Below, piece after piece: positions 1 to 64,000 of a stretch of 64,000 nt of DNA (positions are counted from its first letter, which is position 1; each line of letters begins with the position of its first letter). Source of the DNA: an uncultured delta proteobacterium (GTDB lineage Bacteria > Desulfobacterota > RBG-13-43-22); NCBI GenBank assembly GCA_963843145.1, contig CAWJJC010000003.1:1-64000 (forward strand), read 5' to 3'. Both the position numbers and the translations under genes were made by a program. Below the pieces are notes generated by a model. That model was not told where the DNA came from and ran no database searches. It saw only the letters and a list, made by a program, of their open reading frames with translations.

Positions 1-208
1 AATTATCACCGATAGAGGAACCCCCGTTGCCGTAATGCATAGCCTGGATCAGGTGGAGCCGGAAGCCCCGGTTGAGGAACGATTAGCCGTGTTAGCGCGT
101 GAAGGGCTGATCAGACTGCCAAAGTCCGCCGGTCGGCTGAAAGAAATTTCGGGAATAGAAATTCCCGGAAAACCGGCTTCCGAGTGGATCATTGAAGACC
201 GGCGATGA
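1..208 (+). CDS. Phd/YefM-family antitoxin, 5'-truncated by window edge
   Basis: Frame 2 reads IITDRGTPVAVM...SEWIIEDRR*; the stop overlaps the ATG of the PIN gene (ATGA at 205-208). Confidence 0.8.
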   Translation, partial: IITDRGTPVAVMHSLDQVEPEAPVEERLAVLAREGLIRLPKSAGRLKEISGIEIPGKPASEWIIEDRR

Positions 209-639
209 TCTTCATTGACAGCAGCGCCCTGGTTAAAAGGTATCTTAGAGAGAAGGGCAGTGAGCGGGTCCAGAAGACACTGTGCAGTGAAAACCTGTTG
301 GCCGTCTCAAAGTTGGCTTACCCGGAAGTACTCTCAGCGTTTATGCGGAAGTAGCGGGCCGGAGAGCTGGGTGAAGGCCCGTTGGAAAAAGTGATCGATT
401 GGTTCCTTTCGGATTGGGACAGGTTGATCATCGTTGAACTAAATGACGGACTGCTTCCGATTATAAAAACACTCGTCCATAATTACCCTCTGAAAGGGGC
501 TGATGCCGTGCACCTTGCTTCGGCCCTATGGCTCGCCCGGTCTTTAAAAGTGAATCTAGTCTTCATGGCCTCCGACCAAATGCTACTGAAAGCCGCCCTC
601 TCCGAAAATTTATTAGTGCTGGACCCCGCCGCCGGGTGA
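205..639 (+). pseudogene. vapC: VapC/PIN toxin with in-frame TAG at 352-354
   Basis: MIFIDSSALVKRY...AFMRK*RAGELG, continuing in frame into ORF 382-639 (LKGADAVHLASA, SDQML). Confidence 0.85.
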
Positions 640-655
640 TAAAAAGCATATTAAA

Positions 656-678
656 GTGCCAGGTCTTGACCTGTGACA
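656..678 (+). repeat. Solo copy of the RAYT-flanking inverted repeat motif
   Basis: GTGCCAGGTCTTGACCTGTGACA vs GTGCCAGGTCTTGACATTTGACA at 35696-35718. Confidence 0.85.
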
Positions 679-962
679 AAAGAGGCTCCTCTGGGTGGGC
701 TTCTGGTTTGGTGAGGATCTTGAGCCTTCCCTTGTAAGATTATACCTAAATATATTTAGGCATTACTTAGCGATGCAAAAAATACTTAAGAAGTATTTCA
801 AAGATTCCGATCTTACACCAGAGATTCAATAGATAGATCTCGGTGTTGCCGAGGTTTTAGTGCCCGAAGGGCCTGACGGTTAGGATGGCGGCAGGTCGTC
901 CCGCTGCAAGCGGGATCTGTAGTGTCGGTGGCGAAAAAAAGTTTTTAAAGAAAGGAGTCTTT

Positions 963-1859
963 ATGGCAGAGAAGAAGATTAGTACTTCGAAGGGCGGTTT
1001 TGTCGGGAAAAGGGGCTACGGCTGGGTGCCGGATATTCCGGATCAGCGGGATTATCTGTTGAGCGCGGTGCTCAAGGTGCCGGCCAGGCTGCCGGCCAAG
1101 GTGGATTTGCGGCCGCTCTGCTCCAAGGTGGAGGACCAGGGGCAGCTCGGAAGCTGCACGGCCAATGCCCTGGCGGGGGCCCTCGAGTTCCTGGAACGGA
1201 AAGACAAGGTCCGTTATCAGGATTTCAGCCGGCTCTTTATTTATTATAACGAACGGGTCCTGGAACACTCCGTAAACTCCGATTCGGGGGCCATGATCCG
1301 GGATGGAATCAAGACCCTGGCCAAACAAGGGGCCTGCTCCGAGAAAAGCTGGCCCTATATTGTCTCCAAGTTCAAAACCAAACCGGCAGCGGCCTGCTAC
1401 CAGGAGGCCCTGGAGCATCAAATCACCTCCTATCGCCGTATTCTGACCCTGGACCAGATGCGGACCTGTCTGGCCGAAGGGTTCCCTTTTGTCTTCGGTT
1501 TTGCCGTCTACGAGAGCTTTGAATCCCAGGAGGTGGCCCGGACGGGTATCGTGCCCATGCCTAAAGCGAAAGAGCAGTGCCTCGGCGGGCACGCTGTTCT
1601 CGGCGTGGGCTACGATGATTCCAAGGAGCGCTTTATTGTCCGCAATTCCTGGGGGACCGATTGGGGGATGAAGGGCTATTTCACCATGCCCTATAAATAT
1701 CTCAGTAACCGCAACCTTTCCGACGATTTCTGGACCATCCGCCGGGGGGAGTTGATGGTTCCGAAAAGGAAAGTGAAGGACAAAGACGATCTCTCACAGA
1801 GCGCGCAGAGAACGCAGAGAATAAATATTTTTTCATTGCCGGTGAGGGGCCGGCAATAA
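963..1859 (+). CDS. Papain-like C1A cysteine peptidase, copy 1 (C-terminus extended by a repeat)
   Basis: [22 protein letters not shown] and VRNSWG catalytic motifs; RBS AGGAG before ATG 963; no signal peptide. Confidence 0.92.
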
Positions 1860-1865
1860 AAAACA
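1779..1865 (+). repeat. Dispersed CACAGAG/ATTGCCGG repeat family (also ~5740-5830, 8047-8155, 18210-18360, 37952-38010)
   Basis: Shared GACAAA(A)GACGATCTCTCACAGAG...GCAGAGA head (partial at 5740), followed in most copies by an ATTGCCGG-n-CCGGCAAT hairpin. Confidence 0.85.
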
Positions 1866-2078
1866 ATTCTGCCGCTGGCGCGCTGCCGTTACAAATCGCC
1901 AAGTGAATCAGCCCCGCAGGATGGCGAGTTTCAGGGAAATCGTCCTTTTCTTTTGGGTTATCTGATATAATGATTAAAAACGAGCTTAGGGGAGTCCTGA
2001 ACCCTGGCCGGAGTTTATCCCGCACTTAAAGCGGGACCGGAGTAATGGCTTGGAGGATTCGTAAGGAAGAGGAGAATT

Positions 2079-2324
2079 ATGGAGATGAAAGGCAAGCCGC
2101 TCTTTATTAGAGCCGAATGGGACGATGAAGCGAGGGTTTGGGTAGCCAGCAGCGACGATGTGCCTGGATTGGCAACTGAAGGGGATACACTGGAAGGCTT
2201 GGTTGAAAAGCTGAAAGTCCTGATCCCTGAGCTGCTGGAAGCCAATGGAACAGCCGGGGAGAAAGAGATTCCCTTCGAAATTTTAACCCGCCGCTTTGAA
2301 ACTGCGCAAATGACGAGTCGTTGA
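2079..2324 (+). CDS. HicB-like antitoxin (DUF1902 type)
   Basis: AEWDDEARVWVASSDDVPGLATEGDTLEGL; overlaps hicA. Confidence 0.85.
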   Translation: MEMKGKPLFIRAEWDDEARVWVASSDDVPGLATEGDTLEGLVEKLKVLIPELLEANGTAGEKEIPFEILTRRFETAQMTSR

Positions 2325-2518
2325 TGGCTGATTATGCCCCAGCGTTGAAGCAGATACTTCGGGAAGCTGGGTGCCACTTCGATCGACAAAGTAAAGGGGA
2401 CCACGAAATGTGGTTCAGTCCGATTACCGGGATAAAATTTGTCGTTGACGGTACTATTAAATCTCGCCATACAGCCAACGCGGTTCTCAAGCAAGCCGGA
2501 TTACCTAAAAAGTTTTAA
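2321..2518 (+). CDS. hicA: HicA-family toxin
   Basis: LKQILREAGCHFDRQSKGDHEMW...HTANAVLKQAGL. Confidence 0.88.
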   Translation: MMADYAPALKQILREAGCHFDRQSKGDHEMWFSPITGIKFVVDGTIKSRHTANAVLKQAGLPKKF

Positions 2519-2768
2519 ACTGACCCAAGAAAATGGGCAAGAGAAACGTTTTTCAGGTCTTTTCGCTCTGCGCCCTGCGCTTCGCGCTCAGCAACCAGAA
2601 CCTTAACCGTGGAATCCCAGCCGAAATGTTATTCATAGTGGCCTCCTTCCCTCCGTGGTGGATAAGCCTTGAAGGCGTTGTATTGCCGCAGAAAAGGCAG
2701 ACAAGGGGAGAAGGGGGAGGGAAGATGGGAGATGGAAGCGACTATTCGCCACTGGCCGCTCCAAAAGG

Positions 2769-2797
2769 TTGACACTTCATAGGTGATAGTGTACACT
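2769..2797 (+). promoter_or_regulatory. sigma70 promoter with palindromic operator for the Phd-VapC operon
   Basis: TTGACA-17 bp-TACACT; palindrome AGTGTACACT overlaps the -10 box. Confidence 0.7.
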
Positions 2798-2828
2798 TTG
2801 ATTCATTGCCTGGTTAGAGGTGCTCCGA

Positions 2829-3065
2829 ATGATAGAGATCAACGCCAAAAAGGCCCGAGGGGAATGGAGTTCCCTGCTCAAAAGGGTAGAAGAGGGGGAT
2901 GAGGTGGTCATCTCCCGAAGGGGAGTAAGGGTGGCGAAGCTGGTTTCCTTAAAGGAAATCCCCAAGCGCTTACCCAGCCTGAAGGCTTTCCGGACGGGGG
3001 TTAGGATCAAGGGGGAACCCCTGAGCCAAACGGTGATCCAGTCCCGTGAAAAAGAACGCTACTAA
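2829..3065 (+). CDS. Phd/YefM antitoxin
   Basis: MIEINAKKARGEWSSLLKRVEEGDEVVISRRGVRVAKL. Confidence 0.88.
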   Translation: MIEINAKKARGEWSSLLKRVEEGDEVVISRRGVRVAKLVSLKEIPKRLPSLKAFRTGVRIKGEPLSQTVIQSREKERY

Positions 3066-3492
3066 AGGCTGTTATATTGATACCAGCTTGTTGGCCGCCT
3101 ACTACACACCGGAACCGCTCAGCGATGCGGTGGAAAAATTTCTGATCAAACAAGAACGCCCGGCCGTCAGCAGTCTGATCGAATTGGAGCTATTTTCTTC
3201 CCTGTCGCGCAAAGTGCGGGAGGAAGGACTCGACCCGGCGGATGCCCGTAAGGTGGGCGCCCGTTTTCTCGCCCACCTGGAGAGCGGGTTTTTTACCCGG
3301 CTTCCGGTGGAGGCCGGCCATTATCGTCTGGCTCGTGATTGGCTGGGCCTTTTTAACACCAGCCTGCGGAGTTTGGATGCGCTGCATTTGGCCATTGCCT
3401 CAAACGCCGGATTGGTCGTGGCCACCGCGGACATGGGACTGGCCAAAGCAGCCCGGGCTCTTGGCCTGGATGTGTTGCCCTTAACCGGGTAA
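3046..3492 (+). CDS. vapC: VapC/PIN toxin
   Basis: YIDTSLL...LRSLDALHLAIA...TAD; overlaps the antitoxin. Confidence 0.9.
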   Translation: MKKNATKGCYIDTSLLAAYYTPEPLSDAVEKFLIKQERPAVSSLIELELFSSLSRKVREEGLDPADARKVGARFLAHLESGFFTRLPVEAGHYRLARDWLGLFNTSLRSLDALHLAIASNAGLVVATADMGLAKAARALGLDVLPLTG

Positions 3493-3720
3493 GCGGCAGA
3501 AGGGCCTGAAAAAAGCAGACAGGGAAGATGCAAGATGGTAGGGAGAAGCAACTACCAGGAAGAGGGAATCCGATCCCAGGAATAGTGGGGAATGATGGGA
3601 TAATGAAATATTGGAAGGAGGGGCGCTTAGAAGAAAAACGCGAAATGCAAATTTTAAACGGGAGAAATTTTTTGCTTTCTGTCATTCCAGTCCAGGCCGG
3701 TAGTCTTTCGTTTCCATCTT

Positions 3721-4836
3721 CTATCTTCCATCTTTGATCTTGGCACCCCTCGCCAGCCCAATCCCGATTAGCGTCCCCAGAATGTTGCATGCCAGGTCGC
3801 TGGCCTGGGAGTTTCGGCTCGGCAGATAGACTTGGGTCAGTTCAATGGCCAGGCTGATGCCGGTGCCCAGGACCAGGGTGGCGATCCCGGCACGGAGGAA
3901 AGACTGGCGGGTGAAGCGCCGCAGCCAGAGGACGAAGAAAAAACCCAGGGGAATAAAGCCCAGGATATTGACGGCTACGTCCTGGTAGAAACTCAGGCGT
4001 TTCAACTGCTCTTTCGTCGGCCATTCCAGGATGATCTTCTGCAAGGGATGAAAAATAGCAGGTTTCAGGAGAGGGTGCGCGCCGCCTGCCAGGTTGCGGA
4101 CCCTGTCCCCTTTTCCCTCGGTGAAGGGGTAGAGCCCGATCAGCCCCGAGCCGCTTTTCAGGCAGGAGTAGTCCCTGCGGACCCAGCAGGTATGATTTTC
4201 CCGGACCTCTCGGTCCGAAAGTGCCCGGTTATACAAGGCCAGCCCCTGCAGGTCCCCTTCCCAAAAGCTTTTCCCGATGGCCGAGTTGCCGAGGACCAGA
4301 ACGCTCGGGCCGGTCGGCCCGTCTTCCAGGAGCGGGAAACCGGGGAATGTGTTTTCCTTAGCCCCATCCACATACAGGGTCGTCCCCTCCGGCGAAGAGG
4401 TCAGGGTTACAAAAACCTTCCGGTTTTTGACCAGGACTTGGGCTTGGCCCCTTTCCCGATATCCCCGGGGGACGTCCGCATGGGCGGTCCGGACCCGGAT
4501 AGCCGGCGAATCCTTCCACTGGCCGATCAGAAAGACCTCCTGCCGACGGCCGTCCCAAAAGGAAAGGATCTGGGCCAGCCGGTTGTTCGGCTCGGCGGCC
4601 GGACACAACTCCATCTCCAAACTGATACTCCGTCCCGAAAAGGCCCCCGCCAGATCTCCGCCGGTATAGAGGTGGCCCGGCCCGCTGAAGCGGACGCCCG
4701 GTTCCCCTTTCAACCAAAAAACTTGATTAAAAGGGTTCAGGTTAAAGGGGAAGAGGCCGAATAATAACAAAAGGATAAAAATGGAACAGCAAATGAAACT
4801 CAGGAGCTTTTTATTTATTTCGGTCACTGTCGTCAT
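3721..4836 (-). CDS. VanZ-family membrane protein with LamG-like periplasmic domain
   Basis: C-terminal DVAVNILGFIPLG...SLAIELTQVYLPSRNSQASDLACNILG; internal LYVDG and LALYNRALS LamG motifs; start uncertain. Confidence 0.82.
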   Translation of the reverse strand: MTTVTEINKKLLSFICCSIFILLLLFGLFPFNLNPFNQVFWLKGEPGVRFSGPGHLYTGGDLAGAFSGRSISLEMELCPAAEPNNRLAQILSFWDGRRQEVFLIGQWKDSPAIRVRTAHADVPRGYRERGQAQVLVKNRKVFVTLTSSPEGTTLYVDGAKENTFPGFPLLEDGPTGPSVLVLGNSAIGKSFWEGDLQGLALYNRALSDREVRENHTCWVRRDYSCLKSGSGLIGLYPFTEGKGDRVRNLAGGAHPLLKPAIFHPLQKIILEWPTKEQLKRLSFYQDVAVNILGFIPLGFFFVLWLRRFTRQSFLRAGIATLVLGTGISLAIELTQVYLPSRNSQASDLACNILGTLIGIGLARGAKIKDGR

Positions 4837-5657
4837 TAGTCTGCTGCTCTTTTTTCCATTGAAGGACCTGCTGTTCTCGAAGGCCGGCGGGATGTACTAT
4901 GAGTATTATTCCCATATCTACCTGATCCCCCTGGTAAGCGCCTACCTGCTCGCCATCCGCCGGGATGAAATCTGGTCTCACGGTAACTTATGGCTTCCCC
5001 CTGGGGTTGCCGGTCGTCGCGATCGGCATTATAGGCTATGGGGCCGCCTTGGTACAAGGGACAAGTCTGGATTTCATCGATGGGATTGCCTGGCGGATCG
5101 CCTCCCTGCTGGTGGCCTGGCTGGGGGCCTTCCTGCTCTTTTTCGGGACCCGGGCCTTCCGCACCGCCCTTTTCCCGCTATTCTTTCTGTTTTTCTTAGT
5201 CCCTTTCCCCACGGACCTGATGGGCACTTTTATCTATCTGCTCCAGGTGGGCTCCGTCTGGTCCACGGCCCAGATCTTCAACCTTTTGGGCACCTCCTAC
5301 TTCCAGGAGGGCTTCGTTTTCCAGATGGGCCAGGTGACCATCGAGGTGGCCAAGCAGTGCAGCGGCATCCGCTCCACCATGGCTATGATCATCACCGGCG
5401 TCCTGGCCGCCCACCTCTTCCTGCGGCGTCCCTGGAGCAAGTGTATTCTCATGCTCACCATCCTGCCCATCACCGTCTTCAAGAACGGCCTGCGCATCGT
5501 CATCCTCACCCTCCTGGCCATCCACGTGGACGAACGCTTCCTGACCGGCGGGTTTTTACATAAGTCGGGCGGGTTTTTGTTCTATATACCGGGGTTGATT
5601 ATTTTTGGGGCGATTTTGCTTCTTTTAAGAAAAATGGAGGGCAAGGAAACGCGATAA
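4793..5657 (+). CDS. Exosortase, frameshifted near 4965-4990
   Basis: YSHIYLIP in the first frame; EVAKQCSGIRS, KNGLRIV and FLHKSGG catalytic motifs in the second frame. Confidence 0.88.
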
Positions 5658-6064
5658 AGGAAATGGTGAAGGACCTTTACCTAATTCTTCTGCAGCACTT
5701 GATGAGGAAGAACCTATTGGAACAAAAGGATTTATTTAACACAGAGGCACGGAGAATACAGAGAGAATAATTTTTTTCATTGCCGGGAGATACCGGCAAT
5801 GAAAAACCACTCGGCCTCCGGCAGTTGTCCATCGGCACTTAGTATCGGGTCGGTAACAAATGTTGTTTTGTCTTACGCTATGTGCTCATCGCCCATCTGG
5901 CCATTAAACGTGCCTGCCGCGTCGAAATGTTATTCCTGCACCGCAGGCTGCGAGATCTTTCCTAAAATCGGAAGATGCTGATTTTAGGAAAATTTAGTTT
6001 CTCTTTGAATTTTGAACTGCCGGTATAGGCTTTCCCCTTGGGCCTAAAGGAGTCAACCTCGGCG

Positions 6065-6481
6065 CTACCCCCCGATCTCCTGATTGCCCAACCAATCAAC
6101 TCCGACTATCCCCTCCAGTTTTTTAAACTCAGGGTCCCCGGTGACCACGGGGGCTTTTTCCCTGACAGCCGTGGCCGCGGCGAAGCAATCGGCATAGGAA
6201 ACGGCGTATCGGGCTTTGATCCTGGCCGCCTCCATGACATCCTGGAAGGTATTGCCCACTTTTTGAAGGGGAAGACTGGGATAAATGGTGTTCAAAAAGT
6301 ATTCGGCCTGGTCCAGGCCCCGTGCCCGGGCGAGTATATAAAAAACCTCCCCCAGATTTATTTCGTTGATGAAGACCACGGTTTCTTCCGAAGAAAGGAG
6401 ATCCTTGACCTCCCGGTAGCCACCCTCCATGTTGAGGTAAAGCAACAGCGCAAAAGAATCAAATACTTTTCTTGTTTTCAC
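6065..6481 (-). CDS. vapC: VapC/PIN toxin
   Basis: VFDSFALL...INLGEV...SYADCFAAATA...VTGDPEF. Confidence 0.9.
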   Translation of the reverse strand: MKTRKVFDSFALLLYLNMEGGYREVKDLLSSEETVVFINEINLGEVFYILARARGLDQAEYFLNTIYPSLPLQKVGNTFQDVMEAARIKARYAVSYADCFAAATAVREKAPVVTGDPEFKKLEGIVGVDWLGNQEIGG

Positions 6482-6707
6482 GCTCCCGTTCCTCCTTGCG
6501 ATCCCTTAGCAGGGCTTTGGTAAGGGATGCCCCCCCCTTGAAAAATCCGCAGAAATATTCCACCGGATCCTCCGGAAGAGGACGTATCTCGATATGGTCG
6601 TCGATCGCCTCTACCACTACCCGCAACCCCGGTTTAATGCCAATTTTTTCTCTTTCCTTTTTGGGTATGACGATCTGACATTTCGCCGAAGTAGTAACGG
6701 TCGGCAT
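6459..6707 (-). CDS. AbrB/MazE-family antitoxin
   Basis: MPTVTTSAKCQIVIPKKEREKIGIKPG. Confidence 0.9.
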   Translation of the reverse strand: MPTVTTSAKCQIVIPKKEREKIGIKPGLRVVVEAIDDHIEIRPLPEDPVEYFCGFFKGGASLTKALLRDRKEERERENKKSI

Positions 6708-6748
6708 TCGTAAAACCTCCAATTTTCTTGTTGAACCAATTATGGATC

Positions 6749-6776
6749 AGTATAACGAATATGGAGGGTTTGTCAA
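6749..6776 (-). promoter_or_regulatory. sigma70 promoter of abrB-vapC
   Basis: TTGACA-16 bp-TATACT on the minus strand. Confidence 0.65.
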
Positions 6777-7004
6777 GCGTTACCGAGTAGGAAGAGGGAA
6801 GCAAAAAAGAGGGAGAGAGAGGAGAGGAAAGATGTAAAGAAAGGGAGAGGGAAAGAAACTGGCTCTTATTGGTGACGGGCTGGATTCCAGTTCTCCCTTT
6901 TCTTTCAGGCTACCCGAGAGGGTAAATCGGTCACTTCTTTGACCGGTCTCCGGATCGGTTTCCGCGTACCGTAGGAACTTGACGAGCGCGTAAGCTACTA
7001 GTTG

Positions 7005-7255
7005 CGTCTACAGATTGAACCTGTGACCGGCGAGCAGCTTTATTCTCTCCGGGTCACACGGAGCGCCAGAGCCATACCGTGCATTGGTAACGGTACCACC
7101 CTGGTGCTGGTCAGCCTCCAGCACCAGCACGACAAGGCCTACCGCCGGCCCTGAAGGTTTCCAGGTCGGACTATTCCCGAACGGAAGCAAATGGGGGAGA
7201 ACTCGGTGGGATAATACCCTATAAACAACTTCAATGGCTACACCGACGTCCCCGG
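7005..7255. ncRNA. Putative structured non-coding element, family unknown
   Basis: Consecutive stems GTGACCGG/CCGGGTCAC, GCGCCAG..TACCGT/ACGGTA..CTGGTGC, GTGCTGG/CCAGCAC, CCTG/CAGG; no convincing ORF. Confidence 0.4.
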
Positions 7256-7283
7256 CTATTTTTTTCTCAATTCCCGCTCAGTT

Positions 7284-7586
7284 TTATCGGGAGCGTCGGT
7301 AGAGATCGTCGCGATCAAGGACGCGCAACAGGGTGAGTGAGGCCGACCAGTCAGGGTTTCCCGCAGGCAGGTAGGCCCCCGGGTCAAAAGAAAGCCGATA
7401 TCGCCGATCGATCCGTATGGACCAGGCCGTGGGATCATTGATGATACGCTCAAGCCGGAGGCCGGGATGCAGAGGGTTCGTTTCGAGAAGGCGAAGCGTT
7501 TTAACCAGCTTAGTCCCGAGGGCGGGGTCGCGGCGAAAAACCTCCGCATCTTCAAGAAACTTCCGGGTCGGGACCAGATTCGGCAT
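7284..7586 (-). CDS. RelE/ParE-superfamily toxin
   Basis: MPNLVPTRKFLED...LETNPLHPGLRLERI...WSIRIDRRYRLSF...LLRVLDRDDLY. Confidence 0.75.
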   Translation of the reverse strand: MPNLVPTRKFLEDAEVFRRDPALGTKLVKTLRLLETNPLHPGLRLERIINDPTAWSIRIDRRYRLSFDPGAYLPAGNPDWSASLTLLRVLDRDDLYRRSR

Positions 7587-7829
7587 CTTTCGATCTCCTC
7601 GGCCAGCCACGTCGGCAGGGGAGCGGTACCGCTCTGACGCGCCTCGTCCAGTTTGATAAGCCCCTGCTTGGCAAGGCGTACCGTTCCGAATATTTCTACG
7701 GGCTGGAGCAAGACCGCGCCCCCCTCGATCACTTGTATATCCAGATAGTCGCCGTTCGAAAGGCCAAGATCTCTGCGAATGGTAGCGGGAAGATTGATGC
7801 TCTCCTCGTTTATCTATGGCGATCAGCAT
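7552..7829 (-). pseudogene. AbrB-family antitoxin with two apparent single-base frameshifts
   Basis: Reconstructs as MLIAIDKRG/SINLPATIRRDLGLSNGDYLDIQVIEGGAVLLQP...EEIE/DAESGPDPEVS*. Confidence 0.75.
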
Positions 7830-7866
7830 ATTCTTAACCATATCCCCTCAAAAAATTTTTAGAAAA

Positions 7867-7895
7867 AATATAATGTCAATTTGTCATTATGTCAA
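7867..7895 (-). promoter_or_regulatory. sigma70 promoter with three TGACA repeats (candidate antitoxin operator)
   Basis: TTGACATAATGACAAATTGACATTATATT: TTGACA-17 bp-TATATT. Confidence 0.6.
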
Positions 7896-8923
7896 TAAAT
7901 AAAATTCGCAACCCCACCTCCGCTTTTAAGGAAGACGACCCTATCCTTCGTTCCGCGTTCAGAACGACTCGGTCTCTGAATCCTTAACCGTTATTCCCGC
8001 AGCGCTTCTGAGCGGGAATCCAGCCTTATAAAAGATTGTCCCTTCAAGACAAAGACGATCTCTCACAGAGCACAGAGAACGCAGAGAGTAGATATTTTTT
8101 TCATTGCCGGTGAGTCACTGGCAATGAAAAACCAACTCGGCCTCCGGCGGTTGTCCCTCGACGGTTTTTATTGGTTCATAATAATCGTCTTTATCTAGCG
8201 TCTCGCTAATGAGCGTTGCGTCTGAGGGATTCGTTTTATGGTGCCTTTTGGCAAGGTACGCTGGATCCCCGATAAAGGCACTCGGGGATGACGAGAAATG
8301 AATGAATATTGTCAAAATTAAAAGTGCAAATTTTATATTATTCAGCTAGTTCGCTTTGTCTGGTCTCGTTTTGGCCGTCTCGTTCCATTTCCGCCTCAAA
8401 TTGATCCAGGCCCGCCCGGCCAGGGCGCTTCTATCCTTCTCGGTGATACCCAGTTCTGAGGCCCGAAGGGCCGAACGGTTTATCCGTGACTCTTCTATTT
8501 CCCTTTTCTTTTTTACGCTCGCGCCGCGCTAGCGCTCTGCGATATTCATTGCGGTCTTTTCAGATTAATTATTCTTAAGCAAGAAAGAAAGAATCGATCA
8601 AGAAATTTTCTGAATAAATGATAAATGGCGGTAGATATATACTCATTCCTCCTTTCCCGATGCGACTTTCTTCTCTCTTCCGCTTCTCATTAGTTTGTAT
8701 GTCGGATTTTTTCAGTTGCTTCTTTTTATTTATACTGTTGAGATATTAATTATTTATTATTTTTTCCAAACCCCCGGTGGAAAATAAATTATGTCGGAGA
8801 CTTAGATTCGATTGTTTGAGCGATTGGGCTGATTTATAAATTCTTATACTTTCAATAAATTTACATGTTATTTAAAGAAGTGATATTAAATTGTTCGAAA
8901 TATAGATTCGCCAGTTTTGCTGT

Positions 8924-8938
8924 TGGAACATAATTTGA
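8924..8938 (+). promoter_or_regulatory. Possible sigma54 promoter of the PEP-CTERM gene
   Basis: TGGAAC-ATAAT-TTGA, an imperfect -24/-12 match; PrsR-type sigma54 activator present in the window. Confidence 0.3.
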
Positions 8939-8996
8939 TTAGCTCCAGTAAATCGAAAGTATATACATCATATAAGAATTTAAGGAGAAAAAGAAA

Positions 8997-9612
8997 ATGA
9001 AAAAATTATTTTTGATGGCAATCATGGCGGTCGCATTCTGTCAGCAGCTCCCGTGGTACTAGCCCTTCCTTTATGGACGTAGGTGACACTATAGCTACAC
9101 ATTGTCTACTCTGTGTGGCCACTGTTATGGGTACGGCGGACTTTTCACGATACCGATACATACTGGGCCGTCAGTAGTCCTTCTGTATTGAGTTGACCGA
9201 GCTATCGATATGTGATATCTTGGATCTTTCTATGCGCATATGGGCGGGTAGGTGGACCGTCTGCATTATTAGTTCACAAACAGATTGGCTGTATTCACAG
9301 TATATACAAGGCAATTCGTCATATAGCAACGTCCAAGCACTGCAAATTGCATTTTGGATCTTGGAAGAGGGAGTAACTGACATAGAGGCTAACAGTTGGT
9401 TCGGTTCGGCATTGACTGGCACTGCCAAAGACTATATAAATGCTGCGCCAACAACCGGCAGCTATGGCACACAGGTTTTAAATTTAGTCGGTTCTGACCG
9501 TACCCAACATCAGAGCCAGCTATTTCAAGGTGTTCCCGAACCTGGAACTCTGCTTCTTTTAGGGTTTGGGTTGGTGGGATTGGCAGGAGTGAGGAGGAAG
9601 TTCCGGAAATAG
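8997..9612 (+). pseudogene. PEP-CTERM protein, frameshifted in its 5' half
   Basis: RBS AAGGAG; signal-like MKKLFLMAIMAVAF; C-terminal VPEPGTLLLLGFGLVGLAGVRRKFRK. Confidence 0.88.
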
Positions 9613-9693
9613 ATCGAGTTCTATTGCTTTCTCAAACGTTGGTTCTAATTATCGATGAGGAAGGAGGGGTCAATTTGGCCCTGCCTTCCTCAT

Positions 9694-9965
9694 TGCCTAT
9701 TCCACGCAATCCGGCCACCTAATCCATGATTATCCAGCCAGCCATTCCATGGGCATCTGGCCAGTTGCCGGAGCGAAGCGATGCGGGTAAATTCATGGTT
9801 ACTCCAAAGCCGCACAAGTCAACGAAGATTCAAGTTTTCGCATCGAGTCTCCATTCAAGGGTATTTTATGGGCGTAGTGGATCAGGCGATCCAGGATGGC
9901 ATCGGCCAGGGTGGGATCCCCGATTTGGGTGTGCCATTTATCCACCGAGGAGGAAAAGGGGTCAC
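9694..9965 (-). mobile_element. istB: IS21-family remnant (istB 3' end and terminal repeats)
   Basis: [34 protein letters not shown]; element end TGCCTATTCCA with repeated ATCC(G/A)GCCA..TCCA units. Confidence 0.85.
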
Positions 9966-10679
9966 CCATTAAAAGGCCTCTATCAAGAGAAAAGACAACC
10001 CCCGGCTGCAAGAAAGAGCATTTTCTTCTTACAGAGACTGGACATGATAGAACTACGCCGAGGTCTTCAACGCCTTTACCAATGCTGAAATTTCAAAGGT
10101 CGTGTTGTGGCGGCAGCATTTTTCTTCACTGCACCGGTCACCCATCAGGATCAAGGTCAAAGGATTCAATTTGGTAAGAAGGCATCAGGCCCGATCTTTA
10201 GGAGTCCAGTATCCTGGGTCGGTATACCACTATCTGCTGGAGCAATGAGCGGCGGGACAGCTTCCGGGAGGATGAAGACCGTGGGGTATTCCTGAAGGTC
10301 CTGGCTGGGTCCCAAACCATTTACAGCGTGAAGCTTTGTGCCGTCAGTTTCCCGATTCCTATAAAAATTGCATCCTGATCGCTTCTCGGTTTGACCGATT
10401 TGAGCCCGGTTTGACAACAGGACGACGGTACTCAAACGGCTAAATGTGAATGGGCGCAAACCGATGAATGCGCGACAAAACATCTGACAGGGTGTCTTTG
10501 ACCCGCGCCGTATCGTAATCGGTTTGCAATCCGACCCAGAAACCATCACTGGTGCCGAAAAAGCTAGAAGTCACAGGCCTGTATCGGCGGTTATGGACCG
10601 CTTGCCGGCTATTATTTCACTGATACGTCGTTGAGACACCCCGATTTCTTTGGAGAGCCGGTACTGAGTAATTCCCATT

Positions 10680-10845
10680 GTTCATTCAGTAGCCCAATTG
10701 TTCTCAAAAGTTGAACGGGGAGATCTCCGGGGTTACCTCTGTGCGACCACGATCACCACTCTTTATTATCTGGCTTCCAAAGCGGTGGGGAGAAAAAAGG
10801 CCCAGAAAGAAATTAAAAAGTTACAGATGTTATTTGAAATGACGG
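10680..10845 (+). pseudogene. PIN-domain toxin fragment
   Basis: LFSKVERGDLRGYLCATTITTLYYLASKAVGRKKA resembles the middle of PIN_3 proteins. Confidence 0.6.
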
Positions 10846-10934
10846 TGAATCTGTCTTGTCTTCAGGCATCTCCACGGGTTTTCCGATTTTGAACCGAAAT
10901 ATGGTCCTCGTCCTCCAATTCCTTTGTTAAGCAA

Positions 10935-11615
10935 TCAGGAATATAGTCTAGAATCTCGTTTGGCCCCTGCGGCAATCAATCCCAATCCCAGCAGCTCAAG
11001 ATAGTCTTTCCAAGAATCCTCATAGGCCGCTTGCAGGGGCTTCAGCCCGACATGATTGAAATCCGCCGCGCGCATTAGAACAAATCCAATTAGGATGACC
11101 AGACCCAGGGTAACCAGACGGTTTCTCTTCAGGAAAACACGACGGCGCCAGGCTGCCAGCGAAACGAACAGAAGAAATCCGAATGCAAATAGTCCGAAAA
11201 ATACCCTTTGGACCAGCCGCCGGTAGGCATACCAGCCTTCCGTTTCGGCCAACGCGCGGCCGCTTTGGATGAGGAGGGTTTGCAGATCCAGTTGCTGATT
11301 GATGCCTAAAAGGAGGATAAACAGGGCCAGACTCCCCCATATCCGACTGAATTCCAGCGACCGGTCTGGGGCCTGGAGAGGTCCTTCGTTGTGGGGCCGG
11401 GGGCGCTTGATTTCCTTTAGGTCGGGTACCACACTGGGGATAGGGGTCTTTAGGGCATCTTGGCGTCTCCGGCTTTTTTGGGCGGCGACAAAACAGCAGA
11501 GCACCGCAACCAGATAGGCCGTTGTAACCAGCCAGAATGAAAAATAATTTTCAATTAAAGACGGCCGCCAGGATAAAGCTGAAAAGATGGGGGAAAGGAT
11601 AACGATTTTCTTCAT
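10935..11615 (-). CDS. Hypothetical multi-pass membrane protein
   Basis: 226-aa ORF with about 5 hydrophobic helices and LGINQQLDLQT motif. Confidence 0.75.
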   Translation of the reverse strand: MKKIVILSPIFSALSWRPSLIENYFSFWLVTTAYLVAVLCCFVAAQKSRRRQDALKTPIPSVVPDLKEIKRPRPHNEGPLQAPDRSLEFSRIWGSLALFILLLGINQQLDLQTLLIQSGRALAETEGWYAYRRLVQRVFFGLFAFGFLLFVSLAAWRRRVFLKRNRLVTLGLVILIGFVLMRAADFNHVGLKPLQAAYEDSWKDYLELLGLGLIAAGAKRDSRLYS

Positions 11616-11629
11616 TGCTTTTTATTTAT

Positions 11630-12673
11630 AGTGGGTATGCAGTTTACTCAACCGTCTACCATATATTGTGTTTGGCCACCTATAATCATTTTGCGTGGCA
11701 CGGGACGACAATCTATGGCCTGCTCCATCAGACGATAGAAGAGTAGGCCACGGGCCTTGGATGTCCGCCTGTTAAATCTGAACGTAAATTCATCGAGATA
11801 GTAATCCAGATGCACCGGTCTGATCGCACCGTGATGAATGCCAAGCCACCATCGGTCAAGCAAGTATGCCACCCGATGAACACGCGGCATAACAACATGA
11901 GCAGGATTTTCGCTATCCGAGATATTTGTGACAGTATGATTGTAGCCCATACCCTCTATACCGTTATATCCAGATACAAGGCACCCGAAATTCGAATATC
12001 GGCATCCCTCTTGCACGTTATCCCTGACGAATCGTCGAAGGCTTGGTGCCGACAAATCAGGAATTGTTGCCATACGAATTCTACCCGGACCACGCCCACG
12101 CACTTCCGCCGCTATGGCAACGAGTGTCTTTCGTTCCGCACCTCGCCCACGAATCTTCTTCCCGACTCCCCCGACGTAGGTTTCATCTACTTCGACTTCT
12201 CCGGTCAACTGATCCCGTCCGGGGCGCACCATCGCCCGACGCAGTTTATGAAGCCAGGTCCAGGCCGTATTATAACTGCCAAGACCAAGGACCCTTTTCA
12301 ATCCGAGAGCACTGGCTTCATGTTTTTAACTCGTCACAAACCACATAGCCAGAAACCATGTCCGAAGTGGTTTGTGACCCCCATGAAACAAAGTTCCCGG
12401 AGAACTGAATGTTTGCCGTTTACATTTTCGGCAAAGGAAAAGACCACGCCCCATTACGGACGGCTGGTCAGCCTTTTCGGCACAGCCCGGGCAAACAAAG
12501 CCTTGAGGCCATCGAAGTTTAGCAATATATTCAAGGCAAGCATTTTCGCTGCTAAACCATTTATCAAAGTCCTGGATTGTTCCAGGATAATCAATGCCCA
12601 AAACGGGGTGCCTTGGCTCTTCCATGACCACATTCTACATCTTGTGGTCGGTTGAGTAAAGTGCATACCCACT
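11630..12673 (-). mobile_element. IS1595-family insertion sequence; transposase has a nonsense codon at 12326-12328
   Basis: TIRs AGTGGGTATGCAGTTTACTCAACCG / CGGTTGAGTAAAGTGCATACCCACT; 8-bp target duplication TTATTTAT (11622-11629, 12674-12681); Zn ribbon, VEVDETYVGG and YLDEFTFRFNRR. Confidence 0.95.
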
Positions 12674-12937
12674 TTATTTATAACCGTTGTTGACGAATTG
12701 ATAATATCAAATTAGGATGAAAAGAGCTTTGGAGTTCCTTTAACCCCACGCCTGCGGACATCCCCACGGGGGGAGCGGGAGCTTGTGGGAAGCCCAAGAT
12801 ATTCAACTTCCTACCGGTCTGCGACGAATCCAAGCAGCGGAGGAGACCTCGGGGAGGAAGTTTTTCATGATTCGCGGCTTGGGGGGGGTTTATTAGTAAA
12901 TAGCATTCGAGTAGCTGCTTTTAAGCCTTTCCTCTTC

Positions 12938-13025
12938 GTTATCCCGGACTTGATCCGGTATCCAGGGCCTACGAAGCTTAATCCGAGGCTGGATTCCGGA
13001 TCACGCTACGCTTGTCCGGAATGAC
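12938..13025. repeat. REP-like palindrome, GT(C/T)AT...ATGAC class (related: ~7990-8023, 8261-8292, 18459-18542, 18704-18791, 25981-26015, 27397-27507, 42629-42714)
   Basis: GTTATCCCGGAC..ATCCAG ... CTGGATTCCGG..CCGGAATGAC. Confidence 0.75.
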
Positions 13026-13064
13026 GGCCTTATTTCCTGCGATAAGTTCCTTTGGAATAATCCC

Positions 13065-13722
13065 ATGGCAAAGAAGAAAAAACATTATTTTTGGCTGGTT
13101 CCGTTAATTCTTTTTATTATTCTGGTTTTAATTCACGAGCCGGTATTGAACGGTCTGGGGGCCTTCCTGGCGCCGGCGGGGGAGAGGGAAGGGGACGCCG
13201 TGGTCCTGGAGGGGACCCAGGTGCCTCATCACCAGGGCGTGAAGGAAGGGATCGCCTTGCTCAAAGAAGGACGTGTTAAACGGATGTATTTAGTCCTTCA
13301 CCTCCTCCCCGGGAGAGCAGCTTTTTGCCATCCAGGAGGAATATGCCGGAATCCTGGGGAAAGAACTTGAACACCTGGGCGTTAAAAGAGGGCAATACCG
13401 AATCCTTCTGGCCCCGATCGACGACCACCCGATCACCCTGACCGAAGCCCGTTACGTGGTCCCTTATTTATTCCGAGACGGGGTCAAGAAGGCCATTCTC
13501 CTGGCCGAGGGGTTTCATACCCGAAGGAGTCTCTGGGCCTACCAGCGAATGGGGAACTCCCTGGGCATCCGGTTTGTTCCGGTTCCCTACTTCCCGTCTT
13601 ATTCTAAGGAGAAGTGGTGGGAAGATCTCGAGGGGATCAAAGACTTCACGGCGGAAAGCGCAAAATTGGGATACTACCTGATTAGGGGATATCTGCCGGT
13701 TAGTTCTTTTTGGAACAGATAA
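13065..13722 (+). pseudogene. YdcF/DUF218-like protein, frameshifted near 13310
   Basis: N-terminal TM helix, DAVVLEG, then HPITLTEA...AEGFHTRRS in a second frame. Confidence 0.7.
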
Positions 13723-13726
13723 GGAG

Positions 13727-13930
13727 AGGGTGTAGGGTGTAGGGTGGGCAAAGGGAGAGGGAAGAAAGAAATATAAGATGGAAGATGGAAGCAAAAAACA
13801 ATTGACCGGATTAAAATACATGATAACTTGAGGTCAAGGCTGCCGATTAGGGGAAAAACGAAAGACGATAGATGGAAGAAGGAAGCAACTGCCCTATACC
13901 CTATACCCTATACCCGATCCCCTACACCCT
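13727..13930. repeat. Inverted heptamer arrays with no enclosed gene
   Basis: AGGGTGT-type x3 at 13727-13747; ATACCCT-type x5 at 13891-13930. Confidence 0.8.
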
Positions 13931-14003
13931 TTTTGATAGCTTGTCTTTACGCTCCGTGCTCCGCACCTGGCGCTCTGCGTTTTTTTAATGAACGGTACCT
14001 CGC

Positions 14004-16097
14004 ATGCTGCTTATTCTAACCACCGTTGCGGTTCTTTTTGTCCTGATGATTGCGGTCTGGGTTTTTTTTCGGGATCCGCGTTCTCGGCTACATCAGGTCT
14101 TCGCCTTAGGTCTGCTCAGTCTGGGGGCCGAGGCTGTTCTGGCTTATCTGGCGGTCAACTCAGCCGGGGAGGAGGAGGCCCTCTGGTGGATGACGCTTCG
14201 GCACGAGGCCATGGCTTGCGGTCTCGGGGCCTGGATTCTTTTTTCTTTTACCTTCGGCCGGCCGCATCGCCAGGCCTTTGCCGAGCGGTGGAAATGGGGG
14301 CTGCTGGCCATCGCCGCGGCCCCTTTGGTGGTAGTAGTCCTGCTGCAAGGGTCTTTTTTTGGAGAAGGCCCTCTGCTCACCCCGAACGGGGACTGGCTGA
14401 TCCCCTTGGGCCGAGGGGGCTATTATTTCTATCTCCTTTTTCTGATGGGGGCGGTGCTGATCCTGATGAACCTGGAACGGGTCTTCCGCCATTCCCTGGG
14501 TCACGTGCGCTGGCGGCTCAAGTTCCTCGTTTTGGGACTGGGCAGCCTCTACGCCCTGCGGATATACACCGGGAGTCAAGCGGTCCTTTTCCGAGTCCTT
14601 GACCCCAGCCTGGAGTATTCCAATTTAGCCGCCCTGCTGGCAGGCGGGCTCCTGATGCTGATTTCCCTGCGCCGGACCCGCATGCTGGAGGTGAATGTAC
14701 AGGTATCCCAAACCGTTATTTTCCATTCCCTGACCGTCCTGATGGTCGGGATTTATTTTTTGGCGGTGGGCGTGCTGGTCAAGGTTATCCAGACCTACCG
14801 CCTGGGAATGGAATTTTCCCTGCATATTTTGGTGGTCCTGCTTTCCCTCTTGGCCTTGAGCATCCTGCTCCTGTCCGACCGGGTGCGCCGGGGAGTGAAG
14901 GAATTCGCCAGCCGGCATTTCAAACGACCCTTATATAATTATCGTAAAGAGTGGATGGCCTTTACCGAGGTCACCACTTCGGTCACCGAACCCCGTGAAC
15001 TCTGTCAGCCCGTGGTGGAACGGGTTTCCCGGATACTGGATGCCCTGTCGGTCACCATCTGGCTTATGGAAGATACACCGGAAAAAATCCAAATGGCCGG
15101 TTCCACCCTTTTTAACCAGAAGGAAGGCCAACAGGAAGCGGTCCAGTCTCCAGTGAAGGCCCTGCTCCGGGAGCTGGTTTCCGGGGAGTTGCCCCGGGAC
15201 CTGGGCGGCATGGAAACCCGCTGGTCAAAGGATACTTGGTCTTCGACTGCTGAGGTTTACCAGAAAAAGGAATCCTTTTACTGGACGGCGTTGGAGGCCG
15301 GAAACCGGCTGCTGGGTGTGATGGCCTTAGGCGACCGGGTCGGCGGGCAAGGGTTTTCCATTGAAGACCAGGACCTGCTCAAAACCATCTGCAGCCAGAC
15401 GGCCTCCAGTTTGCTTAATCTCCGGCTTTCCGAAAACCTCCGCCAGGCCAAGGAGGTCGAAGCCCTGCAGACCATGTCGGCCTTCATGATCCATGACCTG
15501 AAGAACCTGGGCAATACCCTCTCCCTGACCATGGAGAACCTGCCGGTCCACTTTGAGAACCCGGAGTTTCGGGCCGAGGCCCTGCGCATCATCCACCAGA
15601 GTGTCGAAAAGATCAACAGCATTTGCCGGGGGCTGTCGTTGTTGCGGCAAAAAATCGAGCTGCACCCGGTGAAAACAGACCTGAACCAATTGGTGCGGCA
15701 GACCCTCGCTTCTCTCGCCGTAAACCTGGGAAGGGTTGCTTTGAAGGAAGACTTCCAGCCCCTGCCCTTAATCTCCCTGGACCCGGAGCAGATCCAAAAG
15801 GTTTTGGTCAATCTGCTTCTTAATGCCCGGGAGGCTGCCGGAGAGCAGGGGGAGATTCGGGTAGCTACCCGGGGGGATAAAGGCTGGGTGACCGTTTCGG
15901 TGCGCGACAATGGGGCCGGCATGTCTCCAGAATTTTTGGCGTCTTCCCTTTTCCGGCCCTTCAAAACCACCAAAAAACAGGGCATGGGGATCGGCCTCTT
16001 CCATTCCAAGATGATCGTCGAAGCCCACGGCGGCCGGATCGAAGTGGAGAGCGAGGAGGGGCGGGGGACGGAGTTCAGGGTGATAATCAGGGGGTAG
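14004..16097 (+). CDS. prsK: PEP-CTERM system histidine kinase PrsK
   Basis: Multi-TM N-terminus, NLERVFR, YNYRKEW, GAF region, SAFMIHDLKN H-box, HATPase GMGIGL. Confidence 0.93.
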   Translation: MLLILTTVAVLFVLMIAVWVFFRDPRSRLHQVFALGLLSLGAEAVLAYLAVNSAGEEEALWWMTLRHEAMACGLGAWILFSFTFGRPHRQAFAERWKWGLLAIAAAPLVVVVLLQGSFFGEGPLLTPNGDWLIPLGRGGYYFYLLFLMGAVLILMNLERVFRHSLGHVRWRLKFLVLGLGSLYALRIYTGSQAVLFRVLDPSLEYSNLAALLAGGLLMLISLRRTRMLEVNVQVSQTVIFHSLTVLMVGIYFLAVGVLVKVIQTYRLGMEFSLHILVVLLSLLALSILLLSDRVRRGVKEFASRHFKRPLYNYRKEWMAFTEVTTSVTEPRELCQPVVERVSRILDALSVTIWLMEDTPEKIQMAGSTLFNQKEGQQEAVQSPVKALLRELVSGELPRDLGGMETRWSKDTWSSTAEVYQKKESFYWTALEAGNRLLGVMALGDRVGGQGFSIEDQDLLKTICSQTASSLLNLRLSENLRQAKEVEALQTMSAFMIHDLKNLGNTLSLTMENLPVHFENPEFRAEALRIIHQSVEKINSICRGLSLLRQKIELHPVKTDLNQLVRQTLASLAVNLGRVALKEDFQPLPLISLDPEQIQKVLVNLLLNAREAAGEQGEIRVATRGDKGWVTVSVRDNGAGMSPEFLASSLFRPFKTTKKQGMGIGLFHSKMIVEAHGGRIEVESEEGRGTEFRVIIRG

Positions 16098-16109
16098 GGG
16101 ATAAAAGAG

Positions 16110-16672
16110 AGGGTGTAGGGAGTAGGGTTTAGGGGCTAGGGATAGAATTCAAGGGGTAGGTTTAAAGGAATAAAATAAAGGATGGCGAAATGGCTGAACT
16201 TAAGAGGATTCAAAGTTATAAAGACTTAATCGTGTATCAAAAGGGATATAAATTGGCCTTGGAAATCTATAGGGCGACCAAGAAATTTCCCAAAGAAGAA
16301 ATTTTCGGCTTGGTTTCACAAATGAGAAGGAGCACCGTCTCTATCCCTTGCAACATCGCAGAAGGGTACCGGAGGAATCATCGAAAAGAATACATCCAAT
16401 TTCTTTATATTGCTTCGGGTTCTTGCGGAGAGCTGGAAACACTTGTTTCTTTATCCCAGGACTTGAATTTGGTTGATAATGATGACTTTAATAATCTATA
16501 TTGCCTACAGGATGAAATATCTCGTCTATTACAAGGACTAATAAACTCGTTATCACGGACTAAAAGGTAAAACCTCCGGTGAATAAAATAAATCAAAGCG
16601 CAACCACCGGCCCTCAATTCTCTTCCCCTGATATGGCGAGCCCTACCCCCTACCCCCTACCCCCTGCCCCCT
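16110..16672. repeat. Inverted heptamer arrays enclosing the four-helix-bundle gene
   Basis: AGGGTGT AGGGAGT AGGGTTT AGGGGCT AGGGATA (16110-16144) and AGCCCT (ACCCCCT)3 GCCCCCT (16639-16672). Confidence 0.85.
16190..16570 (+). CDS. Four helix bundle protein (23S rRNA IVS protein family)
   Basis: SYKDLIVYQK...FPKEEIFGLVSQMRRS..SIPCNIAEG...FLYIASGSCGELET; lower GC than its neighbours. Confidence 0.93.
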   Translation: MAELKRIQSYKDLIVYQKGYKLALEIYRATKKFPKEEIFGLVSQMRRSTVSIPCNIAEGYRRNHRKEYIQFLYIASGSCGELETLVSLSQDLNLVDNDDFNNLYCLQDEISRLLQGLINSLSRTKR

Positions 16673-18024
16673 CAAGCCAAAAGCTCAAGCTATTGATCGT
16701 CGATGACGACGAGTCCATTCGAAGTCAGATGAAATGGGCGTTGATCGGGGAGTACGAGGTGCTGACCGCCGAGGATCGGCCCTCAGCCCTGGAGGTGCTT
16801 CGCCGGGAACATCCGACCGTGGTGACCCTGGACCTGGGCCTGCCGCCCAAACCCGCCGAAACGGACGAAGGTTTTCAGACCCTGGCTGAAATAATGGCGT
16901 CTTCTTCGGGGACCAAGGTGATTGTGATCACCGGACAGGATGATAAAAAAAACGCCCTGAAGGCCATCGGGATGGGAGCCTATGACTTTTTCTGCAAACC
17001 GATTAAGATCGACGAACTGAAAATCGTCCTTACCCGGGCCTTTTACCTTTCCCAACTGGAGGCCGAGAATCGACTCCTTCAGGACCGCATACCGGTGGAT
17101 TCTTTCCAAGGGATGATGGGCACCAGCAAGGCGATTCTGGAGATCTTCAGTTCCTTGCGCAAGGTGGCCCCTTCGGATGTTCCTGTTTTGGTAACCGGGG
17201 AAAGCGGCACCGGCAAGGAGCTGGCTGCCAAGGCCATCCACGGCTTGAGCACCCGCAAGGAAGGGCCCTTTATTGTGATCAACTGCGGCGCCATACCGGA
17301 GAACCTGCTGGAAAGCGAACTGTTCGGCCACGAGAAGGGGGCCTTCACCGGGGCGCATATCCAACGCAAGGGGCGCATCGAGTTGTCCCAGGGCGGCTCC
17401 TTGTTCCTGGACGAGATCGCCGAGCTGCCCCTTTCCCTTCAAGTAAAGCTGCTGCGGTTCCTCCAGGAGCAGACCATCGAGCGGGTCGGGGGAAGGGAGC
17501 CGATCGTGGTGGACGCCAGGATCGTGGCCGCTACCCACCGAGACCTGAAAAAGGAAATTCAGGAGGGTCGATTCCGGGAAGACCTGTTCTACCGGATCGG
17601 GGTGATCCTAATCAATATCCCACCCCTGCGGGAGCGTCCGGGAGACACTCTCCTGCTGGCCCAGGCCTTCTTAAAAAAGATCGCCGCGGAAAACCGAAAA
17701 AAGGTGGCCGGTTTCACCCCCCAGGCCATCAGGGTTTTGGAAAAACATCCCTGGCCGGGCAATGTCCGGGAGCTGGAAAACCGCGTCAAGCGGGCGGTCA
17801 TCATGGCCGAGGGGGCCCGGGTCACCCCTGCCGATCTGGAGATGGAGGTCCTCTACAAGTATGCCGGACAGACCTTGAAGGAGGCCCGGGACGACATGGA
17901 AAAGGAGTTGATCCAGGCTACGCTGACCCGGAACAAGGGGAACATCACCAAGGCCGCCGAGGAGTTGGCGGTGAGCCGGCCGACGTTGTATGAACTGATG
18001 GAGAGGCTGGGGGTGAGTAAGTAA
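16633..18024 (+). CDS. prsR: PEP-CTERM-box sigma54 response regulator PrsR
   Basis: Receiver VTLDLGLPP, GESGTGKE, GAFTGA, WPGNVREL, Fis HTH; start could be 16579. Confidence 0.93.
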   Translation: MASPTPYPLPPAPSSQKLKLLIVDDDESIRSQMKWALIGEYEVLTAEDRPSALEVLRREHPTVVTLDLGLPPKPAETDEGFQTLAEIMASSSGTKVIVITGQDDKKNALKAIGMGAYDFFCKPIKIDELKIVLTRAFYLSQLEAENRLLQDRIPVDSFQGMMGTSKAILEIFSSLRKVAPSDVPVLVTGESGTGKELAAKAIHGLSTRKEGPFIVINCGAIPENLLESELFGHEKGAFTGAHIQRKGRIELSQGGSLFLDEIAELPLSLQVKLLRFLQEQTIERVGGREPIVVDARIVAATHRDLKKEIQEGRFREDLFYRIGVILINIPPLRERPGDTLLLAQAFLKKIAAENRKKVAGFTPQAIRVLEKHPWPGNVRELENRVKRAVIMAEGARVTPADLEMEVLYKYAGQTLKEARDDMEKELIQATLTRNKGNITKAAEELAVSRPTLYELMERLGVSK

Positions 18025-18928
18025 GAGGGAAGTAAGAGATAAAGAGAGGGAAGATGGGAGAGGGAGGAGGGAAGCAAAAGAAAAGGGGAGGAAGAATGGA
18101 ATAATGGAAAAATGGAAGGCTACGCCGAGTGCGGGGCGGTGTAGTCAGCCAGGTGAGATATTAACGGTTTCAAAATACTATTGACAGGGTACCTTAACGC
18201 CGTCCAGTCGCAACCAAAGACAAAAGACGAACTCTCACAGAGCACACAGAGATCGCAGAGAATAAATAATTTTTGATTGCCGTTGACCCCACTGTAGGCG
18301 GGGCGGCAATCAAAAAAAATATCTTGGCCTTTCTCTGCGCTCCCTGCGAACTCGAGCGAAGGGGGAGAGAGATAAAAAAAACACTCCGTGTAAATACAAT
18401 TATGAGACTGTTATTACCCGTCATATAATAGAACCGACTATTCCCTGGCCTTCCTATTGTCATTCCCGCAGCGATTTTGGGCGGGAATCCAGTCCCTGCC
18501 TGGTGCGATGCTGGATCCCCGATTAAAAAACTCGGGGATGATGGTCGGTGGTTGTACAGACTATTGTGAGACCCTTAATAATAAGGGCGCTGCAAGGATT
18601 TCGTAAAGTCTTCCGGCAGCCCCTTCATTCTCTCTGGAATTCGGACTTTCCATTTAACTTAAAATTCCCCGCTATTGGTAGTTTCGCAAAAAGTCCTTGG
18701 GGTTGTTATTGACGACGAAGCAATCCCCCAGTTGACTTATGTTGCTCCCCAAGTTCAACCAAGGGATTGCTTCGCCTCGCTCGCAATGACAGGAGGGCGT
18801 GGCTTTATTTTCGTACTAAACCAAAAATCCCCACTTTTGAGGGGTTGTTTTTCCTGCTTTTACCCTGTAGTATTCCGCAAAAAATATTTCTTCCGCAGTA
18901 CGGATTTAGAAGATGAAGGGTGGACCGC

Positions 18929-19337
18929 ATGGTTCGTTCATGGCTGCTTCGCTTCGTTTGTCTGGCTATTTCCTTCAATGCATGTATTTTCCCGTCGTTT
19001 ACCTGGGGACAGAGCGATCAGACTCTGTCTGTTCTGGGTAAGATTTTCACTGATAGAATCATTGACCAGATTGCCCTTTCTTCGGGCACCGTCCTGGCCT
19101 ATGGGATCTCCTAAATAGGCAAACTCCTGTACGTGCTGGACCTGGAGTCCTTCCAAATCAGAAAAAAAGTCGGCCTTCCTCAAAGACCTGTCAGGTTGGC
19201 GGTCAACCCCCGAAATAATCAGGCGTACGTGATTACCTGTGGGCCGATCCCAAGCGATTCGCTGTATGTATTGAACCCCGAGGGGGAAATCCTAAGAGAC
19301 GGTCACTGCCCAGAAACCCTCAGGGGATCGCTATAAT
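18929..19337 (+). pseudogene. Truncated, diverged copy of the 5' end of the RHS gene
   Basis: 18680-19337 aligns by eye with 27374-28052; TAA at 19112 replaces AAG; homology stops just before the repeat motif at 19355. Confidence 0.9.
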
Positions 19338-19354
19338 TCCGGAGCGAACTAAAG

Positions 19355-19510
19355 GAGCCAGGTCTTGACTTGTGACAAAAGGGGATCCTCTGGGCGGCCG
19401 GGCTTGTGTGTAAAGTGGTACAGTGGTGCGGAGAGTTCCGAGATGATTGCGATGAGATCACCAGGCGTTTTGCACCAACACAAAAGGGTGCCAGGTTCTG
19501 GCCTGTGACC
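19355..19510 (+). repeat. Two solo copies of the RAYT-flanking motif
   Basis: GAGCCAGGTCTTGACTTGTGACA (19355-19377); degenerate GTGCCAGGTTCTGGCCTGTGACC (19488-19510). Confidence 0.75.
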
Positions 19511-19865
19511 AATATAAAGCCGTTTCTTGGGTAGCTTTTCTATACGGGGAAGATTTGAAGCCCTTCTCAGTGCGGCGCACGGGCCAACCTCAAATCGAAC
19601 CGTGCAACTAGGAAGTCTTGTTTAAAAAGTCAGAGACGGCTTCATCTCCAAAGGAAATATTGCCGTAGGTAAGGGTTTTTTTGCATAAATTGGTTTTGCT
19701 TGCGGCAATAAGTCCTCTTTAAATTTTTTGCGGTGGGTCTTTGTGTCTCAGTAAATCATTGTAGGATTCAACCTTAAATGAAAAAACTATTCAAGAAGTT
19801 TTAATGACCATCCGATCTTACGCTATGGAGTTAAAAACAGGATAAAAGACATCCGGGAGGTTCAT

Positions 19866-20843
19866 ATGGCTCAACGTGCTTTGTTGGTGGGGATCAATAA
19901 ATACAAAATGGCCAATTCGAATCTGAGCGGGTGCGTAAATGACGTGACCAATGTGCGGGATAGCTTGATTAAGTTTTTTGGGTTCAAGATTGAGGACATC
20001 CGGGTGTTGACCGACGAGCGGGCCACGAAAAAGGCCATCATGGAGCGGCTGAATTGGCTGGTCAAAGGGGTCCAGGCCGGAGACCGGATGCTGTTCCACT
20101 TTTCCGGGCACGGCTCCCAGGTTCGGGACCGGGACGGGGACGAGCTGAAGGATAAAATGGACGAGATCCTCTGCCCCCACGACATGGATTGGGATGGCAC
20201 CTATATCGTGGACGACGAACTGCGGAAAATATTCTCCGGCCTGTCCAAGGGGTGCGCCCTGGAGGTGCTGCTGGACTCCTGCCACTCCGGCACCGGCACT
20301 CGGGAGCTCCTGGCTCTGGAAAAGCAGCCACCCGAGTTCTCCTTCAAGCCCCGCTTCCTCCCTCCCCCCGCCGACATCCTCTGCCGCGTCGATGACGACC
20401 TCCCCATCCAACATCTATTCGGCAACCTGATAACTGAGTCTTTGCGCCCCGCGCCCGGCGCTCAGCGTTCCGCGAACACCCCTATCCCCGAGCATTTGTC
20501 TTTATTCAGCGGGTGCGCCGACAACCAGACCTCTGCCGACGCCCTGATCGGCGGGAAATACAACGGGGCCTTTACCTATTACTTCTGCAAGCATTTGAGA
20601 GACGTGAAGGGGAAAATCAGCCGAAATGAGCTGTTGAAGCGGGTAAGAGCATCTTTAAAGCACGAGGATTTCGACCAAGTGCCTCAATTGGAGACCTCGA
20701 AGTCCAAGAAAAGCAAAATTTGCTGGAGTAGGGAAAGGGGCAGATTTATTTTGCCACAGACAAGACAGACAAAGACTGACGATAATTTTCAGCCGGGCGA
20801 TCCCGGTTCAAAGACATCACCGGGGCAGGCTTTGCCCGGCTAA
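19866..20843 (+). CDS. Metacaspase (peptidase C14); true stop probably TAG 20729-20731
   Basis: RALLVGINKY, LSGCVNDV, FSGHG, LDSCHSG, GAFTY, QVPQL; one extra A in the run near 20710 gives KKQNLLE*. Confidence 0.92.
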   Translation: MAQRALLVGINKYKMANSNLSGCVNDVTNVRDSLIKFFGFKIEDIRVLTDERATKKAIMERLNWLVKGVQAGDRMLFHFSGHGSQVRDRDGDELKDKMDEILCPHDMDWDGTYIVDDELRKIFSGLSKGCALEVLLDSCHSGTGTRELLALEKQPPEFSFKPRFLPPPADILCRVDDDLPIQHLFGNLITESLRPAPGAQRSANTPIPEHLSLFSGCADNQTSADALIGGKYNGAFTYYFCKHLRDVKGKISRNELLKRVRASLKHEDFDQVPQLETSKSKKSKICWSRERGRFILPQTRQTKTDDNFQPGDPGSKTSPGQALPG

Positions 20844-20986
20844 AACCGGTCATCGCTTCGCGAAATAGCCCCTCGGTGACATCATAGATCTTGGTGTTGC
20901 CGAGGTTTTAGTGCCCGAAAGTCCTGGCGGGTAAGGAAGCGATAGGTCGCCGCTGCAAGCTGGATCTGTCTTGTCGGTGGCGAAAA
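20749..20986. mobile_element. MITE-like element with TTTTGCCRCAGAC termini (also 21836-22044, 53772-53976; half copies 830-936, 2683-2704)
   Basis: TTGCCACAGACAAGACAGA ... TCTGTCTTGTCGGTGGCGAA; internal CATCGCTT(T)CGCGA and TGCCCGAA(G/A)G motifs shared with the 53.8 kb copy. Confidence 0.7.
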
Positions 20987-21011
20987 AAAGTCTTTAAAGA
21001 AAGGAGTCTTT

Positions 21012-21830
21012 ATGGCAGAGAAGAAGATTAGTACTTCGAAGGGCGGTTTTGTCGGGAAAAGGGTCTACGGCTGGGTGCCGGATATTCCGGATCAGCGGGA
21101 TTATCTCTTGAGCGCGGTGCTCAAGGTGCCGGCCAGGCTTCCGGCGAAGGTGGATTTGCGGCCGCTCTGCTCCAAGGTAGAGGACCAGGGGCAGCTCGGG
21201 AGCTGCACGGCCAATGCCCTGGCGGGAGCCCTTGAGTTCCTGGAACGCAAAGACAAGGTCCCTTATCTGGATTTCAGCCGGCTCTTTATTTACTACAACG
21301 AACGGGTCCTGGAACACAGCGTAAACTCCGATTCAGGGGCCATGATCCGGGATGGAATCAAGACCCTGGCCAAACAGGGGGCCTGCTCCGAGAAGAGCTG
21401 GCCCTACGTGGTGTCCAAGTTCAAAACCAAACCGGCAGCGGCCTGCTACCAGGAGGCCCTGGAGCATCAAATCACCTCCTATCGCCGTATTCTGACCCTG
21501 GACCAGATGCGGACCTGTCTGGCCGAGGGGTTCCCTTTTGTCTTCGGCTTTGCCGTCTATGAGAGCTTTGAATCCCAGGAAGTGGCCCGGACCGGTATCG
21601 TGCCCCTGCCCAAAGCGAAAGAGCAGTGCCTCGGCGGGCACGCCGTTCTCGGCGTGGGCTACGATGATTCTAAAGAGCGCTTTATCGTCCGCAATTCCTG
21701 GGGAACCGCTTGGGGGATGAAGGGCTATTTTACCATGCCTTACAAGTATTTAAGCAACCGGAACCTTTCCGATGACTTCTGGACCATCCGCCGGGGGGAG
21801 TTGATGGTGCCGAGGAAGAAGAGAAGATAA
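21012..21830 (+). CDS. Papain-like C1A cysteine peptidase, copy 2
   Basis: Nearly identical to 963-1859; Q/C/H/N motifs intact. Confidence 0.93.
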   Translation: MAEKKISTSKGGFVGKRVYGWVPDIPDQRDYLLSAVLKVPARLPAKVDLRPLCSKVEDQGQLGSCTANALAGALEFLERKDKVPYLDFSRLFIYYNERVLEHSVNSDSGAMIRDGIKTLAKQGACSEKSWPYVVSKFKTKPAAACYQEALEHQITSYRRILTLDQMRTCLAEGFPFVFGFAVYESFESQEVARTGIVPLPKAKEQCLGGHAVLGVGYDDSKERFIVRNSWGTAWGMKGYFTMPYKYLSNRNLSDDFWTIRRGELMVPRKKRR

Positions 21831-22097
21831 TTTTTTTTGCCACAGACAAGACAGACAGGGGGAGAAGGGAGAAGACAGAGGAGAGAGAGAGAAGCGAGCG
21901 AAAGAGGGAAGAGGGGAGAGGGAAGCAACTGCGCTGCACCCAACACCCTTAAGATCAGTAGTGCCAAGAATAAGTGCCCTAAGTATATGACGGTTAGGAT
22001 GGCGGCAAGTCGCCGCCATCTTATCTGTCTTGTCGGTGGCAAAGAAGGTTTTGAGGTAATAGAAACGGCTTAAGAAGAAATCTTGAGAGGAGGGGAT

Positions 22098-23140
22098 ATG
22101 GCAGCAATTGAAAAGACTAAGAGCAATCTTTAAAAGGGCAGGCCAGAAAATGGCTGGTGACCGGGGTAGCCGGGTTTATCGGGTCGGCTCTGTTGGAGGA
22201 ATTGCTGAAATTGGGACAGGAAGTAGTCGGCCTGGATAATTTTTTCACCGGAAAGCAGGAAAACCTGGAGGATGTGCGCCGAACGGTGACCCCGGAACAG
22301 TGGGGTCGGTTCCGCTTCCACGAAGCGGACATCCGGGACCTCGAATCCTGCCGGCGTCTCTGTACGGGTATCGATTTCGTGTTGCACCAAGCCGCCTTGG
22401 GCAGCGTTCCCCGCTCGCTCGATGATCCGATCACTACCAACCAGGCCAATGTCGATGGGTTTATCTACATGCTTCTGGCCGCCCGCGACCAGGGGGTGAA
22501 GCGGTTCGTCTACGCCGCCTCTTCGTCCACCTACGGGGATGAGCCCACGCTGCCCAAGGTGGAGGACAAGATCGGCCGCCCCCTGTCCCCCTATGCCGTC
22601 ACCAAATACGTCAATGAACTCTATGCCGATGTTTTTTCCCGGGCTTACGGGATGGAGACCATCGGCCTGCGCTATTTTAATGTCTTCGGCCGGCGCCAGG
22701 ACCCCCAGGGGGCCTATGCCGCGGTCATCCCCCGGTGGATTGAAACCTTTCTACGCCTGGAGCGGCCCGTTATCAACGGGGACGGGTCGACCAGCCGGGA
22801 TTTCTGCTACGTGGACAATGCCGTCCAGGCCAATCTGCTGGCGGCCCTGGCGGAAGGGAAGGAGGCCTTAAACACAGTTTACAACGTGGCCTGCGGGCAA
22901 CGAACCAGCCTGAATGACCTCTGGCGGATTATTCGCGGCCACTTGGCCGAAAACAACCCGGCGATCGGCCGGATTGAACCGGTCTACGGGCCCTTTCGAC
23001 AGGGAGACGTGCTTCATTCCCTGGCGGACATCAATAAAGCCAAGTCCCTGCTGGGGTATAATCCGATTTTTAATAGCGAAGAGGGGCTTAAAGAAACGGT
23101 GACCTGGTTTTTAAACAACCAGCCAAGCGGGGGATATTAA
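22098..23140 (+). CDS. NAD-dependent UDP-sugar 4-epimerase (WbpP/TviC-like), frameshift near 22120
   Basis: [39 protein letters not shown]; RBS GGAGG before ATG 22098. Confidence 0.9.
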
Positions 23141-23248
23141 ATAGTCATAAGGGATTAGGCCGGGAAGCGCCGCGCGGCGAATGGCGTTTTCCTAGGGCGG
23201 AGGGATATCCCCCCCCCGCACCGGAAGACAATCGTTAGATTTAGATAG

Positions 23249-24018
23249 TTATTTCAGACCCTTCCGTCTGGTAAAACCGGCAACTCCGATCAATCCGATA
23301 CCCAGAAGAAGCATGGTTGTCGGTTCCGGGACCGGATTGGTCCCTTGGGCCAGCACTACGTCGTTGGCGCAGTTGATGGTAAACCCGAACTGAAAATCCC
23401 CTGGGCCGATGTATAGGCCACCGCCGGCAAGCTCGGGAAAAATCAAAGTAGGTAGATTGTCCCCGTAGCCGAGTAGTGCCAGCCACGAAGTTAAAAAGGA
23501 CATTCGTATCGGTCCCATCCCGCTATTAATAGCCACAGGATGATCATTCCGAACAGTACCCGGCTCACCCGGCCAGGCTAATTGGACAATAAATAATTTA
23601 TCTTTATCCGATGATGGAAAGATTGTTTAATGAGTAAAGACCTACATCGCTTCCCGGAGTTGTAATCCTCATAGGATTTAACCGCATAGTCCCAGCCGTC
23701 TGTCATTTCCTAAGTCAGGAACAAATCGCCCGGGTTTTACAATTGTTATACAACGAGTAAAGCTGATCTTTATCGGTCAACACACCGCCGTCATAGTTAA
23801 AGGTAATCTTGGTCAAAAGGCCAGTGGTGTCATTGATGTTATAGGATCCACCGTAAAACTGTGGATATCCAATGGTGTCACTTGAATCCTGATGGAGAAA
23901 CACGTTGCCAACCCGGCCCAATGAATTACTGCGTTGGTCCAACATCGTGAAAAGTGAACCACTCCAAAGCCGAGGATGACAAAACAAAAATAAAAAATAG
24001 TGTGAGTATTTTTTTCAT
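23249..24018 (-). pseudogene. PEP-CTERM protein with multiple frameshifts
   Basis: MKKILTLFFIFVLSSSA start with RBS; C-terminal PVPEPTTMLLLGIGLIGVAGFTRRK. Confidence 0.85.
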
Positions 24019-24138
24019 GTTATATCTCCTTAATAGCGGATAACCTGTCGGGATAATAAAGTTAACTTTTTCCAGACGATAATAAAATGTTACAACTTAA
24101 CCTTAGAGATTTAGCATCTATATACAAATCAAGTACTA

Positions 24139-25714
24139 TTAACAATCCCTCGAAAGTGGGGATTTTAGCCTTAATCTAAGGGTTTTAGGTAAAAGTGGCA
24201 GATACAGCCTATTTGGATCGACGATCAATACACGTTCACTACTTGCAGGGGTATTCATCGCCCCGAGAGAGGTAACGGTGATGGTTTTGGTATAGTTCCC
24301 GGGGAGCAAGCCGGCGCTATCAACCGCTATCGTCAAGGTATCATTGCCCGTGCCGCTCCCCGGGTTTGCGGACAACCACGGCTGGCACTCCGGCTTCGCG
24401 AGGCCGTCCAGTCCAGGGTGCCCATCCCCGCCGTTGGAGAGGCGATTGTTTTACTCGCCCGGTTTGATTCCCCTGGGTCGTGGCAAAGGATAAATGCAAC
24501 CGGATTTAAGTACAAGGGCGGGGAAATTGGCCTGAAAAATCATTACCCGGTTATTGCTGTCGTCCGCCACCAGTAACAGGTTGTTTCTCATAATCGATGG
24601 CTAATCCGCCTCCCGCATGAATCCAAATCCAGCCGATTTTGAGCGGTGCCCGGGTTGGAGCTGGTAAAATCACGCTGACCGAGGACAAAGTCCGCAGGGC
24701 CCCGTTGGGCTTGTTGGCACCATTCGTAAAAATCAAGTACCCGGTTTGCCCCCAAACCTTCACTGACGTACAATCCCCCACTCGGGTCAACCGCGACTCT
24801 ACCCGGAAGAACCATGCCGTTTTGAGTAAGTGAAGGAGTATTGGTAATAAAATTGGGTTGTCCCAGGACCCCGTCGGCATCGGCCCCGTGGATTTTTTCC
24901 GGGGGCGTTGTCAAACGCAAAACTCGTCGGTTATTCTTTCGGCAACATACAAGGTCGTATCCTGCAGGGCTACACCGCTAGGGTTGTCCATCCCATTTTG
25001 GGTCACGGCGTTTCCACTGGATGTAAAGTCGGATTGCCCCAGGACTCCGTCGGCATTGGCGCCATTTGCCTTTAGCGGGGGCATTATCGAAGCGTAAAAC
25101 CCGATGATTGCCTGTGCCACCGCAGTCGGGGGATTACCGTCCGTACAAATAGAGTGTTATTCGAGGATACGGCTATTCCATAAGGCTCACATAACCCATT
25201 TTGTGAGACGACACAGCCCTTGCTGACGAAATCAGGCTGACCCAGGACCCCGTCGGCGTTCGGCTTGGTTGGCCCCGATGGAGTAAGCCTGATTGAACCA
25301 GACCACGCGATTGTTGCCAAGGTCAGAAACCCATAAGCGTCCGGTGTTGATCAACGGCTATTCCCTCGGGTCCATCAAAGGTATTCTGCGAGTGCCTATT
25401 CCACTGGAAATGGTATCAGGTTGCCCGAAAACCAGTTCTGCAGTCGGCTGATTTCCGGATACCGGGTAGGTAAAACGAAGTACCCGGTTATTATGCCCAT
25501 CCACCACATATAATTTGCCGTGGGCTGCATCGACGGCCACGTCTTTAGGGTTAAGGAGGGTCGTGGCGGAAGTGCCCGAAGCGCTGCTGGTAAAATCGGG
25601 TTGGCCGATCACCAGCAAGGCATTTTGCCCGTTGGTCCATTGGGCCTGGCCGGGGGAGGTAAGGAGGCCTACCGAAGTAATAAGCACGAAGAGCGAAAGA
25701 AAAAGTTTTTTCAT
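24139..25714 (-). pseudogene. Secreted NHL-repeat beta-propeller protein with BACON-like domain, fragmented
   Basis: Signal peptide; repeated ADGVLGQPDF and NNRVLRF units across several frames; C-terminal PGSGTGNDTLTI...LYLPLL. Confidence 0.8.
24143..24166 (-). promoter_or_regulatory. Shared palindromic upstream box (also 18824-18847, 25800-25823, 27540-27563)
   Basis: Approximate consensus AAAATCCCCACTTTYGAGGGATTG, same orientation, about 80-125 bp before four start codons. Confidence 0.6.
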
Positions 25715-26113
25715 GTAAGCCACTCCTAAATATTTATATTTGAACGGAGACATGAAATATTAGCCTGTTCTTAATGTTAGAAGCCAAATAGTTCAAAAAC
25801 AATCCCCCGAAAGTGGGGTTTTTCATAGAGTGTAGTGTTTGTTGTGCCGGATGTGGTAACAAATTAGGATGAGATGGCCTCTCTATTTTGGCTAGCCTCT
25901 CCCCTCAATAGTTCCCCCAATTCTCATTTCCAACTAAGGGCGTCAATCTCTCTTTTTTATTTAATTTTATATAGTTACAAGCGATTGCTTCGTTGCTTTA
26001 TTCCTCGCAATGACAGCTTGGTACAAATCTAATTTTACAATTTAGAATAAAATCACAGTTAAGTAGAAAAGTCAATCAATAACAATAACAATAAATTATA
26101 AACTTATTTCTTT

Positions 26114-26281
26114 CACCTGGCCGAAAACAACGTGGCGATCGACTGGATCGAATCAGTCTGCGGCCCCTTTCGCCAGGAGTATGTGCTCCATTCCCTGGCG
26201 GACAACGGTAAGTCCAAATACTCTCTGGGTATGATCTGATTATTAATTAATAGGAAGTAAGTACGGGTTTAAAGAAACGGT
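26114..26281 (+). pseudogene. Degenerate duplicate of the epimerase 3' end
   Basis: Matches 22940-23100 (TGGCCGAAAACAAC, CCCTTTCG, CATTCCCTGGCGGACA, AAAGAAACGGT). Confidence 0.85.
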
Positions 26282-26322
26282 AAGAAAGACGCCCTCACTT
26301 TGCTGTAAAGCCAGATTCATCA

Positions 26323-26505
26323 ATGGGTTTAGTTCGTATCCTCCACGACGGATACAGATCAATGGGCGGACTTGTGGAGAGTGAATTCATCGACGAAGCC
26401 CAGAAACTTAGTGGGGAGGTGGTCAAAGAGCTATTTTCCCTTTTTGATAGGGAGACCTGGATTCCGGAAGTTTTCCAGTCGGAAATCTCGAAGGTCCGGG
26501 CGTGA
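26323..26505 (+). pseudogene. ExeA-like AAA ATPase fragment
   Basis: Walker B-like FIDEAQKLSGEVVKEL. Confidence 0.5.
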
Positions 26506-27266
26506 AAAGAATTATGCGGGGGAGGGTTTCCAGAGAGGGACCTTCGCGCCGGGCATTAGCACTACCTGTTTTCCGGCACGGGCTGATCGGGTTAGCTGGT
26601 TTGGCGGTGGGGGTTTTCCTCTATTGGGCGGGTCCCGATCTGGCAAACCGGATGATCCCGGCGGAAGGTCCCGGGGAAATAAAAAAATCATCCGATCAAA
26701 GGGAACCTTCGATCGATTTGGGTCCTTCCCCCAGAGTTGCGCCGACAGATAAACAGGAGGGCCCGACGGCTGCACCGGACACCGATAAGAACGCGACCCA
26801 AACGGGATCCCAGGAAGGGAGTGGCCCCAAGTCCGGGGAGACGATACTCCAGACGATAAAGGTAGCCAAAGGGCAGACCCTGTCTAAACTGGCCATTCAG
26901 TATTACGGCAAATCCAATGAATCCCTGGTCGATTTGATCTTGACCCACAATCCTTCGATTACCGACGCCGACCTCATTCTCGTCGACCAGGAAATCCGCC
27001 TCCCGCAACTGAAGGAAGAGGCTCTGCTTTTCCCGGCGTCGGACCATACGTTCAGCCTACATTTAGGGACCTTTCCCAGCCTAAAAAAAGCCTCCCAATT
27101 CAGAAACGGTCTCGCTCTGCCCGGAAAAAGAATAGCCGTCCAACCTAGAGAATTTTCCCCCCGAAAACGCTGGTACCGTGTGGAAGTCGTACCGTACCAA
27201 ACAGACAAAGAAGCATTGGCGGCCATCAGAATGCTCCGAGAAAAGGGACTTCTACCTTTCTTTTAG
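26502..27266 (+). CDS. Membrane-anchored LysM + SPOR domain protein
   Basis: TM helix; VAKGQTLSKLAIQYYG...NPSITDADLILVDQEIRLP; FSLHLGTF...WYRVEV. Confidence 0.75.
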   Translation: MKRIMRGRVSREGPSRRALALPVFRHGLIGLAGLAVGVFLYWAGPDLANRMIPAEGPGEIKKSSDQREPSIDLGPSPRVAPTDKQEGPTAAPDTDKNATQTGSQEGSGPKSGETILQTIKVAKGQTLSKLAIQYYGKSNESLVDLILTHNPSITDADLILVDQEIRLPQLKEEALLFPASDHTFSLHLGTFPSLKKASQFRNGLALPGKRIAVQPREFSPRKRWYRVEVVPYQTDKEALAAIRMLREKGLLPFF

Positions 27267-27643
27267 CCTGAAACCCCAGATTACTTGTCAGAGCTTACAA
27301 CTTTAAAAAGGCGGGGAAGACATCCTCTAGTAAACCTGCCCGGGGGGGAAGCCGCCATTCAATACTTTTGATTGTTTCGCAAGAAGTCCTCTGGGTTGTC
27401 CTTGCGAGGAGTCATGCCTTAGGCGAGACGACGAAGCAATCCCCCCTTTGGTTTGCAATGCTCCCCAAGTTCAATCAGGGGATTGCTTCGCCTCCCTCGC
27501 AATGACAGGATGGCGTGGCTTTATCCTCGTACTAAAACCAAAATCCCTACTTTTGAGGGATTGATTTTCCATCTTTCACGCGGTAACATCCCACAAAAAA
27601 ATACCTTCTGCAGTACGGATTTAGAAGATGAAGGGTGGACCGC

Positions 27644-30600
27644 ATGGTTCGTTCATGGCTGTTTCGCTTCGTTTGTCTGGCTATCTTCTTCAATTCATGT
27701 TTCTTCACGCCGATTACCTGGGGCCAGGACGATCCGACCCTCGCTGTCCTGGGTAAGATTTCCACCGATAGAATCATCGATCAACTGGCCCTTTCCCCGG
27801 GCACCGGCCTGGCTTACGGAATCTCCAAGATAGGCAGACTCCTGTATGTGCTGGACCTGGAGTCCTCCCGGGTCAGAAAAAAAGTCGGCCTTCCTCAAAG
27901 ACCTACCGGGTTGGCGGTCAACCCCCAAAATAATCAGGCCTATGTCATTGCCCGGGGGCCGTTCCCCGGCGATTCGCTGTTTGTCTTGAACGCCGACGGG
28001 GAAATCCTCAGCAGGCGGTCGATGCCCAAAAACCCCCAGGGGATCGCCATAAACCCCGAGAAGGGGATAGCCGTCGTGGCCTCGGCGGATGAAAATAAGC
28101 TCCTTCTACTATCAACGGAGACCCTGGAAAAGATCAAGGAAATACCCCTGGCCTACCGGCCGAAGCGTATCGCCCTCGATCCCGGGTCCGATCGAGCGGT
28201 GGTTTCCGCCAAAGAACACTGGGGGTCGATCGAAGCCAACCTGCTTTTGATTGTTGACTTGAACACCGGGGCCCTGCTCCGGGAAATGAAATTTGAGGAA
28301 GGGATCCTGGGGCTGGCCGCAGCGAAGGATATGGATCGGGCCGTGGTCGTGGGCCGGGAGGCCATCCATTTGATTGATATCCAGTTGGGAACCCTGGTTT
28401 CCACCATCCGGCCATTGATTTCACTTACCGGCGAAGTGAAAACCGGAGCGGGAGGCGCAGAGGGGGAAGACTACGTGGGCGTGGATATCAACCCGGCTAC
28501 CCAGACGGCGGTGGTTATCGGGGAAGGGGGCTTTGTCCTGATAGACCTCTCCACTCTCCTGGCCCGGGACTATCCCCTGAACAATGACCCGGTGATGAAG
28601 GCGGTGGCCTTGGACCGTTTCAGGAATACCTTCCTGGGGTCCTATTGGATATCGCCAGCTCCGCTGGTGCTGGAAAGAGGCGTGCTGGAAGTCCAGTTGC
28701 CCAATCCGGCGCCCGAGATAACCTCCCTGACGCCCGCGGAGGCCGCTCGCGGGGAAGACGGGCGAACCATCACCCTGGAGGGGAAAGGATTCATTAAAGC
28801 CTCGGAAGGGTACTTCAGCGACCGGCCCCTGGCCACCACCCTCTTGGACAACTGCCATCTGGAGTTGCTCATTCCCAAAGAACTGTTTTCCCAGGGGGGC
28901 CTCTTCCCCCTGAAGGTTTTCAATCCCGAGCCGCAAGGGGGGCCATCCAACAGCAAAGATTTCGCGGTCAAAAACCCTCCGCCCCTACTCACGGCCCTGA
29001 ATCCGGCAACGGTCTTGGCCGGGACTCAAGATTTCTTGCTTGAGGTCTATGGCTCGGGATTTATCGCCGAGACCCTTTTGACCGTCGGGGGACAGGCCAA
29101 AGCCTATACCCTGATGAACGGCACGCGTCTCCACGTCGGCCTGACTGCGGGCGACTTGGAAACGGCCGGAGATCCGGCAGTGGCGGTTATTAATCCCGGA
29201 CCGGGAGGCGGGCCGTCGAACACGATTTCCCTTTCCATTTTGAATCCGCTCCCGCTGCTGGCCTCGATTAACCCGCAGGCCGTAAAGGCCGGAGGGCCTG
29301 AATTCACTTTAACCCTGATCGGCACCAACTTCACCCGGGCGTCGACGGTCCTCTTCGGCCAGACGCCGGTCCCGGTAATTTTTCTGGACAGCGGGCGACT
29401 GGAAGTCGTGATCCCGGCGGAGGCCGTCAAGGATCCCGGGACCTATTCGGTAACGGTAGGCAACCCGGCACCGGGCGGCGGCCGGTCGGAGGCGCAGGAT
29501 TTTTCGGTGACGGCGGTCTCCAGCGTGGCCCCCCTGCCAGGCGGGTCCTACGGAAAGCCCTATGAAGATCTCTTTCCCCCGGATGCCACCATTCCCAGCT
29601 ATGACCCGAAACGGTTTTCGCTGATTACCGGACTGGTGCATGATGTTAATGGGATTCCCTTTTCCGGGGTGACCGTATCCGTCTTGGGACACCCCGAATA
29701 CGGGACCGCCTCAACCGACACCGGGGGAAGGTTTTCCCTGCCGCTGGATGGAGGTGCCACCTTCACGATTGCTTATCAGAAGACCGGCTTCCTGACGGCG
29801 TACCGCCCGATCGAGGCGGATTGGAACACTATCGCTACAGCGGAGACGCTGGTCATGATCGCTGAAGATTCGGCGGCGACCGCCATAACCTTTGACGGCA
29901 ATGCCGCTACGATACACAGGCATACCAGCTCCCTGATCTCCGATGCCTTCGGCAGCCGGTCCCTGACTATGGTTTTCTCCGGAGATAACCGGGCCTGGGT
30001 GAAGGACGCGCAGGGCAACGACCAGGCCCTGACGCAGATCACCGTTCGGGCTACGGAGTTCACCACTCCGGAGTCCATGCCGGCTAAGCTCCCGCCCACC
30101 TCGGCCTTTACCTATTGCGCCGAGCTTTCCGTGGACGGGGCTAAAAACGTGCGTTTTGAAAAACCCGTGGTGGTCTGGGTGGACAACTTCCTCGGCTTCA
30201 ATGTGGGGGAGGTGGTGCCGGTCGGATTCTACGACCGGGATCGGGCGGTGTGGGTGCCGTCCAATAATGGGGTGGTTGTGCGGATTTTGGATACGAATGG
30301 GGACGGGATCGTTGATGCCTACACGGACGGTCAAAACCAATATTCGGTAGAGGGCTTAAACGACCGGGATCGTTTTGTCCCCGGCAGCACCTTCTGGCGT
30401 TTGGAGATCAACCACTTTACACCCTGGGATTGTAATTGGCCCTACGGGCCGCCCGCGGGGGCCATTGGCCCCAATCCGCCTAGTCCGCCAGTCACCGCCA
30501 TCAAAGGGATGGATTGTGAGCTGACGCACCTCAGTTCTTATGTGGAGAACCAAGAGTGCACTTTTCATGAAGATCTTCCGCTTCCTGGCACGGATCTGTT

Positions 30601-33600
30601 CCTCCATTACGCCAGCAATCGGACGCCGGGCTTCAAGCCCCGGGTCACCATCCCGGCGAGCGGTTCCAGCGTGCCGGCCAGTCTGCTGGGGATTATCGTC
30701 AAAATGGAGGTGGCCGGGCGGGTTTATGAAGTTACCCTCCCGCCTCAACCCAACCAGCAGGCGGAATTTATCTGGGATGGCCGGGATTACCTGGGCCGGG
30801 AAGTGGTCGGCTCAGCCCGGGCGCGGGTCCGCATTGGATTTGAATATCCGCCGGTCTACTATTCCGGCTCCAGTATTTCCGCGCAGGCTTTCGCCCAGCC
30901 CGGGACCGAGGCCACCTGGGTCCAGGCCCGGGAGACGATCATCGCTTGGAAGGAAAGTACGTTAACCCTCTACCGGGGGAAAGGTGATTTGGCCGAGGGC
31001 TGGACCCTATCGGCACACCATCTCCTGAATCCGAGCGATCCGAATACCTTACACCAAGGGGATGGCGCCACGCTGCGGAACAATATCCGGACCATCACCA
31101 CCGCGGCTTTCGCCGCCCCGGGGGTGGATGGCTTCAGTTATTTCCGAGGGGTCGTCGTGGATCGAGCCGGGAATGTCTATTCCGCCGATAGATACAACTA
31201 TCGCTATATGAAGGTGGATCCCAGCGGGCTGATTACTTATTACTCGACGCTGAATACCAATATCGGCCCGGTAAGACCTTCCGGACTGGCTTTGGACGGG
31301 GCCGGCAATTTTTATTTTACCAACCCGGATGCGTATTTCGGGGGCTTTGTCGGGAAAATAGATCCGATGGGCCATTTTGCGATCATCGCCGGAAATAGGC
31401 AACAGGGGTACAGCGGCGACGGCGGGCCGGCTACCGAAGCCCGGTTGAACTATCCGGAAGACCTGGCGCTGGACGCCTATGGGAATGTCTATATTACGGA
31501 CACCTGGAATAACCGGATCAGAAAAGTGGATCCGAATGGGATCATAACCACCATCGCCGGCAATGGGCAAATGGGGTACAGCGGCGACGGGGGACCGGCT
31601 ATCCAGGCCGAGTTGGGATTTCCCAGCAGTCTAACGGTGGACTCCCAGGGGAATATTTATTTTACCGATACCTACAACGGCCGGGTCAGAAAAGTGGATC
31701 CCGGTGGGATGATCACCACCATAGCGGGCAACGGCCAACCGGGGTTCAGCGGCGATGGCGGTCCGGCCACCCAGGCCAGTCTAGCTAACCCCGAAGGCCT
31801 GGCGGTAGACCGGACCGGGAATCTTTATGTGGTCGATGCCTACAATTACCGGATACGGATGGTGGATACGGCTGGAATTATCACCACTATTGCCGGTAAT
31901 GGCGAACGGGAAAATAATAATGGGGACGGGGGGCCGGCCACGCAAGCCACAGTCCATGATCCCGAGGGCCTGGCGGTGGATGGCGCCGGAAATATCTATG
32001 TGACCATTTCGGCTTATGGAAAGATCAAGAAGATCTCCTGGCCCGGAGCGTTTCAATCCCAGGGATTTGCCGGAGATACTGTTTTTACCGATGATAACGC
32101 CCAAGGGTATATTTTAGATAGCACCGGGACCCATCGGACGACCTATGATTTGGCCACTGGAAAGACTTTAATCGCCTTTGGCTATGATCAGGACAACAAA
32201 CTGATTTCCATCACCGACCGGTTCAGTAATCAAACGGTCATTCAAAGGGATGGAAGCGGAGTTCCTCTTTCCATCACCTCGCCGGACGGGCAGGTTACCC
32301 GATTAACGGTGGATGGGAGGAATCATCTCACGGCTGTTGCCTATCCGGACAATGCGGTCTACACCTTCGCGTATACTCCCGAAGGATTGCTGACCGAGAA
32401 AGTGGATTCCCGGGGTAATCGCTACGGACATGGATACGATGCCTCCGGCCTGATCACCCAGGTTTTTGACCCGGAAGGAGGGAATTGGAGCTTTTCCCGA
32501 ACGATGGATAACGCCGGTACCGTTTCCATTGCCATCCAAACCGCCGAAGGAAACGCCGCCACCTATGAGGATCGGACCGACTTTGGCGGCAATTATACCT
32601 CGCAGAAAACGGATCCCTCGGGCTCGGTTTCCTCCTTTTTCCGTTCATACGACGGTCTCAGCGAAACGGAACAATCCTCCTGCGGCCTGGGCCTAACGAT
32701 GAAATACGACATTGATTCGATCTTTCGCTACCGCTACCTTAAAGAATTTAGCCAACGCTCACCGGCAGGGCTCACGCGGGTCGCGACGGATGCGAAAACC
32801 TATGAGGATACCAATAGAGATACCCTTCCGGATCGCATCACGAAAACACTGAGCCTGAATGGAAAAACCTGGATCTCAACCCATAATACCCTCTCCGGTA
32901 CCTTGACTTCCACTTCTCCGCTGGGGCGGACCGCCACTCGGACCTATAACCCGGCGAATCTCCTGACCCAGAACATCTCGGTAGCCGGACTCCTTCCCCT
33001 GAGCTATGCGTACGATGAGCGGGGGAGAATAACCGGCAGCACGTGGGGGAGCAGGACCTCGACGATTGCCTATGATGAGCAAGGGAATATCGAGAGTCTG
33101 GTAACCCCGGATCAAAAGACCTATCATTTTATCTACGACCCCGTGGGCCGGCCTCAGGCCCAGGTCTTTCCCGATAACACCCTCCTCCTTTACCACTATG
33201 ATCTAAACGGTAATCTGGACCTCTTAACCAATCCCAATAACTTGGGCTACGGCTTCGATTACACCAAGGTCAATCTGCGAAAAAGCATGTCCCTGCCCGT
33301 TTCGGGAAGCTATCTATATAGCTATGACAAAGATCGGAACCTGAAGTCCATTGTCTTCCCTTCAAATAAAGAAATCACCAATACTTACACTTCAGGTCGG
33401 TTATCCAAGGTGACCACCCCGGAAGGGGAGATAACCTATAGTTACCTCTGCGGTCCCTTGCTTGCCGCGGCGGAAAAGGGTCCGGAAAAGATCGACTATG
33501 GCTACGATGGGTCCTTGCTGAAAACCGATAGCCGTACCGGCCTGCTTAACCAGACCATCTCCTATACCTATGACAACGACTTTCGGTTGGTTTCGATGAC

Positions 33601-34750
33601 TTATGGGGGGGCCTCACAGGCCTTGACCTATGACCTCGACGGATTGTTGACGGGAGCCGGCACTTTTGCCATCACCCGGAATGCCCAGAACGGGCTACCG
33701 GTGGAGATTTCGGACGGCGTTTTTAGTGCCGCCCGAACCTTCAACGGATACGGGGAGTTGGAAGGGATCACCTATAGCTTGGGCGGCGTTAACCCCTACA
33801 GGTACAGCCTGACCCGTGACATTGCCGGCAGGGTCACGAACAAGGTTGAGGTCTTCGGAAGCGAGAGCCGCAGCTTTGGCTATACCTACGATAGCAACGG
33901 GCGTCTGGTTGAGGTCAGGGAAAACGGTAATGTCGTCGAGGCTTATACCTATGACGCCAATGGCAACCGGCTTTCGGAGACGAACCAGTATCGGGGGATT
34001 AATCAACGGGCTTATTCTCATTCCCTTGAAGATCATCTGGTTTCGGCCGGAAACGACACCTATCACTTTGATGCCGATGGGTTCTTGACCGGGAGGACAA
34101 CCGCTCAGGGTGCATTGGCCACCGTCTACTCCTCGCGGGGCGAACTGCTGTCAGCCTCCCTGCCGGACACCACGGCCATCACTTACGACCATGACCCGTT
34201 GGGAAGAAGGATCGCCAAAAAGGTGAATGGGACGGTAGTAGAGAAATATCTCTGGAAGGATACGACTACCCTCCTGGCGGTTCACGATGGGAACGACAAC
34301 CTGGTTACGCGGTTTAATTACGGGGATAATCGCCTGCCGGTTTCCATGACCCAAAATGGATCCACTTATTATCTCTTGGTCGACCAGATAGGCTCCCTTC
34401 GGGCGGTGACCGATCCTTCCGGAAATATTATCAAACGGGTCGATTACGATACCTTCGGGAACATAATCGTTGACACCAATACCGCCCTTTCGGTACCCTT
34501 CGGCTTTGCCGGAGGTTTGCACGAAAGGGCTACCGGCTTAGTCCGCTTCGGCGCCCGTGACTACGACCCCGCCATCGGCCGCTGGACCGCCAAGGACCCC
34601 ATCGATTTCGCCGGTGGAGATGCGAATTTGTATGGGTATGTGATGAATGACCCGGTGAATTGGGTGGATTCGGAGGGGCGGGCTGACGGAATGTACCAGA
34701 ATTCGCCCTACGTAATTCCTTATGCACATCACTGTTTCATTACGCTTTAA
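27644..34750 (+). CDS. Teneurin-like RHS/YD-repeat polymorphic toxin (signal peptide, propeller, IPT/TIG repeats, NHL repeats, RHS core)
   Basis: PEITSLTP-type IPT repeats, GYSGDGGPAT NHL repeats, YD repeats, RFGARDYDPAIGRWTAKDPI...DPVNWVDSEG. Confidence 0.93.
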   Translation: MVRSWLFRFVCLAIFFNSCFFTPITWGQDDPTLAVLGKISTDRIIDQLALSPGTGLAYGISKIGRLLYVLDLESSRVRKKVGLPQRPTGLAVNPQNNQAYVIARGPFPGDSLFVLNADGEILSRRSMPKNPQGIAINPEKGIAVVASADENKLLLLSTETLEKIKEIPLAYRPKRIALDPGSDRAVVSAKEHWGSIEANLLLIVDLNTGALLREMKFEEGILGLAAAKDMDRAVVVGREAIHLIDIQLGTLVSTIRPLISLTGEVKTGAGGAEGEDYVGVDINPATQTAVVIGEGGFVLIDLSTLLARDYPLNNDPVMKAVALDRFRNTFLGSYWISPAPLVLERGVLEVQLPNPAPEITSLTPAEAARGEDGRTITLEGKGFIKASEGYFSDRPLATTLLDNCHLELLIPKELFSQGGLFPLKVFNPEPQGGPSNSKDFAVKNPPPLLTALNPATVLAGTQDFLLEVYGSGFIAETLLTVGGQAKAYTLMNGTRLHVGLTAGDLETAGDPAVAVINPGPGGGPSNTISLSILNPLPLLASINPQAVKAGGPEFTLTLIGTNFTRASTVLFGQTPVPVIFLDSGRLEVVIPAEAVKDPGTYSVTVGNPAPGGGRSEAQDFSVTAVSSVAPLPGGSYGKPYEDLFPPDATIPSYDPKRFSLITGLVHDVNGIPFSGVTVSVLGHPEYGTASTDTGGRFSLPLDGGATFTIAYQKTGFLTAYRPIEADWNTIATAETLVMIAEDSAATAITFDGNAATIHRHTSSLISDAFGSRSLTMVFSGDNRAWVKDAQGNDQALTQITVRATEFTTPESMPAKLPPTSAFTYCAELSVDGAKNVRFEKPVVVWVDNFLGFNVGEVVPVGFYDRDRAVWVPSNNGVVVRILDTNGDGIVDAYTDGQNQYSVEGLNDRDRFVPGSTFWRLEINHFTPWDCNWPYGPPAGAIGPNPPSPPVTAIKGMDCELTHLSSYVENQECTFHEDLPLPGTDLFLHYASNRTPGFKPRVTIPASGSSVPASLLGIIVKMEVAGRVYEVTLPPQPNQQAEFIWDGRDYLGREVVGSARARVRIGFEYPPVYYSGSSISAQAFAQPGTEATWVQARETIIAWKESTLTLYRGKGDLAEGWTLSAHHLLNPSDPNTLHQGDGATLRNNIRTITTAAFAAPGVDGFSYFRGVVVDRAGNVYSADRYNYRYMKVDPSGLITYYSTLNTNIGPVRPSGLALDGAGNFYFTNPDAYFGGFVGKIDPMGHFAIIAGNRQQGYSGDGGPATEARLNYPEDLALDAYGNVYITDTWNNRIRKVDPNGIITTIAGNGQMGYSGDGGPAIQAELGFPSSLTVDSQGNIYFTDTYNGRVRKVDPGGMITTIAGNGQPGFSGDGGPATQASLANPEGLAVDRTGNLYVVDAYNYRIRMVDTAGIITTIAGNGERENNNGDGGPATQATVHDPEGLAVDGAGNIYVTISAYGKIKKISWPGAFQSQGFAGDTVFTDDNAQGYILDSTGTHRTTYDLATGKTLIAFGYDQDNKLISITDRFSNQTVIQRDGSGVPLSITSPDGQVTRLTVDGRNHLTAVAYPDNAVYTFAYTPEGLLTEKVDSRGNRYGHGYDASGLITQVFDPEGGNWSFSRTMDNAGTVSIAIQTAEGNAATYEDRTDFGGNYTSQKTDPSGSVSSFFRSYDGLSETEQSSCGLGLTMKYDIDSIFRYRYLKEFSQRSPAGLTRVATDAKTYEDTNRDTLPDRITKTLSLNGKTWISTHNTLSGTLTSTSPLGRTATRTYNPANLLTQNISVAGLLPLSYAYDERGRITGSTWGSRTSTIAYDEQGNIESLVTPDQKTYHFIYDPVGRPQAQVFPDNTLLLYHYDLNGNLDLLTNPNNLGYGFDYTKVNLRKSMSLPVSGSYLYSYDKDRNLKSIVFPSNKEITNTYTSGRLSKVTTPEGEITYSYLCGPLLAAAEKGPEKIDYGYDGSLLKTDSRTGLLNQTISYTYDNDFRLVSMTYGGASQALTYDLDGLLTGAGTFAITRNAQNGLPVEISDGVFSAARTFNGYGELEGITYSLGGVNPYRYSLTRDIAGRVTNKVEVFGSESRSFGYTYDSNGRLVEVRENGNVVEAYTYDANGNRLSETNQYRGINQRAYSHSLEDHLVSAGNDTYHFDADGFLTGRTTAQGALATVYSSRGELLSASLPDTTAITYDHDPLGRRIAKKVNGTVVEKYLWKDTTTLLAVHDGNDNLVTRFNYGDNRLPVSMTQNGSTYYLLVDQIGSLRAVTDPSGNIIKRVDYDTFGNIIVDTNTALSVPFGFAGGLHERATGLVRFGARDYDPAIGRWTAKDPIDFAGGDANLYGYVMNDPVNWVDSEGRADGMYQNSPYVIPYAHHCFITL

Positions 34751-35042
34751 CGGAGACAAAAAGGACACATTAAGCTTTGATCCATCTGGGGTCCATTCGG
34801 ACACCAGCTCCAGATTGGTGGCCGAGGAAATGCCAAGCTTACCAGGGCAATCAAAATGAGATTGCGTTAGGAGGGAGATGAAAAAATGCACAGGAGACCA
34901 ATACAACTTTACAGGTTTCAACTGCTGTCACTGCGCAGAGCAAGCAATGAAAGGTTGTGGCATTACAATACCGGTCAATAATTGGCCAAATTGGCCGGTC
35001 AATCCTGGGCCACAACCTGGTGAAGCGGGGTACAGGCCATAG
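34745..35042 (+). pseudogene. Out-of-frame continuation of the RHS C-terminal domain
   Basis: FNGDKKDTLSFDPSG...*DCVRREMKKCTGDQYNFTGFNCCHCAEQAMKGCG...YRP*. Confidence 0.6.
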
Positions 35043-35073
35043 TTGGACTAAGAGTCAATGAGGAAAGTCTTAT

Positions 35074-35453
35074 ATGGTAAGAGCTTGGGTTTTAGGAATC
35101 GTAATCCTCATTGTTTCAAACGGGGTTTGGCTGCTTGCTCTACAGTCTGCTGTTTTCATCCGTAGTATTAGTAATCTTGATGCAGATCTCTCCTTTTATC
35201 GCGGCTTTCATTTCGGCGAACATTGCGCCACGCAAGAAGATCTACTTGGCATTATCCTTAGCAATGCCAGGGCTTTTTTGATATTATAATGAATTTCATA
35301 TGCGAAATATTTGGCAAAGGTGTGGACTTACCAGGTTTCGAGGTGGGCTAGTTCTTTTCACAATTACATTGATATATAGTGCTGTCCTCTGCATATTGGG
35401 CGGTGCTGCGGGTTATTTTATCAGCAGAAATGAAGGAGGGAAAGTGGGATAGA
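35074..35453 (+). pseudogene. Putative immunity membrane protein, frameshifted
   Basis: AT-rich hydrophobic segments in several frames directly after the RHS tip. Confidence 0.45.
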
Positions 35454-35695
35454 TGTTATTGAAGGTTAACATTCGGAAATGGGTTCTCTACAATTTGTAA
35501 CAGTTTAATCCCTACTTTACCCGGCACTCATTGAGACTTCAGCTTGAGTTATTATACAAGGCGGCCTGAGCAGAGCCGTATCGGCGGTGAGGAGCGTTTG
35601 GAGGAATTCCCTGGAGGGACGCCCTGTCTTCTGGCGGTTTGGACCAAACTGGGAAGAATGCTGTGGGTTTTTGATCCGCTATCCGCGAGTACATT

Positions 35696-36714
35696 GTGCC
35701 AGGTCTTGACATTTGACAAAGGAAGGGGACGATGAAAGTAAAATGGGAAGGCCGATTAGAATAGAATATCCTGGGGCGCTGTATCATATAACCAGCCGGG
35801 GGAATGAGCGGAAGGATATTTTCCAGGATGGGGCCGATCGGGAGAAGTTTCTCGAAATCGTGGCGGATTACCACGATCGGTTTGGTATCTTAGTCCATGC
35901 CTATGTGTTGATGGACAATCATTACCATCTGGTGCTGGAGACCCCTCAGGGGAATCTGGTTAAGATTATGCACGGGATCAATGGCGCCTACACGAGTTGG
36001 TATAATCGGAAATATAATCGGGTCGGTCACCTCTTCCAGGGGAGGTATCGGGCAATCTTGGTCGATAAGGATTCTTACCTGGTCGAATTAAGCCGGTATG
36101 TTCATTTGAATCCCGTCAGGGCTGGGATGAGCAAGCGCCCGGAGCGGTATGCCTGGAGCAGTTTCCCCGGGTACGTCTGGAAAGAAAAGGTGGTTGCTTG
36201 GGTGGAATACGCCTGGGTCCTTTCCCAATTTGGAACCCGCCAAGATCGCAGTCGAAAGAAATACCGGGAATATGTGCACCAAGGGATAGTAAAGGAGGGA
36301 AACTCGATATCTAAGGAATTGGTCGGACAGGCCATCCTGGGCCAAGAGAAATTCATAGAGGAGATTAAGGGCCTAATTCAGGGAAAGGTGCTGGACCGAG
36401 AAATTACCGAACGGAAACGGCTGAAGCAATATCCTTCGCCCGAGGACATTCTGACGGCGGTGGCCGCGGTTATGGAAACGCAGGAAAAAGCCATTACGCG
36501 GCGAGGGTCCCGGCAGCCTTTAGCCAGGAAGATGGCGATCTATTTGATGAAGCGTTATTCGGGGTTAAGCAACCAGGAGGTTGGTGAGGTGTTTGGGGGA
36601 TTGCATTACAGCGCCGTTAGTCAGGCCTCCATCCGATTTGGAAAAATAGTTGAAGGGGACAGACAGTTGAAAAATCAACTTGAAACTGTTATGTCAAAAG
36701 TCAAGACCTGACAC
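35696..36714 (+). mobile_element. RAYT-like element bounded by 23-bp inverted repeats
   Basis: GTGCCAGGTCTTGACATTTGACA (35696-35718) / TGTCAAAAGTCAAGACCTGACAC (36692-36714), 21/23 match. Confidence 0.85.
35743..36711 (+). CDS. REP-associated-type Y1 (HUH) transposase with C-terminal DnaA-like HTH
   Basis: YHITSRGN, MDNHYHL (HUH), GHLFQGRY, RYVHLNPVRAG, WSS; C-terminal ARKMAIYL...EVGEVFGGLHYSAV. Confidence 0.92.
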   Translation: MGRPIRIEYPGALYHITSRGNERKDIFQDGADREKFLEIVADYHDRFGILVHAYVLMDNHYHLVLETPQGNLVKIMHGINGAYTSWYNRKYNRVGHLFQGRYRAILVDKDSYLVELSRYVHLNPVRAGMSKRPERYAWSSFPGYVWKEKVVAWVEYAWVLSQFGTRQDRSRKKYREYVHQGIVKEGNSISKELVGQAILGQEKFIEEIKGLIQGKVLDREITERKRLKQYPSPEDILTAVAAVMETQEKAITRRGSRQPLARKMAIYLMKRYSGLSNQEVGEVFGGLHYSAVSQASIRFGKIVEGDRQLKNQLETVMSKVKT

Positions 36715-36786
36715 CAAGAGGGGGGTTGACAGGTTCAAGGGGATGATTATTTTTTTATTAAAAATTAGGCAAAGGAGGGATCGACC

Positions 36787-37245
36787 ATGACGATTTGGCG
36801 CTGGGGTGCACCGGTTGTGAACCGGGGAAATTTCCCCGAAGTGAACCGACTGCAGCAAGAGATGGATCGTCTTTGGAATGTGGTATCGGGGGCCGGGACG
36901 GGGCTCGAAGCCTCTCGGGTCTTTCCACCGATCAATATTTCGGAGGACGAAAATCAGGTGGTGGTGCAGGCCGAACTTCCCGGGATTTCCGGGGAGCAAA
37001 TAGAATTGTCGCTGACCGGAGACCAATTGATCCTGCGGGGGGAACGCCGGACCACTCAATCGGGGGAAAAAATTAATTATCATCGCAAGGAACGGGAAGA
37101 GGGCGTATTTAGGCGCATCATCAACCTGCCGTCCCGGGTGGATTCCCAAAAGGTGGAAGCCCTTTCCAAAAACGGTATTTTAACTATTAAAATCGCCAAG
37201 GCTGAAGAGGTGAAACCTCGCCAGGTTTCCATCCAGACGGCCTAA
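36787..37245 (+). CDS. Hsp20 small heat shock protein
   Basis: FPPINISED..AELPG..EREEGVFRR..NGILTI. Confidence 0.93.
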   Translation: MTIWRWGAPVVNRGNFPEVNRLQQEMDRLWNVVSGAGTGLEASRVFPPINISEDENQVVVQAELPGISGEQIELSLTGDQLILRGERRTTQSGEKINYHRKEREEGVFRRIINLPSRVDSQKVEALSKNGILTIKIAKAEEVKPRQVSIQTA

Positions 37246-37269
37246 GGAAAGAAGGGGGGGGCATTCACC

Positions 37270-37674
37270 ATGAGCGAAAAAGAGATTCAGTTTAGAGGCA
37301 AACAGGAAGTCCAAGGTTCGGGCGAGCCGACCAAAACCGGGATCACTTTCGTGCCGGCCGTGGATATTTACGAGACCGAGGAGGCCCTGACCCTGGAAGC
37401 CGATATGCCCGGGGTCAGCCCGGAGGGCATACGGATTGATTTGAAGGACGATCAACTGACTGTCAGCGGGGAGGTTCTTGAATCGAAAGGAAACCAGGAA
37501 AGGGTTTTGCTGAAGGAATATGAAACCGGAAATTATTTTCGGCAGTTTGCCCTGGGGGAAGTGATCGATCAGTCCAAGATCACGGCCCAACTGAAAAACG
37601 GGGTTTTAACGCTGGTGTTGCCCAAAGTGGAGAAGGCGAAACCCCGGCGGATTGAAATCAAAGTAGAACAATAA
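37270..37674 (+). CDS. Hsp20 small heat shock protein
   Basis: PAVDIYET..ADMPGV..LKNGVLTLVLPK. Confidence 0.93.
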   Translation: MSEKEIQFRGKQEVQGSGEPTKTGITFVPAVDIYETEEALTLEADMPGVSPEGIRIDLKDDQLTVSGEVLESKGNQERVLLKEYETGNYFRQFALGEVIDQSKITAQLKNGVLTLVLPKVEKAKPRRIEIKVEQ

Positions 37675-37690
37675 ACGATACCCACAAAGG

Positions 37691-37924
37691 TTATTGCTTG
37701 GGCGCGGGCCTGGTTGCCGGGGATGAGGGTGCCGGGCCCGTGGCTTTTTTGGGGGCCTGACTTCTCAGGTATTGTCGTACCTTTTTGTCGGCTTCAATGA
37801 CTTCCTCCAGTTCCGGTCCGGAGATCATGTAAGAATAGCCCTTTTTGGCATCATGGGAAAGCCGAATCTGAAGACTGGTGGCCGCCAGCAGGAAAAGCAA
37901 ACATAGGCCGAGGATTTTCTTCAT
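37691..37924 (-). CDS. Small hypothetical exported protein
   Basis: RBS GAAGGA; MKKILGLCLLFLLAA signal-like start. Confidence 0.5.
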   Translation of the reverse strand: MKKILGLCLLFLLAATSLQIRLSHDAKKGYSYMISGPELEEVIEADKKVRQYLRSQAPKKATGPAPSSPATRPAPKQ

Positions 37925-38024
37925 AGGAGGTCCTTCACGGTGCGGCATAGCCGCAACCAAAGACAAAAGACGATCTCTCGCAGAGCGCGCAGAGATCGCA
38001 GAGAAATGACATTTTTTTTGTTCA

Positions 38025-39101
38025 TCATATCTGGGCGCTGAAGCGTTTCCGGGCCAGATGACAGACCTCGTTCAATAAGTGTAATAAATCGGCGGCCGTT
38101 TCTTCATCCAACGTCCCCAGCCCGCAGGCTGGGGTCAACAGGGCCTGAGAGTGCAGTCGGTTCGAATCGATCCCCTGGCGGATCAAGGAATCAAAATACC
38201 CCTGCAGTCGCTCCAGTAACCCTTCCGCAGTCTCCCGGCCGGTATAATCGTTGGTGGGGACGATTCCCCAGGCGATGGCCCGGTCCTGTTCCAGGAAAGC
38301 TCGGATATCCCGGGGGTAGAGCAGAAAGGCCTCCCCGAAGGCAAAGGCATCCAGGTTGATCAAATCGAGATCCAGGGAAAGCAGCAGAGACCAATCCGTA
38401 TTGCCGCAACAGTGGAGCCCGATCAGGGCGTTGCTTTTTTCTCGGATCAACCGAATGGTTTCCCCCAGGATATCCAAAACCTCCGAGCGGGACAAAGGGG
38501 TAAAGGCCGACCCATAGCCGGAGAGGGACGGCTCGTCGATAAACAGCAAGGCCTTTTTCCCCAGGGCCGCTATCTGTTCAATTTGACTCAGACCCTGGCA
38601 GGCCAAACCCTTGATTACCGCATCCAGCAGTTCGGGATCGTGGATCAGAAAGCGGTCGCGCTCATCCTTCAGGCTCAAGCCCAGAGTGACCGGTCCGACA
38701 ATCTGCCCCTTGAGGTAAGGAGCGGAGGCCTTCCGGGTCTGAATTTCGTGGAGCAGAGTAAAAAAGCCCGAGGCGAAATCGGGCCGTAAAGCAAAAAAAT
38801 CCAAGTTCCCGGACATGAATTTTTCATAAAAATCCAGCAGCGTCTGGGACCGGTTGCAGGAGGGATCAATCCGCACCGTTCGATTCTCAAGGTCCGGCTG
38901 CAGGCAAGGCAGGGGAGGGCTGAATTGAATCAGCATTTCCTCCCGGGGGCTGACCCGGACCATTTGGGGCCAGAAAGGGATCAGAAAGTCCAGGTCCAGA
39001 ATCACCTGGCAGGCCCGCTGAGGGGAAAGGAAGGGGACGCTCCCGATCCCGGCCCCGGAAAAAGAAGGCAGACCTCTCCAGTTCAGGGAGGAGGCGCTCA
39101 T
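38025..39101 (-). CDS. MetE-like (cobalamin-independent methionine synthase C-domain) protein
   Basis: GIGSVP, KGQIVGPVT, FIDEPSL, GLHCCGN, LLTPACGLG. Confidence 0.85.
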   Translation of the reverse strand: MSASSLNWRGLPSFSGAGIGSVPFLSPQRACQVILDLDFLIPFWPQMVRVSPREEMLIQFSPPLPCLQPDLENRTVRIDPSCNRSQTLLDFYEKFMSGNLDFFALRPDFASGFFTLLHEIQTRKASAPYLKGQIVGPVTLGLSLKDERDRFLIHDPELLDAVIKGLACQGLSQIEQIAALGKKALLFIDEPSLSGYGSAFTPLSRSEVLDILGETIRLIREKSNALIGLHCCGNTDWSLLLSLDLDLINLDAFAFGEAFLLYPRDIRAFLEQDRAIAWGIVPTNDYTGRETAEGLLERLQGYFDSLIRQGIDSNRLHSQALLTPACGLGTLDEETAADLLHLLNEVCHLARKRFSAQI

Positions 39102-39658
39102 TTGGCCCGTTCGATGTAGGCCCCGGTTCGGGTATCGATCCGCAATTTGTCCCCTTCCGCGATAAACAGCGGGACCTGGATCACGAACCCGGTTTCCAGG
39201 GTGGCCGGTTTGTTCCCCCCGCTGGCCGTGTCGCCCTTGAAACCGGGATCGGTAGCGGTCACCGTCAGTTCCACAAAGGTCGGCAATTCCAGACCGATGG
39301 GTTCCTGGCGGTAATTCAGGATTTTGAGGTTAATGTTTTCCTGAAGGAACTGGGCCTGTTCGCCCACTTGTTCCGCGGTCAGTTCCACCTGATCATAGCT
39401 CACGTTATCCATAAAAACGAATTTGTCCCCTTCTCGGTAGAGGAACTGCATGTCTTTTTCCTCCAGGTCGGGGCGGTCCACTTTTTCGCCGGATCGAAAG
39501 GTCTGGTCGGTCACTCGCCCATTGAGCAAATTTTTTAACTTGGTCCGGATGAAGGCCCCGCCTTTCCCCGGTTTGACATGCTGGAAATCAACGATCAAAT
39601 AGGGCTTGTTCTCTATTTCGATTCGCAACCCTTTGCGAAAGTCGGCAGTGGAATACAT
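39098..39658 (-). CDS. efp: Elongation factor P
   Basis: FQHVKPGKGGAF, PGFKGDTA, KPATLETG. Confidence 0.98.
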   Translation of the reverse strand: MYSTADFRKGLRIEIENKPYLIVDFQHVKPGKGGAFIRTKLKNLLNGRVTDQTFRSGEKVDRPDLEEKDMQFLYREGDKFVFMDNVSYDQVELTAEQVGEQAQFLQENINLKILNYRQEPIGLELPTFVELTVTATDPGFKGDTASGGNKPATLETGFVIQVPLFIAEGDKLRIDTRTGAYIERAK

Positions 39659-39759
39659 AGGTTTAAAATAATCCTCCTTAATTCAAAGTTGATGTGTTTG
39701 CAAAAAGTCCGTCAGAGCGTGTTTGTCATTTCAGAAACCGGAAGGTGAAAGAGAACCCT

Positions 39760-40266
39760 CTACTGGCCGGCCTTCTGCAATTGTTCCAGCCATTTTTTAA
39801 GGGTGGGCACCACCAGAGAATCCGAAGCACTGGTACTCTTTTCCTCTCTGGGGACTTCCTGTCCCCGGCCGATATCCTCCGGAAAATTGTCCACTACTCC
39901 GGCCAGGAGAACGGCCCACTCGGAAAAAGATTCCTGCCCTTGAACCCTCAAGGATTCCCCCAATTCTTTCAGAACTCCGGATAGCGGTTTGAATCCCGAG
40001 GCAAATGTTTTTATTTCTGCCAGGGCCCCGGCCGTTTCCCCGAGATCCAATTGGCATAAAGCCCGAAGTAGTCGAATTTCGTTCTGATTGGGAAAAAAAT
40101 CAAGACCTATCCGGCAGATTTCCACCGCCTGCCGGGTTTGACCCTGGCTGCGAAACAAACGGATCATGGCCGTCAATAGGGGGATCGAGGGATCAATTTT
40201 AACGGCGAACTCTTCAGTGCCTTGTTCGTTTTTACCGGCGATGATCAGTTGCGGGGGATTTGGCAT
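39760..40266 (-). CDS. TPR-like hypothetical protein
   Basis: Helical repeat pattern QAVEICRIGLDFFPN; in operon context. Confidence 0.6.
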   Translation of the reverse strand: MPNPPQLIIAGKNEQGTEEFAVKIDPSIPLLTAMIRLFRSQGQTRQAVEICRIGLDFFPNQNEIRLLRALCQLDLGETAGALAEIKTFASGFKPLSGVLKELGESLRVQGQESFSEWAVLLAGVVDNFPEDIGRGQEVPREEKSTSASDSLVVPTLKKWLEQLQKAGQ

Positions 40267-40582
40267 GCGCTGGGGCCTCCTTTTTATTTTCGTCGTCTAT
40301 AAAAAATATAATTTCATTCGGTCTGACCAATCCAAATTCCTTTCGGGCCACTTCTTCCAAATAGAGGGGGTCCTGTTTTAACCGGGTGATTTCCCGATAG
40401 AGAGTTTCATTTTTTTTGTTTAATTCCTGGTTATCCCTAATTAAACTCTCACGTTTTTCGGCCAGTTGATGGATTTGCCGCATGCCCTCGTAGCCATGTA
40501 CGGTGAGGAAGAAAAAACCGGAGACCAAGACCAGCAGCATCAGCCAAAAGACCCAGCGAGAAGGCAACCTAAGAGGGGACAT
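40232..40582 (-). CDS. ftsB: Septum formation initiator FtsB/DivIC
   Basis: TM helix, coiled coil, YLEEVARKEFGLVRPNE. Confidence 0.88.
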   Translation of the reverse strand: MSPLRLPSRWVFWLMLLVLVSGFFFLTVHGYEGMRQIHQLAEKRESLIRDNQELNKKNETLYREITRLKQDPLYLEEVARKEFGLVRPNEIIFFIDDENKKEAPAHAKSPATDHRR

Positions 40583-41753
40583 TTCGCCGTGGTTCCTTTA
40601 TATTCCAGTGGAGTCCGGTGAAACGCCGCACTCTTTTCTTGAATTCCCGGAAAAAACCGCCATAGCTTTCCTGCCCTTGCAAGATTTGGAAGTAAATATG
40701 CATAATACCTGGATGTCTTTTCAAAAGCCACCAAAAAAGTCGGGGCCAGGCATAGACCCAGAAGGCCAATCGCAAGGCATAGCCGAATTCCGGCACCAGG
40801 GTTTGGGCCAGGGCCTGATCGTAGCCACCCAACTCCGGCCGACTTTTCCCCAGGGCCTGATGGATGGTTTGGGCTCCCAGTTGGCCGCTCCACAAAGCGT
40901 AATAAATGCCTTCCCCTAAAAAGGGGTCAACTAACCGGGCCGCGTCGCCGGCCCAGAGTACTCTTCCGCGGGAGTAGGCCCTTGGCCGGCCATCGAAACA
41001 GGGGATAGGATGGCCTTTCAAACGAGGACGATCCTGGGGACCGGGGGACATCGTTCGAAATTTACGGATACCGGATTGGGGGTCTTTTTCCTTTTTCGGC
41101 CAAAAACTGAGCCCAACGGAGAGGCTGTCCTCGCAGGGAAAGATCCAGCCATACCCGAAGTTCAGTGAACCCAAATAGATGGCCACGGTATCTTTCGGCC
41201 AGTGCCCGATCTGGTCGGAGTCCTTCAGCCGGCCTTCCAGGGCCTGGTAGGTCAAAAAACTTCGCCTGGCCCGCTGCCCAGGGGGCAGGGTATCATAAGC
41301 TCCCTGGGCCAAGATCAAAAACCGGGCCCGAAAACTTTGGCCGGGAGTAAAGGCCTCTATGGATTCGGCGTCTTCCCGAAAGGCGGTCAAGGGGGTTTGA
41401 AACCGAATCTCCGCTCCGGCCTGAACGGCTTCCCGGGCCAGCAAGAGGTCGAATCTCTCCCGGCGGATCATGTAGGCGACCGGTTGGTCGGAGGCGTATT
41501 CCCATTTTTGGTTCGGATGAAAATGGAATACGACCCGGTTGATCGTCCCTTCCACGACTTCATCCAGGAAAGGCCGGGAAAGGAAACGCTCCACTCGCTT
41601 GGAGATGCAGCCCCCGCAAGGTTTAGACCGCGGGAAAACCTTTTTCTCCAGGACTAAGACCTTTCGACCCGCCCGGCTCAGGGTGATTGCGGCCTGAGAA
41701 CCCGCCGGGCCGGCACCGACAATAATTACATCGTAATCGATGGGGGGAAGCAT
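40569..41753 (-). CDS. Geranylgeranyl reductase-family FAD oxidoreductase
   Basis: VGAGPAGS, PRSKPCGG, GYGWIFP, GDAARLVDPFLGEGI. Confidence 0.9.
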   Translation of the reverse strand: MLPPIDYDVIIVGAGPAGSQAAITLSRAGRKVLVLEKKVFPRSKPCGGCISKRVERFLSRPFLDEVVEGTINRVVFHFHPNQKWEYASDQPVAYMIRRERFDLLLAREAVQAGAEIRFQTPLTAFREDAESIEAFTPGQSFRARFLILAQGAYDTLPPGQRARRSFLTYQALEGRLKDSDQIGHWPKDTVAIYLGSLNFGYGWIFPCEDSLSVGLSFWPKKEKDPQSGIRKFRTMSPGPQDRPRLKGHPIPCFDGRPRAYSRGRVLWAGDAARLVDPFLGEGIYYALWSGQLGAQTIHQALGKSRPELGGYDQALAQTLVPEFGYALRLAFWVYAWPRLFWWLLKRHPGIMHIYFQILQGQESYGGFFREFKKRVRRFTGLHWNIKEPRRNVPS

Positions 41754-41888
41754 AGAGTCACCCTACTGATTTCCCGTGGAAAAATCAAAATTTATTTATC
41801 TGCGGCCACGGTATCCCTATCAAAATATTTGAAATAAAGCTTTTCTTCGGTTAAGATAGAATATCGAACACCACATAGGGAGGAACCG

Positions 41889-42560
41889 ATGAGAAGAATG
41901 GTAACCGCGACGTTAGTCTGCCTGTTATTTATTATTTCCGGGGGAAGCCTGGCCCAGGAGTCCATTTATTGGGTCGATCGGTTTTCGACGGATAAGGTTA
42001 AGGATGGGGTACCGGAAGGGTGGGAATTGGAAATCAAGGAAGGTGAGCCGGAACTCCAGGTGAAGAAGGAAGGGGATGGCGCTTTCGTTCGCTTTAAGTC
42101 CGACAAGTCCTCTTTCGGGATTCGCAAGGAGTTTGACCTGGATATTAAAGAGTTCCCCTATTTGAATTGGAAATGGAAAGCCGTCCAACTGCCTGAAAAA
42201 GGTGATTTTCATAAGAAAGACAGCGACGATCAGGCGGCCCAGGTTTATGTCATTTTCCCACGTTTTCCAGCCAAATTGAATAGCGAGTTCGTCTGTTACT
42301 ATTGGGAGACCAATCCCAAAAACAAGGGACTGGAAGGCCCCAGCGTGGCCTGGTCCAAGGCCCGGGTCATCGTCTTGGAGGCCGGGAAAGAGAAATTGAA
42401 TCAGTGGGTGACGGAAAAAAGGAACGTCTACGAGGATTACAAACGGCTGTTCAAGAAGGACCCGCCCAAGGCCGGGGGAGTCGCTTTCTATATCAACTCG
42501 CAACATACGCAGAGTTCGGCCGAATCTTTTCTGGGCGATATCTATTTTTCCAAGAAGTAG
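41889..42560 (+). CDS. Exported DUF3047-like protein
   Basis: Signal peptide; PYLNWKWK, DDQAAQVYV, WVTEKRNVYEDY. Confidence 0.8.
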   Translation: MRRMVTATLVCLLFIISGGSLAQESIYWVDRFSTDKVKDGVPEGWELEIKEGEPELQVKKEGDGAFVRFKSDKSSFGIRKEFDLDIKEFPYLNWKWKAVQLPEKGDFHKKDSDDQAAQVYVIFPRFPAKLNSEFVCYYWETNPKNKGLEGPSVAWSKARVIVLEAGKEKLNQWVTEKRNVYEDYKRLFKKDPPKAGGVAFYINSQHTQSSAESFLGDIYFSKK

Positions 42561-42603
42561 CGCCGATCTGAGGAGTGCCCGCCAGTTTGCGAGTTTATCA
42601 GGT

Positions 42604-42748
42604 GATAAGTTCGCAAAAAGTCCCGAATTGTCATCCTGAACGAAGTGAAGGATCTCGGAACTAGCTGAAAGAACGAGATTCTTCGTCCCGCGTTATCGCG
42701 GGACTCAGAATGACAAACTCTCTCTGACAGACTTTTTGCGAGACCATC
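42604..42748. mobile_element. MITE-like element with TCGCAAAAAGTC termini and nested REP palindrome (half copies 18680, 27374, 39690)
   Basis: GATAAGTTCGCAAAAAGTC ... GACTTTTTGCGAGACCATC. Confidence 0.75.
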
Positions 42749-43559
42749 AGGTGTTGCCCTGCTGAAAAATCGCTTCGGCCATATGTTTAAAGGCCAACGC
42801 GGTGGCGGTGGTTTCATGCCCCTGGAAATAGGGATGACCGCTGTCCGCTTCGGCCACCAATCCGGGCTCCAATGGAATCCGGCCAAGGAAAGGGGCGCTC
42901 CATTCCCGGGCCAGGGCTTCTCCTCCCCCTTTTTTAAACAGGTCAATTTCCTGACCACAGTGGGGGCAGGTTAAACCGCTCATATTCTCAACGATACCCA
43001 GGATGGGGAGGTTGACTTTTTTGAGAAACTGAAGGGATCGCCGGACATCTTCCACGGAAACCTCCTGTGGGGTGGTTACCACCAAGGCCTTGACTTCGGG
43101 TATAGTCTGGGCGATCGACAGGGGTTCGTCGCCCGTTCCCGGCGGGGCGTCGACCACCAGGTAATCCAGGGGACCCCAGAGCACATCGGAAAGCAGTTGG
43201 CGAATAGCTCCTCCCTTTCGGGGTCCGCGCCAAATGACGGCGGTATCCGTTCCTTCCAGGACAAAGGGAATGGAGAAGACTTTTAAGTTGGGGCTATACG
43301 CAATCGGGATTAACGCCCCGTCTTTGACTTCCGCCCGTCTACCGGCCAGTCCCAACATGTGAGGGATGCTGGGCCCGTGCAGGTCCACGTCCAGGAGGCC
43401 CACCTGCAGCCCCCGGTCCGCCAGGGCCACGGAAAGATGGACGGCCACGGTGCTTTTCCCCACCCCGCCTTTCCCGCTCAGAACCAATATCTTGTTTTTT
43501 ATCGGCGCCATACCCTGCCGAATTTTGGCTTTGAGGGCGGCGCGATCAAATAGATCCAT
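42747..43559 (-). CDS. mrp: Mrp/ApbC Fe-S carrier ATPase
   Basis: SGKGGVGKST, DAPPGTGDE, ENMSGLTCPHC. Confidence 0.95.
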   Translation of the reverse strand: MDLFDRAALKAKIRQGMAPIKNKILVLSGKGGVGKSTVAVHLSVALADRGLQVGLLDVDLHGPSIPHMLGLAGRRAEVKDGALIPIAYSPNLKVFSIPFVLEGTDTAVIWRGPRKGGAIRQLLSDVLWGPLDYLVVDAPPGTGDEPLSIAQTIPEVKALVVTTPQEVSVEDVRRSLQFLKKVNLPILGIVENMSGLTCPHCGQEIDLFKKGGGEALAREWSAPFLGRIPLEPGLVAEADSGHPYFQGHETTATALAFKHMAEAIFQQGNT

Positions 43560-43635
43560 AGGTTCTCCTTCCCTACGAAAATCAAAAACTTCCTTAGATA
43601 AAGCCTATGATTCTCGAAATTAGGTTATGATCCCT

Positions 43636-43771
43636 AAATTCGAAATTCGAAGCACGAAATCCGAAACAAATTCAAACGATCAAATTTCAAAACAAAAAAC
43701 TCTTTGTTTGGATCATTTGGATTTTGGACCTTCGTGCCTGTTTCGGATTTCGTGCTTCGAATTTCGAATTT
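43636..43771. repeat. Perfect 33-bp inverted repeat with heptamer periodicity
   Basis: AAATTCGAAATTCGAAGCACGAAATCCGAAACA / exact reverse complement at 43739-43771. Confidence 0.92.
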
Positions 43772-43782
43772 GAACCAAAAAT

Positions 43783-44595
43783 TCAAGAATTTTTGGTGAG
43801 GACGGCGTTCATACTGCCGGAGCGCAGGCCTTGCAGGTCCAGGGTGATATAGGTGAATCCCAAGGACGTCAGGGTTTGCTCCAGGGCCGCCTTGGTCCTT
43901 TTATTCATTATCTTCGGGAAATCCTTTTCTCGGACTTCTATCCGAGCTATCGGTCCGTGGACCCGCAGGCGGCATTCTCTAAAACCCAGCGACCGGAGGG
44001 CCGCTTCCGCCTGACCGATCCGGGATAATTGCTCTTTTTTTATGGGGGTCCCGAAGGGGATGCGGGTGGCCAGGCAGGCGGACGAAGGCTGGTTCCAGGT
44101 GGGCAGTCCCAGGCGTCGGCTCGCCCGGCGGATTTCTTCCTTGCGCCAGCCCAGCAGGGCGAAGGGGCTGACGACCTGGAACTCCCGGTTGGCCTGGAGT
44201 CCCGGCCGATAATCACGGAGGTCGTCCGCATTGGTTCCATCCAGGAGGTAAGGGACCCCTTTGGTTTTCAAAAAGTGCCGGGCCAGCCGGAAACGGTATT
44301 GTTTGCAATAATAACAGCGGTTGGGAGGGTTTTCTGTAAATTCCGGGAGCAGGTATTCCCGGCTGACCATTTTTTTTAGAGGAATTCCCAGAGATCCGGT
44401 TATTTCCAGGACCCGTTCTTTTTCTTCCACGGTCATCAGGGGGGACAGGAAACAGACAGCCAGGGGAGGGAGATCCCAGGCCTCCAGGGCCAGGTGCAGC
44501 AAGAGCGTGCTGTCCACCCCCCCGGAAAAGGCGATGGCCCCGGGCTGCCAGCGCCGGAGGGCGGCCATCAGATCTTTAATGGGGGGCGAAGCCAC
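43783..44595 (-). CDS. larE: LarE-like ATP-dependent sulfur transferase
   Basis: AFSGGVDS, RCYYCK, DGTNADD..RPG, SACLATRIP. Confidence 0.9.
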   Translation of the reverse strand: MASPPIKDLMAALRRWQPGAIAFSGGVDSTLLLHLALEAWDLPPLAVCFLSPLMTVEEKERVLEITGSLGIPLKKMVSREYLLPEFTENPPNRCYYCKQYRFRLARHFLKTKGVPYLLDGTNADDLRDYRPGLQANREFQVVSPFALLGWRKEEIRRASRRLGLPTWNQPSSACLATRIPFGTPIKKEQLSRIGQAEAALRSLGFRECRLRVHGPIARIEVREKDFPKIMNKRTKAALEQTLTSLGFTYITLDLQGLRSGSMNAVLTKNS

Positions 44596-44628
44596 TTACG
44601 GATTTCGAATTTCTAACCACAGGCTGAT

Positions 44629-45228
44629 TTATTCCATGGAAGAAAGGACCCGGTGCCCTTTTTTCTCCAGGGCTCGGATGATCGGATCCAGGGGAGCCTT
44701 TTCCAGACGGAAAAAATGCGTTTTTCTTTGGCCCTTGCCGGTCATACCGACGCTGATGATCTGGCCGCCGTTCTTTTGAATGATCCCGGAGGCCTCTTCA
44801 AAGGCCTTGGGCCGGTCGGCCAGGTGAAGGTCCAGACGGGAACTTGACTTCAAAAAACCCATGAGTTCAATGAAGGCGGCTAAAATATCCGGAGTGGTCA
44901 GGATCCCGACCAATTTCCCTTTATCCAGGACGGGCAGTCCGCCGATTTTATTTCGGTAGATAATTCGGGCGGCTTCTTCCAGGGAGTCATTGGGCCCCAC
45001 GGTGATCGGGTTCTCAATCATAATCTGTTCTACCGGTATGTCCCGCACCAGTGAGGGGAGCATCACCTCCCGGAGATCACTCTCAGTGATCAGGCCCACA
45101 AACAGAGGGCCATCAACCACGGGCAGGTGACGGACGGAGTATTTTTTCATCAGGGAAAGGGCCTCTACCACGGTGCAGTTCCGGTCTATGGTGATTAATT
45201 TTTTAACCATCCGATTTTTGATTAACAT
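44629..45228 (-). CDS. CBS-pair + ACT protein (AcuB-like)
   Basis: VRHLPVVD, KIGGLPVLD..LVGILT. Confidence 0.88.
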   Translation of the reverse strand: MLIKNRMVKKLITIDRNCTVVEALSLMKKYSVRHLPVVDGPLFVGLITESDLREVMLPSLVRDIPVEQIMIENPITVGPNDSLEEAARIIYRNKIGGLPVLDKGKLVGILTTPDILAAFIELMGFLKSSSRLDLHLADRPKAFEEASGIIQKNGGQIISVGMTGKGQRKTHFFRLEKAPLDPIIRALEKKGHRVLSSME

Positions 45229-45388
45229 GGGGAGCTCCTTTCACTCGGGAATATGTCCGTCTATTCTATTTTTAGCAGATATGCTAATATTTTTCAAGCT
45301 ATCATAAAGAGTTGACTAATTAAGGCAGATTTTTTAGTATAGCCCTAAACAAAAGTTATCTAATTTTTGTTTAGAAAAGGAGCACATC

Positions 45389-46624
45389 TTGCGCTACCTC
45401 AACGAGATCGATATCAAGAATAAAAAATTGTTGATCCGGGTGGACATGAATGTCCCCCTCGACAAAAATCAGAATATTACCGATGATAACCGCATCCGCA
45501 GCGTCCTGCCGACCATCAATTATGCCTTGGATGAAAATGCCAAGGTCATCCTCTGTTCCCACGTGGGACGGCCGAAAGGCAAGGTGGTGCCCGAATTGAG
45601 CCTGGCCCCGGTGGCCCGGCGTCTATCCCGGCTGCTGCAGAAAGAAGTCCAATTAGCGCCCGATTGCGTGGGACCGGAAGTGGAAAAAATGATTGCCCGC
45701 ATGAAACCCGGCGGCATCCTGCTACTGGAAAATTTACGGTTTCATCCCGAAGAAACAAAAAATAACGATACGTTCGGGAAAGAACTGGCCGCTCTGGCCG
45801 ACATCTACGTGAATGACGCCTTCGCCGTGGCCCATCGGGCCCATGCCTCGGTAGTGGCCGTGGCCAAGTATGCCCGGGAGGTGGCCGCCGGCTTCTTGAT
45901 GAAAGACGAATTGAAGTTTTTCCACCAGTCCCTGGAGAGCCCGGCACGGCCGCTGGTGGCGGTTATCGGCGGCTCCAAGGTCAGCGGCAAATTGGAGGCC
46001 CTGGAGAATTTACTGGATCACGTGGACAAAATGGTTATCGGCGGGGCTATGGCCAATACCTTTCTCAAAGGGGTGAATTATTACGTGGGCAATTCTCTGG
46101 TCGAGGAGGACCTGGTCAGTGTGGCGAATTGCCTGATGCGCAAGGCCAAGGATAAGGGGGTGAAATTGTACGTCCCGGTGGATTGCGTGGTGGCCGCCGT
46201 CATGGACCCTCAGGCCGAGACCAAGATCACTCCGGTTCAGGAAGTCCCCAAAGACTGGATGATCCTGGATATCGGGCCGGCCACCTCCCTGCTCTATTCC
46301 GAAGTCCTGCAGAACGCTAAAACCATCATTTGGAACGGACCTATGGGGGCCTTTGAGATGGACGCCTTCTCCCGGGGGACCATGGCCATGGTTCACTCGG
46401 TGGCCAATTCCTACGCCCTGACCATCGTCGGAGGCGGCGACACGGATGTAGCCGTTCACAAGGCCGGGGAGACGTCGAAAATATCTTACATCTCCACTGG
46501 CGGGGGGGCTTTTTTAGCCCTACTCGAGGGCAGCCAGTTGCCCGGGGTGGCGGCCCTGGAAGGAAAATTTGTTTTGGAACCCCAGGAACGGCTGGATTCC
46601 TGTCTCCCCGAGGCCTTGGGGTAA
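45389..46624 (+). CDS. pgk: Phosphoglycerate kinase
   Basis: [27 protein letters not shown]. Confidence 0.98.
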
Positions 46625-46634
46625 GGAGGGGATT

Positions 46635-47393
46635 ATGCGTCGGAAATGGATTGGCGGCAACTGGAAGATGCACAAGACGATCGGCGAGGCCCTGGCCCTG
46701 GTCCAATCGTTGAAAGACGGACTCCCCCACTCCGACGCCGTGGAGGTGCTGATCGCCCCAGCCTTCACCGCCTTGCCGGCGGTGGGGACGGCCCTCCGGG
46801 GGACTGCGATTCAGTTAGCGGGCCAAAATCTCCATTGGGCTGACCAAGGGGCCTATACCGGCGAAATTTCTCCGGGAATGCTCAGGGATGTGGGGTGTAC
46901 CCACGTCCTCATCGGCCATTCCGAGCGCCGCCACTGGTTCAAGGAAACCGATTCGATCATCAATCAGAAAATGCAGGCCAGCCTGAGGGCCGGCCTCCAA
47001 CCGGTCTTTTGCGTTGGGGAAACCCTGGAGGAGCGGGAAGCCGACCGGGTGGAAGCCGTCTTGTCCCGGCAGATCCGGGAGGGGCTCCTGGGGCTCAGCG
47101 CTGAACAGGCGGCTTCCGGGGTAATCGCCTATGAGCCGGTCTGGGCCATCGGGACCGGGAAAATGGCCACCCCGGAAATGGCCCAAGCGGTGCATTTCTT
47201 TATCCGGGGGCTGCTGGCCGATCTGTTCGATAAAAGGGTTGCATCCGACAAGAGAATTGTGTATGGTGGAAGTGTTACTCCGGAAACGACCCGGGGCTTG
47301 CTGGCCCAGGCAGATATCGACGGGGGGTTGGTCGGCGGAGCCAGTTTGAAAGCGGAGCCTTTTATCGCCATCATTCAGGAGAGCATAAAATAG
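46635..47393 (+). CDS. tpiA: Triosephosphate isomerase
   Basis: GGNWKM, IGHSERR, AYEPVWAIGTG, LVGGASL. Confidence 0.98.
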   Translation: MRRKWIGGNWKMHKTIGEALALVQSLKDGLPHSDAVEVLIAPAFTALPAVGTALRGTAIQLAGQNLHWADQGAYTGEISPGMLRDVGCTHVLIGHSERRHWFKETDSIINQKMQASLRAGLQPVFCVGETLEEREADRVEAVLSRQIREGLLGLSAEQAASGVIAYEPVWAIGTGKMATPEMAQAVHFFIRGLLADLFDKRVASDKRIVYGGSVTPETTRGLLAQADIDGGLVGGASLKAEPFIAIIQESIK

Positions 47394-47396
47394 ACT

Positions 47397-47750
47397 ATGA
47401 CTGTATTTATTGTGATTATCCACATTATCGTCTGCATCGGGCTGATTCTGATCGTTTTGCTCCAGACCGGCAAAGGGGCCAGCATGGGGGCGGCTTTTGG
47501 AGGATCGAGCCAGACGATCTTCGGAAGTTCCGGCGCCACGACTTTCTTAGGCAAATTGACCACGGGAGTAGCGGTAGTCTTCATGGTCACTTCCCTGATC
47601 TTAGCCTTCATCTCCGGCCCCCGCACCGGGTCCTCGGTGGTTGGTTCCTCCACGGCCCCGGTTCGCCAATCGGCTCCGGCCGTGCCGGCAACCGGCAAGA
47701 CCGCCACTCCGACCGCTCCAGTGCCCCCAACGACGCCGACCGCCAAATAG
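47397..47750 (+). CDS. secG: Preprotein translocase SecG
   Basis: VLLQTGKGASMGAAFGG; follows tpiA. Confidence 0.96.
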   Translation: MTVFIVIIHIIVCIGLILIVLLQTGKGASMGAAFGGSSQTIFGSSGATTFLGKLTTGVAVVFMVTSLILAFISGPRTGSSVVGSSTAPVRQSAPAVPATGKTATPTAPVPPTTPTAK

Positions 47751-47764
47751 AAAGTTTTCCTAAT

Positions 47765-47850
47765 GCCGAAGTGGTGGAACCTGGTAGACACACCATCTTG
47801 AGGGGGTGGCGGGTAACTCCGTGCGGGTTCAAATCCCGCCTTCGGCACCA
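47765..47850 (+). tRNA. tRNA-Leu (GAG)
   Basis: GCCGAAG/CTTCGGC acceptor stem, anticodon loop TTGAGGG, long variable arm, GGTTCAAATCC, CCA end. Confidence 0.97.
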
Positions 47851-47857
47851 CTGAAAT

Positions 47858-47892
47858 AAAAAACGGCCAAGAAAAGCGCTTGGCCGTTTTTT
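47858..47892 (+). terminator. Intrinsic terminator
   Basis: AAAAAACGGCCAAG-loop-CTTGGCCGTTTTT. Confidence 0.85.
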
Positions 47893-48227
47893 ATTTATAA
47901 AAAGCTCAAATCGCTGTTTATTGACTTCTTCTTTTCAAATTGATATTATTTTTAAATAAAGAAAACGTGCTCCCCTCGCGGAGATTGTCCTGAGTGAGAG
48001 ACCAGATTATTCGCGGAGTTTGCCCTGAGCCGATAGACGAGATCCTTCGTTTCTCTCGGGATGACAGGAAGGCCAAGGACGCGAGAGAAAAGCAGGTAAG
48101 GGGCTCAGGATGACCAGCGCGGGGCTGAGCCTGAAAGGCGCAAGGAACAGAATGACGGTTTGGGACTTTTTGAGGGGTCATTATTTCAGCTAACCATTTG
48201 ATCTTTTAAGAGCTTAAGGGGTGCATT

Positions 48228-49505
48228 ATGGCGCGAGTCGAGGTGTTTGAAAATAAAAAACCCGTCATTGGGATTAACGGGTTAGGGCGGATTGGTAAGC
48301 TGACCCTCTGGCATCACCTGGGACGAAAATATTTCCAGGAGATCGTGGTCAATACCGGGCGGGAGGTGGGTACGGGCTTACAGGCCATCGCGCAGCGGAT
48401 TGAAACCGATTCCACCTACGGCCTGCTGCACCGGTTTCTCTACGGGATCAAAGCCAAACGCTTCATCGAGATCGTGGACGAGAAAGCCGGAAAGATGTTG
48501 ATTGACGGTATCCCGGTGACCGTCCTCCGGGAGTCGCGGGTTCCGGCGGAGATCAAATGGCGGGATTACGGGGTGGATCTGGTCGTGGAAACCACCGGAA
48601 AATTCAAGGACCCCACGATTGCTCCCGACGACTCCGGAGGCTCCCTCCGAGGGCATCTGGCGGCCGGGGCCCGGATCGCCATCAATTCTTCTCCTTTCAA
48701 GATCAAGAACAAGGCCCTCTCCGTTCCGGATGACGCGATCATGCTGGTCTACGGTATTAATCACACGGCCTTCGATAGAAAAGCCCACCAGGTGTTGTCG
48801 GGCGCTTCCTGCACGACCACCGGTTTGGCCCATATGGTCAAGCCCCTGCTGGAAAACGAGGCCACCAATAAGATCCTGACCGCCTCCATGTCCACGGTGC
48901 ATGCCGTAACCAATACCCAGGCGGTCCTCGATTCCATGCCGAAGGCGGGGGAGAAGGACTTGAGGAAAAATCGAAGCATCCTGAACAATATCATTCTTAC
49001 TTCCACCGGCGCGGCCGTGGCTCTGGCCGAGGTCATCCCCGAGGTCAAGAACATCGGCTTCATGGCCGATTCCATCCGGGTCCCTACCAACACGGAGTCC
49101 CTGATCGTCCTGAATCTCACCTTCCAGAGCAAGATGAAGGCAGACGGGTCGCCCCTGGAACTGGACACGAACACCATCAACCGGATTTACCAGGATGCCG
49201 GGGAGCGGGACCCGGAAAACCTGCTGGTCTTTTCGATGGAACAGAATGTCTCCAGCGATCTCATCGGGCTGGATGCCGCCGTGGTGATCGAAGGACAGTT
49301 GAACCATACCCGGACCTCATTCATCGACATTGACTGCGCTTGGATCCCCGGCCTGCCTCCGCAGGTCATCCCCACGCTGCCTGAGAGTTGCCTCCGGGTG
49401 CCCGTGGTCCACGCCAAGATTTTCGGCTGGTACGACAATGAATACGGGAGCTATACCAACCGGTTGGGGGACCTGGCGGTTTACGTGCACAAGCAGTTGG
49501 CCTAA
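48228..49505 (+). CDS. Divergent long GAPDH-family protein
   Basis: GINGLGRIG, GASCTTTGL, STGAA, GWYDNEYG, with several insertions. Confidence 0.88.
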   Translation: MARVEVFENKKPVIGINGLGRIGKLTLWHHLGRKYFQEIVVNTGREVGTGLQAIAQRIETDSTYGLLHRFLYGIKAKRFIEIVDEKAGKMLIDGIPVTVLRESRVPAEIKWRDYGVDLVVETTGKFKDPTIAPDDSGGSLRGHLAAGARIAINSSPFKIKNKALSVPDDAIMLVYGINHTAFDRKAHQVLSGASCTTTGLAHMVKPLLENEATNKILTASMSTVHAVTNTQAVLDSMPKAGEKDLRKNRSILNNIILTSTGAAVALAEVIPEVKNIGFMADSIRVPTNTESLIVLNLTFQSKMKADGSPLELDTNTINRIYQDAGERDPENLLVFSMEQNVSSDLIGLDAAVVIEGQLNHTRTSFIDIDCAWIPGLPPQVIPTLPESCLRVPVVHAKIFGWYDNEYGSYTNRLGDLAVYVHKQLA

Positions 49506-49506
49506 T

Positions 49507-49538
49507 AAAAAAGGGCGGGTTCAAACCCGCCCTTTTTT
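49507..49538. terminator. Bidirectional terminator
   Basis: AAAAAAGGGCGGGTT-CA-AACCCGCCCTTTTTT between convergent genes. Confidence 0.88.
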
Positions 49539-52500
49539 ATAGCGTCACCCGATTGGACTCCAGGGCCTCCCGCTCGTGGCGGCCCTGGTAAACGGCGCCG
49601 CTCCAGCCGTCGATGGAAATGAAGTCTCCCCCGGTGATGGTTTGGCCGTCCACGGTGCTGTAGCCTTTGGTTTCGTAGACGCTTAATTTAGTGAACCCCA
49701 CCACGCCGACCTTGTTGAGTTGGGGGATGGTGACCGCGGCATGGGAGGTGCTGCCCCCCCTGGCCGTCAGGAGCCCCTCCACCTGAAGCAAAACTCCCAC
49801 ATCGTCGGGTACGGAATCGGGACGAATCAGGATCAACGGCGTATCCGGTTCGCTTTCCCGGTACTGCCGGATCTCCTCCTCGGAATAGACCGCCCGGCCC
49901 GCCAGCGCCCCTCCGCTCACCCCGATGCCGTTTCCCAGCAGACTTTTTTTCAAGGCCGGGGAATCCTTAAAAATGGGCAGCTTGGTGGTTTCCCGCTGGA
50001 CCATTTCCCGGGTCTGGAGGATATGGAGGCCCTCCCGGGTGGCCTGCTCAAAGGTAAATTCGATCTCCTGGTGATTGAACCGTTTCTCATAGATCAGGAT
50101 TTCACAGAGACGAAGCAGTTGCCCAAATATTTCGGGAAAATTGGCCTCCAGGGAAATGGCCGTGTCCTTCCGTTCGTTCAACCGTTGTTTCTCCGAAATG
50201 GGATAGGTGGCGACCAGGCCGGAGACTATGTCGTCTCCCTGAACCCCGAAAATGAAGTCGCCGTACAAATTGATGCCGGGGGCGGAGCTTTTCGGGTCCC
50301 GGGTGAAGATCACCCCCGACCCGGATTGGCTGTTCAGGTTGCCAAAAATCATGGTTTGGACAATGACCGCCGTTCCCCACTCATCGGAGAGGTGCATCTG
50401 ACGGCGGTAAATGCGGGCCTGCTCGGAATTCCAGGAATCGATGACCCGAAGAATGGCGTCCTGGAGCTGGTCCCAGGGACGTTCGGGCACCTCCAAACCC
50501 TTATCCTCCAAGGCCCTTTTATAGGCTAGCGCAACCAGCCGCATCTGGTCCGGAGAGAACTGGATCTTACGGCTGACCCCGTAGCGTTGTTTGAAGGTGT
50601 CGATCAGGGAATCAAAAAAATTCCGATCCAGGCCCCGCAGCATCCCGTAGCTCTGCAGGTAGCGCCGGTAGGAATCCCAGGCCGCCCAGGAGAATCCTTT
50701 TTTTTGACTGAGTCCCTCGGCAATCCTTTCGTTGATGCCCACGTTCAAGATCGATTGCATCATGCCCGGCAGCGAGATAGTGGCGCCGCTGCGGACGCTT
50801 AACAGCAGCGGATTCTTGAGGTCTCCGAAATGGCGTCCGACCATCCTTTCCAGGTGCCGGATCTCCCGGAGGATGCGGACGTTCAGATCATCCATGATGT
50901 ACTGGTAGCCCAGCAGGGCTTCAATCCGGCGGAAGACCTCGGTAGTCAGCACAAAACCGGGGGGCACGGGGAACCCCATGGAAGCCAATTCCTTGAGAAA
51001 GTAACCCTTGTTGCCGAGGCGGATCTGGTTGTCTAATTTTTTATCGCGCCGGTACAGGGGGGTGATGGCGGTCTCCGGTTCATAGGCCATGACCAGGGTC
51101 AAAATCTGCTTGTTCTCTTTAAATTTTTCCAGTTCGGCCTGCAGGGTGCGCAGGATACGGTTGATGAAATTATCCAGCACCTGGAGGCCGAAGGCCGACG
51201 AGATGGCCATGCGGATAAAATTCTCGGAGAGTTGATAAAAGAGTTCTTCCTCCCGACCGGAGGCCCGCCCTCCCAACGTGGAGCCGTCCTCCTTCGAAAT
51301 TTGAGCAATGATCAGCGGCAGGTTGGGCTGGTGCACCTCGATGTAATATTCCCGAATAATGTCCTGAATGCCTTTGGAGATGAACTGGAAGATGTCGATA
51401 TACTGGTCGATGGAGAATTGTTTAATTTCCAGGGCGTGGCTGACATACTTCATCTTGGCTGAAAGTCCCTCAACGGCCACCCCTTCCAGGTCGAGGGCCT
51501 TGATATAGAGCCAGAGGTAGCGGTGGATGCGCACCAAGGTGCTTTTGGTGATGAATTTCAGATTAAGGGACTGGATCAGTTCTTCAAAGAGGAGCGTGGC
51601 CAGACTTTCCAGGCGCAGGGAAAGCCCCAGGGCTTCAAATTTCTTTTCCCGATAGGTGCCGTACATGGAGGGGATGCCGGCGGCAATATGGCGCTTGCGG
51701 TAGATGTTCTCCACGTACTCGCTTTTCTCGGGAGAGAGGATTACTTCCTTTAGTTGGACAAGAAAGTCCAGAATGACGGCCAGGCTCTTGTCCTGTTTCT
51801 TTTTTTGGAGATGGCGACGGAGGTCCCGGACTTTCGTCGCCTCAAAGAGGTAGGAGGTCTCCAGGTCCTTAAGGAGGTCAATATGCTGCGGGTTGTATTT
51901 CTTATAGAGCAGTTGATAGAAACGGATGAGCAGCCTGGCCCGTTCCCGGTCCTGCTCCGGGGTTTCGGTCACTCCCTGGATCTCTTTGGCTATTCGAGGA
52001 CCGTCCCAATTCAGGAAACCTTGGGGATCGGAGCGCACCTTTTCCAGCAGCGTGCGGAAGATCGTCTGCAGCCCTCGTGTCTTCCGGGCGCCTTCGGGGG
52101 TCTGGGCATAAACCTCCTCCGGAAGATGAGCCCGGAGGAAGGATTTTTTCCCGGTGGCCCAATAACGAAAAGCGTCCTCGAGGAAGGAGACCAATAGGCT
52201 ATTGCTCTCCACATGCGATTGTTTGCGGAGGAAATGGACGACCGGGTCCTGCCGGAAGGCAATCTCGTCCACCTCGGTGGATATCTCTCGCAGCTCCCCT
52301 TCCGCTCCGATTTCGCTGTAGTAGATGGGGAACAACCGCAGGAGTTGTTTGACCAGATTGAAAGCCGGGCCGATAGAGGTGTTGAGCAGGGCCGAGATGT
52401 TCTTCTGGAGCAGGTCCGTATCTCGGATGAAGACCCCTCCCAACTTCAGGTTGATGATCAGCGCCGAGAGCAGCCTCCGGGTCCATCTCGGTTTCAGAGC

Positions 52501-53754
52501 GATGATTTCCAGCCAGGAGCGGATATTCTCGATATGGGCCGGGTTGACCCGGATCTGCCAGTCCGCATTGGCGCCGGCGAGCTGCGGATGCTGAAACCCG
52601 AAGGCGATCAGCTCATCGATAAAGGTGTCCGCCAGCGGGTGATAGTTCAATTTGAAGACTTCTCGGGCCACGGTGGTAATGCAATTCAGGACGGTGCTGC
52701 GGTACTGAAAACAAGTTGCACATTTCTTTAGGAGCTGGAATACGTTTCGGACAAAATCGGTCAGATTCTCCGGCGTCTTCTCCCGAAACACCAGGGCCAG
52801 ACAGCGGTTGATCTCGATCAGCGTCCGGCCGTGGATATCGGCCAGGGCCGGGACGTTGATGATGTGAAAGAGAAAATCCAGCTTGATCAGGTACTCCCGA
52901 CCGGCATAGAGGCCGGACCGTTCCAGTTCGTCGGCCACCAATAGATAGCCTTCGACAATCTGGGCGTAATCGGGCCGGGTCAGGTAGCCTTCCGTTCCCG
53001 CACCGGCCTCCGGCCCGGGCCTTTCCGGCAGCGACTTTAGCTCCTCCCGCAGGGCGGCCAGCGATCGATGGGTCAGAGGCTTGACGATGGCATCGTAGCC
53101 GAAAAGGGCGGAAGCCTCCTCCCCCTCCCGGTTGAACCAATCCCGGGGATCGGGTTGTTCCAGCCAGAAAGAATATGTCGCCTGGAAGACCTGACGAAGA
53201 AATTGACCCAGGGGGAGGCCGTCGAACGAAAACGACTGCTCTCGAGCCGCCTGAAGGAGCTTTTTCCCATAGGTCGAACCTTTCCGGAAAAGGAAAGCCT
53301 CCTCTCGGGATAAATCAAGAAGGTTGTCGAGGAGGCCGGGGAAAAGGGTTCGATTCCGTTCGATCAATCCGCCGCTCTTGGACAGGATCAGGTCCAGAAA
53401 ATCAAAGAGGTATCGGAGGGCTGTTTCCCGGGTTTCTTCTCCGGCGCGGGAACGGATCACCTCGAGGTAAATCCCGACAAAAGTCTCCAACGCTTCCAGC
53501 CCTTTTTCATGGCGGTTAAAGTCATGGAGGTCGCCCAGGGAGAGGGTGCGGAGTTGCTTCAAGACGATCTCCCAGTTCACGAAGGGATGATTCATTTCCG
53601 TCAGGAGTTCCTGGGTCCGCTTGAAAACACCGTAGTGCTCCCGGGTAATGTCGAGCAGGACCCGGTATTTTTCGGGTATTTCCACCGTGGCGGCGGTTCG
53701 TTCCAGATTGGCCTGCAGGGCGGTGGAGACGAAGGTGGTTTCTGTATCTTTCAT
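49537..53754 (-). CDS. PPDK-like dikinase with long N-terminal extension and no pyruvate-binding barrel
   Basis: GNKG..VPPGFVLTT, LSVRSGA..PGMM, SGSGVIFTRDP, QGDDIVSG, GGSTSHAAV near the C-terminus. Confidence 0.85.
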   Translation of the reverse strand: MKDTETTFVSTALQANLERTAATVEIPEKYRVLLDITREHYGVFKRTQELLTEMNHPFVNWEIVLKQLRTLSLGDLHDFNRHEKGLEALETFVGIYLEVIRSRAGEETRETALRYLFDFLDLILSKSGGLIERNRTLFPGLLDNLLDLSREEAFLFRKGSTYGKKLLQAAREQSFSFDGLPLGQFLRQVFQATYSFWLEQPDPRDWFNREGEEASALFGYDAIVKPLTHRSLAALREELKSLPERPGPEAGAGTEGYLTRPDYAQIVEGYLLVADELERSGLYAGREYLIKLDFLFHIINVPALADIHGRTLIEINRCLALVFREKTPENLTDFVRNVFQLLKKCATCFQYRSTVLNCITTVAREVFKLNYHPLADTFIDELIAFGFQHPQLAGANADWQIRVNPAHIENIRSWLEIIALKPRWTRRLLSALIINLKLGGVFIRDTDLLQKNISALLNTSIGPAFNLVKQLLRLFPIYYSEIGAEGELREISTEVDEIAFRQDPVVHFLRKQSHVESNSLLVSFLEDAFRYWATGKKSFLRAHLPEEVYAQTPEGARKTRGLQTIFRTLLEKVRSDPQGFLNWDGPRIAKEIQGVTETPEQDRERARLLIRFYQLLYKKYNPQHIDLLKDLETSYLFEATKVRDLRRHLQKKKQDKSLAVILDFLVQLKEVILSPEKSEYVENIYRKRHIAAGIPSMYGTYREKKFEALGLSLRLESLATLLFEELIQSLNLKFITKSTLVRIHRYLWLYIKALDLEGVAVEGLSAKMKYVSHALEIKQFSIDQYIDIFQFISKGIQDIIREYYIEVHQPNLPLIIAQISKEDGSTLGGRASGREEELFYQLSENFIRMAISSAFGLQVLDNFINRILRTLQAELEKFKENKQILTLVMAYEPETAITPLYRRDKKLDNQIRLGNKGYFLKELASMGFPVPPGFVLTTEVFRRIEALLGYQYIMDDLNVRILREIRHLERMVGRHFGDLKNPLLLSVRSGATISLPGMMQSILNVGINERIAEGLSQKKGFSWAAWDSYRRYLQSYGMLRGLDRNFFDSLIDTFKQRYGVSRKIQFSPDQMRLVALAYKRALEDKGLEVPERPWDQLQDAILRVIDSWNSEQARIYRRQMHLSDEWGTAVIVQTMIFGNLNSQSGSGVIFTRDPKSSAPGINLYGDFIFGVQGDDIVSGLVATYPISEKQRLNERKDTAISLEANFPEIFGQLLRLCEILIYEKRFNHQEIEFTFEQATREGLHILQTREMVQRETTKLPIFKDSPALKKSLLGNGIGVSGGALAGRAVYSEEEIRQYRESEPDTPLILIRPDSVPDDVGVLLQVEGLLTARGGSTSHAAVTIPQLNKVGVVGFTKLSVYETKGYSTVDGQTITGGDFISIDGWSGAVYQGRHEREALESNRVTL

Positions 53755-53994
53755 AAGTTTAGGCTATTTTTTTTTGCCGCAGACCCACGCGGACAAGGCA
53801 GACCATTTTTTTGCCCGGAGGACTTCTCCGGGCAAAACCCGCCATCGCTTTCGCGAGTCAAACGCATTCCATTAATAATTCCGTCCTGGTCACAATCGGT
53901 TTTATTGCCCGAAGGGCCGGACGGAAGCCTGGCGGCAGGTCGCCGCCAGGCTGTCTGCGCAAGTCGGCGGCAAAAAGGGGTTTGCCTTATCCAG

Positions 53995-54993
53995 CTATTT
54001 CATAATGAAGGACAAGAGCTCCAGCATTCGGTTGGAAAAGCCCCATTCATTGTCATACCAGGAGAGGACCTTGACCAGGGTGCCGCCGATCACGCTGGTG
54101 TTGGGCAGGTCCACGATCGAGGAATGCGGGTCCCCGTTGAAATCCAGGGACACCAATTCTTCTTCGGAACAGCGAAGGATGCCCTTCAGCGGGCCGTCGG
54201 CGTACTCCCTGAACTTGGAATTGACTTCGTCCTTGCTGGTGGCTCGGGATAAGGTGGCCACGAAATCGACCAGGGAGACGTTCGGTACGGGTACCCTGAC
54301 GGACAGGCCGTCCAATTTCCCTTTCATCTCCGGGATGACTTCCGCGATCGCTTTGGCCGCTCCGGTGGTGGTGGGGATCATGGACAGGGCGGCCGCCCGG
54401 GACCGGCGCAGATCCTTGTGCGGCTCGTCCTGGATGACCTGATCGTTGGTATAGGCATGGATCGTGGTCATCAGGCCGTATTCCACCCCGAATTCCCTCT
54501 GCAGGATCTTGACCACCGGAGCCAGGCAGTTGGTGGTGCAGGAGCCCATGGAGATGACGTGGTGTTTGGTTTTGTCGTACTGCTCCGGGTTAATTCCAAA
54601 GACGACCGTAACGTCCGGGTTTTTGGCCGGCGCGGAAATGACCACTTTTTTTGCCCCGGCCAGGAGGTGCCTTTCGGCGCCCGCCCGGTCGGTAAATTTG
54701 CCGGTGCTCTCCAGGACCACATCGACCTCCAGGGCTTTCCAGGGCAGGGACGCCGGATCCTTCATAGCGAAGGCCTTGATTTCCTTTCCGTCCACCCAAA
54801 TGGCGTTTTCTCCGGCCTTGACTTCCGCCTGCAGGACCCCATGGACTGAATCGTATTTCAGCAGATGGGCCATTGTCCGGGCATCGGCCAGATCATTGAC
54901 GGCCACGAATTCAACCGCGTTGCTCCTGAAACCCGCCCGAAATACCAGCCTCCCGATCCTCCCAAAACCATTTATAGCGACCTTAATGGACAT
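53995..54993 (-). CDS. gap: Glyceraldehyde-3-phosphate dehydrogenase, type I
   Basis: INGFGRIGR, SCTTNCLAP, PTTTGAAKA, WYDNEWG. Confidence 0.98.
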   Translation of the reverse strand: MSIKVAINGFGRIGRLVFRAGFRSNAVEFVAVNDLADARTMAHLLKYDSVHGVLQAEVKAGENAIWVDGKEIKAFAMKDPASLPWKALEVDVVLESTGKFTDRAGAERHLLAGAKKVVISAPAKNPDVTVVFGINPEQYDKTKHHVISMGSCTTNCLAPVVKILQREFGVEYGLMTTIHAYTNDQVIQDEPHKDLRRSRAAALSMIPTTTGAAKAIAEVIPEMKGKLDGLSVRVPVPNVSLVDFVATLSRATSKDEVNSKFREYADGPLKGILRCSEEELVSLDFNGDPHSSIVDLPNTSVIGGTLVKVLSWYDNEWGFSNRMLELLSFIMK

Positions 54994-55182
54994 GATTATT
55001 TCCTCTTTCTGAAAAGGGTTAGGGGACTATGGAAATTGAGAACTTAGTGAAATGCTATCCGAAAGAAGGGGGCTTGTCAACTTATTGCGCCGGGGTTCAG
55101 GGACCCCGGTATGCGGGAAGCACCTTTTATGTCAATACGTTGGAGGGAAAAGGCCGGGGAGACTATTTTACATATTAACGTC

Positions 55183-55269
55183 GAACATTGAACATCGAAC
55201 GTCCAACCTCGAATGAAATACAAACCCCCCGTTCAAAATTCGATGTTGGGCGTTCGATGTTCAATGTTC
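55183..55269. repeat. 32-bp inverted repeat with heptamer periodicity
   Basis: GAACATTGAACATCGAACGTCCAACCTCGAAT / ATTCGATGTTGGGCGTTCGATGTTCAATGTTC, 30/32 match. Confidence 0.9.
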
Positions 55270-55306
55270 ATCCTTTTCAGTTATCCTCCCCCACCTTGTC
55301 TGCGGG

Positions 55307-56608
55307 TTATTCTTCCTCTTCCTTGGCCTTCAGTTCCTCGGGGATGTACATGATCTCCTCGAAAATTTCCTTGAAGGACATGACCTTGATTCCCAGGTCG
55401 TATTCCTTTCCCAGGTCGCGGACCTGGTCGTAGCAGTTGTGGCAGGGGCAGATGACGATCTTGGCACCGGTGGCCCTGATCTGGTCGGCCTTGGCCTTGC
55501 CGGCTTCCATGCGGCGCCGTTTAAAGGGCGGTCCCATGGGGATGGCTCCGCCGCCGCCCGAGCAACAATAGTTGTAATTCCCGTGGGGATTCATTTCCCG
55601 GAAATCCTCGGCGATGTGGCTGACGATGAACCGGGCCTCGTCGGCCAGGCCGCCGTTCCGGGAGACATTGCACGGGTCCTGAAAGGTAATGGGATCTTTG
55701 ATTTTATGGGTGAACTTCAGCCGCCCTTCGCGGATGTATTCGGCGAAAAGTTTTACGCTGTGGATGACCTCAAAATTATGCTCACGCCCCAACCAGATCG
55801 GCCCTTCAAACTGAACGGCCCGAAGTGCGTGGCCTCACTCGGTGATGACGACGCGCTGGACCTGCAGCTCTTCGGCGGCGTCGCGGATCAGCTTAACAAT
55901 GTAACCGGCGGTCTTCAGGTCACCGGCAAACATGGCCAAGTTGGTGTCGTCCCAACCCATCTTGCTGGGAACGGTCCAGTCCTCTCCGACCACATGAAAG
56001 ACTTTGGCCGCCAATTGGATGTCCTGGGGATAATACTTAGGCTCCCGGGCATTGACGGTATACATGATCTTGGCGCCTTTCTTGTCGATCGGAATGGTAG
56101 CGCCGGGAAGCTCCTCTTGCAATTCCTCCTCCATCCACTTCACGGTTTCCACCCAGTCTTCTTCGGAGACGGCCATCTGGTTGCCGGTCTCGAGATAGTT
56201 CTTGATGGCGGCCTTCAACCCTTCCGGGGCCATGCCCTGGGAGGTCAGAATTCCCCGCAGCGTGGCCACCATGGTGGCCATGTCGATGCCGAAGGGGCAG
56301 AACATGGTGCAGCGGCGACAAATGGTGCAGTCGCCGTAAGCGATGTCATAGATTTCCCGGAGGTATTTTTCGTCCACCTTCCCTTTTTTTTTGACGAATT
56401 CTTTCAGCTTCTGGGCCTTGTAGGAGGGGACCATCTTGGGGTCTTTGTTCTTGGAGACATAAAAATGACAGGTGTCGGCACACAAGCCGCAATGGGCGCA
56501 GATCCGCATCCACATCTTCAGGCGGGCGTTCATCCGGGTGTCGATGGCCTGGCGGATGGACTCGGGATCGATGGTGACTTCGGGATACTTTCGTTGGGCT
56601 TCAGCCAT
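55307..56608 (-). CDS. HdrD/DsrK-like Fe-S CCG-domain oxidoreductase, selenoprotein (UGA at 55835-55837)
   Basis: CAHCGLCADTC, CTICRRCTMFCP, ITE-UGA-GH in frame with ...YCCSGGGG...CPCHNC; 433 aa with readthrough. Confidence 0.9.
55800..55820 (-). promoter_or_regulatory. Bacterial SECIS-like hairpin
   Basis: GGCC-G-UUCA-GUU-UGAA-G-GGCC starting 14 nt after the UGA. Confidence 0.7.
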
Positions 56609-56632
56609 TGGAGTACTCCTCTTGATGACGGG

Positions 56633-57319
56633 TTAAACGGAATAGTTCCTTCGCCCGAATTCGACGCCGATAACCGAGCGGGAAACAAAGAACAGGATCC
56701 AGTGGGACAATTTGGAAAAGGGGACCAGTATCAGCATCAGTTCACCGGTCAGGATGTGGAGGGTAGTGGTATACTGCCCATAGAAGGGTAGCACCGAGGT
56801 CGTCCAGGCGTATACGCTGCCGTCCGGGTGGGTGTTGATGTATCCGGTGATGAAAGGCAGGGCGCAAACGATTAAAAGCAGATAATCCGAGGCGGTGGTG
56901 ATGATCCGGACTTCAGCCAGAACTATTCGTCGCACGATAAAGAAAAGGGTGATGGCGATCAAGGTCAGGGTCATCCAATCCGCCCAGTTGTCCGGCATTT
57001 GCCACCAACTCCAGCCAAAGCGGCTTTCCTGCCAGAGCGTGACATGGGCGCTGAAGAAGATAGGAACGGCCAGGAGACAAATATGAAAGACATATCCCAG
57101 AATGGTAAAGACGGGGGTTTTTTTAAGGTCCACATTTAAGGGGAGTAACCAACGCAGGATGGAAAGACTCATCCATTTAAAACTGAAATAACGATAAACG
57201 GGTTTGTCTTTTTTGGTACTCAGGGTGATGAAAAAAAGTAAGCGCAAGGCGCTTCCGACCAGGAAGGTTAGAAAGGCGATCCATAACAGGGGTCCTTCGA
57301 CAAAAGAAGTAAACGTCAT
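56633..57319 (-). CDS. NarI/DsrM-like membrane cytochrome b subunit
   Basis: FVEGPLLW, YVFHICL, AHVTLW, LHILTGE..VPFSKLSH with heme-ligand His pattern. Confidence 0.85.
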   Translation of the reverse strand: MTFTSFVEGPLLWIAFLTFLVGSALRLLFFITLSTKKDKPVYRYFSFKWMSLSILRWLLPLNVDLKKTPVFTILGYVFHICLLAVPIFFSAHVTLWQESRFGWSWWQMPDNWADWMTLTLIAITLFFIVRRIVLAEVRIITTASDYLLLIVCALPFITGYINTHPDGSVYAWTTSVLPFYGQYTTTLHILTGELMLILVPFSKLSHWILFFVSRSVIGVEFGRRNYSV

Positions 57320-57630
57320 GACGACCTCCTTGAGATACAGAGATGGGTTTTTGAAGGGCTTAATTATTCACTATAACACAAGGCCCTATTTTCTTACTGA
57401 AAATAATATCCCCTGTCAATAAGTAATCTCTTCGGATGAAAAGAATATATTCGCCAGGGAAAATATTAGTCAAAATAAATTAGTTAGTTATGGAATGCAT
57501 GGGTTATTGACGGGCAGGGCCTGATCTCGGATTGCCAGGGGGTAATCCCGGAATCAGGGGACTATGTGAAATTTAGAACAATATTCTCTTTCGAGTAGCG
57601 GATTTAAAACGAAAATTCAATTACCCTGGG

Positions 57631-59289
57631 CTAGGCCGGTTTTTTGAATTTCTTAAAAAGATCGGCCATGGTCCCGAGGGCTCCGGATCCCTGATCCTGT
57701 CCCAAGTAGTGTTTCAATTCGGCTCGTTCCTGGTTTTCAATGACCGATTTCCTAGAGAGGGAGATCCGGCCCTGATCGTCGATCTTGATGACCTCCACTT
57801 CCAATTCCTCTCCTTCCTTCAATCCTTTGGGGGAAGAACCGGACCCGGCGGCCAGGTTACTTTGGTGAAGCAGGCCGCGAACCCGGGAGCCCAATTCGGG
57901 CAGATCCAGAAAGAGGCCGTAGGGTTTGACGCTGCTGATGACGCCTCTGGTGATCAGGCCGACTCGGGGCTTCAGGGGGGAAAACGGAAGAGCAGGGACC
58001 GACCGGTCCTCCGGAATTTCGACTCCGGCGGAAGACAGGGGAGATGAATGCGAATCCCCGGCCTCTAATTCATCCAACCTCCGACCGCGGCGGATCACAT
58101 CGCCGGTACGGGTCTCGGAAAGTTCGCCGGTCGAGTGCTCCGCCGGGGGAGCGGCTGCCTTCAGCGAGAGAGATACCCGTTGACGATCCCGGTCGATTTC
58201 CAGAATCATGACCGTTACGGTTTCCCCGGGGCTGAGCACCTGTTTGGGATGGGCAATCCGCCGGTCGGATATCTCTGAAATATGAATCAATCCTTCCAGG
58301 CCCGGGCTCAACTCCACAAAGGCGCCGTAAGGGGTTAAATGGCTGACCTGGCCGGAGACCAGGGTCCCTTCCTGAAAGGGGAGTTCCGCCTGCCAGGGAT
58401 CCGGTTCCAAGGATTTCATGGATAGACTGATTCGTTCTTCCCCTTTTTCCCCCTGCTCCAGTCGCAGGACTTGGACTCTGACCGCCTGCCCGGTTTGGAG
58501 GCGGTCGGCGGGGTCGGCGACCTGCTGCCTCGAAATTTCGGAAATGTGCAGCAAACCCTCTAGTCCGCCCAGATCCACAAAGGCGCCGAAGGGGGTTAAG
58601 CGCGTTATCACGCCGTCCAGAACGGCCCCTATGGCCAGGGTCTCTCTCACCTTGGCGGCCTGCGCTTCCCGTTCGGCCTGCAACACGGCCCTGCGGGAGA
58701 GGAGCACGTTCCGTCCTTCCTCCTCAATTCTCAGCACCTGGAATTTTTGGTTGGTCCCCACCAGGACTTCCGGATTTTCGCAGTAATGAAGGTCAATCTG
58801 GGAAAGGGGGCAAAAGGCCCGAGCGCCGCCAATCTCCACTTCCAATCCCCCTTTGTTGACCTTAAGGACCAGCCCTTCTACCGGGAGGTCCGCCTCATAG
58901 GCCCTCTGGAGCAATTCCCGTCCGGGCGTTCCGAGGGCTTTCCGCAGGCTCGTCCCCAGGTGGACTCCATGAGGAGTAAATTCGATCACGGTGAGGGAAA
59001 CCTCGGAGCCAACGGCGATGGTGGACCGGCCTTCGGCGTCTACAAAATTATCGATCGAGGCCCAGCCCTCGGCTTTATACCCGAAATCGACAAACACCGT
59101 ATCTTTAGTGATTAGGACGACCTGGCCTTGTACCATGTCTCCGGGTTGGATTTTCTTTCGGGAGGTCATGGAAGGTCGGGATTCGAAGAGTTCCGCAAAA
59201 CTGGTTTCTTCCGGTTGTCTTTCGGAAGGGTCTGAGGTTAATTCCGCTTCGTCTGGCGAAGGCTGGTCTTTCAGATCTGTTGAGTCCAT
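57631..59289 (-). CDS. Ribosomal protein S1-like multi-S1-domain protein
   Basis: Repeated FGAFVDLGG.EGLLHISE S1 motifs; AFCPLSQI. Confidence 0.88.
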   Translation of the reverse strand: MDSTDLKDQPSPDEAELTSDPSERQPEETSFAELFESRPSMTSRKKIQPGDMVQGQVVLITKDTVFVDFGYKAEGWASIDNFVDAEGRSTIAVGSEVSLTVIEFTPHGVHLGTSLRKALGTPGRELLQRAYEADLPVEGLVLKVNKGGLEVEIGGARAFCPLSQIDLHYCENPEVLVGTNQKFQVLRIEEEGRNVLLSRRAVLQAEREAQAAKVRETLAIGAVLDGVITRLTPFGAFVDLGGLEGLLHISEISRQQVADPADRLQTGQAVRVQVLRLEQGEKGEERISLSMKSLEPDPWQAELPFQEGTLVSGQVSHLTPYGAFVELSPGLEGLIHISEISDRRIAHPKQVLSPGETVTVMILEIDRDRQRVSLSLKAAAPPAEHSTGELSETRTGDVIRRGRRLDELEAGDSHSSPLSSAGVEIPEDRSVPALPFSPLKPRVGLITRGVISSVKPYGLFLDLPELGSRVRGLLHQSNLAAGSGSSPKGLKEGEELEVEVIKIDDQGRISLSRKSVIENQERAELKHYLGQDQGSGALGTMADLFKKFKKPA

Positions 59290-59355
59290 TGGGATCCTTT
59301 ACTATTACATGAATACGAAATTTCGAATTTGAACCAAAAATTTAAATATTTTTGG

Positions 59356-61425
59356 TTAGGTTTTTCCCTGGCCGCCGGCGGAAGGTGGGGATACCGGGCT
59401 GTAATGTGAAAAATGCATGGAAAAGGTTGCCCGACCTTGGCTGGCCGACCGCAGGGCCGTTGAATAGCCGAACATCAGCGAAAGGGGGGCGATGGCTCGA
59501 ACCTGTTGGATCTTTTTGCGGGAGCTGATTTTTTCGATTTTCCCTTTGCGGCCGTTTAAGTCCCCGATCACTTCTCCTAGGAATTCGTCGGGCACGATGA
59601 TTTCCATCCGCATGATGGGTTCCAGGAGTACCGGGTGGGCTTTCTGGCAGCCGTTACGAAAAGCCAGAGCGGCCGCCACCCGAAAGGCCATCTCCGAAAA
59701 TTGGCTTTCCGTGGTCTGTGCTTTGGTCAGGACTACCTTGACATCGACTACCGGGTATCCCTGAACCACCCCGGAAGTGCAGGATTCGTTCACGGCCGAC
59801 TCAATGGCATCAACGATGGCGGCGGGGACCGTTTCCTCCGGGACCAGGCTCATAAAGAGATTTCCTTCCCCGCGGGAGTTAGGGATCAATTGGAGGTTGA
59901 CCTGAGCCTGATGATGGACCCCTGCCAGTTCCCGATCAAAGATTTCTTCCACCTCGGCGGCCTGCCGAATGGTTTCCCGGTAGACGACCTGGGGTTTTCC
60001 GGTGTTGACCGACAGGTTATATTCCCTTTCCAAGCGGTGAACCAGCACCTCCAGATGCAGTTCCCCCATGCCGGAAATGACCGTCTGGCCGGAATCCTCG
60101 TCCATTCGAAAATGAAAGGTGGGGTCCTCCTCGGCCATTTTCCCTAGCACGTCGAGGATCTTTTCCTGCTGGCCGGAGGTCTTAGGCTCAATAGCCAGAG
60201 AGAGGACCGGTTCGTAAGTGTCAATGGCTTCCAGGATGATGGGGTGTTCAGGATCGGTCAAGGTATCGCCGGTAGCGGAGCTTTTTAAGCCGATGACCCC
60301 GATGATGTCCCCCGCCCGGGCCTGTTCGATCCGCTCCCGCTTGTTGGCATGCATGCGCAGGATGCGGGCCACCCGTTCCCGGGTTTTTTTAAGGGGGCTA
60401 TAGACCTCCTGGCCCACATTCAGGATGCCTGAATAGATCCTCAAATAGGTGAGCTTCCGTCCCTGATCCATGCTGATCTTAAAGGCCAGGCCGGCAAAGG
60501 GAGCGTCGTCCCGAGGGGGGCGGTTTTCCAGGATTTTGGTGTTTGGATTCTGGCCGCTTACCGGCGGAATATCGAGAGGATTCGGAAGAAAATGCACAAT
60601 ACCGTCCAACAGCGGCTGGACGCCTTTGTTCCTTAGGGCGGCTCCGCAGAAGACCGGAACGATTTTTAAATCGATGGTCCCTTGACGGATTACCGGAAGC
60701 AGGGATTCCGCTTCGATGGTTTCGCCGCCCAAATAACGCTCCAGAAGGGTTTCATCCAAGTCGGCCAGTATTTCCAATAATTTTTCCCGGTACAAGGCCG
60801 CTTCCTCCTGCAGTTCTGCCGGGATGGGCTGCACATCAAACTCGGCCCCCATGTTGTCCTCGTTCCATTTAAGGGCGTTAAAATGGAGCAGGTCGATGGT
60901 CCCCTGGAAATTTTCTTCCTTCCCCCAAGGCAGATGGAGGATTAGGGGCTGGGCCCCCAATTTATCTTTGATCTGGGAAACGGTCCCCTGGAAATCCGCG
61001 CCTACCCGGTCGAGTTTGTTGATAAAGGCGATTCGGGGCACATGGTACTTGTCCGCCTGGTGCCAGACGGTCTCCGACTGGGGCTCCACCCCGCCCACGG
61101 CGCAGAAAACAGCCACGGCCCCGTCCAAAATACGCAAGGAACGCTCCACTTCTATGGTGAAATCCACGTGACCGGGGGTGTCGATTATGTTGATGGTCTG
61201 GTTCAACCAATGGCAGGTGGTCACGGCCGAGGTGATGGTGATGCCCCGTTCCTGTTCTTCAGGCATCCAGTCCATGACCGCCTCCCCGTCATGGACCTCC
61301 CCGATTTTGTAGGATTTGCCGGTATAAAAAAGGATGCGCTCGGTCAAAGTGGTCTTGCCGGCATCGATGTGGGCCATAATGCCGATGTTTCGTATCTTGC
61401 GCAGTCGTGAATCTTTGGCCGTCAT
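59356..61425 (-). CDS. fusA: Elongation factor G (stand-alone paralogue)
   Basis: [30 protein letters not shown]; no rpsL/rpsG/tuf alongside. Confidence 0.95.
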
Positions 61426-61571
61426 ACCGGGAACCCCGATTCCTCCGTTAGGTAGGGGGAACTGTAGGCTATTTTCCATCATTCGTCAAGGGGGCAAAGC
61501 AAAAGGTGCCCGTCGCGAGGGGAAGGATCCTCACGGGTAAGGCGTTGTTAATTTCAGGGACCTTTGCTATA

Positions 61572-62240
61572 ATGAACGCTATGTTTTCGGTTGCGCGATC
61601 CCAATTACTGGCGATCTACAAACGCCTCCAGGCTGCCTTAGGGCCGAGCGGTTGGTGGCCGGGGGAAACCCCGTTGGAGATTATCGTCGGGGCTATTCTA
61701 ACCCAAAACACCTCCTGGCGCAATGTGGAGCAGGCTTTGGCCCGACTGAAAGAGGAGGGGGCTCTCTCGGTTGAGCGGCTAACGCGAATGGGGGAAGCAC
61801 AATTGGCCGAGTGGATTCGGCCGGCCGGATATTATCGGATCAAGGCCCGGCGCCTCAAAAATTTTTTTCATTTTCTCCAAGAGGAGTATCAGGGCCAAAT
61901 CGGGGCACTGGTTGAGCAGCCTCTGGAAAAAGTCCGGGATCAACTGTTGGGTGTTCGGGGCGTTGGGCCGGAAACGGCGGACAGTATACTATTGTACGCC
62001 CTGGGCAAGCCCACATTTGTGGTGGACGCCTACACCCATCGGATCTTTTCCCGTCACCGACTGGTTCCCGAGGAATCCGACTATGAGGGCTTGCGCTCTT
62101 TTTTTATGGAGTCCTTGCCGGAGGAAGCCCCCCTGTTCAACGAATTTCATGCCCTCATTGTTCGGACGGCCAAGACCTATTGCAAGAAAAAGGCGCCGCT
62201 TTGCGGGGAGTGTCCCTTGCGGGACCTGGAGCCGGCTTGA
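61572..62240 (+). CDS. Endonuclease III-like HhH-GPD protein
   Basis: GAILTQNT, GVGPETADSI, VVDAY, C-terminal Cys cluster; start uncertain. Confidence 0.88.
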   Translation: MNAMFSVARSQLLAIYKRLQAALGPSGWWPGETPLEIIVGAILTQNTSWRNVEQALARLKEEGALSVERLTRMGEAQLAEWIRPAGYYRIKARRLKNFFHFLQEEYQGQIGALVEQPLEKVRDQLLGVRGVGPETADSILLYALGKPTFVVDAYTHRIFSRHRLVPEESDYEGLRSFFMESLPEEAPLFNEFHALIVRTAKTYCKKKAPLCGECPLRDLEPA

Positions 62241-62334
62241 CCTAAATCAGCCGGTTTTTTTCTCTCGGGCCTTATGCGGACAGCCGAGGCAGGAAAATAT
62301 AAAGGGGCGAGAAAACTAGCTAATTGGATACCAT

Positions 62335-62380
62335 AATAATCAATAGTCAATTGTTAATTATCAATTGACTATTGATTATT
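62335..62380. repeat. Perfect 19-bp inverted repeat with heptamer periodicity
   Basis: AATAATCAATAGTCAATTG / CAATTGACTATTGATTATT. Confidence 0.85.
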
Positions 62381-62428
62381 GAACATGTTGCAAGTTAAAG
62401 AGGCTATTTACGTCTTAAGGATGGAAAC

Positions 62429-62776
62429 ATGAAGAAAAAAATTATCGTTTTTTTGACTGCCGGGTTTTGGATCTTGGTACTGTTCAGCGGCTGCCTTCCG
62501 CCCAAGCAGGTTATCGGCGGGTATGAGGATCCGGCCAAGAGGATTCAGCCCGAGGAGGTCGAGAAATCGGGCGAGCGAGCGGAAGAAAAGAAGAAAATGG
62601 AAGCCTTGATCCGAAAGTTGGAGGAAACCGAAAAGCGGCTTTTGGAGATGCAGCGGAAAACCCAGGAGACCTACCAGCGGCTGGAAGAGGCCTCGAAAAA
62701 AACCGAAAGGTCGTTGGAACGCATCGAAAGGGCCGGGGAAAAGATTGAAGCCGTGGGTAAAAAAGAAGCTCCATGA
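62429..62776 (+). CDS. Coiled-coil lipoprotein
   Basis: Lipobox LFSGC; E/K-rich heptads. Confidence 0.7.
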   Translation: MKKKIIVFLTAGFWILVLFSGCLPPKQVIGGYEDPAKRIQPEEVEKSGERAEEKKKMEALIRKLEETEKRLLEMQRKTQETYQRLEEASKKTERSLERIERAGEKIEAVGKKEAP

Positions 62777-63606
62777 GATCAAAAACACGCACACCCCGAA
62801 AATCGCGGGGATGGTTCCAAAAACTGGATCAGGATAATATCTTTTTTTTAGCCTCCGGGCTGGCCTTTGATTTCCTGATCTGCTTTATCCCTTTGATCTT
62901 GGTCATCCTCTCTTTACTGGGATTTTTTCTTAATTCCTCCCAGGAGATTCTGAATTACGTTCGAACCTATCTGGTCCGGATGCTTCCCCAGGCCTCACCT
63001 AAATTGACCGCCAATATCCTGAATCTGGTCAAGGATCGCCAGATCGTCGGGCTAGTGGGTTTTATAGGGTTGATTTGGGCGGCCATGCGCCTCTTCGGTT
63101 CCATTCGGACCGTCCTGAACAAGACCTTGGAAATCGTCTCCCATCATAGCTACCTGCGGGAGAAACTCCATGACCTGCTTTATGTATTAATTACCGGAAT
63201 CCTATTCCTCTTCTCCATCCTCCTGAACAGCATTTTCGATCTGATCCGGACGATCCCGGCCAAGCTGGGGCTGCCTCCTTTGTTGGACCTGAAATGGTGG
63301 GGCTGGACGGCCGGCATCCTGGTGGCCTATTTTTTTTCGGTGTTGATGTTTTTTGTCCTCTTTCGTTTTTTACCCACTCGAAAACCATCCACCCGGGCCG
63401 CCTTTCTTGCGGCCCTGCTCATTGCCGGCCTCTGGGAAGTGGCCAAACACCTTTTTCGTATTTATGTGAATTTTATCAATTCCTTTGCCGCGGTCTACGG
63501 GTCGTTGGGCCTGCTGGTCGTTTTTATCCTTTGGATTTATTATTCTTGCCTGCTTTTTGTCCTGGGCGGGGAGATCATGTGGCTTTTCTCCAGAGAGCGG
63601 TCATGA
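62773..63606 (+). CDS. YihY/BrkB-family membrane protein
   Basis: LASGLAF..FIPL, AVYGSLG..LWIYY. Confidence 0.9.
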   Translation: MRSKTRTPRKSRGWFQKLDQDNIFFLASGLAFDFLICFIPLILVILSLLGFFLNSSQEILNYVRTYLVRMLPQASPKLTANILNLVKDRQIVGLVGFIGLIWAAMRLFGSIRTVLNKTLEIVSHHSYLREKLHDLLYVLITGILFLFSILLNSIFDLIRTIPAKLGLPPLLDLKWWGWTAGILVAYFFSVLMFFVLFRFLPTRKPSTRAAFLAALLIAGLWEVAKHLFRIYVNFINSFAAVYGSLGLLVVFILWIYYSCLLFVLGGEIMWLFSRERS

Positions 63607-64000
63607 CCGGGGCGGGGTTGGTTCAGCAAGTTATCAATGGCCTCAACCTGGGATGCCTCTATGCTTTGATCGCCATCGGCTACACCCTGGTCTACGGGAT
63701 ACTACGTCTGATCAATTTTGCCCACGGGGATGTCTTAATGGTGGCCACTTACTTTTCCTATTACGGGGTAGTGCAGTTTGCCCTGCCCTGGTGGCTGGCT
63801 GCTCTGGTGGCCCTACCGCTGACCGCGTTGCTGGGAGTGGCTATCGACCGGGGGGCCTACCTGCCCGTACGCCGGGCCCCCAGGATTTCGGCCTTGATCG
63901 CGGCCATCGCTGTTTCCTTTTTTCTGGAAAATTTGGGACTGGTAATTTTTGGCGGCCGGCCCAAAGCATTTTACCGCCCGCCCGTGCTGGGAGAAATCGT
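63603..64000 (+). CDS. livH: Branched-chain amino acid ABC permease, 3'-truncated
   Basis: QQVINGLNLGCLYALIAIGYTLVYGILRLINFAHGD. Confidence 0.92.
   Translation, partial: MTGAGLVQQVINGLNLGCLYALIAIGYTLVYGILRLINFAHGDVLMVATYFSYYGVVQFALPWWLAALVALPLTALLGVAIDRGAYLPVRRAPRISALIAAIAVSFFLENLGLVIFGGRPKAFYRPPVLGEI

Follow-up and report, generated by a model that had tools for sequence, protein, structure and literature searches.

A four-helix-bundle protein gene framed by inverted heptamer arrays between prsK and prsR: a probable transposase-free cassette related to 23S rRNA intervening sequences

How did a low-GC gene framed by inverted arrays of 7-nt repeats come to lie between the two genes of a signalling pair, and what does it do to its neighbours? 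The question is raised by a 64,000-nt stretch of DNA (the window) from an uncultured delta proteobacterium. In this window, prsK (14004..16097, + strand) encodes the XrtA/PEP-CTERM system histidine kinase (TIGR02916, 411 bits, cut-off 300), with HATPase_c and GAF domains, and prsR (16633..18024, + strand) encodes the PEP-CTERM-box sigma-54 response regulator (TIGR02915, 636.3 bits, cut-off 502.6), with Response_reg, Sigma54_activat and HTH_8 domains. The initial annotation had described a lower-GC gene interrupting this pair, which was confirmed: a gene at 16190-16570 (+ strand, hereafter the cargo gene) stands between PrsK and PrsR, and the GC content is 0.35-0.40 across 16100-16599, whereas the flanking genes have 0.53-0.63 (about 0.38 for the cargo gene and about 0.58 around it).

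The cargo gene encodes a 126-aa four-helix-bundle protein of the PF05635/TIGR02436 family. It matched PF05635 (23S_rRNA_IVP) with an E value of 3.9e-39 (133.6 bits, cut-off 33.8), TIGR02436 with 127.9 bits (cut-off 24) and NF008911 with 141.2 bits (cut-off 137). The R..S...N..E motif conserved in the family (PMC3936711) is present as QMRRSTVSIPCNIAEG, and sequence comparison identified two helical-bundle relatives of solved structure (PDB 2gsc, E 1.4e-17; 2rld, E 2e-4). That the family also occurs in 23S rRNA intervening sequences, as the initial annotation had stated, agrees with these matches and with the passages of PMC4990558 that deal with such elements. The resemblance to the Avd protein of DGRs, stated there too, was also recovered, as weak matches to Avd models (PF22296, 32.5 bits; NF033474, 26.5 bits), and a relationship between these four-helix-bundle families is given in PMC10053308. 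That the cargo gene is a leftover DGR Avd accessory gene is nevertheless exceedingly improbable, as both scores are below the cut-offs (40 for PF22296, 80 for the Avd equivalog NF033474), all four reverse-transcriptase (RVT_1) matches of the genome are on different contigs (C8, C6, C20 and C27), and no family member has a reverse transcriptase closer than about 30 kb. This identity was therefore rejected on the sub-cut-off scores and the lack of an adjacent reverse transcriptase. DGRs are not known to include heptamer arms.

The left arm (16089-16158, + strand) is made of ten 7-nt units in a single register, eight of which have the AGGG core of the AGGGnnT type (AGGGGGT, AGGGGAT, AGGGTGT, AGGGAGT, AGGGTTT, AGGGGCT, AGGGATA and AGGGGTA). 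The right arm (16641-16672, + strand) consists of a partial CCCT followed by three ACCCCCT and one GCCCCCT (4.5 units), and was also found in the genome scan as the period-7 array C3:16636-16679. Complementary arrays on both sides of the gene had thus been correctly described, except that the left one has ten units, eight with AGGG, and not five. A repeat search recovered the left arm as a direct-repeat family (D1), together with inverted pairs (I1-I6), the longest of which joins 16109-16141 to 16641-16673 (33 nt, 82% complementary).

Pairing of the arms, previously suggested at the mRNA level, is supported by RNA folding. The arms were paired in the predicted minimum-energy fold of 16060-16700 (z = -3.46; 0 of 20 shuffled sequences as stable), and the arm-arm RNA duplex (left side 16088-16143) was computed at -70.8 kcal/mol, compared with -54.9 +/- 5.4 kcal/mol for a mononucleotide-shuffled right arm and -35.1 +/- 9.3 kcal/mol for random window segments. 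Since the shuffled right arm still reaches such a value, much of the duplex energy results from the G-rich versus C-rich composition of the arms. No RNA family of Rfam was matched over 13000-19000 at E <= 1.

Twelve of the 17 PF05635 matches in this genome scored above the cut-off and were counted as true family members. At the cargo gene, 17 of 21 flank bases are complementary; that level or higher was observed for 9 of the 12 true members, for none of the five weak matches and for none of 400 control ORFs of the genome. The heptamer differs from copy to copy, and sister cassettes with G-run-free arms (CGAACAT, AATTCGA, TAACAAT and GATGACA) have the same architecture. In the whole genome, 137 period-7 arrays were found, whereas periods 5, 6 and 8-11 gave 0-14 arrays, and 63 of the 137 had a reverse-complement partner within 1.5 kb, compared with 4 of 137 random regions. 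The genome contains 57 arm pairs and 42 short gene-less hairpins. A gene-less hairpin whose heptamers are of the same type as those of the cassette is present just 5' of prsK (13723..13931; GGGTGTA units at 13723-13745, CCCTATA units at 13886-13931, 142-nt loop, pair score 17/21). Two families of gene-less hairpins resemble gene copies that have lost their interior by deletion.

Cargo homologues were then compared in other genomes, using the 80 nearest loci collected with the single cargo protein as query, a sample biased towards relatives of this copy. Complementary near flanks were present in 56 of the 71 usable loci, which come from many phyla, and in none of 69 far-flank controls; the flanks of the other 15 loci showed no complementarity at the threshold used. 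The survey of flanks proposed in the initial annotation thus bears out the expectation that other family members have arms, in this genome as well as elsewhere. A period of 7 was detected in 77 of 142 flanks, compared with 0, 0, 17 and 2 for periods 5, 6, 8 and 9, respectively. In 47 of 72 loci, no other right arm matched the left arm better than the cognate one; on this comparison, the arms covary as complements across loci. The usual quadruplex pattern is G3N1-7, and the GGG blocks of the left arm, spaced by 4 nt, fit it, so that the left arm might act on its own by forming a G-quadruplex and its C-rich counterpart by forming an i-motif, the inverted symmetry being secondary. The sister cassettes that lack G runs and yet share the architecture, and the covariation of the arms, make this reading very unlikely.

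The history of the junction was addressed by comparing 33 PrsK loci, among which 9 junctions were empty and 14 filled. The nine empty junctions, all in the same phylum, have 3-54 nt from the PrsK stop to the LLIVDD motif of PrsR. They occur only in distant members of the phylum and are too diverged for base-by-base alignment with filled ones; no empty junction was found among close relatives, where the six nearest orthologous junctions were all filled. The comparison of filled and empty alleles, suggested at the outset, therefore succeeded at the level of the phylum and failed at that of close relatives. Similarly, the proposal of an insertion unit is upheld by the tight ancestral junction and by the content of the cassette, in which the arms enclose a single ORF, that of the 126-aa PF05635 protein, and no transposase is found, but the cassette is an old, co-diverging resident and not a recent arrival.

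Nine of the 80 nearest cargo homologues are located at a prsK-prsR junction, including those of records labelled Nitrospirota. Metagenome bins may carry incorrect taxon labels. All nine junction copies belong to one clade (support 100/98), with non-junction copies nested among them, and the cargo tree needs three changes of junction label, compared with an average of 8.7 for shuffled labels. Percentage identities of cargo protein and PrsR N-terminus were 67/70, 64.5/66.7, 65.8/66.7, 62.4/66.1, 60.8/62.7, 67.3/62.5 and 62.0/60.3; judged by these pairs, the cargo protein diverges in step with PrsR. The non-junction members of the clade lie between two permease genes, after era, and between NHL-repeat and cytochrome genes, and from their place in the tree, same-clade copies have moved to unrelated loci.

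Other junctions are filled with three more PF05635 lineages, with GxxExxY, Uma2 or PIN genes, or with a gene-less hairpin. Because of these varied fillers, a permissive hot spot fits as well as a single old insertion, and the junction might be a permissive or preferred landing site at which TAGGG cassettes arrived repeatedly or by lateral replacement. At least seven kinds of filler in different genomes argue for this, as do the nested non-junction copies and two replacements seen among relatives. In the congener G003 (PrsK 89% identical), the TAGGG left arm was kept and the rest is a fragment of another PF05635 gene with GGAAGAT/TTCCATN arms; at another locus, the CGAACAT hairpin of G000 has as its counterpart in G001 a GAGCAAG-type hairpin. 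Repeated arrival is nevertheless unlikely, given that cargo identity follows PrsR identity pair by pair, that the nine junction copies form a single well-supported clade with few label changes, and that the use of an arm TAG as PrsK stop and of an internal ATG as PrsR start, described below, recurs across this clade. The preferred interpretation is that the cassette belongs to a widespread transposase-free class, in which a PF05635/TIGR02436 gene is enclosed within inverted tandem-heptamer arrays, and is an old resident of this junction, which we consider probable.

Among the congeners examined, no clean recent empty site and no target-site duplication were found. The gene copy at C28:508951 is also present in G003. 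The near-empty G002 counterpart of C28:154329-154460 retains a 21-nt remnant of the right arm, which indicates a deletion and not an empty target, and the other spacers compared had a different filler in each genome. By comparison among these relatives, the cassette shows the MITE-like trait of dispersed copies with presence/absence and filler differences.

The dN/dS ratio of the cargo ORF was 0.03-0.27 in 14 pairs, with 0.06-0.25 for the nearest homologues at the same junction and 0.06 for the comparison with the G001 copy. Roughly half of the copies at the junction are no longer intact, owing to a stop in G001, a frameshift in G020, frameshifts in L072 and L073, and decay in L031; in L065, the C-terminus is altered. 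These comparisons point to a cargo ORF that is under purifying selection in some lineages and decaying in others, and given how often it is damaged at the junction, the host has no strict need of it.

At the junction, both arms overlap host coding sequence. The prsK stop codon (TAG, 16095-16097; context tcagggggTAGgggat) straddles the first two left-arm units, and the PrsK stop is a TAG within an arm unit in eight of nine loci. As was noted initially, the right arm shares the reading frame of PrsR (MASPTPYPLPPAPSS..., from the ATG at 16633-16635), and it is translated as PrsR residues 3-14 (SPTPYPLPPAPS). This likely start codon and the bases that follow it (16633..16640, + strand) lie within an internal loop of 8 nt in the predicted duplex of the arms, and relative to the main right arm the ATG is on the side of the loop; the alternative GTG start at 16579 is likewise upstream of the right arm. 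A stop codon in the left arm or a start codon in the right arm was considered as a general trait of the class, which was rejected: as read from the arm units, such codons are found with the TAGGG and GATGACA types and not with CGAACAT or AATTCGA.

The position of the prsR start has a consequence for the proposal that the gene is looped out by RNA processing. Since this start falls on the side of the stem that faces the loop, excision in the manner of an intervening sequence would sever the ATG from prsR; looping out by cleavage would therefore carry a cost, the loss of the prsR start, which had been overlooked. The same layout suggests a domesticated regulator, in which the hairpin would sequester the prsR start until opened or cleaved, thus gating translation, and in which the proline-rich N-terminus of PrsR may matter. 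The placement of the ATG in a small loop flanked by helices of a predicted -70.8 kcal/mol duplex is compatible with such a role, as are the ATG that precedes the right arm in 10 of 12 orthologous loci and the long persistence of the cassette at one junction. In addition, the interval from the prsK stop to the cargo start contained no promoter-like or terminator-like site (the scan gave 3 and 11 sites in total, against shuffle means of 2.6 and 6.9). However, the nine relatives with tight junctions manage without the cassette, the arm-encoded PrsR peptides vary freely in length and sequence among loci, and PrsR of L056 starts after the right arm, so that we regard domestication as a rather doubtful explanation. 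The chances appear about even that the stem forms in vivo and either acts on prsR translation or undergoes the RNase III cleavage known from rRNA.

The closest known system is the intervening sequence of 23S rRNA, found in Coxiella and Leptospira. In the passages of PMC4990558 that describe it, the helix-45 element of Coxiella burnetii, with its S23p gene, has a stem with three GACAGAT heptamers, whose copy number varies among strains; RNase III cuts at the first heptamer repeat, and the ORF of rRNA elements has decayed in some strains (PMC4990558). The junction cassette shares with these elements the protein family, terminal inverted repeats around an S23p-family ORF, tandem heptamers, the lack of a transposase and ORF decay. 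It is the same kind of unit as the ORF-containing 23S rRNA intervening sequence, lodged in an mRNA operon. It differs from them in lying between protein-coding genes and not in rRNA, in having arms that overlap host coding sequence (the PrsK stop and the PrsR N-terminus), and in that its excision would take the start codon of the downstream gene; moreover, RNase III cleavage was shown for the rRNA elements and is putative for the cassette. In the literature searched, the class is described only inside rRNA genes.

Like MITEs and REPINs, these cassettes are dispersed as short palindromic elements in intergenic spacers, with short forms derived from a longer gene-carrying form via internal deletion. 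In contrast, the full-length cassette has no recognisable transposase or RAYT and encodes only a helical protein of 120-130 aa, its arms are tandem heptamer arrays with a family-specific unit, and no target-site duplication was seen. Cyanobacterial short tandemly repeated repetitive (STRR) heptamers are tandem heptanucleotide arrays scattered in intergenic DNA; they resemble the cassettes in this respect, and in one of the 80 loci (L122, a cyanobacterium) the gene is surrounded by arrays of the CACACCC type, a link which is only a lead.

We propose that, in a distant ancestor, the cassette was inserted into the gap of a few bases separating prsK from prsR and would later have been inherited with both genes, or have moved with them as one module, across a range that covers Syntrophales-like Thermodesulfobacteriota and Nitrospirota-labelled records. 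The host would have adapted to it, PrsK terminating where the TAGGG-type left arm first supplies an in-frame TAG and PrsR initiating at an ATG inside the cassette, with the C-rich right arm encoding a proline-rich N-terminal extension. Gene copies would give rise to gene-less hairpins through internal deletion, and in the transcript the arms are expected to form a long stem around the cargo gene and the prsR start. The cargo protein might bind the heptamer arrays and thereby serve the persistence or the spread of the cassette, a possibility that we hold only tentatively. A still less likely extension of this idea is a fully selfish element, in which the non-enzymatic cargo protein would partner its own heptamer arrays, spread would need no transposase and could rely, for instance, on template switching guided by hairpins or arrays as replication proceeds, the stem would gate prsR, and the rRNA intervening sequence would merely be the best-known landing site. 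If it were true, a selfish hairpin would now be part of a signalling operon.

The junction locus presents a gene-plus-heptamer-stem unit in mRNA, joined to the ends of both host genes and conserved with its neighbours across a large evolutionary distance, under purifying selection. It offers handles that are absent in rRNA: prsR translation as a natural reporter of stem formation or cutting, several cognate protein-arm pairs within one genome for binding tests, and a series of filled and empty junctions for dating. The cassette class also helps to explain the abundance of tandem 7-base repeats in some bacterial genomes.

The gene at 16190-16570 (+ strand, 126 aa), hereafter the cargo gene, matched PF05635 (E 3.9e-39), as well as TIGR02436 and NF008911 above their cut-offs; the closest solved relative of its product is XCC0516 (PDB 2gsc, E 1.4e-17). 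Its neighbours exceeded the equivalog cut-offs for PrsK upstream (TIGR02916, 411 bits versus 300) and PrsR downstream (TIGR02915, 636 bits versus 502.6), and the GC content of the insert is 0.35-0.40, versus 0.53-0.63 in the neighbouring genes; the initial annotation of a lower-GC gene interrupting prsK-prsR was thus correct. By direct reading, the left arm (16089-16158) consists of ten 7-nt units in a single register, with an AGGG core in eight of them, and the right arm (16641-16672) of CCCT, three ACCCCCT and one GCCCCCT. The inverted heptamer arrays described around the gene were also found: their longest inverted pair is 33 nt with 82% complementarity, and none of 400 control ORFs of the same genome (G000) had flanks as complementary. 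In the minimum-energy fold of 16060-16700 the two arms are paired (z -3.46), as had been proposed. The predicted arm duplex reaches -70.8 kcal/mol, compared with -35.1 +/- 9.3 for random window segments and -54.9 +/- 5.4 with a shuffled right arm, the latter value indicating that duplex stability is partly a mere effect of G-rich versus C-rich composition.

The same layout recurs in G000. In this assembly (estimated contamination 6.9%), PF05635 matches occur at 17 places, 12 of them above cut-off, and almost all true copies have a tandem heptamer array upstream and a complementary array downstream, the unit varying by copy (GATGACR, CGAACAT, AATTCGA, GAGGNNC, TAACAAT, ATTGTGG, AAACGAA). By an automatic measure (at least 17/21 complementary bases), flanks were complementary in 9 of the 12 true copies, versus 0/400 control ORFs, and in none of the five weak matches (longer proteins). 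The three copies below this value are one broken by TGA, one truncated, and one with the right arm inside a shortened ORF, whose arm pair scores 18/21 in the genome-wide array pairing. G000 contains 137 period-7 arrays, and 3, 14, 3, 7, 0 and 0 arrays of periods 5, 6, 8, 9, 10 and 11; a reverse-complement partner lies within 1.5 kb of 63 of the 137, versus 4 of 137 random regions. Among 57 merged pairs, 9 rows surround PF05635 genes (8 genes), 6 enclose ordinary genes, and 42 have short loops (0-283 nt) without a family gene.

Several sequence features suggest that the short hairpins are shrunken gene copies. Short CGAACAT elements share with the gene copy at C28:508951-509442 its leader (ggtyaatgggaaaaga, followed in some by ATG) and its trailer (ggtattgg...ttgtttttcattcgatg). 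The copy at C28:283654-284150 is represented in short CGAAAT elements by its start codon and first codons. A half-deleted copy is present at C3:115215-115542, and the congener G001 has the C28:283654 copy without 204 internal bases. The short hairpins would relate to gene copies as MITEs do to transposons, except that the cassettes have no transposase.

Other repeats were observed along the way. A gene-less hairpin just upstream of prsK (13723-13931) has TAGGG-type arms; its 142-nt loop contains a pair of GGAAGAT-type arrays on the same strand (gatggaagatggaagcaa and gatagatggaagaaggaagcaac), which looks like nesting of one array type within another. A purine-rich array of GGAAGAG/AATGGAA-type units lies immediately after the prsR stop (18010-18130) and lacks a complementary partner in its vicinity; G000 has similar arrays at about nine further sites. 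A non-heptamer dispersed repeat of about 200 nt (18190-18400) gave 65 BLAST pieces in G000, and one copy is nested in the loop of the CGAACAT hairpin C20:544773-545118. At L134:783-905 (G000:C28:508282-508404), G000 has a 57-nt insertion relative to G003 inside another small repeated hairpin element, of a distinct, non-heptamer family. The intergenic spacer L135:2450-3316 (G000:C28:284950-285816) measures about 790 nt in G000, 84 nt in G002, 102 nt in G003 and 289 nt in G001, with different repeat fillers in each genome; part of the G000 filler recurs in G001 on another contig. The contig end C4:1-10157 is crowded with GATGACG/GGAGGAC arrays, one of 343 nt (9815-10157), and carries two near-identical PF05635 copies 3 kb apart. 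The copy at C19:83226-83570 has an in-frame TGA where the C4 paralogues have Gln (AEAW*KRKY versus AEAWQKRRY), and is either a pseudogene or contains a recoded codon. Period-7 arrays (at least 16/21) were found within 160 nt of 400 random G000 ORFs downstream in 27 cases and upstream in 5; this may reflect a tendency to lie at ORF ends or to create them. Two adjoining ORFs at 11648-12631 (- strand) encode 217 and 101 aa, the shorter one with a CxxC...CxxC motif, and resemble the halves of a frameshifted IS-type transposase.

The arms are also found on family members beyond G000. The window protein, as sole query and hence with a bias to its own relatives, retrieved 80 loci, labelled by their depositors as Thermodesulfobacteriota, Nitrospirota, Omnitrophota, Planctomycetota, Bacteroidota, Patescibacteria, Cyanobacteria, Verrucomicrobiota, Chloroflexota and others. 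Of the 71 loci whose flanks were complete and free of masked bases, 56 had complementary near flanks (at least 17/21) and 15 fell below, versus 0/69 far-flank controls; as related loci are not independent, these counts are descriptive. Of 142 flanks, 77 are repetitive with period 7 (at least 16/21), and 0, 0, 17 and 2 with periods 5, 6, 8 and 9. Left arms scored on average 17.6 against their own right arm and 14.1 against those of other loci, and the cognate right arm was best or tied-best in 47/72 cases. Arm sequence therefore varies while complementarity is kept, a covariation that supports a stem. The window unit very probably belongs to this class of heptamer-armed PF05635 cassettes.

PrsK matches were obtained in 8/41 relatives and 69/401 genomes of the phylum, and 33 PrsK loci were surveyed. 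Nine junctions were empty (3-54 nt from the PrsK stop to the PrsR LLIVDD motif; PrsK identity 32-44%), 14 had 122-1178 nt in this interval, eight had no PrsR downstream (the contig ending within 20-800 nt in three of them), and two lacked the PrsK C-terminus. The existence of empty junctions shows the direction of change. The predicted filled and empty alleles thus both exist, but empty ones were found only at family-level distance or beyond, the six nearest orthologous junctions all being filled. In G001 (90% PrsK identity) the cassette is the same, and its ORF contains a stop codon. G003 (89%) retains the TAGGG left arm, beyond which the cassette has given way to part of another PF05635 gene that has different arms. 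Of the TAGGG-armed copies in G018 and G020 (43-45%), one is intact and the other frameshifted. G012 has a truncated GxxExxY/PDDEXK_3 gene within an ACAGGAT-type palindrome, and G027 a further PF05635 copy, in decay. Other junctions hold additional PF05635 lineages (G337, G224), a Uma2 gene (G058), a PIN gene (G387) or a repeat hairpin without a gene (G334).

Of the 80 nearest homologues, nine are flanked by a PrsK C-terminus and a PrsR N-terminus; the labels are Thermodesulfobacteriota, Syntrophales or delta-proteobacteria for six of these and Nitrospirota for three. In a tree of 76 proteins, which rests on 125 columns, all nine fell in a single clade of 15 (support 100/98). Cargo identity to the window copy tracks PrsR N-terminal identity (67/70, 64.5/66.7, 65.8/66.7, 62.4/66.1, 60.8/62.7, 67.3/62.5 and 62.0/60.3), as co-inheritance of the three genes predicts. 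We consider it likely that the present cassette goes back to a single old insertion at a tight prsK-prsR junction. That the junction is a hot spot, given its varied fillers, is doubtful in view of the single clade, and partly compatible with one old insertion. The six remaining rows of the clade are non-junction copies, at sites that include a gap separating two branched-chain permease genes, a position following era, and the interval from an NHL-repeat gene to a multihaem cytochrome gene; such unrelated sites indicate that the lineage has moved. The dN/dS ratio was 0.06 between the window and G001 cargo genes (78 codons), 0.10-0.25 within the junction clade where dS was unsaturated, and 0.03-0.27 across 14 pairs with finite dS, six more pairs, and most deep pairs, being saturated. 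About half of the junction copies are broken, which together with the low ratios implies that selection maintains the protein in some lineages and that others can do without it.

Among nine loci with a readable PrsK end, the stop is a TAG within an arm unit in eight, and PrsK continues through the arm in the remaining one; G020 has the same TAG. As 7 is not divisible by 3, TAG appears in each frame within three units of a TAGGG array. Of 12 loci, 10 have an ATG in frame with PrsR after the cargo stop and before the right arm, which is translated as a variable proline/threonine-rich extension (MASPTPYPLPPAPSS in the window, the in-frame arm being as first annotated); PrsR starts after the arm in one other locus and has no clear start in the last. 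Domestication of the cassette as a gate on prsR translation, which the recurrent ATG before the arm might suggest, appears unlikely in view of the relatives with empty junctions, and is partly compatible with descent from one old insertion. In the predicted duplex the window prsR ATG (16633) occupies an 8-nt internal loop with helix on either side, so that excision as in 23S rRNA intervening sequences (IVSs) would leave prsR without its start codon, and an intact stem would be expected to impede prsR initiation. We give even chances to the arms forming a stem that would matter in the transcript, either because RNase III would cut it, as in rRNA, or because it would slow down prsR initiation. 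More tentatively, the cargo protein might act on heptamer arrays for the persistence or spread of its own cassette.

The proposed family link to 23S rRNA IVSs and to Avd agrees with the PF05635/TIGR02436 matches and with two papers (PMC4990558; PMC10053308). The Coxiella IVS has an S23p ORF, terminal inverted repeats making a 28-bp stem, and three tandem GACAGAT heptamers ahead of the ORF, which differ in copy number among strains and of which the first is the RNase III cut site; an older idea cited there is that the ORF serves mobility (PMC4990558). Family members are also present in rRNA insertions of candidate-phyla bacteria (PMC11270868). In cas loci, 18 inserted genes of the family have been noted, one example being between cmr3 and cmr2, in a passage that does not mention arms (PMC3936711). 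A literature search that covered older papers thinly returned no account of a general element, present outside rRNA, that combines the gene with a heptamer stem. What the prsK-prsR locus adds is a long residency at one operon junction, a series of filled and empty alleles, and a recruited stop and start.
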